A stretch of DNA of 64,000 nt from Eledone cirrhosa (lineage: Eukaryota), in contig OZ024743.1 of assembly GCA_964016885.1 (NCBI GenBank), positions 318,432,001-318,496,000 on the forward strand. The letters run 5' to 3'. Below, one piece after another: positions 1-64,000 of this stretch (its first letter is position 1; the number at the start of each line of letters is the position of its first letter). The notes under the pieces were generated by a model. That model saw only the letters and a program-made list of their open reading frames with translations, had not been told where the DNA came from and did not search any database. The position numbers and the translations under genes were made by a program.

Positions 1-83
1 AAATGTTCCAAATACACATTTAAGTAGTAGTACAGGTGTCATGCTAAAATGCACACAGAATTTTTTTCATAATGGTAATGTTG

Positions 84-390
84 GTGACTTGGTAAAATGT
101 TTCCTGTCTGCTCTGTAAAGTTGTAGTGCTGGTGCCATTATAAAATATTCCCAGAATACCCTGTAAACGAGTAGTACTGGTGTCACAATAAAAGGTTCCC
201 AATCCACTCTGTAAAGTGGTAATGTTAATGCCATGATAAAATATTCCCAGTAAACCCAGTAAAGTGGTAGTGGTCATGATAGAATGTTCCCAGCCTACTT
301 TGTTAAGTGGTTGTACTGGTGCCATAATATAATGCTCCCAGGAAACTCTGTTAATTGGTATTTCTGGTGACATGGTAAAATGTTTTCAGT
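84..390 (+). repeat. Degenerate ~47-bp tandem array (SINE-internal unit)
   Basis: Recurring ctgtaaagtggtagtgctggtgccatgataaaa...ccag units. Confidence 0.8.
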
Positions 391-551
391 ATACACAATA
401 ATAATAATGTATACTGAATTAATGTTCACTGTAGTAAACATTAACTATAACTAAAATATTCACATTATAGATTTGAGAATCGTTTTATATGGTGAGATTG
501 TTTGACAAGCTCTCTAATTTCTTACTAATATCATTTATTTTTGAAGATATT

Positions 552-678
552 ATGATGAAGCTCCGTCGCCAATCTTCCCTGAAATTCTGGAATGAGTTAT
601 CAGATTTGGGCAAGTCAAGTGATAAAGAAACACTTGATGTAAAAGCAAAGGGGAGTGATGTTCTCAAAGACAAAAATG
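552..678 (+). CDS. TTLL3: TTLL3/8-like glycylase, coding exon 1 (putative start; MMKLRRQSSLKFW...KDKN)
   Basis: Acceptor ttgaag ends at 546, ATG at 552, donor gt at 679. Phase 1 joins exon 2 in frame. The N-terminus is poorly conserved, so the true start may lie upstream. Confidence 0.65.
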
Positions 679-789
679 GTAAAAACATTTGAACATTATA
701 ATTATGTTTTGCTTTTAGTTTATCAATCGATTATAAATATATAAGGTAGAGAGAACTTTTCAGTCTAACTGAGTAGATGTTAACCTCTC

Positions 790-1720
790 TAGTGCTGGTG
801 CCATGATAAAATGCTTGCACTACATTTTGTAAAGTGGTGGTACAAGTGTCATGATAAAATGTTCTCAGTACACTCTGTAAAGTGGTAGTGCTGGTGTCAC
901 AAACTACTCCCAGAACATTCTGTAAAGTGGTAGTGCTGGTGCCATGATAAAACACACCCAGTACACTCTGCAATGTGATAGTGCTAGTGCTATGATTAAA
1001 TGTTCTCTGTAGACTCTGTAAAGTGGCAGTGCTGGTGTCAGAATAGAATGTTCCCAGACAACTCTGTGAAGTTAGTGCTGGTTCCACTATAAAAGGAACA
1101 CAGTATAATCTGTAAAGTGGTAATGCAGGTAGCATGATAATATGTTCCCAGTACACCCTGTAAAGTTGTAGTGCTGGTGCTACAATAAAATGTGTTCATA
1201 GTACATTCTGTAGAGTGATAGTGGTGGTTTCACAAACTGCACCCAGAACATTCTGTAAAGTGGTAGTGTTGGTGCCATGATAAAATGTTCGCAGTACACT
1301 CTGTTAAGAGGTACTCCTGATTCCACAATTAAATATTCTTAGTACATTCTGTAAAGTGGTGGTGCTGGTGCCACAATAAAATGCACCCCAGAACATTCTG
1401 TAAAATGGTAGTTCAGGTGCCATGATAAAGTATTCGCAGTACACTCTGTAAAATGGTAGTATAGGTGCCATGATAAAATGTTCCTAGTACACTCAGTAAA
1501 GTGGTAATGCTGGCGTCGCAATAAAATCTTCCCTGCCCACTCTGTAAAGTGGTAATGCTATGATAAAATGCTCCCAGTACACTCTGTAAAATGGTAGTGC
1601 TAGTGTCACAATAACATTTAACCAGTACACACTGTAAAGTGGTTGGCACTAGGAATGGCATGCAGCTGGAGAAACCATGCTAAAATATTTAACATATGAG
1701 CAAGATGTTAAATGATGCCA
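790..1720 (+). repeat. Expanded ~47-bp tandem array ending in a SINE 3' module
   Basis: About 18 degenerate units, followed by ggttggcactaggaatggcatgcagc and a gatg-type tail. Confidence 0.85.
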
Positions 1721-1914
1721 ATTATAATGATGAATAGACTTAATAAGTCCATTGACTAAATGCTGATATGAATTGATAAGAAGCACTCTACCCTATCATC
1801 AAGTTTTTTTGTTATGTTAGGTTCACCGTCAGACCATCAACCAGAAATCTTCCAACTAAAATTGTTGATTCAGTTGACATCCTAAAATTATTGATTTCTT
1901 TTTTTCTATTGCAG

Positions 1915-2027
1915 CTTCCAAAGGCTCTCACCGGCTTCTTAAATTGTGCAAGTTAACAAAATTAATGCCAAGTATAAATACATACAAGCTTCAAATTGCT
2001 CGTGAAAAAACAGAGCATGCTATAAAG
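1915..2027 (+). CDS. TTLL3: TTLL3-like exon 2 (...YKLQIAREKTEHAIK)
   Basis: Polypyrimidine tract plus gcag acceptor and gt donor. Matches the TTLL3 segment just before IFxIQG. Confidence 0.85.
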
Positions 2028-2512
2028 GTTGTGTTCTATTATCTTTTACTAGTTGTAGCCCGGTTTTCCTTAGGACATTTAGAGACACATACACGTTTTT
2101 TCCATACTTGTTGACAGACTTGTCCTTAAAATTCCTGTGTTTTCAATCAAAACTTGTTAATTACTATGGTGGCAACACTTTCTACCTAGCTGTCTTTCAC
2201 GCAATCTTTCTCTCTCACTGTATTTCTCTCTCAGCAACAACAACAACCTTTTTATTTTTCTTGAAACAAATTTTAATTCTATCTTTCATGCATACTCTCT
2301 CCTTCACTGTATTTCTTTTTCAACAACAACAACCTGTCATTATAGTGACAGTCTTTTTTAAAGTCTGTGTTATGTTTTCTATATGTTGAAGGGCATACAG
2401 AAACACACACACACACACACACAAACAACCCGCCTAAATCTGTATGTATTATATATATAAACATATGTGTTGGACAGACAGATAGAGAAACAGCTCTTCT
2501 TTTATAATACAA

Positions 2513-2938
2513 ATGTTTATATACTTGGTAAACACCCACAAAATTATTAACCATCTTGCCAACAACAACCCTGAGCACCTTTTTGAATTCCATGTATCTA
2601 ACACACGTGGGCATGCCTACAAAGTCAGAAAACAGCACAGCTCCCATGACTTTTGGAAACATTTTTTCACGCTCAGAATTGCTGAAGCATGGAACAAACC
2701 ACTTGCATCAATTGTTAGCTGCCGAGACACTGCATCCTTTAAAACCTCCATGCTTCCTGAAATTCGCCAACACTACACCTGATATCCCCCCTCCATACAT
2801 ATACGCACACACATGTATATCATGACTCATACACTGTTCTCTTTCCTGACATTTGTACATTATTCTATGTACTATACATGCACCTTTGATGAGTTGTAGT
2901 GCACCTGAGCACTGTACACAATAATTTCATTATTATTA
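2513..2938 (+). mobile_element. CR1/L2-like LINE 3' end
   Basis: TRGHAYK...FFTLRIAEAWN.L C-terminal RT-ORF motif, 3' UTR and (ATT)n tail. Homologous to 12962..13650. Confidence 0.85.
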
Positions 2939-3899
2939 TACCCTGTGTGTACCCAGCTTTCCCTCTAATGTTTTTCAACCACTGAGCAAGATGTTTGGTG
3001 CTTTGACTATAAATGTTTTGAATTCAAAGCTAATGTGTTGCAACAAATCTAAGCTACAGAACAGCAACATTTTGATGTGTGCAGCATCAATGTATGAACT
3101 ATGAGGTCACAAATCCATGCAGCTTTGAAGGAATACTGGCCACAGGGGTACATTGTAAGAACAGACTAAAAAAGTTGGTGACAGGAAGGGCATCCATCCA
3201 TAAAACAGTGCCTAAAAATGGCAGTTATTAGAGCTTAGGACCAAATGCCTTGCACTATATGTTCTGACTCTCTGTTCTTTGAGTTCAAATCTCCCTGAGG
3301 TCAACTTTGCCTTTCATTCTTTCAGACCCAATGAACCAGTACTTATTTTTTCAACTCTGGTACTTATTGTAATCATCTGTTTTTGTTGAACTGCTAAGGA
3401 GCAGACTATAAACAGATACACAGATATATGAATATGGACACACACAACACATACATATACACACACATTCACACTCATATACTCACACACATATATGTAT
3501 GTATCCCGTTTAGAATAGGTACACCATATTCTTGCATGTTGTAAGAAGCAACTAAAATGGTTGTTGTCAGGAAGGGTGTCCAACTGTAACATGTTGCCTC
3601 AAAAAGTCCCATCCAACCCATGCCAGCATGGAAAAGTTGAATCAGGCTGGTGCTTATACCCGGTTTCCTTGGCATTAAGCAACTGAGAGTACAAGACTCT
3701 CCCTGGATAGGACACCTGTCTATCACAGGATTAACTTCCCATCTACTGCTGGTATTCACTCACAGCTGAGTGTACTGGAGCAATGTGAAATAAAGTGTTT
3801 TGCTCAAGAACACAACACAGTACTCTGTCCAGTAATCGAATCGATGATACAATTGCATGGCAAGCATCCTAACCATTAGGTCACGTGCATGATCATTAT

Positions 3900-4889
3900 C
3901 ACCGTTTAACCCCCACCCCCAATTCCGTTTTTGAAAAAGAAGGCGATTGCAAGCATATCGGATGTCAGATTAGTTGAAAACACATGGAAAAACCTTAGGA
4001 AGAAAATTTACGTCACAATCTCCAGTGGGTGCTTTTCTATAAATTTAAATGGTTAAGAGGTGCTTATCTGTAACTCTGAAGGTGCCCCTCACCCCTGTTT
4101 TTGGAAAAAGGAGTCATTGGTGAGGGAGTTAGATGTCAGATAGGTCAAAATCAAATGAAAAAATCTAGAAAAGAAAAAAATTCTCACAGAAGAAATCTCC
4201 AAGGCTGGGAAAATCTGAGGGTCACCCCCTTGCCCACCTCTCTGCTGTTAACCATATTGGAAGTTGGACATATTGTCGGACATATTTCATTTTTGTAGCG
4301 CAAACATGGCAGCATTGGAAACATTGTTGATTTATTTACAGACAAACTTTATAGCTCCCCTCCCCTCATTCCGTTTTCGGAAAAAAGGCAATTGCAAATA
4401 TGTTGGAGGTTAGAATAGTTGAAAAAACATGAAAAACCTAAGAAAAAATATTTCTTTGCAATCTCCAGTGGGTGCTTTTCTATAAATTCAAACGACTGAG
4501 AGATGCTTATCTATAAAACCAAGGGCTCTCTCCCTCCCTGCCTTCATTTTTGGAAAAAGTCGTTAGCGAGTCAGATGTCAGATCAAGCGACAACAAACGA
4601 AAACACCTAGAAACGTTTTAGTTAGTTAGAAAGGGAGGTGGAGTAGTATTTCTCTCTCTCTATATAGATAGCATGACGAATGAACAGACTACCTGTGTGC
4701 TAGAAAGAGCAGTGAATTCTCCCCTAACTCGCACCTGCTATTCCGTTTTTGGAAAATAAGTCGATAGTGAGCAAGCTGGAGGTCAGATTAATTAAAAACA
4801 TGTGGAAAACCTTAATTTTTATCAATTTTATTTATTGTTAGTGGTCAATGTACAAACAAACGGACTTTTTTTTATAAGTATTATAGATA
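3900..4889 (-). mobile_element. Non-autonomous Helitron-like element with internal degenerate repeats
   Basis: About 5 copies of cccc...ttccgttttggaaaa...gtcagattag. Ends in ttatagat like the other Helitron 5' termini in the window. Confidence 0.45.
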
Positions 4890-5239
4890 TGTGTGTGTGT
4901 GTGTATATATATACATATATATATGTATATATATTATCATCATCATCATCGTTTAACGTCCATCTTCTATGCTAGCATGGGTTAGACGGTTTTGTTCCAT
5001 TTGATGCGAGAATGGTCGAGAGACCATGTCTCACTCGCACGGAAGCATCCCTGGCAGGTTTGTTTTACAGCTGGATGCCCTTTCTAACACCAACCACATT
5101 TACAGTGTGGACTGGGAGCCTTTTCACCATGTTTCCTACACGGCCACCTTACAGTGTGGACTGTTGTGTCATCGACACAGTGGACGGAACGGGAGAAGGA
5201 GGATGGGGTAGGGTGTGGTGTTTGGGTGTACATTGAGTT

Positions 5240-6556
5240 AAGAGGTGCCTACTGACTGTAGGTTTATATGCAATGGCAGTTGGGTCTTCTGTACAACTGC
5301 ATGGCACCAAAGGTCTCGATCCAGTGTCATTGTCTTAGAGAGGTGTAGGTGGGCAAGGTAAATTTTATCACCTCGTCCCAGGTTTTTCTGTGTCTACCCA
5401 CTCCGCAGCTTCCATCAATTTTCATTGCCCTGCACTTTTTTATACAGCTTTCGTCCTTCATACGCATCACATGTCCATACCAATGCAATCTCCTCTCCAG
5501 AACATAACATTTGATACCTCTTATACTTAGTCTCTCTCTTAATTCATTTATACTTCGCCTTTCACGCACATTACTATTACTCATCCATCGGAGCATGTAA
5601 GCTTCATTTCTTTCTAATCTATGCAGGTCTTCAGCACACAATGCCCAGGTCTCACTACCATGTAATATCGCTGTTTGTATACATGCATCATACAATCTGC
5701 CTTTCATTTTTAGAGAAAAACCCCTTGTGGCCAACAGCGGTATTAGCTCTCTGAACTTTTTTCATCCCATTCTAACTCAAGCTACTACACTTTCAGAGCA
5801 CCCTCCTCCACTGCTGATTTTGTCACAGAGGTAACAGAAGGTGTCTACTATTTCTATAGAACCATCTGGGCAGTTGAAGGAGATATCATCCAGTGGGTCC
5901 TTGCTACTTACTGCACCTGAGCATTGGCCACATATAAAATCTACATTCTTAGATAGCTTACCTCAGATCCCACTACATGGAGTTTCTGCCTACTCCTTTC
6001 TTACACACTGAGCATGGCCATTTCCCAGAGGGTACCTGTGCCCTATTCTCCTTTCTACATACTAGAATCTTAGTCTTAGACAAGTTGACTCTAAGGCCTT
6101 TTGATTCAAGGCCATGCTTCCATGTTTGAAACTTCCTCTCTAGTTCAGCCATGGATTCAGCTATGAGAGTTAGAGGATCTGCATATAGAAGTTCCCATGG
6201 GCAGCCAGTCTTAAACCCCTCTGTTATAGCCTGTAGGACAATAATAAACAGGGGTGGGTGGAGGGTGCTAAGAACCCTGTTGAACTGCTACTATTACGCT
6301 AAATTCATCACTATATTCTTCGTTAATTCTAACCTTGCTGACTGTTCCTCTATACATGGCTTATATAGCTCTCACAAGCCATTCTTTCACTCCTTGTTTT
6401 CTAAGAGCCCACCAGATTAAGGTGCATGGGACTCTGTCAAAGGCCTTCTCCAGGTCAACAAAAGCTAAGTAGGGGGGGGGGTTACTGTTAGCTAGGTACT
6501 TCTCTATTAATTGCCGTACAAGGAAAAGAGCATCCGTGGTACTTTTACCTGGCACA
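5240..6556 (-). mobile_element. RTE-clade LINE fragment (RT and C-terminus, decayed)
   Basis: FVDLEKAFD, LLYAD-like and LYDAC..HGSETW...RRLxWYGHVMR motifs. Confidence 0.9.
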
Positions 6557-6557
6557 T

Positions 6558-6935
6558 ATCATCATCATCATCATCATCAACGTTTAACGTCCGTGTTCCA
6601 CGCTTGCATGGGTTTGGACGGGGGTAGTCCCACTTGAGGCAAGAGTGATTTTCTTGCTCGCATAGGACTGTCTGGCAGGTTTTCTACAGTTGGATGCCCT
6701 TCCTAACACCAACCACATTTACAGTGTGGGTCTGGGAGGTTTTTACCGTGTTGCCTACACGGCCACATTACAGCGTGGACTGTGTGTTTTTTTGTCGTGA
6801 CACCTACACGATCTCATTTGTTTCGGCCTGGATGGCGCGGCACCAACATAACTTTACATAGAAGGGGGCGGTGTGGATGGGGTGGGGGTGGTGGTGGTGG
6901 GACGGGGTGTATTTTGTTAGAGATGCCTACTGGCA
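6558..6935 (-). mobile_element. Young SINE with RTE-type tail
   Basis: (GAT)n tail and ggttggtgttaggaagggcatcc module. Near-identical reverse complement of 53581..53957. Confidence 0.85.
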
Positions 6936-6989
6936 AGGCGGGTCTTCTCTATTACTGAGTACCGCCAAAGGTCATATATATATATATTG

Positions 6990-7735
6990 GATAGCAGGCA
7001 AACTAACAAGGTACGGAAAACTATGTGTGCAGTAGATGTACAGGCAAAGTTGGCAGTAGTAATCGCAGTGATAGACACATTTTTCAATGCAGGTGGGGGT
7101 TTATAGAAGTGGTTGATAGCTTCCGGTACCTAGGTGATCAGATTAGTATGGGAAGGGGGGGGGGGGGTGTTCCGAGGCCATAGTATCTAGAATAAGGACG
7201 GGTTGGAAGAAGTTTAGGGAGCTGCTTTCTTTGTTGACAAAGAAGGGTTTCTCCCTGCGTACAAAAGGACGGTTATATGATGCCTGTGTGAGATGTGCGA
7301 TGCTGCATTGTAGTGAGACATGGGCAGCAACTGCAGAGGATATGCAACAGCTGGAGAGAAATGAAGCAAGTATGCTCCGTTGGATGTGCAATGTCAATGT
7401 GCATGAACGACCAAGCATAGACGAGTTGAGAAAGAAACTGGGTATAAGAGGGATAAGTTGTGGTGTGCAGGAAAGAAGGCTGAGATTGTATGGACATGTG
7501 ATGCACATGGAGGATGACTGCTGGGTAAAGAAGTGCCAAGAAATCCCAGTAGAAGGAAGACACAGTAGAGGTAGACCATGAAAAACATGGGCGGAGGTGG
7601 TGAGAGCAGATCTCAGATCGCTGAAACTCACCGAGGAGATGACAAAGGACCGTGACAAGTGGAGAGATGCTGTTCTGAATAGGACCCGTCCAACCCTTGC
7701 AAACAGGGAAAAGCGGACGTAAAATGATGATGATA
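6990..7735 (+). mobile_element. RTE LINE 3' fragment
   Basis: ORF C-terminus GRLYDACVR...YGHV...GRP, ending gcggacgtaaaatgatgatgat. Confidence 0.9.
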
Positions 7736-7771
7736 TATATATATTAAGAACAAAATGAGGTTTTACATTGA

Positions 7772-7820
<49 letters not shown>

Positions 7821-7880
7821 CTTTTTCATAATTTAACATATTTGTACTTAATTCATGTTATATGTTCTTAATTATTTCAG

Positions 7881-8067
7881 ATGAACCAAATATTTTCTAT
7901 TCAAGGAGGTTATACCTCCTTAAGGAATAGTCTTCGCCAACGAGGTTGGGTGGAGAATTATTTTCATGTGACAAAAATTTCTAAGCAGCCTGCCATTCCT
8001 GTAAAATCTGGTAGTGTTGATGACAATAATGATGCTTCTGGTGATGATGTGGATTCTGTTACAGAAG
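7881..8067 (+). CDS. TTLL3: TTLL3-like exon 3 (MNQIFSIQGGYTSLRNSLRQRGWVE...)
   Basis: tttcag/gt boundaries. IFxIQGxY...LRxRGWVE is typical of TTLL3/8. Confidence 0.92.
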
Positions 8068-8964
8068 GTATCTTATTGTTAATTTTTCACACTTCTACAT
8101 AATATTTATTATTATCATCATCATTTTATGTCAGATTTTCTACACTTTGCATAGGTTGGATGGGCCTTTTTCAAGCACAGCATCTCTCCACTCATCGCAT
8201 TTCTTTGTCATCACCTCTGTGAGTCTCAGCAATTTGAGATCAGCTCTCACTAACTCTTCCTAGGTCTTCCTTGGCCTTCTTCTATTGTAGCTTCCTTCCA
8301 CTGGGATTTCCTGACACTTCTTCACCCAGCAATCATCATCCATGCATATCATATGTCCATACTAATGCAGTCTCCTCTCTTGCACATTTCTTCGAATTTA
8401 TCTTAAATCCAGTTTTTCTCTCAGTTCATCCAAGCTCTACCTTTCTCTCACATTTACATTGAACATCCAATGAAGTATGGCTGCTTTATTTCTCTCCTGC
8501 CTACACATGTCCTCTGCAGTCACTGCCCAGATATTTTCATTTCTCTCCAGCCTACACAAGTCTTCTTCAGTCATTGCCCTGATATTTTATGATATTTTTT
8601 ATTTGAAACTAAAAGTAGTGTTAACTCTCATTACTGAATGGTCTGAAATCAGACTACAGAACTGTTTGTTTTAAAATGTTTATATTTATCTAATAACCTT
8701 CAATACAAATTTTATTTTAGAATATTCATTAGGTATTGTTTTGTTGGGCCTAGTGGTTAGGGCGTTGGACTTATTATCATCTTTCTCAAGAATACACTGC
8801 ACCACCTGGTCTTGGGTTCAATTCCAAGACCAGGTGGTGCAGTGTATTCTTGAGAAAGATGCTTTATTTCATGTTACTTTTTGTGTTAAGACTGTACCCT
8901 ATCATATGAGGCCTACATTGGTGTGAGCTGTAACAAGATTAACACAAAGGCCTCCTCCTCCTCC

Positions 8965-10672
8965 TACTTATTTCTGGGAGGGTGGGGATGGCAAAGTTCT
9001 GAAACACTCCTTCCAGTGAGTCTTGTCAGAATCAGATGTCTCCAAATGATCCAGCTGGATCCACAAGTTAGTCCAGCCAAGTTCATAGCTGATATCCAAC
9101 CATCTTACTGGTCTCATGAGTCTCTTGCTGGCAGGTTTTACCCATAGAATCTGTCCAGTGATTCTTTCCTGAGACGTTCTAACCATATGCCTGTAATATC
9201 AGAACAGTGATCTCTTAATTTGGAGAAGTAGCGGCTCTACCTGGAGACTCTCTGATCTCTGAGCTATGCACTCTGTGGCTTGTATTCATGATTGTATTCT
9301 TTTGGTAATGACCATAGGTAAGGGTTGGCATGAATACCGAAACTTTTACACTTCTGATTAATGAATGCTGAAGCTGGTGCATTAATGTACCAGCTCTTAC
9401 AATTCTTGCACTTAATTCAGCATCCTGCCTTCTATCACTCATAAACACAGCTCTGAGATACTTGAACTTCTCCACCTGCTTCAGTGGAACTTCACTCACA
9501 TGTAGAGTGTACTGTGCAGGCCTCCTTGAGAGGATGTGTGTCTCAGTTTTTGCAGTGCTGATTTTTATTCCAGCCATTCAGCACTCGGCATCAAACATAT
9601 CAAGTGTATATCGGTGATCACCTATTAAGTAATACCATGTTGTCTGCAAATTCCAACTGACTGATCCTACACCTACCAGTTGTGATGCCACTTCCAACCT
9701 GACTGCACTTGCAAATCCTGTTCAGGAAGATTATGAACAGGAGAGGTGAGAGTACGCACCCTTGGTGGAGTTCGACTCTCACATTGAATGGTTTCAATTT
9801 AGTACTATCGATCCAAACACAAATACTTCTTGCACTTGCGGTACAAGCAGGGGTAAAAAGTTGCAGCAGAAACAGTAAAGACACCCAGAATTAAGCCATG
9901 GGAGGTCTTTTGGGTTAAGTTGGAATCTGACTTTAGCTCAGCAAATAAAGTGTTCTGGCAGAACATCTGCTTTCAGGAACGCATCTAGGGTACTTCTCTC
10001 TTCAGAGAGGTGCATTCTCATGATGTGAAGAGAATACATTGCTGATCTCCTAAACCTGATCACAACAAACTTTTCTGATGTACCTCATGTGCATCTGGGA
10101 GAAATGATTAATCTCTCAAATAAGGTTTAGAAGAGGAATTAAAAAGCTCAAATGTGGCAAAGCTTCTGAGGATGATGAAATTCAGCCTGAAATATTAAAA
10201 GCTTTATATAGAGAAGGTATTCTCTGGGTAACTCATGTGTGCTGGATGGACTGGATTTCTGGAAAGGAAACAATGGCAATTGGGAATGATAATCCCAATT
10301 TTCAAAAAGGGAGACAACAGAGCATGCTCCAATTATAAAGGGATCTTGTTATGCCTCCTCAGTAAAGTCTAAGCTAAGTGTCTGGCAAAGAGATATAGGG
10401 AGATTGTAAAGTCAAAGCTGGCTGATAAACAGTGTGGTTTTCACCCCGCATGCAGCACAGTTCATCAAATATTCACACTGCAGTAGGTCTTTGAGAAATC
10501 GTTGGAGTACTGCCAAAAGGTGTATGCTTGCTTCGTAGACCTCGAAAATGCATATATCCATGTTCGATGGGAGTCTCTGCAGGAGTATGCGATTGATGGA
10601 CAGTTTCTTGTTGCCCTGATGTCCCAATACAAATGCCCCAGTATTTGTGTTCAGATAAGTGGCACACAAAGT
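8965..10672. mobile_element. RTE-like LINE with inverted 5' part (3' half on -, 8965..9830; 5' half on +, 9880..10672)
   Basis: QGCVLSP/FADN on the minus strand and FVDLENAY on the plus strand. Both halves meet at the same SICV protein position. Confidence 0.7.
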
Positions 10673-10823
10673 CCTCTATCCTTAAAATACCTGAGAAACT
10701 TCTCATGATATGCAACCTCTTTGGAGGCCAGCTAAGCCTACACAGGTGTGAGCTGTAAATTACCTTTTTTATTTCAATATAATCTATGAGTTTTCATCAA
10801 TTCTATATCTTCAAATCCACAAT

Positions 10824-11012
10824 TACGAGGTTTGGTTGAAAAGTTTATAGTGTGACTACGAAGGAGTGATGCTAAAGCTGTGAAATCTTGCTTGCATTAA
10901 ATTCAGCCCTTCTTACTAATAGCTGCATTGTTTTTTTCCAGGGACTATGTTGAAAAATAAACCTCATTTGGTCATTCCACAAGAGTATCATGGTCCACCT
11001 ATGAACTTTTCA
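10824..11012. mobile_element. Mariner-like MITE
   Basis: tacgaggtttggttgaaaagtt ... gaacttttca termini. Reverse copy at 42573..42773. Confidence 0.6.
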
Positions 11013-11099
11013 TATAATAAAAATATTTATTTGTAAATTTTATTGTTGAAAAGTTGATTTGAAAATTATTGGATTTTACTTTTGTTTTTTGTTTTTTAG

Positions 11100-11137
11100 A
11101 TGTTGCTAAGGAAGATGATGGATTTTATCAATTAATG
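11100..11137 (+). CDS. TTLL3: TTLL3-like exon 4 (DVAKEDDGFYQLM)
   Basis: ttttag/gtaaac boundaries. Phase 1 to 0 links exons 3 and 5. Confidence 0.82.
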
Positions 11138-11851
11138 GTAAACATTAAAGAGCAATTTCTACTGCATCTCTAATGGATTTCAACTATTTTAATGTTACAA
11201 TGAATGAGTATATTATAATAGTTGTACTGCATTATTTTGTCTGCTTGTCACACACATAGTAACAAACATGCACACACACACTACAAGCTGACAAAATCAT
11301 TCTAAAATGTACTCATCCTCATCATGAGGTCCTTTTCAAGTCAAGGATTCTATAAAGGGAATTTATCATCATCACCACCATTTAATGTCTGCTTTCCCAG
11401 ACAGCAAGGGTTGGACATAGACTGAGTTAGAACTGAAACCGGGCTACTGACCTCCCAGACAGGATGGGGGTCAGCATCTTGCTTACATTCAATCCCATAT
11501 ATAAAATGTATGAGCAGGTGAGGTCATCCCAACTCTTCAGGTGTTGGACCATGACAATTTATCCAATTCATGCCAGCATGATGATGATGATGATGATGAT
11601 GATGATGCTATACAATGGGTTTCCACACAGTCTATGTCTACCAAATTCCATTCACAAAGCATTGGTCAACGTGTGACTATAGTAAAAAAAAACACTTGGC
11701 CAAGTTGCCATCCAGTTATACTGAACACAAAGCCACATGTTTGTCAAGCGAACTCTTTAACCACATGATCATATTTAGAAAACAATAAAGTACTCTAACT
11801 CTAATCATTGTAGAAATTATTGAGATATCATCAGCCTTTATCTTATTTCAG

Positions 11852-11980
11852 GCCAGAATGGTTAAGAATGTGCAGCCAACTTTAATTTGGGTTTTGCATA
11901 GAGATTTCGTGGATCATCGCCAATTAAGGAAGAACCAAATCGTTAACCATTTTCTGCATTCCGGTGTATTTACAACAAAA
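11852..11980 (+). CDS. TTLL3: TTLL3-like exon 5 (ARMVKNVQPTLIW...QIVNHF...FTTK)
   Basis: tttcag/gtaagc boundaries. NHF...FTTK motif of TTL-family ligases. Confidence 0.93.
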
Positions 11981-12695
11981 GTAAGCATAACCAACCTTCT
12001 AAAGTCTATCTATCATATTAAAGCTGTTGTACATGTTTTGTAAAACACCTGTCACCCTGAAAAGGGATGGTATGAATGTGTGTGTGTGTGGGGCATATGT
12101 GTGTAATAGAGAGAGAGTAGTAGTAGTGGTAATGCTAAAAAATGTTTTTTAATCCTATGCTGTAACAAATTTTTATGGAAAGGAGATGGAAAGAGAGAGT
12201 GTGTGTGAGAAAGAGAGAGAGAGAGAATGGAGTTGGTGGTGGTAGTGACAATGCCAAAAAATGTTTTTCAATCCCATGCTGTAACAAATCTTTATGGAAA
12301 GGAAATGGTAAGAGAGTGTGTGTGAGAGAGAAAATGGCATTGATGGTGGTAGTGGCTATGCTGAATATTTTTTTTCTTTTTTAAATCCAGGATGATTATA
12401 TTTGTGTGTGTATAAATAATTTCATAAATAAAACATTGAAAATGTCATAGAGATCTTTAATATTTAGTGGTTGTATCTAATTAAATTATGGAATTTTAAC
12501 AGGATCAGCTAGTATATTATAAAAACTGTACAGCAGTTTTTGTCTGTCTGTCAGACAAACACTATGGTGTGCCAGAAATATTCTAAATTTCTAAAAAATT
12601 TAGAATTCATAAAACACAATTCTAAGAGAAAAGGGTGTAGGTGGGTTACTAAAGCATTTGCTGCCAACAGTGTTGTAAATCTGTCTCCCTCTCTT

Positions 12696-12800
<105 letters not shown>

Positions 12801-12961
12801 TAGACCACCCAGAATTCGTTGGGTCATGTTCACTTCAAAATATAAAAAAAAAATCATGTTCACTTAAAAATAATTTTTAAATAATTAAAATATACACAGA
12901 CATGTATATAATGTGAAATGAAACTGGAAGGCTCATATATATACGTGTGTGTATGAATATG

Positions 12962-13650
12962 AATAATGAAATTATTGTATACAGTGCTCAGGTGCACTAC
13001 AACTCATCAAAGGTGCATGTATAGTACATAGAATAATGTACAAATATCAGGAAAATGAACAGTGTACGAGTCATGAAATACATGTGTGTGTGTGTATGGA
13101 GGGGGAACATCAGGTGTAGTGTTGGCGAATCTCAGGAAGCATGGAGGTTTTAAAGGATGCAGTGTCTCAACAGCTAATAACTGATGCTGGTAGTTTGTTC
13201 CATGCTTCAGCAACCCTGAGCGTGAAAAAATGTTTCCGAAAGTCATGGGAACTGTGCTGTTTTCTGACTTTGTAGGCATGTCCACGTGTGTTAGACACAT
13301 GGAAATCAAAAAGGTACCCAGGGTTGTTGTTGGCAAGATGGTTAACAATTTTGTGGGTGTTTACCAAATCAGTTATCAGACGTCAGAGCTTCAATGTATC
13401 CATGCCCAGGGAAGCAAGGCGTTCAGAGTATGGTAGATGCCTGGAGGGTATTCGCTTGGTTGCACATCTCTGAACAGTTTGCAGGCAGTTAATGTTCTGA
13501 GCAAGATAGGGGTTCCAGACTGGTGATGCAAATTCTAAGTGTGGCTGCACCATAGCCATGTACAGCCTTAAATAGATAGCTGGAGAGCGGCTGACAAAGG
13601 TCTTGCTGAGTGATGCTAAGACACCCTCGGCATTCTAGACAATTTTGAGA
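12962..13650 (-). mobile_element. CR1/L2-like LINE 3' fragment inserted in a Helitron 3' end (CTAG at 12800)
   Basis: RPHLEFAS..W and TRGHAYK...WNKLP motifs. Confidence 0.85.
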
Positions 13651-14040
13651 CGTGCTTCATCCAACACACGACTGTGACCTCTGGCGTGACGCAGTAATAC
13701 AGACCCCCCCCCCCCACGGGTACAAGCCGAAGCTGAAGCATATAGACAATATGCTCCCACATCCTCACACTGCAAAGTGGTTGTGGGGGTGCCACGGCAA
13801 AAAAGCACCCAGCCCATACTGTAAAGTGGATGTGTAGGTGCCATGGAAAAAAAGCACCCAGCACTCACTGTAAATGAGGTTGGTGTTAGGAAGGGCATCC
13901 AGCTGTAGAAATCAAGCAGAATCAGTTCCCGTATGAGCAAGGCATGGTCAGCCGACAAGACACTGCCCACAACAGGACAACCCGTCTAAGCCATGCTAGC
14001 GTGGAAGAACAGATGTAAAACAGTGATGATGATGATGATA
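13650..14040 (+). mobile_element. SINE 3' part with 47-bp units and RTE tail
   Basis: aaaagcacccag units, aggaagggcatccagc module and (GAT)n tail. Sister copy at 29950..30395. Confidence 0.8.
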
Positions 14041-15168
14041 GATATAGGACCGAGCTTTCTGGTGATATGCAGTAATACAGAAGACCCGACTTCCCACAGG
14101 CACAAGGTGAGGTATATACACAGTATGCCTCAACCCACCCTCCCATACACCCCCATAAGGACAGGCCAAAGTAAATGCATCCAGTGAAGTCCCCACCCAC
14201 ACTGATGGTGACACAGCAAAAAGTGCCCAGTCCACACTGTAAAGTTCTGTATCAGCAAACCATGGTCACTTGACCTAGCATTGCCCACAACAGGACAATT
14301 CGTCTAACCCATGCTAGCATAGAAAAATAGACAAAAACGGCGGTGATGATGATGATATATGTATATACACACAAATATATATATATATCATCATCATGAT
14401 ATATATATATAACAAAGAAGGTGTGGTAAGATACCAGGTGGACCATAACACACCAGAGTATTTGATACTTAGGGTAGTAGAGTGGGTAATAGGAAAAGAG
14501 TCAGGACCCCAATGGCTGAGCTCCAGCTGTTTCGACAGCTAGATCCAAACGGTTTGGATCTAGCTGTCAAAACAGCTGGAGCTCAGCCGTTGGGGTCCTG
14601 ACTCTTTTCCTATATATATATATATATTATATTGGTACCACAAAACATCCAGCCCACACTGTAAAGTAGTTGTGTAGGTGTCACGACAAAAAGCACCCAG
14701 CCCACATTGTAAAGTGGTCATGTAGGACAGGACACACAGCAAAAAGCACCCAGCACACACTATATATATATACATATATACACACACACATACCGTGTCA
14801 TAATGTTGTAATGCAGACAGCCAGGCATACAGACAGATATTATAAGGGCGCAACGTTATATCTATGTATCTATCTAAAAAGAGAAAGACCAAGAATTTTA
14901 AAGAGAGATCGCTAAATCGCCTAATGCGGTCCCTAGGGCAAGGAAATTTGAAATATTTTTTGCTCAAAACACTCACAGGACCATAAGTATTACATATGTA
15001 AAGTTTGAAAACAATCGGTTGGGTGGTTCTCCAGTTTTAGTGAATAGACAGACAGACAGACAGACATTCTCTGTTTTAAATATATAGATAATCCTTATCG
15101 AGCCCTCTTCCGATTTTGGTGGTACTGATGATGTCACTGGTGTGTGATGAAAAAACTTTGATAGACTA

Positions 15169-15199
<31 letters not shown>

Positions 15200-15376
15200 C
15201 TATATATTTAACCGTTGGTCAATCAATGATAAACATTGATTTCCAGCTAAATTAACTATAGGGATATAAAATATATAGAAGCGAAAACCAATCCCAACCA
15301 AACTGTGCCAAAAGTAGAAACAATTATTATTTCTGGCAATATTATAACAATGACCCTCCCCAAATATAAAAAAAAA

Positions 15377-15415
<39 letters not shown>

Positions 15416-15525
15416 GTGTATTAGTGTGTAACGTTTAGTTCACCAGTTTGACCAGGGACCGGGTGCCAATGTGGTACTCCACATTTTGTATTTCACCATA
15501 GTCGGTACCCTTATGAAACAGAAGG

Positions 15526-15700
15526 TTAATAATTGTTTCTACTTTTGGCACAAGGCCAGCAAATACCCAGTGTATTACTGGTACTTTATTTTATCGACCC
15601 CGTAAGGATGAAAGGCAAAGTTAACCTCGGCAGGATTTGAACTCAGAGTGGCAAGGGCCATAACTCTATGCGTCAAAGCATGGCGTCCGACCCTGAATGA
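15526..15700 (-). mobile_element. tRNA-related SINE, second family (other copies at 17394..17800 x2, 23650..23860, 32510..32710, 50990..51178, 53200..53392)
   Basis: gagttcaaatcc B-box-like motif plus conserved ggggtcgataaaataaagtaccag core and ggccttgtgcc...gaaacaatt tail. Confidence 0.8.
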
Positions 15701-16356
15701 AGATTCAATATAACATCATTGTATTTATTCATGTGTGACATGTTTTTTGCAATCAACCAGCTCAATGTACGATCACTAGTGATTGCACTTGCCTCTGGAA
15801 CTAATAGTTCATTAGACTTGTGGATTGTTGAATGAATATATATTACTAATATTTTTCACTGCTGTTATTCTGATTGATGCTATATTGCCTCTGATAACAC
15901 TATATATATATATTTGTCAAACAGAGGGCTGGAAGGATGCCTCAGTCATGTCAAGGACATGACTGCTTCCCTACATGATAAACGCACCCAGTACATGCTG
16001 TAAAGTGGTTAGTGATAGGAAGAGCATCCAGCCATAGAAAGCTTGCCAAACAAAGGGTTGGGAGGACCCTTCAGTTGTGTTAAAGACATGGCAACCTCTC
16101 CTGTGCACCCAGTAACATATGAGATGGCGGCAGCAATGTCACTGGTGATGACGACTGGTAATTGATTAGATTCAAATTAAAGTAATACAACTTTTAAAAC
16201 AATTGAAAACATTTTCAATTAAGTTAGGATAGTTTTCAAATAATTTCTACTAAAATGTTTTTACTATTTATTCATTAAACTAAAGTGAAAATAAATAAAA
16301 AAAGATTGGAGCTGCTGATGAAAATAGTTATTTTTTAATTCAATATTATATTATAG

Positions 16357-16471
16357 GTTGGTTTGTGTTTGAATCTTCGAAATCTTCCCTGGTATAATGA
16401 AACAGATCCCAACACATTTTTTCCTCGTTGTTATCTACTCTGTCATAGTGATGAAAAACAAGAATTTATTG
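16357..16471 (+). CDS. TTLL3: TTLL3-like exon 6 ([13 protein letters not shown]...FFPRCY)
   Basis: ttatag/gtaaat boundaries. [11 protein letters not shown]...FFPRCY is diagnostic of TTLL3/8. Confidence 0.95.
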
Positions 16472-17955
16472 GTAAATCTTCATGCTACATGTAAATGTGT
16501 GCCACTATCTGCTATTATTTTCTTTATATGATTAAAAAAAACATTATTCTAAAAAAATGTATTTTCTTTAATTTAAGCATCCTGTAGTTACACAGTGCAA
16601 CAAGTGTTTTAAGGTCATTTTCCCTGATATACATATATCTGTATATATATGTATATAAACCCTTATGTATTGAATTAGAAAAAAAAGAATTACTGCTCAC
16701 ACATATGTGGGTTTAGCTGGCCACCTACAAGGCTGCATTTCATGGGAAGTTTCTTGGGTATTTTAATGATAGGGGCCCCAGTCAATTCATGAAAAAGTGA
16801 CATGAAATGAAGTGTTTTGCTCAGGAACACAGTGCACCCTCCACTCTTGGAATAAAACCCATGACCTTATGATTGTAAGGCCAACACATAAAAAGAAAGT
16901 TAATACCATCCAATATGTAAATGGTCTACTGAATCTAATATTTGTGAGGAAACAAACTTCTTGCAGGACATTAAAACTTTTCTGACCATATTTCTAATGA
17001 AATAGATTGTATTTGAATTAGTTAATGCAAAATTTGGAGGGATTTGCTAAAATTATTAACTGTTTCATTATTAAGATGGTATATGAAACATAGCTTAGCA
17101 AAAGGTTCTTATATAAAATTATGCCAGAAAGCTGCAATTTAAATAGAAACCCTTTAAAATGGGTGTTTTTTTTGTGTCTAATGGAACCAGAGACTTTAAC
17201 TTTTTTTAATTTAAAACTGCCTAAAACCACCTATGATACAAAACTGTTTGTTTTAAAATGTTTAAGTTAATTATGATGGAGCTTTTTTAGATAAATCATC
17301 ATCATCATTTAATGGATGTTATATGATGATGATATATTTAAAATGTTACATCATATCAGAAACTTTGTTAAGTTAAGTTCCAAACATCAGTTTAATAATT
17401 GTTTCTACTTTAGGCACAAGGCCAGCAATTACCTAGTACATTACTGGTACTTTATTTTATCGACCCCGTAAGGATGAAAGGCAAAGTTAACCTCGGCGGG
17501 ATTTGAACTCAGACTGTAAAGGGATGTAACTATGCTAGAAAGCATGGCGTCCAACCCTTGACCGATACTGCCAATTCAGTTTAATAATTGTTTCTAATTT
17601 CGGTACAAGGCCAACAATTTTGGTGGGAGTGGAAAGTCGATTAAATTGACCCCAGCGCATTACTGGTGCTTTATTTTATTGAACCTGTAAAGATAAAAGG
17701 CAAAGCTAAACTCAGTGGGATTTGAACTCAGAACTTAAAGGGATGTTACTATATGCTGCAAAGCAAGGTATCTAATGATCTACCGATACTGCCAATCCTC
17801 TGCCCTAACATCAGTTTAATAATAAGATTATTGGTTATATTACTAAATCTTTCCAAATTCAGGATTATTTTGAAAACCATAGGTTTAAAATTGGGATATG
17901 TTTTTTTTGTTTAATTTTTAATTAATTTATTTTTCATTCTTCTTATTTTTTGCAG

Positions 17956-18165
17956 ATGACTTCAATCTAACTACCTGCATAAGTATTTTAAAAATTGTTA
18001 CTGAGACTTACAATTCAACCCATACAAAATCAAACAAGGAAAAGGAAGATGAGATAAGTACACCAGCTACAGTTGGCACACACATTATGAAAGCAACTGA
18101 AAATCTTAACAATTTCGGAGAAGAACCAGATTCTTTTGATTTGAATAATACTGAAAAGGAAAATA
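17956..18165 (+). CDS. TTLL3: TTLL3-like exon 7 (DDFNLTTCISILK... low-complexity insert)
   Basis: ttgcag acceptor and gtaaat donor at 18166. The phase fits exon 8. Confidence 0.85.
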
Positions 18166-18266
18166 GTAAATAGATTTCTTTCGTTCAATGAATAGAACTG
18201 TTTTTTTAAAAAAATCTTTTGATACCAAACTGCCTAAGCTTTTTATTTTAAGTGTTTATATTTATT

Positions 18267-18500
18267 TAACCCTTTAACATTGAAACCAGCCGTATCCAAC
18301 CAGAATTCTCTCCCCTCTTTCTGTTCAAACCGGCCATAACTTGTTACTCATACTGATGTTACTCATACTGATGTTACTCATACTGATGTTCTCAAAATAA
18401 ATAATATCAAAATCTCATAGATTCGATATTATGTGAGATAAAGCCTTTATCACAAAAATACAATAGTATATATAGAGTAATGTAAATGCTAAAGGGTCAA
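18267..18500. mobile_element. piggyBac-like MITE nested in an older related MITE
   Basis: ttaaccctttaacatt ... aatgctaaagggtcaa inverted termini with TTAA-like flanks. Confidence 0.55.
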
Positions 18501-19216
18501 AACCCTTTCATCATAATTTTATGTAAGAACCTTTGTTAAGTTATTTTCGAAACACCAGGTTAATAAAAATAAAGTTAAAGTTAATATTGCTAAATCCATC
18601 CAAATTCTTGAATATTTTCAAAATTGATTGAAAAGTATACGCAGTTCTTTTCATTAGAAATAGTGTAGCAAAGGGGGTTAAGTATTTATATTTATATAAA
18701 AACCCTCCACAGTTATATGTAAGAACCTTTCAGCTCTGCTTCAAACACCAGACAAATAATGAGAAATTTAGTTATATTACTAAATCCCTCCAAAGTCTTC
18801 TTTACCCACTTATTTCTGGGAGGGTCATGGAGGCAGAGCCCTTAAACACTCTTTTCAGCGAGTCCTGTCAGAAGCAACTATCTCCAATTGATCTGGCTGG
18901 ATCCCCAAGTGAAACCTATTGAGCTCATGGATTTTATCCAACCATCTTGCTCGGGGATCTACCCCTGGGTCTCCTGCCAGTTGGTTTTGCCCATAAAATC
19001 TGTCCAGTGATTCTTTCTGAGACATTCTAACCACATGTCTCTGGGGTGGTTTTGGGTGGTTTGGTATCAAAAGGGTTAAAATAATTGACACCTTCTTTAA
19101 CTCTGTTAGTTTCAACTGAAAATATTGAAATTCCTTCACATGTGTGATGTTTGTTTCTTATCTTTAATACTATTGTCTTATTTCTTTGTATTCTTGTCTC
19201 TTATTGTGCTGTTAAG

Positions 19217-19338
19217 AAAAGAAATCCAAAAGAGAAATGCTTACATTATTAGCAGACATAGTTGAAAAGGCTGTCAAGCAATGTAATCTATTTATAAGCA
19301 GCAAGGACAACCAAGATCTTGATTTTAAATATGAAAAA
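19217..19338 (+). CDS. TTLL3: TTLL3-like exon 8 (...IVEKAVKQCNLFISSKDNQDLD...)
   Basis: ag/gtgag boundaries, in frame. Resembles the TTLL3 A..C..F....H.DID segment. Confidence 0.85.
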
Positions 19339-20568
19339 GTGAGAGTTATATTAGTTTTTTTTTGCTACCCAGTTTTATTTATGTTTTGGAGTGAAATCAT
19401 GTGTATATGTGTGTGTGTGAGTGTGGTATATGTGTATGTTTCTGCATGGCTTAATGGTTAGAGTGTTTGGTTCATGATTGTAAGGTTGTACATTTGATTC
19501 CTGACTGTGTGTTGTGTCCATAAGCAATACACTTTAATTCTCATTTCCCGTCCATTCAGATGGGAAAAATGAGTTGTACCTGAGTGCATTTAATTGTGAT
19601 ATCAGCACTACTACTTCCCAGAATGAACTGGGTGCCTTTTATCATGGCACTAACACTAGAGAGGTTGTCAAGTCCAAGACAGGACCAAATGGTCATATAC
19701 AGCATATAAAAGTTCCCTTGGAAAGCTGAACTTAAACTCTTTTATTATAGCATGGAGGATTACAATAAACAAGAGTGGGCTAAGGATTGAACCCTGATGA
19801 ACACCTACCTGCATTCCTACCAGAATTCCTCACTAAACTCATTGCCTACTCTCAGTTTGCTGATAGCACCTCTGTACATGGCTTACACTGTTCTTATAAG
19901 CCACTCATCTACTCCCAGTTTCCTTAAGGACCACCAGATAACAGATCATGGTATTCTGTCAAGGGCCTTCTCTTGGACAACAAAAGCTAGATGTATCAAC
20001 AGCTTACACTTAGCTAGGAAATTTTCAAAATGGTCTGTGGTTCTTTCTGGCACAAAACCAAACTGTCTCATCTGATTTGATTCTTTCCCTAATTAGTTAT
20101 GCTAACACTTTGTTACTTTCATATCTTGATCCATTAGTTTTATGCCACTATAGTTGCTCCTTTCTAGATCATCTCTTTTCCTTTGTAACAATTCATGATT
20201 ATATTGTTACACCAGATATTATTAGATATGACATCATCATGTATTACCTGATGAACTCTATAGTTGAGTATCCCTACTTTTACTTCAAATAATTTCAGTA
20301 TCTTAGCAACTATCTTTGATGGTCCAGCAACTTTTCCATTTTTTTTTTATTCCTCTGTTTCTTTGAACCTGTAAATGTCAACTTTGATAGCCAGTCCTTC
20401 TGTTGAGTTTACTGGGGGCAGTCCTTTCTCTTTCCACCCATTTTCCATATTCATCAACCTCTTATAACATTTCCAAGCCTCCTTCTGAGCATCAGTAGGG
20501 CTTAGTGCACCAGTGTCATTCCAAACATGCCCCCCCCCCACCCCCCCAGTACATTTTGATTTACATTG

Positions 20569-20910
20569 GCATATGGCTTAGTGGTTAGAGCATTGGTCTT
20601 GCAATTGAAAGGTTGTGAGTTCAATTCTCAGACCGGGTGGTGTGTTGTTTCCTTGAGCAAGACACTTTATTTCACATTGCTCCAGTTTACTCAGCTGTAG
20701 AAATGAGATGATAGGGACCCCAGTCCCTATCATTCCACTGCAAAGCGGTCGTGTAGGTGTCATGGCAAAAAGCACCCACCACTCACTGTAAATGAGGTTG
20801 GTGTTAGGAAGGGCATCCAGCTGTAGAAATCAGGCAGAATCAGTTCCCGTCCCACCCTTGCAAGCAGGGAAAAGCAGACGTAAAATGAAATGATGAAATG
20901 ATGATGATAT
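20569..20910 (+). mobile_element. Full-length tRNA-CORE SINE with RTE 3' tail (inverted sister at 31398..31735)
   Basis: A box tggcttagtgg, B box gagttcaattc, CORE-like ccttgagcaagacacttt, 47-bp unit, and a tail matching the RTE 3' end at 33245..33300. Confidence 0.88.
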
Positions 20911-22844
20911 GCTTTGCTATGCAGAACACTTCATGCTACTTATTTTATAGAATGTTGGCAAGCCTCCTGCCTTCATCCTCTTTACATATTATATATACCT
21001 GTTGTCTAACATCTCTTTTAGCTACTTGCTATTGTTCTTTGCCTCCTTTTTTTATGCTTATCTTTTATCTTTATTGATTCTGTCTACAGTGCTATTTCCC
21101 TATCAGGTCACTCTTTGTCTGGTTGGTATCTTGCCCCAGCCATATATCTCATCAGTAGCCTGCTGTTGGTTGTCCTGTAGAAATTTCCAATTGTCCTCAC
21201 TCATATGTGTCTATCTTCTCCTCCTTATTGTACATGCCATTTTGGTAGGTGATCAAGTGGTTGGCCAGTTTCCTGAAGTTAGGTCATTTACATCACACAC
21301 ACAGACACATAAATAGTTAGGTCATTTACATCACAAAATTCCCGAAGACTTGATCCCTTTTCATTTTTTTCATATCTATGGCCACTTTGCACTCCAAAGC
21401 AACCATCCTGGTGTTGACAAATATGTCTATTGAAGTTTCCCACCAGGATGATGAACTTGATATTTTCTGTTATTGAAGTTGCCTGTAAAATCCTCATATT
21501 TGTCTATTATCAGAGGCAGTAAAAATAAAAATAAACCAACAACACTCCTGAAAATGAGACCAAATTATGGACCTAAGGGGTTTGTGGTTCCAAATAAACT
21601 TTAGAGCCCATATTATAAAATACAAGATTCTAATAAAGAAATTAAAACTGGAAAGTAGTTGAGTCTTCAGCAACAAGAAGCCCATACACAGGTCCCTACA
21701 CACACACACACACACACACACATAGAGGCCCATTCACACACAAGCCCATATACATACACACAGGCCCATACACACACACTCACACACAGGCCCATATGCA
21801 CACATATATATAGACCCATATACACACTCACAAATTCATACATACATTTCCTTCTTCTATACATCCGTAACTGGTGCCATGATGAAGTTTCTACTGCAGC
21901 TCACCCTGTCTTGAATTGCTGCCTGAATTTCCCCTGCTTTCAACCCAGTGTCAAATTCAAGAATATTTTTCAGTGTGGTGGTTGGTCTCCTAACTTATCT
22001 GCATATATCAGGTTTCCAGAAAAGGACTCTACCAGCAGGTTCATTGTGATATTTCACATATCTGGCTGATGTTAGCCTCTTATGCCTTATAGAACATAAT
22101 CTTTCTAGAAATAAATTGTAAAAATATACCTTCTTCTTTGCCCACTTATTCCTAAGAGGGTTGTGGGGTCAGAGTTCTCAAACACTCTTTTCAGCGGGTC
22201 CTGTAAGAAGCAACTGTCTCCAACTGATCAGGCTGGATCCCCAAGCTCATGGATGTTATCCAACCATCTTACTTGGGATCTACCCCTGGGTCTCTTGCCG
22301 GTTGGTTTTGCCCATAAAATCTGTCCAGCAATATATGTTTAAGTAATATAATAATTGTTTTTGCTTCCAGCCAGGTCACTTTGGCTACAAACCCAGGTGC
22401 CACTGCTCACAATGCAAAGGGGAGGAAGATAACCAAATATAAGGGCTTGACCAACCGCTAATTTTTGCGCTGGTTGCTGTCAAGACCTCATGTGTCCTCA
22501 GTCTCCACAGTGCTAATTTCCTCTGAAAAATTGGGAAGATTGCAGCCCACCTGATGAATGAGCCTGATGAGGCAGGGTGGTTGTTGCAGCAGGTGTCACT
22601 GGTAATTGTCTGTGGTAATACCTTTGACATTTTGTCCTCAAGGCATAACTGAAACATACCACTCAGACTGGGATAGAGCCTGTCATTCTGTCAACATTTA
22701 CCCTTTCTTTCATTGCTTAATTTCTTTTTTCTCTCTATCTTTTTCCTTTCATTAGTGTTTCCTTTGATCTTTCTGATGAATAGAATAAAAATACAAATAT
22801 TAATACGTTTTCTTTTTTGTTCATTTTTTTTCTCTATTTTATAG

Positions 22845-22900
22845 TCTCTAAATGAAGCTGAATTAGCAGACTTACGTGACTGGCATTATCGAGTATCACA
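22845..22900 (+). CDS. TTLL3: TTLL3-like exon 9 (SLNEAELADLRDWHYRVS)
   Basis: Long pyrimidine tract with atag acceptor and gtaagt donor. Phase 0 to 2 fits. Confidence 0.85.
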
Positions 22901-23959
22901 GTAAGTATGTTGTTTTCATTAATGTTTAAACCTTTTCATACAAATATACCTGAAATTGCCCCTTGTTCTATGATACAAACTTATTTATTTCAGTGTTTAT
23001 CATCATCATCATTTAACGTCTATCTTCCATGCTAGCATGGGTTAGACAGGTTTGTCCCATTTGAGGCAAGTCTCACTTGTATAGGACTGTTTTTGGCTGG
23101 TTTTCTCTGGCTGGATGCCCTTCCTAATGCCAACCACATTTCCAGTGTGTGCTGGATGTTTTTTGCTGTGTCTTTTACACGACAACTTTACTGTGTGGAC
23201 TGGGTGCTTTTTGTTGTGACACCTGCACGACCTCTTTAGTTTGGACTGGATGTTTTGTGGTACCAACATAACTTTACAGAGTAAGCAATTGTTGGATGGG
23301 TCTTCATAGGCTGAATCAGTACTGAAGCCGGTCTACTGCCATCCCAGAGAGGCCAAGAGCCTGAATCTTGCTTACATATGGTCTATTAAGTGCATTTTAT
23401 CATGGCACCAGCAGTAGTGATTGTTGTCATGTTCTGAGACAACTGATAGAATCTCCCAACACTTTGTTTGGCAAGTTTTCTACCCTACAGCATGTACTGG
23501 GTGTATTTATTGTGTAGATCACCAACACTAGGTTGCCATTTCTTGGTACAACTGAAGGGTCCTTCCAACTTTTTGTTTACATTTTTTTAAAAATCTTCCG
23601 TCATAATTTTATATAGGAATCTTTGTTAAGTTATGTTCCAAACACTAGATTATTTCTAAATTAGGCACAAAGCCTATAATTCTGGGGAAGGGAAAGTTGG
23701 TTAAATTGACCCCAGTACTTTACTGGTACTTTTATTATCCCCGGAAAAAAGGCAGAGTTGATCTTGGTGGGATTTGAACTTAGAGTTTAAGGAGCCATAA
23801 CTAATTACTACAAAGCATTTTGTCTGACACTCTAATGATTCTATCAATCCATCACCCCTTAATTATGAGAAAGTAATTTTACTAAATTCCCCAAGATTCT
23901 AGAATATTTTCAAAATTAATAATCAATGCCTTTCATTAGAAATATGATGATAGCGTGTT

Positions 23960-25040
23960 TCCCCTATATAAGACAGGTCTTATATTATTTTTCCCTAAAA
24001 AAAGGCACTCGGGCTTACTTTCAGGGTAGGGTTTATATATTTTACACAAAAAGGAGCCCTCAGCTTGTAACAAGGATATCTTACTTGACGCTTTTGACAA
24101 TAAGGAAGAAGAAATAGTGACATACAATATAGATGAGTAGTAGGAGTTCCTTAGAGATAATTTACTGAAGGCTACAAATGAGGTATGTGGCTGGAGTAGG
24201 GATCCGGGGAGTAGAAGAGTGACTTGGTGGTGGATGAAACAGTTAAGGCCAAGAGACAGACATAGAAGGAATGACAAAATGGGGGTAGCAGAGAGCTTTA
24301 CGAAGTGGCAAGGAAAGAAGTGAGGTGTGTACTTTGAAAGGAGGGAAATGGAAAGTAAAAATCTTATGCATGTTATATGGCATGATAACCAAAGATGTGA
24401 GGTGTTCAGGATTGCAAGGCAGCATGTCAGGGAAAATTGTAATGTTGTGGGAGAGAATTGTGTTTGTGATGACAATGGGTCACTTACACTCACTGAAACT
24501 GAAAAGAAGGCAGCAACGAAGTGTCTTTTTGAGGAAAATGTGTGGGAAGAAGATAGCCTATCTCAAGTGGACACTACAGAGGGACCAAATTAGGGATTAA
24601 ATTAACTTAGATGAGATGCAGTTAAAATTTGTGCCAGAAAAAAGTACCATGGATGCCCTCTTCCTTGAGAGACAACTACAGAAGTATCTAGCTAAAAGCA
24701 AACCCTTGTACTTAGCATTTGTTGACTTAGAAAAAGCTTTTGACAGGGTTCCCCATTCTGTAATCTGGTGAGCTCTTAGGAAACTAGGAGTAGAAGAGTG
24801 GCTAGTGAGGCTGGTACAAGCCAAGTACTAAGGTCCTGTCAACAAGTTAATGACTATAGTGAGGAGTTTAGTGTGCAAATTGGGGATCTACCAAAGCTCC
24901 GTTCTTAACCCTCTCCTGTTTATTATCACCCTCCAGGCTATAACAGAAGAGTTTAAAACGGGATGCCCTTCGAAACTCCTGTATGCAGATGATCTAACTT
25001 TCATAGCTGAATCTATGACAGAACTAGAGAAAAGATTCCT
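23960..25040 (+). mobile_element. RTE LINE internal fragment
   Basis: FVDLEKAFD, SVLNPLLF and LLYADDL motifs with many stops. Confidence 0.85.
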
Positions 25041-25419
25041 GACAAATAAACAATAGATTATAGCTGCATGGAGCAGAGTGACTGATCTATATATATGTAA
25101 TCCAGACACTTAGACCAGTTAGAGAAAAACACATCATTCGTTTTATTTTGCATAACTTTTTGTTTTTGTATTTGAAAAGAGGGTGAAATATTATGTTGAA
25201 ATATACTGGGTAAGAAACATTATTTTGTTTTGTTTTATTTATCATCCTTTGCCCATTATATATTTCTAGCACATTGTACCAGCTTTCTGAAACACTTATC
25301 AGTCATTTATTTCATATCTCACAATGCTTCATATTAACTATACTACTTTACCCCAATGAATATTATATATGCTGCTAGATTCATTAAAACTGCTAGATTC
25401 ATTAAAAATGCTACATCAT

Positions 25420-26360
25420 CATCATTGTTTTTACGCCTGTTTTTCCATGCTTGCAGGTCCTTCTCAGCATCTCTCCACTCACCATGCTTCTTCGTCATTT
25501 CGTTTGTGTGTCTCAGTGATTTGAGGTCAGCTCTCACCACCCCTGTCCAAGTCTTTCTTGGTCTACCTTTACAGCAGCTTCTTTCTACTGGCATTTCCTG
25601 GCACTTCTTCACTCATTGATTATCATCCATGTGCATCACATGTCCATACCAACGCATTCTTCTCTCCTGCACACAACCTCGGATTCCTCTTAAACACTGT
25701 TTCTCCCTCAGCCAAGCTCTACATTTCTCTCACATTTACATTGCACATTCAACATAGCATGGCTGCTTCATATCTCTCTAGTCTACGCATGCCATCTGCA
25801 GTCACTGCCCCCATGTTTCACTACCATGTAGCATCACACTTTGTACACTGGCATCATACAATCATCCTTTTGTACATGGGGAGAAACCTTTGGTTGTCAA
25901 CAGTAGGAGTAGCTCTCTAAGCTTCTTCCATCCTATCCTTATTCTAGCTATTATGCTCTCAGAGCACCCTTCTCTGTTGTTAATTAAATCACCTAGATAG
26001 CAGAAGCTATCAACCACTTGATCTTTCCCAGGACACTCCTGTGCATCTTCTACACACAGTCTTCCTTTCCTGTTATCCCACTACATCTTTTGTATACCCA
26101 AGATTTACATTGTGTACATTGTATGAAATGTATGCCTACTCCTTTTCTACATATGGAGTAGGGCCACTTCCCTAAAGGGATCAGGGTTTCTATCTTCTTT
26201 CCTCCACACTAGCACTTTACTTTTAGCTAAGTTTACTCTCAGACCCTTTGATTCCAAATTCTGTTTCCATAGATGGAACTTATTTTCTAGTTCTTTTATG
26301 GATATAGCTATAAGGACCAACTCATCTGCATAGAGAAGTTCCCATGGACAGCCATTCATT
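25420..26360 (-). mobile_element. RTE LINE 3' fragment
   Basis: CPWELLYADEL, GRPRKTW and tail. Confidence 0.85.
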
Positions 26361-26489
26361 AAAAATGCTAACTTCATTAAAAATGCTACACTCATTAAAA
26401 AATGCTACATTTATTAAAAATGCTAGATTCATTAAAAAATGTTAATATTTCATAAATTTTACATTCAAATAGTGGTTAATATTTTTTAG

Positions 26490-26641
26490 TTCTGATTTAA
26501 ACATCGAAGGTGTGACTTCAGGATTAGCTAACCTATGTGAAAACACCTTGAAACGGCTTCGATTAAAATGTCCTCAAATGTATATGGATGGCAAACGCAA
26601 TATTTGGATCATTAAACCAGGTGCTCAGTCTCGAGGAAGGG
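26490..26641 (+). CDS. TTLL3: TTLL3-like exon 10 (...PQMYMDGKRNIWIIKPGAQSRGRG)
   Basis: ttttag/gttagt boundaries. ATP-grasp WIxKP..SRGRG motif. Confidence 0.95.
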
Positions 26642-27933
26642 GTTAGTTATATTTTATTTGTTTTATTCTGTAATTTATTTTGTATTTGAAATAAGATGCA
26701 TTTAACTCTTTTGATACAAACTGCCTAAACCAATCTCTGGTTCTATGATACTGATAAAACAAAACAAAGAAATGTTTTACCCAGCATATTTCAACATGAT
26801 ATTTCAGGGCTGTTACCCTCTTTTCAAATATGGAGCTGAAACAGTTCAAAACCTGAATTGAAATACACTAGGTAAAACATTACTTTGTTTTGTTTTATTT
26901 GTCATCATTTGTATTTTTCTACTAAGCTCTTTATTTCAAAGTGCATATTTATATCTAAAAATTATAATTTTATGTAAGGAGCTTTGTGGGTTTATGTACC
27001 AAACATCAATTTGATCATTAGAAAGTTAGTTATATTAATAAATTATTCCAAATTCTGAATTAGTTTCAAACTTATTTGAAAATCATAGGCACTGTTTTTC
27101 ATTAAAAATATGGTGATGAAAGTGTTAAGTTCATTTTTCTGTTAAATCAGAAGGTAACCATACAGGCCTCATGACAAGCATCTCTATTTTGCCCTATCAT
27201 CTGCAGCTTTCCTCACTGTTAAATCTCAAACTATTAGTCTTCAGAGTTAAGATAGCAGACAACAACAAAAACCATTTGGAGACCATTAACTCCTGCTAAA
27301 GTAAGGGTTAATTTTGCCCTATCATCTACATTTTCCTCACCGATTCCCTAGCTTTCATTTTCTCTTCCATCTTCATTAGCTATGTCTTTCTTTGGCTTCC
27401 CCTTTCTTCTACTTCCTTCCACATATCTGTATGTATCTCGTTTAGAATAAATTCACCATATTTCTGCATGTTTTAAGAGGTGACTAAAAGGGATTTGGTG
27501 CCAGGAAGGGCATCTGACTATAAAATATTGTTTCAAAAGGGACTCCGTGATAATTGTGAAGTCTATCATAGGGTCTGTATGGCTAACCTCTTGCTTTAAC
27601 AAAGAAAATAGCCTCAAAATAGTTGTAATCGTATGAATTTAAAAAAAATGATTTTCCATTAAGAATCATTCCCAGTAGTAGAAAGATTATTAGAGTATTA
27701 CTAGATTACCCATGACCCATTGGGTCACGTTCACTTAAAAATATTTAAAAAAATCATCTTCACATAAAAATCATTTTTAAATAATTAAAATATAGACAGA
27801 TATGTATATAATGTAAAATGAAATTGAAAGGCCCATATATATATGTGTGTGCATATGTGTGTGTGTATACATATATATATGCGTGTGTGTGTGTGTATAT
27901 ATATGTATGTGGGTGTCTCTGACCTATATACAC

Positions 27934-30748
27934 TAGGCATATGACTTTTTTACAACCCCATATGAGCATGCTATTTTCTAATGAGGTTTTTGTCATAAAG
28001 AAAGAATTACAGTAGTTTTTTTGTAAATTTTGAAAAAGATTCTTGCACATACTAAATTATATTTTTAAATTTTTGGTAATTAGCCAGTCCCATAAAATAA
28101 ATACCTAAAACAATAAATTATGACACTAAAAAATTTATTTTAATTATTAGTTAAACAAAATTAAACTCTAAGGTTCTACTACTTTTACAAAATGGCAAAA
28201 GGTCCTGCACAACTTTTACAGCTCGCTCAGCACAAATGTTCAAGCGTTGCGTCACAATTGGAGATTCTTCATTAGACCAAAATTTTCTGACGGTGTTTGT
28301 AGCCTTTTCACACTTGGCCTTAATTAGTTGGTCAATGAGTTTCTGCTTGCTGTCAGCTCTATACAGTTGACTTGAGGACCACATTTTCCCCCACATTCTG
28401 CAGATGTATTCGGCACCAGCGCGCAGCTTCGCTTGTTCATCAGGCATCAAAGTAAACCCAAGCAACAAATAAATTGCTCGGCTATTCCAACGAACATTGT
28501 GCAAATTAGGTAATTTCTTAAAATTTATTTTAGGAAACGCACCGTTTTCAAAGAAATGTTGCACGGCTATCATGAGATGCCAAAGGAAATCCATGTCACT
28601 TCTCCAGCGCGTCGGGGTTTCATTAATTTCCGTCATTCCATTTGAAAAGTTCTGCTTCAGTTCGTCATAGTTCTTTAAAATGGCCTCAACAAAGTAATTT
28701 GTTGTTTTGCTACTATATAGTTGATCAAAATAAACTTTCAATGCACGGTCTAAAATGTGGTGCTGGCATCCAACATATAATGGCTTGCTATAACCGCGAC
28801 GCGCGAACTCACTGTTGAGCATGGTAACAACTCCTGCCCTTTTGCCGGTATTGACACTAGTTGTGTCGGAGACTATCATCACGATAGATTTCCACAGTTC
28901 ATATTTGTCAATAACTTCTTTCAATCCATTAAATATAGTAAGAGCCTTTCCATCGGTTAATGCCATCGGCCTCAGGCGTATTTCTTTCTCACCATTTTTT
29001 ATCACTACAACCTGATATTCTACATCTCTCATTCGTTTTCCATCAAAATGAAGGCTCCATTTTTCCCTTTTGAGTTCATTTTTCTACTTTTCCATGAGTT
29101 TCCATGATTTTCTCTGATAACTGCTTTGTGCACTGCCGACTGACTCGGGGTGCTCACCTTAATACCACCACTTTTAAATTCGTTGAAAACTGCTGCTGCT
29201 TTTCTACTAGGTAATTTAGTATTTCTTACTAGGTTAACAGCATGAGCTGTGTTTTCTCTTTTTCGTTTTTTTTCTGGTGAAGGTGAAGGTTTGTAATCGC
29301 TGGTAATTGTATCGGTGTCACTGTAGCTTTCATTTGAATTCAGATGAATGTATGAGCAGGATGGCTTATCATGATCTAGTTCTTGTTTTTTGTTTTTAAT
29401 TCTCTTAGAAGGATGGATTTTCTTTTCACTGTCTATTTTCATTGTAGTATACCCAACCTTTCCACAACTCTCAACTTGTTTTTCATAAAATGACAAATCT
29501 TCGGCTGCTAACCATATCCCATATCTTTTTGTAATGTCAAACAGATTATTGAAATTTGCAGAGCCAGGTCTTTTCACTTCTTTTTCCTTTTTTTAAATTA
29601 TTTTTCAATTTTTCGAGGTATTGAAAGTTTGTTGATAGTTGGAAAGCCGAACTTTTCCCATAAACTTTCACATTCTCCAGTGATTATCTTAATTCTTTTT
29701 TTGGTATTTTTCTCTTCAGCAGCAAGAGTGATATATCTATCAACAATCTGTTGCTCAGTAGGTAGCTTGCATAATTCGATTAATGAACTTTGAATTTTCG
29801 TTTTCCTAGATTTCTTTCTCTACAAAATGACAAATATTTTGTGCCCAAATCTTTTTACTTTACTCTTTAGCAACTGGATTTTTATACATCTGAAATTTAT
29901 AATATTAATATAATATAATTATAAATATTAAAATATATTAATAAATATACATGGGTACAAGCTGAAGCATATAGACAATATGCCCCCACACCCTCCCACT
30001 GCAAAGTGGTCATGGAGGTGCCACAGCAAAAAAGCACCCAGCCCACACTGTAAAGTGGACGTGTAGGCGCCACGGAAAAAAAGCACCCAGCACTCACTTA
30101 ACAAAAAGATGACAATGAGCGAAAAAAAGCAGAACGAAAATGTTTTAAAATGGAAAATTAAATTATATTTTTTTCAAAATAAAAAAGACACAGAGCTCCA
30201 ATGTCTTCAGCCATCGAGATGGTCCTTTTTAAATGAGGTTGGTGTTAGGAGGGGCATCCAGCTGTAGAAATCAAGCCAAAATCAGTTCCTGTATGAGCAA
30301 GGCAGGGTCAGCCGACCAGACACTGCCCACATAGGACAACCCGTCTAACCCATGCTAGCATGGAAGAACGGACGTAAAACGGTGATGATGATGATACCTC
30401 GCAAATTTTAATTTATTCTATTTATGTATTTTATGAATTTTATGAACAGATTAAACTGACAAATAAATGATGAACAAGCAATAAAGTTGATCCATTAAAC
30501 AATTTAAAGAAGAATACTATATTTTATAAACTGTTAAATTGCACACTATATTTTTATTACATACACACGTGTATTGTATATGCAATTCTATATTAGTTAA
30601 TCGATGTTAAAGAATCTACCTTGTGCAAGAGTTTTTTAAAATTCTAATATTTTTTAACATGTTCACAAGTATTTTCTAGTAAAAGTTCATCTGAAAATGG
30701 CATGTTCATTTATTTTTTTAACAAAAGTGTACTTTAGGAATATGCCTA
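27934..30748 (-). mobile_element. Complete hAT-superfamily (hATm-like) DNA transposon
   Basis: TIR TAGGCATAT at both ends with subterminal similarity. Perfect 8-bp TSD ATATACAC at 27926..27933 and 30749..30756. Confidence 0.9.
28151..29889 (-). pseudogene. hAT-type transposase, frameshifted
   Basis: LWEKFGFPT, LFDI, WSLHFDGK (D), SDTTSVNTG (D), CQHH (CxxH), RW and NICAERAVK (E) motifs, split over several frames. Confidence 0.88.
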
Positions 30749-31204
30749 ATATACACTGGTCACAGACACACCACACTGTCCTAACACAAGTTATATGATA
30801 TATATGACTTAATATTCAGTCACCAAATTCAAGCTAGATACAGTAATACTGTATTCGATTCTTTGAAGTCACTTGTTATAATTTCATTCAACAACACCAC
30901 CAGCTCTCTCTCTCTTCTATTTCCTTCTCTGTCTCCTCTCTCTCTCTATGTCTCTCTTTCAATCTACTCTCTCACAACCACTATCTCTTTTTCTTTATAG
31001 TTCTCTCTCTCTGTTTATGAAGATACCCGGAAAAACCCTGTATCTCAGGAACCCATGCTCTGATTTATGTGAAACCTTTTTTATTCCATTTGTATTCCCA
31101 TTTCAGGGGTAACTAACTTCCTTTCAAAGTATTTTCCAATTGTGTGCCGTTTTGGCTGTATTAAATTACAGACAAACACACAATCACAGAGTTTTAGTAG
31201 TATA

Positions 31205-32057
31205 CTAGACCACCCCTGACCCATTGGGTCACATTCACTTCAAAATATTTAAAAAAAATCATGTTCACTTAAAAATAATTTTTAAATAATTAAAATATAC
31301 ACAGACATGTATATAAGGTGAAATAAAACTGGAAGGCCCATATATATATTTGTGTGTGTATGTATATATAAAAATGTGTGTGTGTATACATATATGAATC
31401 ATCATCATCATTTTACGTCCACTTTTCCCTGCTTGCAAAGGTGGGACAGGAACTGATTCTGGCTTGATTTCTACAGCTGGATGCCCTTCCTAACACCAAC
31501 CTCATTTACAGTGAGTGTTGGGTGCTTTTTTGCCGTGGCACCTCCACGACCACTTCGCAGTGGAATGATATGGACCCCAGTCCCTATCATCTCATTTCTA
31601 CAGCTGAGTAAACTGGAGCATTGTGAAATAAAATGTCTTGCTCAAGGAAACAACACATCACCCAGTCTGAGAATTGAACTCACAACCTTTCGATTGCAAG
31701 GCCAATGTTCTAACCACTAAGCCATGTGCCTCCATATGTGTGTGTATATATATATATGTGGGTGTCTGTGATACACTGGTCATAGACACACACACATATA
31801 TGTAGACACACTCACATATATATATATATATACACAACAACAGCTCTCTCTCTCTCTCTCTGTTTATGAAAGTACCCGGAAAAACCCTGTATCTTGGGAA
31901 CCTATGGTCCGATTTATGCGAAACTTGTTTTATTCCATTTGAATTCCCATTTCAGGATCAACTTCCTTTCAAAGTGTTTTCCCATTATGCACCCTTTTGG
32001 TTGTATTACATTACAGACAAGCAAGCAAGCAATCACAGACTTTTAGTAATATATAGA
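31205..32057 (-). mobile_element. Non-autonomous Helitron copy 2 (head-to-tail with copy 1; SINE inserted)
   Basis: 5' TC at 32057, 3' hairpin gacccaatgggtc and CTAG at 31205..31208. Body similar to copy 1. Confidence 0.72.
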
Positions 32058-32909
32058 TAGATAGCTTAATGCACTTTTTGCAAACCAACTCAATTATTTA
32101 CTATAAAAAGGATCGATCGACTTTCGTCAAATCTGACCGAGGAAACAATGTTTTCATCGGTCTTTCCAGTTGATAGTACTATCTATCAGTCACAACTCCA
32201 GGTATAAGGAGCAAAGTGTCTTGCTCAAGGACATAACGTATTGCACAGTCCAGGAATCGAACTCACAACCTCAAGATTGTGAATCCAATTTTCTAACCAC
32301 TCAGCCACACGCCTTCACCTATTTACTATAAATATACTCCAAAGTGGGAGCACATATAAAGTTAATCTTTATTAGGAAAGGAGTATCATAGATAAGGCTA
32401 TCAACCATATTTATTTATCTTCTACATACAGACATTGCTGTGTGGTTAAGGATTTCACATACAACCATGTAATTTGGGGTTATCATTAGTATTATTATTA
32501 TTGTTATGAAGGGTGATGGATTGGTAGTATCAGTAGAACATTGGACAACATGCTTTGCAACATATAGTTATGTCTCTTTATGTTCTGAGTTCAAATCCCA
32601 TCATGGTTAACTTTGCCTGACGGGCTTCATAAAATAAAGTACCAGTGATTTAATCAACATCCCCCCCCTCCAAAATTGTTGGCCTTGTGCCTAAATCAGA
32701 AACCATTATTATTATTATTGTTTTTATTATTATGTTATGAAGAGTCAATAAACTCTGCTGAAAATCCATCATGTCATGAGAAATATGGTAACAAAAGGGT
32801 TAAGAACAGAGTGAGGTTATAAAATAACAATTAATTACACTAGGCCTATGGCTTTAATTATAGTGTTTATAGGAATAAGAACTAATTCTATAATTCTTAT
32901 AATTTTCAG

Positions 32910-33005
32910 GTATAATTTGTTATGATAATTTGGAAAGTATTTTAAAAATTGACGAAGGTAATTCAGTAAAGAAGGAGACAAAGTATGTAGTACAAAAATA
33001 TATTG
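32910..33005 (+). CDS. TTLL3: TTLL3-like exon 11 (GIICYDNLESILK...YVVQKYI)
   Basis: tttcag/gtaagt boundaries. VVQKYIE motif. Confidence 0.95.
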
Positions 33006-33244
33006 GTAAGTAATAAACTTCTTCTTCTCATCAACTTTGATTTCCTTTTTCTGGGTCTTCCTATTTGTCTACTTCTTTCCACATTCATTTCCATCACTCG
33101 TCTCACCCAGTCACTTTCATCCTTCATCAACACATGACTCAGCCATCTCATTCCATTTCCCTTCACAACATTCTTCACTGGTTCTATTCCCCATGATTCT
33201 CTACAATTCACGATTACAATAATAACATACACACATCTATACAA

Positions 33245-34062
33245 ATATCATCATCATCATTTTACGTCCGCTTTTCCCTGCTTGCAAGGGTGGGACGGGT
33301 CTTATTCATCACAGCATCACTCCACTCGTCACGGTCCTTTGTCATCTCCATCGTGAGCTTCAATGATCTGAGGTCTGTTCTCACCACCTCCGCCCATGTT
33401 TTTCGTGGTCTACCTCTACAACGTCTTCCTTCAACTGGCATTTCCTGGCACTTCTTCACCCATCGGTCATCCTCCATGCGCATCACATGTCCATACCACC
33501 TCAGTCTCCTCTCCCATACACTACATTCTATCGCTCTCAGACACAGTTTCTCTCTCAAAACATTTATGCTGGGTCGTTCACGCATATTTACACTGCACAT
33601 CCAACGGAGCATGCTTGCCTCATTTCTCTCCAGCCGTCGCATATCCTCTGCAGTTGCTGCCCATGTCTCACTACCATGCAACATCGCGCTCCTCACACAG
33701 GCATCATACAACCGACCTTTCGTACGCAGGGAGAAACCCTTCTTCGTCAACAGAGGAAGCAGCTCCCTAAACTTCTTCCAACCCGTCCTTATTCTAGATA
33801 CTATGGCCTCGGAACACCCTCCTCCCATGCTAATCTGATCACCTAGGTACCGGAAGCTATCCACCACTTCTATAGCGCCCTCCTGCATTTGAAAAATGTG
33901 TCTATCAATGCAACTTCTACTGTCTAATTTCCCTGTACATCTACTGCATACATATTTCTCCCTACCTGTTAGTTTGCCTGCTATCCTGCTACATCTCTTG
34001 TGTACCCAGGATCTGCATTGTGTGCATTTTATAGAATTTATGCCAGTTCCTTTTCTGCATAT
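33245..34062 (-). mobile_element. Young RTE LINE 3' fragment (208-aa open C-terminus)
   Basis: Open ORF 33262..33888 (FRYLG...YGHV...GRPRKTW) with the stop abutting the (GAT)n tail. Confidence 0.92.
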
Positions 34063-34289
34063 CTATATAAATATATATATATATTTATTTATCTATTTAT
34101 TTGTTTTATATTTATTTTATTTATTTGTTTGCTTGTTTGTTTATTTACCTATTTGTTTGTTTATATATTTATTTATTTGTTTATTCATTTATTTATTTAT
34201 TTATAAAATAACTTTCTTATTAATCTAAATAAAATGATATATCTGTTTATAATAACCCAGGATAATACTAATAAGAATTTTATTTGCAG

Positions 34290-34434
34290 AACGGCCATTA
34301 CTGATTTATAATTGCAAGTTTGACATTCGGCAATGGTTTTTAGTCACAGATTGGAATCCATTAACAGTGTGGTTTTACAAAGACTGTTATCTAAGATTTT
34401 GTTCCCAAGAATTTACTCTTAATGACTTTAACGA
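34290..34434 (+). CDS. TTLL3: TTLL3-like exon 12 ([30 protein letters not shown]...YLRF)
   Basis: ttgcag/gtgagt boundaries. [17 protein letters not shown] is diagnostic of TTLL3/8. Confidence 0.97.
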
Positions 34435-36030
34435 GTGAGTTGTGTACAGCTTTATGTTTTCCTCAATTCTTTTCTATTGTAAATACACTAAATGATCAAA
34501 GAACTACTGTGAGTTTTTGTGATTGCTTGCTGATGATGTCATTGAGTTACATGACCAACGAGTATTTGTGAAACTTAGAGTAGCAACAGAGTAATCTCAA
34601 TCTCAGTATCATCATCATCATTTAATGTCTGCTTTCCCTGCTATCAAGGGTTGGATGGGTCCATATAGACCAAGTCAGTACTGAAGTAAAGCCATTGATC
34701 TCCCAGACAGGCTGGTGGTGGGGAGGTCTGCATCTCGCTTACTTATGGTCTTATATTCTATTGAGTGCACAGGAGAGGTTGCCATGTCTTTGACACAACT
34801 GAAGGGTCTTCCCATCCCTTTGATATCTTTGTACTTCTTTACCCAACAAACATTATCCATATGCATCACATGTCTATACCAGCACAGTCTTCTCTCTTGC
34901 ACCCTACATCTGATTCTGCTTATATCCAGCCTTTCTTTCAGTTCCTCGATCATATACATTAACATTACACATCCATCACTTCATTTCTCTTTAGCCTCTA
35001 CATGTCCTTATGTATGTAAACCAAACATTTGTGAGTGTGTAAGTGTGTAATTTACTTGAAATATTATGGAATGTGTTGAAAACTGCTTCTTTTATATATG
35101 TATGTAAAAGGTAAGCAGAAATAACAACACAATCGGTACAGTATATGGAAGGGATATATTGGTTAACGCTTGATATAGCAGGAAGAGGGTCTTAATGTTT
35201 TGGACGTCAGTCCTTCAACAGAAGAGAGAATGAGAAATAAGATAGATTGAGGGGACGGGCGGGTTGGAATTGGAATTTTAGATAAAAATAACAGGTCTAT
35301 TCATGTTATGTTGGTACCACAACATCCAGTCCTAAATAAATGAGGTCGTGTAGGTGTTACGACAAAAAAAAACACACAATCCACACTGTAATGTGACTGT
35401 GTAGGTAACACGGTAAAAACCTCCCAGTCCACACTGTAAACGTGGTTGGTGTTAGGAAGGGCATCCAGCCGTAGAAAACCCGGCAGACAATCCTATACGA
35501 GCAAGACAACCAATCTTGCCTCAAGTGGGAAAATTCCCGTCCAAACCCATGTTAGCGTGGAAGATGGACATTAAACGATGATGATGATGATGATGATGAT
35601 GATCTCTTGCAAAACTGTTGATGCTGGCGTTTTGTGTATGATTTAATTTTTTAGAAAAGTATATATATCATCATCATCATCATCAGAATTTTACGTCCGC
35701 TTTTCCCTGCTTGCAAGTATATATATATAATTAAAAAATAAATAAGTATAATTATGTGATTCCTTCTAAACTCATGTATATATCTTTGGGGGTATATATT
35801 TACAACTAACTCTACAATAATTTTTCAACCTATAATAGTAAACCCATAAACAATTTAAATAAGGATTTAAAATTTATCAAGCGTCTAAACTTAACGGCTT
35901 TTTTCAGGTTTAACATTATCCTCATTAGCATATATCCCTTGAGTTTTGAATCTTTCAATTCACTATCTTCATTGAACTTATACCATTAAGTTCACATGAA
36001 GATATGTCACTATCTTAACACCAATTATTA

Positions 36031-36091
36031 TATTTTATCTGACGAAAGCGTATTTAAATATTAGTACCCTTGAAATACGTATAATAAAATA
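36031..36091 (+). ncRNA. Type I minimal hammerhead ribozyme motif (Penelope-type)
   Basis: tattttat-CTGACGA-aagcgta..taccctt-GAAA-tacgta-TA-ataaaata. Stem I is 8 bp, the core is intact, and stem III is palindromic. Confidence 0.75.
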
Positions 36092-36136
36092 AATATGGTT
36101 TTATAAAGATATTTTCCATTTATTAATATTCTTAAT

Positions 36137-36189
<53 letters not shown>

Positions 36190-37466
36190 TCATTTTATGA
36201 TGACGATGATGATGATATATATATATATATGATATTAAGAATATTAATAAATGGAAAATATCTTTATAAAACCATATTTATTTTATTATACGTATATATA
36301 TATATATATATATAATAAGTTGACAGGACTAGCATGGGGTTCACTGCTAGTACTCAACAAGTAATATAACATTTCAGAGTAGACACATAGTTATTCACTT
36401 CAATACAACACATGTAAATGGGTACTTTCAATCTATACCCGAACTTGAGTTTCTGCCACACTTAATGCAGCAATAGAGTGCTTATCACCCACTACCTGCA
36501 TTTATTATGCAACAATGCACAATCAGTGCATATGGCTTCATCAGCGGGTTTCGCCTAATCAATAACCAATTGATTGGCAGAATTTGATTCCAGTCCGTGT
36601 CGGCTATGACAGTGAATGCAATGGCCAACACAGTATATATATATATTGATGAGGTTACAGTATTATCTATATTCCCATACACTTTTTAGGTGTATATAAT
36701 ATTATATATATATCATATACATTATACACACACACATACTTATCAACCTTCCCTATCCTCCCACCAATTGTCATCCAATCTATTCATGACTTCATACTTA
36801 CCATCCTTCTTATCCCTGTTCTCATTCCCTAAACATGCTGTCCTGGGATAAGCCCCCTCCCCCACTCTGATAAAGTAGAAAGAACTCTTCAGTTGAATCA
36901 ATAACCAACAACCTCCCTACTGATGGTGCCACAATAAAATGCACCCAGTACACCTTGAAATGTGGTTGGTTTTATGAAGGACACCTTGCCATAGAAAGCA
37001 TGCCAAACAAAGGGTTGAGAGAACCTTTTGGTTGTGTCACTTGCACAACAACCCTACTACTGCTGGTACCATGATAAAATGCACCCAGTACACTCTGTAA
37101 ATTGTTTAGTGTTTGGAAGTGTATCCAGGTGTAGAAAACTAGATATGGTTTGAAAGAACTCTTGAGTTGTGTTAAGGTCATGACAATCCCTCTAGTACCA
37201 TGATAAAATGCACCCAGCACACTCTGTAAAGTGTAGGCCTGTCTAATCAAATGCTAACTTGGTTTGTAATAATATGGTCAACATATGCTAGCATAAAAGA
37301 TGGACATTAAATGATGATGATGAGGGTACCTACATACATGCACACATACACACATAAAATTGAGGTATATATATATATATGCCAAAAAAGGTTATTCTTA
37401 CTTTTTTCTGCAAAATACTTTAGCTATATAAATGCAATCTAATTTATGATGGTGCAATAATTTTAG

Positions 37467-37580
37467 GTCAATTCATTTGTGTAACAATGTAATACAACGG
37501 AATTATAAGAATGGTCCCCGATCTAAAGAACTGCCTCAAAATAACATGTGGACTCATCATCAATTCAAAGATTATCTCAG
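37467..37580 (+). CDS. TTLL3: TTLL3-like exon 13 (SIHLCNNVIQ...NMW...FKDYL)
   Basis: ttttag/gtaata boundaries. HLCNN motif. Confidence 0.96.
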
Positions 37581-38514
37581 GTAATATTTTGCTTCTTACA
37601 AAACTACGGTTTATGATTGTTTTTAATATGTTCATATTTTATGTTATTTAATTTCTAATGAAAGACATGGCTTATGATTTAGATAAATAGAATTTGTAGA
37701 GTTGCAGGCAAAATGACCTTCTCAGTTCAAATCTCATCAACAATAATCTTGCTTTTCATGTTTCCAGTTAAGTACTGGAATAGATTTAACACTTTCATTT
37801 CACAGGGCAGACATGAACTCTGTAAGCTGTAGTGAAGGCAAGCCATCTAGGAGAGTAGACTCTCTGAATAAAAACTGATATAAGGTGGAGAGGACTCTTG
37901 AGTCCAGTAAGAAAACCTCTCATGTTGGTGGCATGAATAATGCACCCAGTTCATGCTGTAAAATGGTTGGTGATAAGAAGGGCATCCAGCCAGAAAAGTC
38001 CTTGCCAGAATTATAGAAAGCACAACACAAGATTGACAAAGGAATGCAGCGAGTGGAGAGATGCTGCACTGAAAAGGACCTGTCCAACTCATGCGGATGT
38101 AAAAAAAACCATGATGATGATTATCATATTTCTAAGGAATGACACTACCTATGATTTTTCAAATAATTTTGAAAATAATCAAGAATTTGGAAGGATGTGG
38201 TAATATAATGGACTTTCTCATTATCAAGTTGGTGTTTGGAGAATAGGTTCTTACATAAAATTGTGATGGAGGGTTTTTAGATAAATATAAACACGTTAAA
38301 AAAATGTTTTTTTTTATCATAGAACCAGAGCAGTTTTGTGTGTTTTGGTATTGATATAAAGATATAGCACAAATATGTGATTGCCAGCAGTGAAGGATGA
38401 CAATATATACAAATATTTTAGACTGTTGAAAAATTCATTAATTGCAAACTGTAGGTTATTATGCTGAAGAACTTGTTCTGCAAATTCATTTGCCTTAAAT
38501 TTTATCTATTTTAG

Positions 38515-38620
38515 AATGCAAACCACAGGTGACTTATGGGAAGAGTCAATATATCCTCAAATAAAGAAGGCAATAATTTGCTCTGTGATTGTGTCACAAG
38601 AGTTGGTTGAATCCAGAAAG
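38515..38620 (+). CDS. TTLL3: TTLL3-like exon 14 (...LWEESIYPQIKKAII...SQELVESRK)
   Basis: ttttag/gtatgc boundaries, in frame. Confidence 0.93.
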
Positions 38621-39189
38621 GTATGCAGTATTGTTTATTATATAAATATGAAATTTCTAACAAATACCTAACTTTTGCTTTAGTAGTTTTGAGTTTGTTC
38701 ACCATGTCCCAGTATGTTATAAGAGGCAGCTAAACATGTTGGTGACAGGAAGAGTATCTGGCTGGTCATAAAACATTCCCTCAAAAATAAGGGACCATGA
38801 TGTTTTTCATGAGTCCCCACAACTTCCATGAGGCCCCGAGCTGCTCATGTCACTTTTGGGAAAATCTCCCATTGGATGGAAGTGGTGAGGACTGATCTCA
38901 GATCGCTAAAGCTCACAAAGATGACAAAGGAACGCGACAAATGGAGTGATGCTGTACTGAGAAGGACCTGTCCAACCATGTAAATGTGGAACAATGGACG
39001 TAAAATGATGATGATGATGATGATATATATATATATCTATATATGTATCATCATCATCATTTAACCTCCGTTGTCCTTGCTAGCAAGGGTTGAATGGGTC
39101 TACATAGACCAAGTCAGTACTGAAGCAGGGCCACTAACATCCCAGACAGGTTGAGACGATTTATATCCCACTTACATACAGTCATTATC

Positions 39190-40180
39190 GAGTGCATCCA
39201 AGCTCATGGGTGTTATCCAACCATCTTGCTCAGGGTCTACCCCTGGGTCTCCTACCAGTTGGTTTTGCCTATAAAATCTGTCCAGCAATTCTTTCCTGAA
39301 ACCATCTAACAACATACCCATAGTAACGGAGTAGTGGCTCTACTTGGAATGACTCTCTGATCTCTGAGCTACACACTCTATCAACTAACATTACTCCAAA
39401 GACCCTTCGGAGGAACCCCCATTTTGGCTGCTTATATTTGCAATTGTATTCTTTTGGTCATTACCCAAGATTCATGACCATAGGTAAGGATTGGCGCTAA
39501 TACCGAATTGAAGATAGCAAGTTTGTCTTTTACACCTACCTCCCTTCTTCTGATGACCGAATGCTGAAGCTGGCACATTACTGCACTAGCTTTTGCAATT
39601 CTTGCACTTAATTCAGCCTCCTGCCTTCCATCACTTGTGAACATGGCCCCAAGATACTTAAACTTTTCTACCTGCTTCAGTTGAACTCCATTCACATGTA
39701 GAGTGCACTGCGCAAGCTTCCTTGAGAGGATGTGTGTCTCAGTTTTTGCAGCAATGATTTTCATTCCAGCCATGCAACACTTGGCATCAAACCTATCAAC
39801 TGCCAGTTGGAGATCACCTTCTCTTGAGTTCAGTAACACCATGTCATCTGCAAATTCCAGCCGTCTGATTTTACACCTGCCTGTCATGATACCACTTCCA
39901 ACCTGGCTGTGCATGTCAATCCTGTTCATGTAAATGATGAGCAGGAGAGGTGACAGTATGCAGCCTTGGTGAAGTCTGACTCCCTCATTGAATGGTTTTG
40001 ATTTAGCATCATTTATCTGAACACAAATGCTCAGCCATTTGTATAGAAATGTCAAGGCAGCAAGAAGCTGACCATCGATCCCATACTCCTGCACAACGTT
40101 CCATACCAGGTCCCAAGGAACGTGGTCATATGCCTTTTCAAGATTGACAAAACGAGAACATACATCTTGGCAATACTCCC
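39190..40180 (-). mobile_element. RTE-like LINE RT fragment (same family as 8965..10672)
   Basis: FVNLEKAYD, QGCILSPLL, FADD and FKYLG motifs in the 265-aa ORF. Confidence 0.9.
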
Positions 40181-41339
40181 ATGATATCCGGCCAAGCTTT
40201 GAAAGCCTCCTTCTTTGCTTGGATGGCATCTTTCACCTCTTGCTTGAACTAAATATACATATAAATATACATGGTATAAGGGGAATCAGGGACAGAGATT
40301 AATAATTGATTTTGTTATTGTCTCTGATCTCTTCAATTCTGTGCTGAATCACCATCTAGTTACCTGCAACTTGAGACTACCTAAAGCCAAAGAAGCCCAC
40401 AAAACTGGCAGGTCCAGGTTGACCTACAGGATAAAGTGAGAAGCATTGGTGTATATAGAGATCAGGACCAGGTATGCAGATACTACTGCATTCAAATTCA
40501 GAGAACTCCCTGAGCAAACTGAGGAGATTGTTCAGCTCAGCAGTTTCTGCTTCAGCTGTTAAATGCTGTGGGTGAAATATTCTTGGTGTGGCGCCAGATT
40601 GCAGGACTCCTTGGTTCAATTATAAACATTGTATAACTTAATAGGAATAAATATTATTTTTTTAAAATTTCATAATCAGAAATATTGTAATAATTCTTTG
40701 AATAGATAATTGAGTTATTTTTCCTAAAACTAATCTTCCTTGAGCAAGGGTTACACATGAGTATTAGTGCTTCACAAATTGGTATTATTCATCTCATGGT
40801 AAAAATAGTTATTGAAATGTTAATTCATAGTTAAAATTGTATAACTTTTCATTGGTTGAATATCATAAAATATTTCAGTAACTTCTCTATCAAAAATTGC
40901 CGAAGTGAACCAGAAGATTTCTTCATCAAACATGAACCTTTTTATTGCCTTATTTCTAATGAAAGACACTGCCTATGAATTTCACATCATTTTGAAGATA
41001 CTCAAAAATTTGAAGGACTTTAGTAATATAACTAAATTTATCATTTTAAAGCTGGTGTTTGTGGCATAACTTAACAAAGGCTCTTACATGATGGACAGTG
41101 TTTAAATAACTATAAACATTTAAACACTTTAAAATAAGCAGCTTCATACCATTGAATCAGCGGTGGTTTCAAGCGGTTTGGTATCAAAAGGGTTAATTTA
41201 AACCCCAATCTCAGTAAACATTAAAACAATATTCTCTGGAGGTTTTTATAATAATATATAATGATGAAGACTAGATGAATTTATCTAAAACAATTGATGT
41301 TATCTCTGAGAATTTAAAATAACATTCTTTTTTTAATAG

Positions 41340-41487
41340 GGCTCTTTTGAGCTTTATGGTGCTGACTTTATGTTGAGTGATGATTATATTCCTTGGTTAA
41401 TTGAAATCAATTCTAATCCAAGTATGCAACATAGTACAGATGTAACTTCATTGCTATGTTGTAAAGTTTTAGAAGATACTCTCAAAG
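41340..41487 (+). CDS. TTLL3: TTLL3-like exon 15 ([10 protein letters not shown]...[10 protein letters not shown]...)
   Basis: aatag/gtagga boundaries. Catalytic FELYGADF and LIEIN motifs are intact. Confidence 0.97.
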
Positions 41488-41504
41488 GTAGGAACTTTAT
41501 TCAT

Positions 41505-41880
41505 TGTCCGCAGAAGACACAGTAAAGAGGTCGTTTTGGTGCCGTGACAAAAAGCACCCAGTCCACACTGTAAAGTGGTTGTGTTGGTGCCGTGACAAAA
41601 AACACCCAGTCCACATTATAAAATGGTCGTTTTGGTGTTGTGACAAAAAGCACCCAGTCCACACTGTAAAGTGGTTGTGTTGGTGTCACAACAAAAATCG
41701 CCCAGTCCACACTGCAAATGTGGTTGGTGTTAGGAAGGGCATCCAGTCAGAAACCGAGTCAGAAAGAGTTCTGATTGAGCAAGAGTCGGTCATCTGATCT
41801 GGCTTGTCTCCCAATGGGACAACTCGTCTAACCCATGCTAGCATGGAAAAATGTACATTAAACGGTGATGATGATGATGA
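41505..41880 (+). mobile_element. SINE with about 4-5 tandem 47-bp units and RTE tail
   Basis: ccagtccacactgtaaagtggttgtgttggtgccgtgacaaaaagcac repeats, 3' module and (GAT)n. Confidence 0.85.
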
Positions 41881-42067
41881 GAAGAATCAATTGACAATAA
41901 TTGTATTTGAAATAAAGTTGGAATAAACTTATCCTAAGAAATTCGCCACGAAGCAAATTAATTGCTTGATGTATGGCAGAATGGAATAGATGTGAACCCT
42001 CCTTGGATTTGATGATTAGTGTTTCAGTGGTTTATATCATTACAAGTTTCACACAAACACCCACCAG

Positions 42068-42117
<50 letters not shown>

Positions 42118-42847
42118 AACAATAAAACAAAAGACTTCCTTCGCATATGAAGGATCTAGTTTGTTATTGAAAGAAACTTCAACTTTCATAGTCTTTACCA
42201 CCATATGAACAATTTACTTTGTCAAACAGGGTCGATAACAGCAATTATCCAGGTGTGGATAACAGCAATTATTTCTTATATAAAATTATGATGGAGTTGG
42301 ATAGCCACTGCTAGCTTATACATTCCATAATTTGACATGATTTCCATTACTGGATATCCTTCCTAATGCTAACCACTATACAGAATCTACTGGGTGTGTT
42401 TTATCATGGCATCAGCACTACAAGTTTACAGTGTGTACTGGGTGCATTTTATGGTGGCACATCTTTGTATCATATAGGGGCAAATCACATGAGTTGGTGT
42501 CAGAAGGATTAAAAGGGTTATTTGAAATCAGTATAATGAACATTTTCTACTTGATATTTATAAGAAAGAGATATATGAATTAGCTGAAAAGTTCCTAGGC
42601 TGGCCAAGATACTCTCATGGAATGACCAAAGGAAGTTTATTTTTCAACAGAGTCCTTGGAAAGAAACAATGTAGTTATTGATTATAAGAGTTGAAATTAA
42701 TGCATGCAAGATTTCACAGCACTAGCATCAATCCTTCAAAGTCAGCCTATGAACTTTTCAGCCAACCATTGTATTTCTACAAACTATTTGATTTTTTGAA
42801 AAAATTTAATAAAGTACTATTTCTTCTTTTATTTTTTCTTGTTTCAG

Positions 42848-43509
42848 TTATTATTGATCGAAAAGTCGACAAATGTTGTGATATAGGAAATTTTGAGTTG
42901 GGTTACAAACAAAACACAATTCGTTGTCCACTATATCTTTGCTTAAATATGTCCATTGAAGGCCAAAGAATAAAAACTCCAGTTTCAAAACCAATAAAAA
43001 GTAATACTTCATCAATAAATATCAGATATAAACAAGAAAAAGATTTCACACTAAAAGCAACTGACCGAGCCTCAAGCCCAATGAAATTTAAAAGAAATGC
43101 AAAAAGTAGCATCCTGAATAGCCCATATATGAATAATGGGAATTCTGCAATTCCTATTAATAGAAGCAAATTGTGTAAACCGAAATCTTGTTTAGGAAAA
43201 CTTCAAACTATTAGACTGATGGACAAGTATGATACTCAGTTCATTCTTATAGAAAATTTTGCCAAAGAGCAGGAGAAAGAAAGACAAGCTAAATTTCAAA
43301 ATGGTAAAAGTATGCATGTTACACCTGAAGTCAAAAAGATTCAAGTGATAAAATCTTTGAAATTTGAAAATAGATGGGATTCGGATCACCGAAATTATAA
43401 ACTGTCTCTTAACGAAAGTAAAAGTTACAAAGAAGTTACCAAAAATCATGTACGTAAAACTTTAGTTCCTAACGTTGCTCATATAATCTTTCCAATGATA
43501 AAAGTTTAA
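42848..43509 (+). CDS. TTLL3: TTLL3-like terminal coding exon 16 (VIIDRK...DIGNFEL... to TAA)
   Basis: tttcag acceptor ends at 42847. VIIDR...GxFEL motif followed by a basic C-terminal tail; stop at 43507-43509. Confidence 0.9.
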
Positions 43510-43565
43510 AAAAATACAATACTATAGTGAGCCCTAGTTCACCCTAAGAAGAGGCATGATGACCT

Positions 43566-44548
<983 letters not shown>

Positions 44549-46934
44549 GGGAATTTAATTTACCAAAGAAACTATTTCTGGTGCAAATATTTTCTTTTTT
44601 CACTTACTAAAAGTCTTGATTTAATAATTGATAAATTGCAATTATTTCTGAACTCAGAAATAACCAACTCTAAAACTTTGGAAAGTAAAGCAGTATTATT
44701 AAAAGAAATTTTTATTTTTTTTTTTTTATTAAAAATACATCTTTTGACAATTGTTCAAATAATCAAATTTTCTTTTTTGTGGTTGAAAATACATCTTTTG
44801 ACAATTATTCTTTTGTTCGTTTATTCTTTTACTGGATTCAGTCAATGGACTGTAACCATACTGCTTAATTAGTCAATTTTATTTTTTTTTTGCAAAATAT
44901 TTTCTTTTGACTATTGATGAATAATCAAATTGTTTTTTATTGTTAAAAATAAATCTTTTGATGATTGGTGAATTAATGAATTTTCATGTGTGTTGAAAAT
45001 ACATCTTTTCACTATTGGTTAATTAACTCTTAACGTTCTGTACTGAATGAAACAGCATTAGCAAGACATTCTTGAAAAGTATAAAAACTGAATCACATTA
45101 AAAATTGAAGTCTTTACTCTAATGTTGCAATTTTTCACCACAATCTGTTCACTACTAAAGATACTATAAACATTTGAAATAACAAACCTGTTTTTAGATA
45201 TTTGCTGCTAAATCATTACTGGTTGTTAAAAGTTAATCAAAACTTCCTGTAGTATATTCAGTGTTATGCTGTGAAAATCATTAAAATTACAACTTGAGTT
45301 CTCTTCAACAAAACCTGACCAAAACTCATATCTTCAAATTTTGATAATTCTTATGTTTTGTTGTTTTTCCTTTGTTTTTGTTTGTAAAAAAGAAAAACGC
45401 AATATAACATTGCTTTCATTACTTTCAAAAGATTATATTTTCTACTGGCAAAACGAGTTTTATTTCATAATTTCAAATAAATAATTTTCCTGTAAAAGCA
45501 ATTCTTTGGTCATATATCTTGAAAAAATAAGACATTTAGACATATTGTTTGGATTCTTCTGATATGGTGTATATATTTTTAATGTTATATAACAGAAAAT
45601 TGTAAGATTTAGTATTTTTGTAAGGACTGACTCATTATAATCATTATCTTTTGACATCTGTTTTCTATGCTGCCATATGTTGGGTGGATTGTCATGTTCT
45701 AAAACAAGATGGGTCAGATACCAACTCCTCGCTTGTATGTTCCATGTTTTGCCAAGGCTTCCATGGCTGGATACTCTTTCTGACACCAATAACTTTACAG
45801 AGTATATTGGAAGCAACAAGTACTACTACATTACAGCACAAGTACTACTACATTACAGAGTGTACTGGGTGCATTTTATTGTGCTACCAGCACATAAAGG
45901 GTTATCATGTGCTCCATAAAACTAAAACGTTCTCTCTACCCTATAGTCTATCTTTGATTGTCAACCATTTTACAGAGTACACCGGGTGCATTTAACATGG
46001 CATCAGAACTAGATTGGTTGTCAAGTCATCAACAAGACCAAAATACATAGTTTTTCAATTGCAAATTGAAAAATACATATTAGCTTTCTCTTATATGTAT
46101 ATATACACACACACACACAAAATTAAGTTAATTCACTATTACAATCACATAACACCAATACGTGCGTTCCATTAACATATTGATATATGCCAAATCTTTG
46201 GTTTGACATATGGTGGATTGACTTCTGTAATATCTTTTTTCATATAAGAGTTCTAGGAGGGAAGGTAATTAGGTTGCTTAAACGTCAGGAACAAGGGTAC
46301 TATAGAAAGTGTGGATAAAGTAAGGGGGAGCACTCTACTAAAATTAATAAAGGGGACTAACTTTAAGCACCAAGACAAAGAGTATGTTATTTATAAGTTT
46401 CTTTGGGATGGATGTTGAGAGGGGTAATGGGTGGGAGGAGGTAGGAGGAGGACTGAAGCAGAGAAGAAAGTTGAGAAAATAAGGAAGTGAAGCTGGAGAA
46501 GATGGAAGGAGAAAAGGGAAGAAAAGAAAAAAAATGAGAAAAAGAAAAGGAAGAAAGCAAAATAAAAATAAAGATAAGAAGAAAAAGAAGATATTCAAGA
46601 GCAGGAAGATGAACAAGAAGGGAAAGTGTGAGGTGTGGGGGAAGTGAAAGAAGGAGATGGAGGGGGTTATCGTTTTGTTCTGAAGTATTCTGAGAAAACA
46701 TTTAGGATTGTTGCTAGGCACCATTGGCATTTGTTCTTTTAGTATCATTTGTTTACCAAAGTAAATATTTGATACTTATTTTTAGTTTAAGAGACACCAA
46801 TACCTGTGCACGTATACACCCTCACACATACGCATATGTACATATACATATATACTCATGCAAAGACACAGATGCATAAATATATATAATCAATTCAGAA
46901 GGAAAACCAAGCTAGTTATTGAATTTCAGTCATT

Positions 46935-47051
46935 TATTTCTACAATTGTTTCTATGAGGATAAATGTAGTACTGATCAAAAGAATTAATCAGTCAATCAA
47001 TTAATTATTTATATGGCACAAAAACATCTCTCCTCTTATCGTCAGGAAATA
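46935..47051 (-). ncRNA. Type I hammerhead ribozyme motif with long stem II (Penelope-type)
   Basis: Minus strand: tatttc-CTGACGA-taagagga..tcctcata-GAAA-caattg-TA-gaaata. Confidence 0.7.
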
Positions 47052-47779
47052 TAAATCAATCAGTTTAGTTACTTAGTCCCGTTAAGATAATACATAAGCT
47101 AGTATTCAAATAACGAAAGACACACATGAAAAATATAAAAGCAGGTGAGATGTGTAGTTAAAGAATAGCATGAGCCAGCTGATATTCTATATGCAGATGT
47201 GGCTGATCAGCCCATGTACATGGGCTTCTAAACTATATGTTAAGTTCCAGCAGCGAGCGGGTCAGGGAGCACTAGCTTGATAGACCAGAGTCAGAAATGA
47301 TGACATCGTCATTGCTAGTTACCCGTCCTTAGTTTCTGTTAGAACACACTAGATGGTGCTAAGCTATCAGTTTTCAAATCCATAGCTGAAGGCTTTCAAA
47401 ATGTTTATTTATAAACATACCGTATAACACTAGATATACAAATTCATGTATTTCATATATATGTGTATATATATATATATATCATCATTGTTTAACATCC
47501 ATCTTCTACGCTAGCAGGGGTTGGACGGTTTTGTCCCACTTGTGGCAAGATTGGTCGGAAGACCATGTCTCGCTTGTACAGAACTGTTTCTGGCAGGTTT
47601 TCTATGGCTGGATGCCCTTTCTAACACCAACCACATTTACAGTGTGGACTGGGAGCCTTTTTACTGTGTCTCCTACACGACCCCTTTACAATGTGGACTG
47701 GGTGCATTTTGTCATGTCACCTACATGACCACTTTACAGTGGATGGAAGTGGAAGGATAGAGTATGGTATATGGGGTGG

Positions 47780-48665
47780 GGTGTATATTGGGTTAAGGGG
47801 TGCCTACTAACTGTATGTTTAAGTTTGTATGCAAGGGAAGGCGGGTTTTCTGTATAACTGCATAGCATCAAAGATCTTGATCTAGAGAGGTGTAAGTAAG
47901 CAAGGTCAGTTTTTATTACCCCATCCCAGGTTTTTGTTGATCTACCCACTCTGTAGCTTCCTTCAATTTTGATCACTCTGCAACTTTTTATACAGCTGTT
48001 GTCCTTCATACGCATCACATGTTCATACCAACGCAATCTCCTCTCCTGCACACAACATTTGATACCTCTTATGCTTAGTCACTCTCTCAATTCATTTATG
48101 CTTTGCCATTCATGTACATTACTATTACACATCCATCGGAGTATGCTAGCTTCATTTCTTTCTAATCTACACAAGTCTTCTGCACACAACGCCCAGATCT
48201 CACTACCATGTAATATTGCTCATCATGCAATCTGTCTTTCATTTTTAGAGAAAAACCCTTTGTGGCCAATAGCGGTATTAGCTCTCTGAACTTTTTCCAT
48301 CCCGTTCTAATTCTGGATACAGTACTTTCAAAACACCCTCTTCCATTGCTGATTTTATCACCCAGAAAGTGTCTACTATTTCTACAGAACCATCTGGTTA
48401 GTTGAAGGAGATAGTATCCAGTTGGCCCTTGCTACTTACTGCACCTGAGCATCAGCCACATATAAAATCTACATTCTTAGATAGCTTACCCCTGATCCCA
48501 CTACATCTTTTATGTACCCATAGTTTGCATTTGGGGCATAGAATGGAATTCCTACCTACTCCCTTCTTACACACTGAGCATGGCCATTTCCCAGAGGGCA
48601 CAAGTGCTCTATTCTCTTTTCTACATATTAGAACTTTAGTCTTAGACAAGTTAACGTTAAGGCCT
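47780..48665 (-). mobile_element. RTE LINE 3' fragment
   Basis: GKWPCSVCKKGVG..C..C...H zinc-binding segment and RRLRWYEHVMR. Confidence 0.85.
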
Positions 48666-50129
48666 ATATGTATATATATATACATGTCAAGTTCCCCCTC
48701 TCACACCCCACTGTGAAGTGGTTGGCATTAGGAAGGACATCCAGCCATGGAGGCGCAGAATAGAATGTATGAGCAACGCACAGTTATTATAGGGTGACAA
48801 CAATGATGATGATGATGTGTGTGTGTGTGTGTGTATATATATATGTGTGTGTGTGTGCGCGTATATATACACATATGTATATATATATATATGTATATGT
48901 GTCATGTTTATCTCATCGATCTTATCTGGGTATTTCTTTCTATTCTCTAAAGTTTCTTGTCATAGTTTTATCTGTTTGATCCATGCTAATTTCTTGGTAA
49001 AGTGTTTGTTCCATTTCTGTGTGATGTATTTCTCTTCATGATGTATAATGTTCATGTATTCTGTATTACAGATTTAGAATGACTCTAGTCAAACTAAAAT
49101 TAAATATTAAGATAGCAGAAAAACCAGGTATTCCTATAAAGCCCTAATTAGTAGAACATACCCTTTTGAGAAAACCCCTTGCACTGATAGAAAATGTATA
49201 GTCTGCAGATTAAGCCCATGAATTAACTGTAAAACTAGGAATGTAGTATATAGCATAAGATGTACTGAGGGACAGTGTAGGAATTGGAACACAACTTGCA
49301 TAGTTGAGACAGCCCGTAGCATAGGAGAAAGGATAAAGAACACTGGTGAGAACTCCAAGATAAAAATCCTATCCACTCACAGAACAGATGCAATTTACTG
49401 ACAGATTACAGAAATGATAAAGATAAATGAACTCCAACTAAAATTAAACAGAAAACGAGTGGAATAGAAACAACATCACAACTAGTAACTAAGGACAAGA
49501 TAAAGACATACAGAGGCACACAAGAACTAAACTAATAAAACAACCCAAACACACAGAGATAGAACAAGTGATCAACTAGTGACAAGTAAATAAACGTATA
49601 ACTAAATAAATAAATTAATATAAAATAAAGAAATAAACACACACACAAACCTGGATATAATGCATGCACAGTCCAAGTACACAGCTCACAAAAACAAGAT
49701 GGTGTAGGACAGAACAAAGGAGAGATACAAATTAACAAAAGTAGTCACTAAGGAGGTGACAAAATATGTGACAGAGCTTTAACAATCAACAACTAAACAA
49801 CCATCTTGTTATTAAACTAACCAAATGGGAGTTTATAATAAATTGAAGTGAAAGCCAACAGATGCGTGTGTTTTTATTGGCAGCATGACCCTCCCAAAAT
49901 ATAACAGTATCTGTTTCAACACACGCTTTCAGATAAGAAATCATGCAAAACAAATAGAAAAACAAAGTATGTATAGGAACGATCGACCTTCGTCAAATCG
50001 GACCGAGGGAACAATGTTTCCGTTGGTCTTTCCAATTGCTAATACTATCTATCGGTCGCAACTCCAGGTAGAAGGAGCAACGTGAAATAAAGTGTCTTGC
50101 TCAAGGACATAACGCATCGCCTGGTCCAG

Positions 50130-50228
<99 letters not shown>

Positions 50229-50229
50229 G

Positions 50230-50659
<430 letters not shown>

Positions 50660-51449
50660 ATACTCTGCTCTGTAAGAGCATCGAGTGCTCAAACGGCCTA
50701 CCGCTTATGGACGCTTTAAGCATCCAACACCAATTATATATATATCATCATCATCATCATCATCATTTTACGTCCGCTTTTCTCTGCTTGCATATTTATT
50801 TATATTTATATACTCTAAGGTTTTGAATAATCTACCCCCCCCCCCCAACCCCGGCCGTTTATTAATTTTTCTGATTTTTTCCAACCCCCCTGCTTTTATT
50901 CCACCACCAGCGCTTATTAAATTTTGCTAATCTATCTCTGGTGAAATTTTATTGTAAATGATTCATATTGATACAGCAACTGGAGAATCAAATAATTGTT
51001 TCTACTTTTGGCACAAGGCCAGCAATTATCTCAGTGTATTACTGGTACTTTATTTTATCGACCCCGTAAGGATGAAAGGCAAAGTTAACCTCTGCGGGAT
51101 TTGAACTCAGTCCGTAAAGGGACGTAACTGTCCTGCAAAGCATGGCACCCGACCCTCTACCGATACTGCCAATTCACCAAATAATGATAATCTTTTACAT
51201 TAAAAAAGCATTATAAATGACAAAAAAAAACATTATAAGAAATCCAATATTTACAAACATACACTGTACAATTACTGATTTCCCAATCTCACCATTTAAC
51301 CCCCCTCCCCCGCTTATAAGAATTTAATTAAATGTCCCCCTTCCTGCTTTTTCCACCCACCCACCCTATTATTTTTGGACCCAAGAGTATGACAGAAAGC
51401 ACCCAACACAGACTGGGTCTAAAATGGAACCTTATATATATAGAGAGAG

Positions 51450-51484
<35 letters not shown>

Positions 51485-51690
51485 GGTGGTAATTGTCTTG
51501 TTTCACAGAACAAAATTATTTTTAGGAATAGTTTCAATTGTGTTAAAGGACTGGTCAAGAGTTCAGATGAGGGTGGAGAAGGGAGGAAATGTAAACTAGA
51601 GACAATTGCTATAGGGGAGAGAGGTAAATGAGTGAGGCAAATAGGATTGTCAAAAGAAATTTTATTTTAGGAATATGGTTTTATAGAGTA

Positions 51691-52415
51691 CTAGCAGAAT
51701 GGACCAGCATTGCTCGGGATTCTAAACATAGATTGGCATGTTTATCCCTTCTTTCTGAAAAAGTAGTGGGACTTTTTGGGTGGCATATTGGCAATAACAA
51801 TGACGATAAGCCGTCTGTGCTTTCGTGAAATAAATGCATTTGTTTATATTTTGTTTTTGCATATGAAAAAAACATCTGTACATGAATATATAATTATATA
51901 TATATATATATATATATTAAAATAACAGATTAAAATTTAAGCAAAGAATCGCTGCTTTCACCCTTAACATGATCTTCTGAAACTAAAAAAAACAATCTGT
52001 GAATGCAGAAGTAAATATTTCGAAAAACGTTGCAACCAAAGGAAAACAGGAAGATGATACTTTGGTTCGTGAAGACGTTCCCTGGCAATGAACGGAAAAT
52101 AGCAAAGATAATACGTCAGCAATGAAAACAATATTTTCATAATGTCGTAATGCAGACAGCCAGACATACAGACAGATATTATAAGGGGGCAACGTTATAG
52201 TTATGTATCTCTCTAAAAAGACAGACTAAGAAAGAGAGAGATATCGCTAACCGGCGCCTAATGCGGTCCCTAGGGCATTGAAAATTTGAAATATTTTTTG
52301 CTCAAAACACTCACACAACCATAAGTATTACTTGCGTAAAGTTTGAAAAACATCGGTTGGGTGGTTCTCGAGTTTTAGGGAGACAGACAGACATTCTCTG
52401 TTTTAGATATATAGA
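51691..52415 (-). mobile_element. Non-autonomous Helitron
   Basis: 5' TC, 3' hairpin and CTAG, inserted between A51690 and T52416. Partial homolog at 14790..15089. Confidence 0.72.
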
Positions 52416-52545
52416 TAAGTGTGTATGTGTGAGTGTGTATATAAACATGTGTGTGTGTGTCTTATTGTAAGTGTGATGGGATCAAAACTTAGAGAAATAT
52501 TTTGGGGGAAACATATATATATATATATTTCTTTGTTTTTGTAGT

Positions 52546-52586
<41 letters not shown>

Positions 52587-53580
52587 ACGCTTTAGTTTGT
52601 TTGTCACAGGTCTTTTTGTGGTGGGAAATTGAAAAGAAACAAGCAAAGCCTCAGTGATGGTTTCCAATCAGGAATATTTGGAAAATATGTGTATGAACTC
52701 TTGACCAATCCTTTAACACAATTAAGACTATTCCTAAAAATAATTTTGTTCTGTGAAAAGACACAACCACCACCACTACTACTATTATGACTACCTCTCA
52801 CTTTATATATAAGGTTCCATTTTAGATCCAGTCTTCGCAACAAGAAAGATAAATAGACCTCTTCAACACTTAATTTAACATTTTAAAAATTCTTTTTAAT
52901 TTTTAATTCTTTTTAATTGTAATATTCAACATTTGATAAAATAGCTTACACTGATACATCGAAACCGGTTACATTTTATATACATTATAAAACTCCTTTT
53001 TTTAAAGAACTGTTCCTCACATTTTTTCAATAATGTCACTTTGATGAATCAAAGAAGAAAAAAAGAAAACAGATCTTTAAATATATTTTCTGTGCTATTT
53101 CCAATCACACTTATTGTAAGTGTGATGTTTTGTATAGAACCTTACTCCCTTTTCAAATATATATATATTTTTTCACATATATATATATTGTTATATATAT
53201 ATATTGTTTCTACTTTTGGCACAAGGCCAGCAATTACCCAGTACATTACTGGTACTTTATTTTATCGACCCCGTAAGGATGAAAGGCAAAGTTAACCTCG
53301 GTGCGATTTGAACTCAGATCATAAAGGGACGTAACTCTATGCTTCAAAGCATGGCGTCCAACTCTCTACCAATACTGCCAATCCATCGCCCTTGTTATAT
53401 ATATATATTGTTATCCAGAAATAGCCGTCGAAACGGCTTGAGCTCTGCCATCGGGGCTCATACTTTTTCCTATTTCCCACTCTACTAACCTAAGTATTGA
53501 GTACTCTGGTGCGTTATGGTCCATCTAGTTCCTTACCACAATTCCTTTGTTATATATATATATATAGTAAAACCTACTCC

Positions 53581-53957
53581 AGCCAGTAGGCATCTCTAAC
53601 AAAATACACCCCGTCCCACCACCACCACCCCCACCCCATCCACACCACCCCATTCTATGTAAAGTTATGTTGGTGCCGCGCCATCCAGGCCGAAACAAAT
53701 GAGATCGTGTAGGTGTCACGACAAAAAAACACACAGTCCACGCTGTAATGTGGCCGTGTAGGCAACACGGTAAAAACCTCCCAGACCCACACTGTAAATG
53801 TGGTTGGTGTTAGGAAGGGCATCCAACTGTAGAAAACCTGCCAGACAGTCCTATGCGAGCAAGACAATCACTCTTGCCTCAAGTGGGACTACCCCCGTCC
53901 AAACCCATGCAAGCGTGGAACACGGACGTTAAACGTTGATGATGATGATGATGATGA
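53581..53957 (+). mobile_element. Young SINE (near-identical to 6558..6935)
   Basis: Direct comparison; (GAT)n tail. Confidence 0.85.
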
Positions 53958-54482
53958 TATATATGTTTCCCCCAAAATATTTCTCTAAGTTTTGATCCCA
54001 TTACACTTACAATAAGACACACACACACATATGTTTATATACACACTCATACTCTCTAAACCCATATTCCTAAAATAGAATTTCTTTTGACAATCCTATT
54101 TGTCTCACTCATTTACCCCTCTCCCCAATAGCAATTATCTCTAGCTTACATTTCTCACCTTCTCCACCCCCAACTGAACTCTTGACCAGTCCTTTAACAC
54201 AATTGAAACTATTCCTAAAAATAATTTTGTTCCTTGAAGCAAGACAACTACCCCACCACCATCACCATTATTTTTAATTGTAATATTCAATATTTGATAA
54301 GATGGTTTACACTGATACATCGAAACTGGTTATATTTTATATATTTTATATACATTATAAAACTCAATTTTTTCAAAAGAATTGTTCCTCTCATTTTTTC
54401 AATAATGACACTTTCATGAATCAAAGAAGAAAAACAACAAAACAAATCTTTAAATATATTTTCCGTGCTATTTCCAATTATA

Positions 54483-54514
<32 letters not shown>

Positions 54515-54626
54515 CTATATATATATATTTATATTTACACACACAAACATATATATATATATTTATATTTACACACACAATCATATATATATATATTTAT
54601 ATTTACACACACAAACATATATATAT

Positions 54627-55719
54627 ACCAGATAGAAAAATGCGTACAACAAAAAAAAGTAATATTGTTGGAATATAAACCTTTAAAAATACAGGACAAG
54701 AAACTAAAATAAAACTTTAAAAGAATAGGACAAGAAACTAAGATAAAACTTTAAAAGAATAGGACAAGAAACTAAGATAAAACTTTAAAGAATTGGACAA
54801 GAAATAAAAAACTTTACAATAATATTAGTGGCAAAATTTTTATTGGTAAAAAATCGAGTTCCACATTCATAGGCTCTGGGTTCCACATTCAGAGGTCGTC
54901 GTCAGACCGGGGGATCATTTGATCCTGGTTTGAACACCAATTGGGCCATAACCATACCCCTATTTCATCATTCGGCGACACGCCTCATGTGTCATGCCTA
55001 ATGTGAATGGACCCATGGGCCCATGAGCACAGATCTTGAGCAGCAGCGGATGGTCTTGTCGTCCCGCTCATCCTTGATCTTGACCAACCCGTCCATCTTC
55101 TCCTTGCATCTTGTCCTTGAGTTCAAGTCCGGCAGTCCAGATGAATGCGTGCCACAGCTTTCTGGTACAGGAAGGGGGAGCAGGAGGACTGGAGGGATGA
55201 CGGGACAGAGGGAGGGAGGACCGGTGGTTGAGGGAGATGCCGTAGTCGGTGGTCAGAGTCGACATCTTGTCCCGGTCGTCTTCTCCATCTTCGTCTGGTG
55301 TTGCGGGACCAGAAGTGCATTCTTGGAGGAGACCTGCAGCTGCATCGGCCAATTCTTCTTGCAATGGTCATTCTGACGGAGCAGAACTGCTCAGCCAACC
55401 AACCCCAACCAGAACCAACCGCTCAGGGGCAACGCACAATGAGAGCATGACAATTATTATGCAATAATCAAGAAGATACTGGGGCATAGCACAGGAAACG
55501 AATAAAAAAATTTTGCCACTAATATTATTGTAAAATTTTTTATTTCTTGTCGAATTCTTTAAAGTTTTATCTTAGTTTCTTGTCCTATTCTTTTAAAGTT
55601 TTATCTTAGTTTCTTGTCCTATTCTTTTAAAGTTTTATTTTAGTTTCTTGTCCTGTATTTTTAAAGGTTTATATTCCAACAATATTACTTTTTTTGCTGT
55701 ACGCATTTTTCTATCTGGT
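54627..55719. mobile_element. Foldback-like unit with ~218-bp TIRs containing 34-bp tandem repeats
   Basis: 54627..54844 is the reverse complement of 55501..55719 with about 3 substitutions and one homopolymer indel. The 660-bp core is GC-rich. Confidence 0.8.
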
Positions 55720-55992
55720 CTACTATTTTTTAAGGCAATGCAAGCAATAACTATCTAATAATTAAATGATCATAGTGAATTACTGACAAGTGATTGACAT
55801 TTTAAAGTTCTTTTGAGTATAATTGCAATCTAGTTGAGGCAACTGGCTTAATGACAAAGCTAGTAAATCATGAATGCATTTGAGATGATTAGTGCATAAT
55901 AGTGAATAGGTGAAACTTGTGCATTTCAATGGTGTTACAACAATAGATGTAAGTTATATAGTAGTAATACTTTATCATTTTAACTTTTTAGA

Positions 55993-56352
55993 ATGGACAA
56001 AAACCCATGCAAAGAAATGACTTTGACTGCAGTGATTCTCTCCAATTTACTTACAAAGCAAAACGTGGTCAAATACCTTATCATCTCTGATAAAATGCCC
56101 ATTGAATCACTGAAAATCGGATGCATGGAATTCCTCATAAAATGCACCTATGAATCGGAAGCCATCACATATATCAATGGATATAGGGAGTTGTTCACAC
56201 TGGAAGACCATCACTTCATTTGTGACTTCATCAGTTATCTCCACGATTATCTCAGACACCCAATGCCATTGATGAGAGGTGATCCAATGTGTGAGCATGT
56301 AACTAATCTTATAGAAGTTGTTATCGACCACCTGGCTTTTAGTGACATTTGA
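55993..56352 (+). CDS. Orphan 119-aa ORF of unknown function
   Basis: Complex, protein-like composition in non-repeat DNA, preceded by a gtaagt...ttttag mini-intron candidate (55949..55991). No recognised homology. Confidence 0.4.
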   Translation: MDKNPCKEMTLTAVILSNLLTKQNVVKYLIISDKMPIESLKIGCMEFLIKCTYESEAITYINGYRELFTLEDHHFICDFISYLHDYLRHPMPLMRGDPMCEHVTNLIEVVIDHLAFSDI

Positions 56353-56532
56353 CTGATTTGACTGATAATGATGTATTTTTAAAAAGTATGTGTACATTCT
56401 TGTTACTGTTTTAAGGCAATGCAAGCAACAACTATTTAATAAAATTTAAATTTAAAAATGACCATTGTGCATTACTAGTATGATGACATTTTATTAAGTC
56501 ACAAAATTAGTCAGTCAGCCATAGAACAAGGA

Positions 56533-57190
56533 TCAGGTGGCAAAAACATTGGCAAAAATTTGTGTCAATTTAAGATTTCCAACATTGTTCAAATGAATCA
56601 TATCTGGTTTGAAGTCAGATTTGTCAAATTTTGACCAATTTTCAATGTTGTGAAGATTGGGCAAGTTCAATTTTTGAATCATTTCTTTCATGCAGTAATT
56701 AAACTTTTCCAAACAAGAATTTCTCTTGCCCAAGTCATTTTTATTTTCAATTACACTTTGTGGACGTGGAATGACATCACTGTAGAAAATGGGTGTACAG
56801 TGGTGCTTTTCCGCTATTTTCTGTAGCCTTGCAAAGAGACTCTTCCCCTGTTTTTCCGGTTTTGTGCCTCAAATGGGCACTTTGTCCTTAATTTACAAAT
56901 AAATGATTAATAAAAAATACTTGGGCAAAAATTATTGTATTACTTTGCACAGCTTTGTAGTGCCAACGGTGCGACGAGGATTCAGATCATTAGAGCCGAC
57001 ATGAACCACCAATACTTTCACAAAAGAACAACAGATAACAATGTTGGCGATTAACATTACCTGGCCCTGATGGGCCCCAGGTATACAAAATATCTAAGTA
57101 TTTTTGTTGGTATGATAAGTAAATACATTTGAATTAATATTTTATCATTCGATTTCACCACATTTCTAATTATGGATTTGTAAAAACTGG
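56533..57190 (-). pseudogene. SGNH/GDSL hydrolase-like remnant
   Basis: Ordered blocks xKSIIRNV, CIPGA, VVHVGSND, SDVIPR and DMIHLNNVG, with frame breaks and stops. Confidence 0.72.
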
Positions 57191-58429
57191 CATGAATGTG
57201 AATTTGATCAGTCCAATTGCCCGATTTTAGTGAAAAGTTTTGATTCGAAATGGAAATACTCCATTTCCGTGCCATGGAAAAAATGAATAAGCCGATCAAA
57301 AAGCCGCAAAACATCATTTTTAATTAAGCGAAATTAGTGGATGCAAATCTCAGAAAATATTGTACACTATTCGCACCTATCGCACTATTCGCACCTATCG
57401 GTACAAAAATATAGCGCACTATTCGCACCTATCGGTGCAAAAAATCGCACGACTGTTAATAATACTAGAAGTGCAAACTATCTGTTGAATACCTGGTATA
57501 TGAAGAGCAACCGATACGATCGGTCGGCGATCGGTCTTGAAGAAGAATGAAGAATGAAGTGAAATTTTGGTCTGGTTGTTGTCATCGGTGTTTCGCAGAG
57601 ATGCCGGCACGAACAAAGGTGTCAGTGACACAAAGTTGTCCGCTTGAACAAAGGTGTCGGTCCGACAAAGGTGTCAGTCAGACAGACAGTCAGACAGTGT
57701 CACAATCGGTACGACAAAGCGATCGATGCGATTAAAAAAAATTTAACTCATATATTTTCGCAAACTATTGATAGATTGGTACAAAAAATAGCTTTGATAA
57801 TAAACATAAATTTTTAACGAAGTATTTAAAAAGCATTTTAGCAGTGAAAAGTGAAGTAATGTTTCACACTGACGCAAGTAAGGCCGTTCAGAAATGATGT
57901 AGTCAATTAGGAGGAGGGGATTTGGCGATTTGACTACATTTGGCTAACGTAATCACAATCACAAGAGTTCCGCCGAAAAAAATTCGTAATTTCTGGATTA
58001 CCTCCCCTAACGTCACGCTTACTACTCACTCACTTGAACACAAGATTTATCAGCAAACTTTGATTATAAACTTTTTCCTGCTGGACCAAATTTCTAGATT
58101 TTTAAGCCAAAAGATGCGTAATGATCTACTGTTCATGCTCATATAAGTTTTATCTCAGTTAAATAAAGTAGAGCCGCGCTGTACTGTCATAAACAGACGA
58201 TTGCCAATGAAAACACGACCACAACAATATTACTAAACGGACTACCGTCCGTTTAGGATATATATGTATATATATATATATGTAGGACGTAAAATGATGA
58301 TGATGATGATGATATATATATATATATTTGTATATATTTCTTTAGGTTTGTTGGTTCACCACTGGATAGAACTGGTCATTCTGTATGGTCAATCCTGGTG
58401 TAATATTATGAAGAGTACTCAACGCAGTG

Positions 58430-59455
58430 CAGTTCACCCATCTTCGTTTGTGTAGTTGGTGGTGCTACGCCAGTCATCTGGTATGACCCCATTCTGTATT
58501 ACTTAGTTTACTATCCGGATGACCATAGTATGTCCCACCATTCCAGATGCTTTCAACATCTCAACAGCTATCTCCGATGGCCCAGCTGCCTTGCCTATCT
58601 TCATATCTTTGATTGCCTTACTTATTATACTACCTTTAACTTGCACCGCTGGTCTCTCTAATGGATCGATTTGGGCAGACTATCTTTTTCCCATTTATTC
58701 TCCTCATTTAGTAGTCTCTCGTAGTGACACTTCCAAGCTACCTTCTTATCAGTATCAGTGAGGGCAACTACACCATCATCCTTATGGACACACTTCTCCC
58801 TCACAATATCACGGTTTTCCTTGGCACATTGTCTTGCAATCCTGAACACCTCACGTCTTTGGGCCTCCCGTTGTAGAACATGCTTGAACTTTCTATCCTC
58901 TGCTTTCCTTCTTGCAAAGTACACTTGTTTCCTTGCTTCTCTCCTGGCCACTTGATAGTGTTCTCTACTTCCCCCATCCTGCCATACTTACTAATCCTGC
59001 TTTTTGGCCTTGATTGACTTCTCCACCTTACTGTTCCACCGCCATGTTACTCTCCTCCTGCCTATAGGTCTGCTCCAGCCACAAATTTCATCTGTCGCCT
59101 ACAGCAGGTTAACTTTCAAGAAATCCCACTGTTCCTCTATATTGTACGACTCTAATTGCTCTTCTTTACTGTCAAAAGCATCAAGTAATATGCTTTTAAA
59201 TTTGTTACTGGCTGTGGGGTCCTTCAACTTCCATATTCTTCTCCTCAGGGTAGTACTCGTCTGTCGTCGAGTATGTCTAGTCCTGACTATGAGGTCACTA
59301 ACTATGAGGCTATGTTGGGAGAGGGATTTTTCACGGGGGAGGGATTTAATGTTTACAACAGACACTCTGTCACTCTGTCACTCTAGTAAGGATATAATTT
59401 ATCTGGCTGGCGTATTCCCCTGATCTATAGGTGATCAAGTGATTGTCTCGTTTTT
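58430..59455 (-). mobile_element. RTE LINE internal fragment (endonuclease C-term to linker)
   Basis: TYRSG...QINYIL, SQHSLIV, WKLKD and HYERLLN motifs. Confidence 0.8.
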
Positions 59456-59462
59456 TTAAGTT

Positions 59463-59463
<1 letters not shown>

Positions 59464-59516
<53 letters not shown>

Positions 59517-59534
59517 TACATATATATACATACA

Positions 59535-59574
<40 letters not shown>

Positions 59575-59660
59575 CATATGTATACATACATATGTATACA
59601 TATATATATATACATACATATATATATACACATATATATATATATACATATATATATATG

Positions 59661-59754
<94 letters not shown>

Positions 59755-59760
59755 CATATG

Positions 59761-59791
<31 letters not shown>

Positions 59792-59812
59792 GTATATATA
59801 TGTATATATATA
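59464..59812. repeat. (TA)n/(TACA) microsatellite (similar arrays at 50130..50376 and 63598..63930)
   Basis: Direct reading of the sequence. Confidence 0.95.
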
Positions 59813-60329
59813 TTGATTGGTGTGACAACACAAATCCACTGTGCATCATAGGAATTTTAGTTATAGTTATTGCTGTATCTGTTGTAGAAGCAAGAAGAAC
59901 ATTTATCAAAAATACTTGAAAAATTCAGGTAAGAAGTATTTCTATTACTTTGATTGTTGAAACCTATCAATATATATATATCATCATCATCATCATCACC
60001 ATTTTACGTCCATTCTTCCACGCTAGCATGGGTTAGACAAGTTGTCCTGTTGTGGGCAGTGCTAGGTCGGGTGACCTTGTCTTACGGGAACTGATTTGGC
60101 TTGATTTCTACAGCTGGATGCGCTTCCTAACACTCAGTGTGGGCTGAGTGCTTTTTTGTTGTGACACCTCCACGACCACTTTGCAGTGGGAGGGGATGGG
60201 GGAATATTGTCTATATGCTTCAGTGTCAGCTTGTTGCTGTGGGAGGTTGGGTCTTCCGTATTACTGCATGATGCCAGAGGTCACGGTCCGGTGTCATCGC
60301 CTTTGAAAGGAGCAATTGGGCAAGTTCAG

Positions 60330-61830
60330 CTTTTATCACCTCATCCCACGTCTTCATATGCATCACATGTCCATACCAATGCAACCTCCTCTCCTGCACA
60401 CAGCGTTTGATTCCTTGTATGCTCAGTCTCTCTCTCAATTCGTTTATGCTTTGCTGTTTGCGTATATTACTATTACACATCCATTTGAGCATGCAAGCTT
60501 TGTTTCTTTCTAATCTATGCAAGTCTTCTACACACAGCGCCCAGGTCTCACTACTATGTAACATTGCTGTTCGTATGCACATATCATACAGTTGCCTTTC
60601 ATTTTGAGGGAAAAGTTTTTTGCAGCTAGCAGTGGCAGTAGCTCCTTGAACTTCTTCCATCCCATTCTTACCCTGGTTACTGTACTTCCAGAACACTCAC
60701 CTCTGCTGCTAATTTGGTTACCTAGGTAGCAGAAGCTGTCTACTGTTTCTACAGAGCCCTCCCAGAGTTTGGTGGTGCTTATTTCCTGTGGCCGTTTGCT
60801 GTCCTAGTGCAACTGCTATATGTAAAGCCTACATTCTTAACTAAGCTTCCTGAGATCCCACTACATCTCTTGTGTACCTGTAGTGTGCATTTGGGGCAGA
60901 GGATGGAGTTCCTACCTACACCTTTCCTACATACTGAGCAAGGCCATTTCCCTGAGGGGATCTGGGTTCTGTTTTCTCGTCTACTTACAAGGACCTTAGT
61001 CTTTGTCAGGTTGACTTTGAAACCCTTTCTTTCTAGTCTCTGCTTCCATGTTTGGAGTTTCTTCTTTAGTTCCACGATAGATTCAGCTATAAGTGCGAGG
61101 TCATCTGCATACAGGAGTTCCCAGGGGCATCTGGTCTTAAACTCTTCTGTTATAGCCTGCAATACTATAATAAACAGGAGAGGGCTAAGAACAGAGCCCT
61201 GGTGACACTGACCTGAATGCTATATTCCTCGCTATAGTCATTGTTAACCCTAACTTTACTGACTGCTCCCCTATACATGGCTTGTACAGCTTTCACAAGC
61301 CAATCAGCTACTCCTAGTTTTCTAAGAGCCCACCAGATTATATATGGGACACTGTCGAATGCCTTTTCCAGATCGACGAATGCCAGGTAGAGTGGCTTAC
61401 TTTTAGCTAGGTACTTTTCCTGTAATTGCCTCACAAGGAAGAGGGCATCAGTGGTGCCTCTTCCTGGCACAAACCCAAATTGCATCTCATCTAGTTTCAC
61501 CCGGTCCCTAATCAACTGTGTATAACTCTTTCTGTTACTTTCATGACCTGGTCCATCAGCTTTATACCTCTATAGTTTCCTCTATCTAGTGCATCACCTT
61601 TACCTTTGTAGCAGTTGACAATGATGCTACTGCACCAATCCTTTGGTATGACACCTTCTAGTATTACCTGGTTAACAATACGTGTGGTTATGGTGTGACC
61701 TACCGACCCAGATGCCTTCAGCATCTCGGCAGCTATACCCGATGGACCGGTTGCCTTCTCAGTCTTCATATCTTTAATTGCCTTACTTACTACGCTGCTG
61801 CTGACTTGTTTTGCTGGCCCCTCTATAAGG
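60330..61830 (-). mobile_element. RTE LINE RT region
   Basis: NYRGIKL, QFGF..GRGTTDA, FVDLEKAFD and LLYADDL motifs. Confidence 0.92.
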
Positions 61831-62211
61831 TGCACTACATATACATATATACTATATATATCATCATCATTTTAAGACTGCTTTTCCCTGCTTTTATGGG
61901 TGGGATGGGGGTTCTATTCAGCACAGCATCTCTCCACTTGTCAGTCCTTCGTCATCTCCTCCATGAGCTTCAGCGATCTGAGGTCTGCTCTAACCCTCTC
62001 CGCCCATGTTTTTCATGGTCTACTTCTACTGCATCTTCCTTCTACTGGGATTTCTTGGCACTTCTTTACCCAGCGGTCATTCTCCATGCGCATCACATGT
62101 CCATACTCAGCCTTCTCTCCTGCACACCACAACTTATCCCTCTTATACCCAGTTTCTTTCTCAACTCGTCTTATATATATACATATATATATATATACAT
62201 ATATGCATACA

Positions 62212-62248
<37 letters not shown>

Positions 62249-62689
62249 ATTTACATATACACAAACTAGACAAAGTCACAGATATATATGTGCTTTGGCA
62301 ACCATTCACGATGTGGCTCAATGAAGAATTAATAAATTAAATAATCAGAGCAATATACTATAAAGTATGTCCATAGAATCATTTGATAATATATAAGCAT
62401 TTCTTCTAACTTTAATTTTATACCTAATTGTATATGGTTGACGGTATATTTAATCGATTTCCACGTGCTGTTGAAATGTTGGGTAAACATTCTATGGCGG
62501 TTGGCTGCGAAGAGATTGCTGTCGTTTATTTATCTAGTTTCTTCATAGGTGCCTTTTAATCTTATAGCCTGGTCTAATTGATTTTTTTGTGTGGTTGATC
62601 ATGCTAATTGGGAGAGGAAATGGTGTATATATATTATCAAATGATTCTATGCACATACTTTATAGTATATATATATATACATATAAATA

Positions 62690-63425
62690 TAACTTTGATA
62701 GGTTTTGGCCAGTATTGGCCCAGGTCATGTCTAGCACCACCTGGCAAAGTCTTACAAATCAGGGTTATTGTTTACGGAGGCATATCCGTGTGTAGGAGGC
62801 TTATCCGGGATATCTTGAAGGAATTTTTCCAAAGACTTCTTGAACTTGATGTGGTCTATTTCTGTTTTGATGTGTTTTGGTGTAATGTTAAAGAGAGCAG
62901 GGCCAATTGAGGTGAAATAATTGTGCCGTATTGTTGTTATGAGATGTGAGTGAGATTTATGTCGTGGGTGGATAGCATGGGGCCCAAGCCTTGGGTGTAC
63001 GTTAAAGGTGATGCCAACATCATTTGGGCAAAGCTGATGAAATATTTTCCACATCATGCAGATAATGTAGCGTTCACAGCGACGTTGGAGAGAATAAAGT
63101 TTGAGCTTTTCTAATCGACTCCAATAGTCAAGGCCTGTCATGCCATCTATCTTTTTTGTAATCGATCTTTGGGATGCTTCAACTTTCATGATACTTTGTT
63201 TCGTGTGGGGTGACCACAGTGGACAACAGTATTCAAGGTAGGGTTGGGCAAAAGTGGAGAAGAGAAGGATAACAGTGTGGCTATCTCTTGACTGGAAGGT
63301 TCTGAGAATCCAGGAACACATTCTGCAGGCCATATCAACTTTGCTGTTTATATGAGTGGCCCAGCTTATGTTGATGTCCACAATTACTCCCAGGTCTCTG
63401 GTGTTATTGGATGCCACTAGAGTTT
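62690..63425 (-). mobile_element. CR1/L2-group LINE RT C-terminal fragment (second family)
   Basis: [36 protein letters not shown] and FKKSLEKFL..IPD.P motifs. Confidence 0.85.
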
Positions 63426-63618
63426 CACCCGAAAGAAGGTTTTTCTCACATGAAAAAAACCACAGACCCTCCATCTCAACTCTACTTTTGAAAAGCAGAA
63501 GAACTGCGAAACCGGTAAAGGAACCAAATAGATATATATATTTATTTAAAAAAAAAATAAGACTCCAGTTGCATTTTCGATTTCATCTTTTTTTCTTTAT
63601 ATATATATATATATATAT

Positions 63619-63686
<68 letters not shown>

Positions 63687-63708
63687 ATATATATATATAT
63701 ATATATAC

Positions 63709-63748
<40 letters not shown>

Positions 63749-63836
63749 TGCAATATATATATATATATAATATATATAGTATATATATATATATACAATA
63801 TATATATATATAAATACAATAGATATATATATATAT

Positions 63837-63912
<76 letters not shown>

Positions 63913-64000
63913 ATATATATATACAATATAAATGGTGGCTGCCAACTTGTTTTCGAGTACGGCCACTACTTTATATCCGTGTAGGAGAACCCCTACCGTT

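Follow-up and report, generated by a model that had tools for sequence, protein, structure and literature searches.

Features of the locus

The window, the whole 64,000-nucleotide stretch of Eledone cirrhosa DNA that was analysed, contains a 3631-bp element at positions 54628-58258, oriented on the minus strand. It is almost certainly one complete non-autonomous Helitron that carries no enzyme of its own. From its 5' end to its 3' end, that is, from right to left in the window, its features are as follows.

54628..58258, minus: whole element; host A, then TC ... CTGG, then host T
58233..58258, minus: 5' terminus; TC directly before a 10-bp stem with a GGTA loop
57985..58258, minus: 5' terminal 250-275 bp, present in all recurrent deletion subfamilies
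57365..57684, minus: CpG-rich short repeats in the leader 5' of the RepHel start; putative promoter or 5' UTR
57174..57323, minus: first ~50 codons of RepHel, truncated by the internal deletion that made the window derivative
56533..57173, minus: SGNH/GDSL esterase remnant; two predicted exons (57093-56944 and 56886-56533) separated by a 57-nt GT-AG intron
56409..56493: direct repeat 1, a divergent duplicate of the pre-arm segment (72-76%)
55993 (ATG)..56352 (stop), plus: 119-aa ORF, uninterrupted in 21 of 24 copies
55719..55804, minus: pre-arm segment (direct repeat 2); arm-adjoining motif common to families A, B and C
55506..55718, minus: inner arm, repeating the 3' terminus in inverted orientation and containing four 34-bp units
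54842..55505: spacer of 664 bp, GC-rich, in identical orientation in 48 of 48 copies
54628..54841, minus: outer arm and 3' terminus CTGG

A first-pass annotation had described here a block of a long-TIR foldback, a 119-aa ORF between direct repeats of ~85 bp, a convergent SGNH hydrolase remnant, triplicated CpG-rich short repeats and a perfect 10-bp hairpin, flanked by TA runs. All of these components are present, including both arms and the TA runs on either side; the right-hand direct repeat lies at 56409-56493, and the leader repeats comprise cactattcgcacctatcg and acaaaggtgtc, three times each. None of 200 shuffles folded as well as the hairpin at 58233-58256 (z=-5.3). Its extent and status needed correction: the element starts at 54628 and not at 54627, and instead of a fragment it is a complete two-ended element, with the hairpin as its 5' end and the foldback as its 3' end.

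The element adjoins, on its right, a LINE-like reverse-transcriptase remnant (58340-59400, minus), presumably of RTE type. Elsewhere in the window, two long ORFs at 28151-29592 (minus) look by eye like a DNA transposase remnant, and arrays of a 48-bp unit, also found in dispersed repeats of the window, occupy 93-1643 and 41517-41731.

Ends and insertion target

Among 58 two-ended copies, the last four letters were CTGG in 53, CTAG in two and others in three, and a host T followed directly in 56. At the 5' end, a host A preceded TC, in register, at 27 of the 30 loci that had been found without A or TC in the search pattern; at loci L061-L100 the A before TC belonged to that pattern, so that A and TC are there partly selected. 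Empty paralogous sites were recovered for L006, L065 and L093, each with the flanks joined and zero target duplication. L065 and L093 are distinct derivatives located at the identical position of one host repeat.

The 3' flank read TATA at 38 of the 58 junctions, and 30 of the 58 lay inside a run of at least four TA, compared with 17-19% of background AT sites. The insertion target is the A|T dinucleotide, mostly A|TATA. The TA-targeting suggested in the first-pass annotation is retained as a preference for TA runs and dropped as strict microsatellite targeting. With an HUH Rep and its PIF1 partner on copies that have both ends in common, and with no target-site duplication, the family belongs to the Helitron superfamily. 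Precise head-to-tail junctions numbered zero in the whole assembly, a scan that covers genomic copies.

Copy number and deletion classes

The 2539-bp core gave 733 first-look candidates in the 3.0-Gb genome, and the 40 that were scored matched at 92-100%. All 30 core copies fetched carry at least one arm at the identical junction, and in 27 of them most of the foldback unit is present. The genome contains 315 exact matches to a 28-mer of the hairpin end (control, 0). The family is young, since 24 full-length copies differ by a median of only 1.5%. Near-identical pieces, including one deletion junction, were also detected in two sequencing runs labelled as other organisms, which represent relatives or same-species traces; two small-share runs held short pieces only, and no RNA run was among the sequencing runs listed with element pieces.

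Exact arm ends numbered 812, of which 390, about half, have the inner context, which argues against solo foldbacks or single arms existing in any large number. A separately moving foldback or TIR transposon (arm-spacer-arm) was considered and rejected, there being no sign of a solo unit among the 812 arm ends or the copies compared. It had been conceivable that the sub-parts occur independently, without common boundaries; there was no sign of a solo foldback pool, and the single mobile unit proposed at the outset is borne out by the arm at the same junction in every core copy fetched and by the 58 two-ended copies.

Forty of the 315 5'-end loci were sampled, namely those heading the contig 1 list once the previously fetched set is left out. 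Eight are of the window type, 28 fall into four further recurrent deletion classes, and the rest comprise two single deletion types, one hairpin alone and one copy (L100) that continues into a Rep ORF. Both arms and the pre-arm segment are retained in each of the five recurrent structure classes, and the four copies without all or most of the inner arm are singletons, every junction being different, which argues that the foldback is needed in cis. Natural deletion derivatives thereby map the cis requirements to ~270 bp at the 5' end and ~1.2 kb at the 3' end.

In five of the 40 loci (L066, L073, L080, L085 and L099), the spacer and all or nearly all of the outer arm are lost. The break lies close to where the inner arm ends on its inner side, so the foldback may be a deletion hotspot.

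Parent element and transposase

Longer copies that share the element's ends carry a Helitron RepHel gene, which agrees with the first-pass view of a rolling-circle element with accessory cargo, derived from a larger one. Rep DNA from L100 retrieved 32 genomic matches, 20 of which were examined. In family A, that of the window, terminal segments of the family were found on 13 of the 14 RepHel loci examined, all with broken ORFs. Family B comprises two 11.2-kb loci, in which the hairpin at the 5' end is kept with a paired change, and family C three loci, two of which have another 10-bp stem after TC with unchanged geometry. RepHel protein identity to family A is 79-89% for family B and 50-60% for family C. 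At a fourth distant RepHel locus (L135) no ends were seen. The top 30 Helitron_like_N loci of the genome were tried as parents and set aside as other Helitron families, by Rep motifs in five of the 30.

The best RepHel examined is that of family-B locus L129, a 1904-aa plus a 507-aa frame with one stop; no fully intact RepHel was present among the examined loci. Its domains are DUF6570 (E=9e-18), Helitron_like_N, PIF1 and a C-terminal UCH protease, with the endonuclease absent. Rep motif 1 of the parent reads FVTLSCAE, versus FITVTCNP in the top Helitron_like_N matches of the genome. Among the Rep signatures FWR is present, and RGAP stands where HLE2 has S (RGSP) and HLE1 has L (RGLP). DUF6570 is a mark of HLE2, and UCH is enriched in HLE2 subgroups c and d, according to the available part of PMC11417382. 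By domain content, the transposase is assignable to the HLE2 type. The nearest library proteins share 35-40% identity with it; the 18 scanned contained DUF6570 in 18, UCH in nine, Peptidase_C48 in three and an endonuclease in none, and three of the ten nearest proteins looked up come from Rhodnius, Bemisia and Pleurobrachia. Relatives that combine RepHel and UCH occur in Rhodnius prolixus, Bemisia tabaci and Pleurobrachia bachei, and HELIANO Table S1 assigns the Repbase element Helitron-2_RPr to HLE2.

A 5'-5'-3' composite, formed by self-insertion at A|T in the Rep gene, is present on two chromosomes (L100 and L107, the latter without the last ~85 bp), and the insertion site is empty in 12 other copies. 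This arrangement with two 5' ends, found on two chromosomes, points to the hairpin end as the start of copying and to the foldback as its stop. A similar self-insertion composite has been modelled for FoHeli elements (PMC5148889, in the part available).

One parent copy (L105:3196-3230) opens with an inverted 30-bp piece of the 3' terminus, the hairpin end being absent, and looks two-armed. Families A and B both retain a segment of ~55 bp located 3' of the transposase (L105_106 ~9893-9960; L129_130 ~10913-10965), which the window copy has lost by deletion. By eye this segment is similar to what we take to be an HDV-like ribozyme core, for which Rfam returned nothing; across seven parent loci, Rfam gave chance microRNA matches only.

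Cargo genes

The gene order in parent copy L105 is RepHel-UCH, SGNH gene, 119-aa ORF and foldback. In the window, the deletion fuses RepHel codon ~50 to the SGNH gene directly past its GDS motif; the window copy has thus lost the GDS motif, with the catalytic serine, and the first donor, and it contains one stop. Its minus-strand translation (57093-56533) includes GSND and DMIH motifs and matches Pfam Lipase_GDSL_3 at E=0.0026, below the family cut-off, with GDSL as the top lead in Atlas. The L117 copy has an open frame of 184 codons from GDS on, with two predicted GT-AG introns of 54 and 57 nt; GDS, PGA and GSND share one predicted spliced frame there, and DxxH was read in the window and L105 translations. 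The gene is frameshifted in L105. Of 26 scored copies, 22 have exons 2 and 3 open, unlike the window copy. The captured SGNH esterase gene is probably spliced. Its source gave no homologue among longer proteins and no PDB match.

No Pfam family at cut-off and no homologue were found for the 119-aa ORF. Its single-sequence fold has a pLDDT of 39, and Atlas gave weak BTB/BACK-like matches (0.90-0.92, with family shares of 16-70%), which serve as a lead only. The direct repeats that bracket it (~55721-55804 and 56409-56493) are 76% identical over 85 bp by BLAST and 94% in a 34-nt core; the 85-bp repeat is a duplicated pre-arm segment. Neither the SGNH gene nor the 119-aa ORF was found in families B and C, and both are passengers.

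Since SGNH esterases are found in CR1 elements and Terminons (available parts of PMC4021074 and PMC6431247) and the foldback resembles a TIR element, the locus might be an endogenous virus, a CR1/L2 5' end, a Terminon-like element or a nested, separate TIR foldback transposon. Any of these is extremely improbable: the arm sits at the same junction in 30 of 30 core copies with no solo pool, the SGNH gene has predicted GT-AG introns, and the parent carries a RepHel, with no RT, polB or DDE domain seen in the domain scan of its ORFs. No virus, LINE ORF1 or Terminon link, as raised in the first-pass annotation, was found; the longer copies that it advised seeking carry, of the enzymes it named, the RepHel.

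The 3' foldback

The arms of the window copy are 98% alike over 215 bp. The same layout, with arms of 130-215 bp and a loop of 0.65-0.85 kb, recurs in all three families, the transposases of which are up to 50% divergent. Family B has arms of 190 bp (98% alike) and family C arms of 130-150 bp that are ~1.1 kb apart; both families end in CTAG|T. The arms are homologous between families A, B and C, and the spacers are without any similarity. Family-diagnostic differences are common to both arms at 49 of 58, 53 of 59 and 15 of 24 sites, counts in which ragged inner edges are included. The whole foldback is predicted to fold into one long stem closing at the 3' terminus, and the last base of the pre-arm segment mirrors the host T. 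No significant local hairpin was detected in the last 70 nt in any of the three families (z of -1.6, -0.2 and -1.6).

Within family A, arm substitutions are mostly private, with nine shared pairs out of 210 (expected 4.5, p=0.019). Copy-correction of the arms at every round was rejected, the excess of shared alleles being weak. The number of 34-bp units is unequal between the arms in 28 of 62 copies, so that arm pairing tolerates asymmetry. A flip-flop of the spacer was also looked for and discarded, all 48 copies having one orientation.

Up to 12 copies of the 34-bp unit occur in one arm at L069, L092 and L022-L024, a possible minisatellite seed. Spacer ORFs gave no Pfam match; one of them, a 205-codon frame in a family-B spacer (L130:1430-2044, plus), has a cysteine/histidine pattern that presumably resembles a PHD finger.

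Proposed mechanism and alternatives

Taken as a whole, we read the element, with a probability of roughly 0.7, as an internal-deletion derivative of an HLE2-type RepHel element of ~11-13 kb, whose 1.1-kb 3' foldback is likely the termination signal. RepHel acting in trans would nick at A|TC, the 5' hairpin being the likely recognition site by extension from Helraiser (available part of PMC4778049). The top strand would then be peeled off from this nick. Once displaced, the outer arm could zip onto the earlier-displaced inner arm, forming a stem of ~200 bp that would close exactly at CTGG|T. This stem might stall the enzyme and trigger the second nick and circle formation, and the circle would insert at A|T, mostly A|TATA.

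In Helraiser, a short 3' hairpin is the terminator, and circles form without it (PMC4778049, as far as the available text goes); a terminator therefore need not be essential. According to the same portion of that source, the HUH nuclease cleaves single-stranded DNA only, and a stem closing at the nick site leaves little of it, which counts against a terminator. On balance, we lean slightly towards the giant 3' foldback acting as a rolling-circle terminator in place of a short hairpin. No transposition intermediate or circle was observed in the genome sequence, which is the material of this analysis. The mostly private arm substitutions within family A and the unequal unit numbers of the two arms likewise weigh against the terminator reading.

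The foldback of the same Helitron could alternatively be a self-priming end, in which the 3'-OH at CTGG would pair with the inner arm and prime the second strand. Hairpins of parvoviruses prime second-strand synthesis in this way. Closure of the stem exactly at the 3' terminus and conservation across families of the segment adjoining the inner arm are both consistent with priming. So is the A that precedes the inner arm in families A and B and in the family-C copy L137, which gives CTRG|T on the opposite strand, as at a nick site or circle junction. However, terminal resolution should produce a flip-flop of the spacer, whose orientation never varies among the 48 copies; the arms do not undergo re-templating at each round, and priming would consume the 3'-OH required for circle closure. 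We consider self-priming unlikely. We likewise put forward only tentatively that a giant panhandle may both stop rolling-circle copying and prime its own second strand, with the loop as an exchangeable cargo slot; if true, panhandle priming would be a step resembling that of parvoviruses and without a described counterpart in any transposon.

It is very unlikely that the inner arm is a remnant without function, left by an ancient inverted self-insertion and kept similar by gene conversion. Self-insertion is indeed known in family A, and long inverted repeats convert and collapse, as the breaks near the inner arm end in five of 40 loci illustrate. Nevertheless, the inner arm sits at ~1.1 kb from the terminus in each of the three families despite unrelated spacers and, though unstable, is kept in every recurrent deletion class.

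Annotation would be expected to mistake such elements for TIR foldbacks, and Helitron finders that rely on hairpins would be expected to overlook them. Since the cis requirements are mapped and a sister transposase is nearly intact, termination and second-strand priming are directly testable.

Comparison with known systems

Drosophila DINE-1 has foldback derivatives (Tetris). In our literature searches, to which Repbase, Dfam and subscription papers were external, no account of an autonomous Helitron with a long 3' foldback was found, though an earlier description may exist. The novelty lies in the end architecture and not in the SGNH cargo. Texim genes of fish (platyfish) Helitrons are likewise intron-containing SGNH hydrolases carried as cargo (PMC4021074, in the part available). 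They differ in host, and the SGNH gene described here is missing in the sister families and disrupted in the window copy; its capture was probably independent of that of texim.

In the available part of its description (PMC4778049), HLE1/Helraiser resembles the present family in its 5' TC, 3' CTRR and A|T target with an AT-rich 3' flank, as well as in gene capture and non-autonomous derivatives. Unlike HLE1 as described there, the present family has no short hairpin ~11 bp before the 3' end, contains DUF6570 and has a different Rep motif 1. It also departs from canonical Helentrons (Helitron2) in targeting A|T and not T|T, in having neither short repeats at both ends nor a 3' stem-loop, and in carrying UCH instead of the C-terminal AP endonuclease of Helentrons. 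HLE2 subgroups c and d with UCH combine DUF6570 and UCH without an endonuclease, as here, a likeness that concerns protein domains alone (available part of PMC11417382).

According to the portion of PMC5148889 at hand, the HLE2-reverse elements FoHeli3-5 of Fusarium oxysporum also have a 5' hairpin, an inverted repeat and no 3' hairpin, and FoHelis acquire multiple 5' termini via self-insertion. They differ in starting with TGCCT, ending in CTCCTGT, having repeats of 13-16 bp and, in that portion, no giant foldback.

The closest known system is the proto-Helentron of Phytophthora infestans, as characterized in the accessible parts of PMC4067079 and PMC11417382. Common to both are an HLE2-type RepHel with DUF6570 and without an endonuclease, a CTAG-type 3' end, an A|T target without duplication, a stem-loop at the extreme 5' end and a left inverted repeat deep inside the element. 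The start is TC here and TT in the proto-Helentron, and the repeats are 130-215 bp compared with 12 nt. The inner repeat lies here beyond the last gene on the 3' side, at 1.1 kb from the 3' terminus, whereas that of the proto-Helentron lies 3.6 kb from the 5' end; its repeats flank RepHel, while both arms are here downstream of it. The present family also has a fused UCH protease and an animal host, unlike the oomycete element. In the accessible parts of these two sources, ends of this kind are reported from Phytophthora only, and the HELIANO survey of 404 genomes (PMC11417382) found nothing similar to the proto-Helentron. The present family bears on the question of how HLE2-type elements mark their ends: in a young, high-copy animal lineage, it joins a transposase of apparent HLE2 type, TC/CTRG ends and a 5' hairpin with a 3' stem ten times longer than the repeats described.
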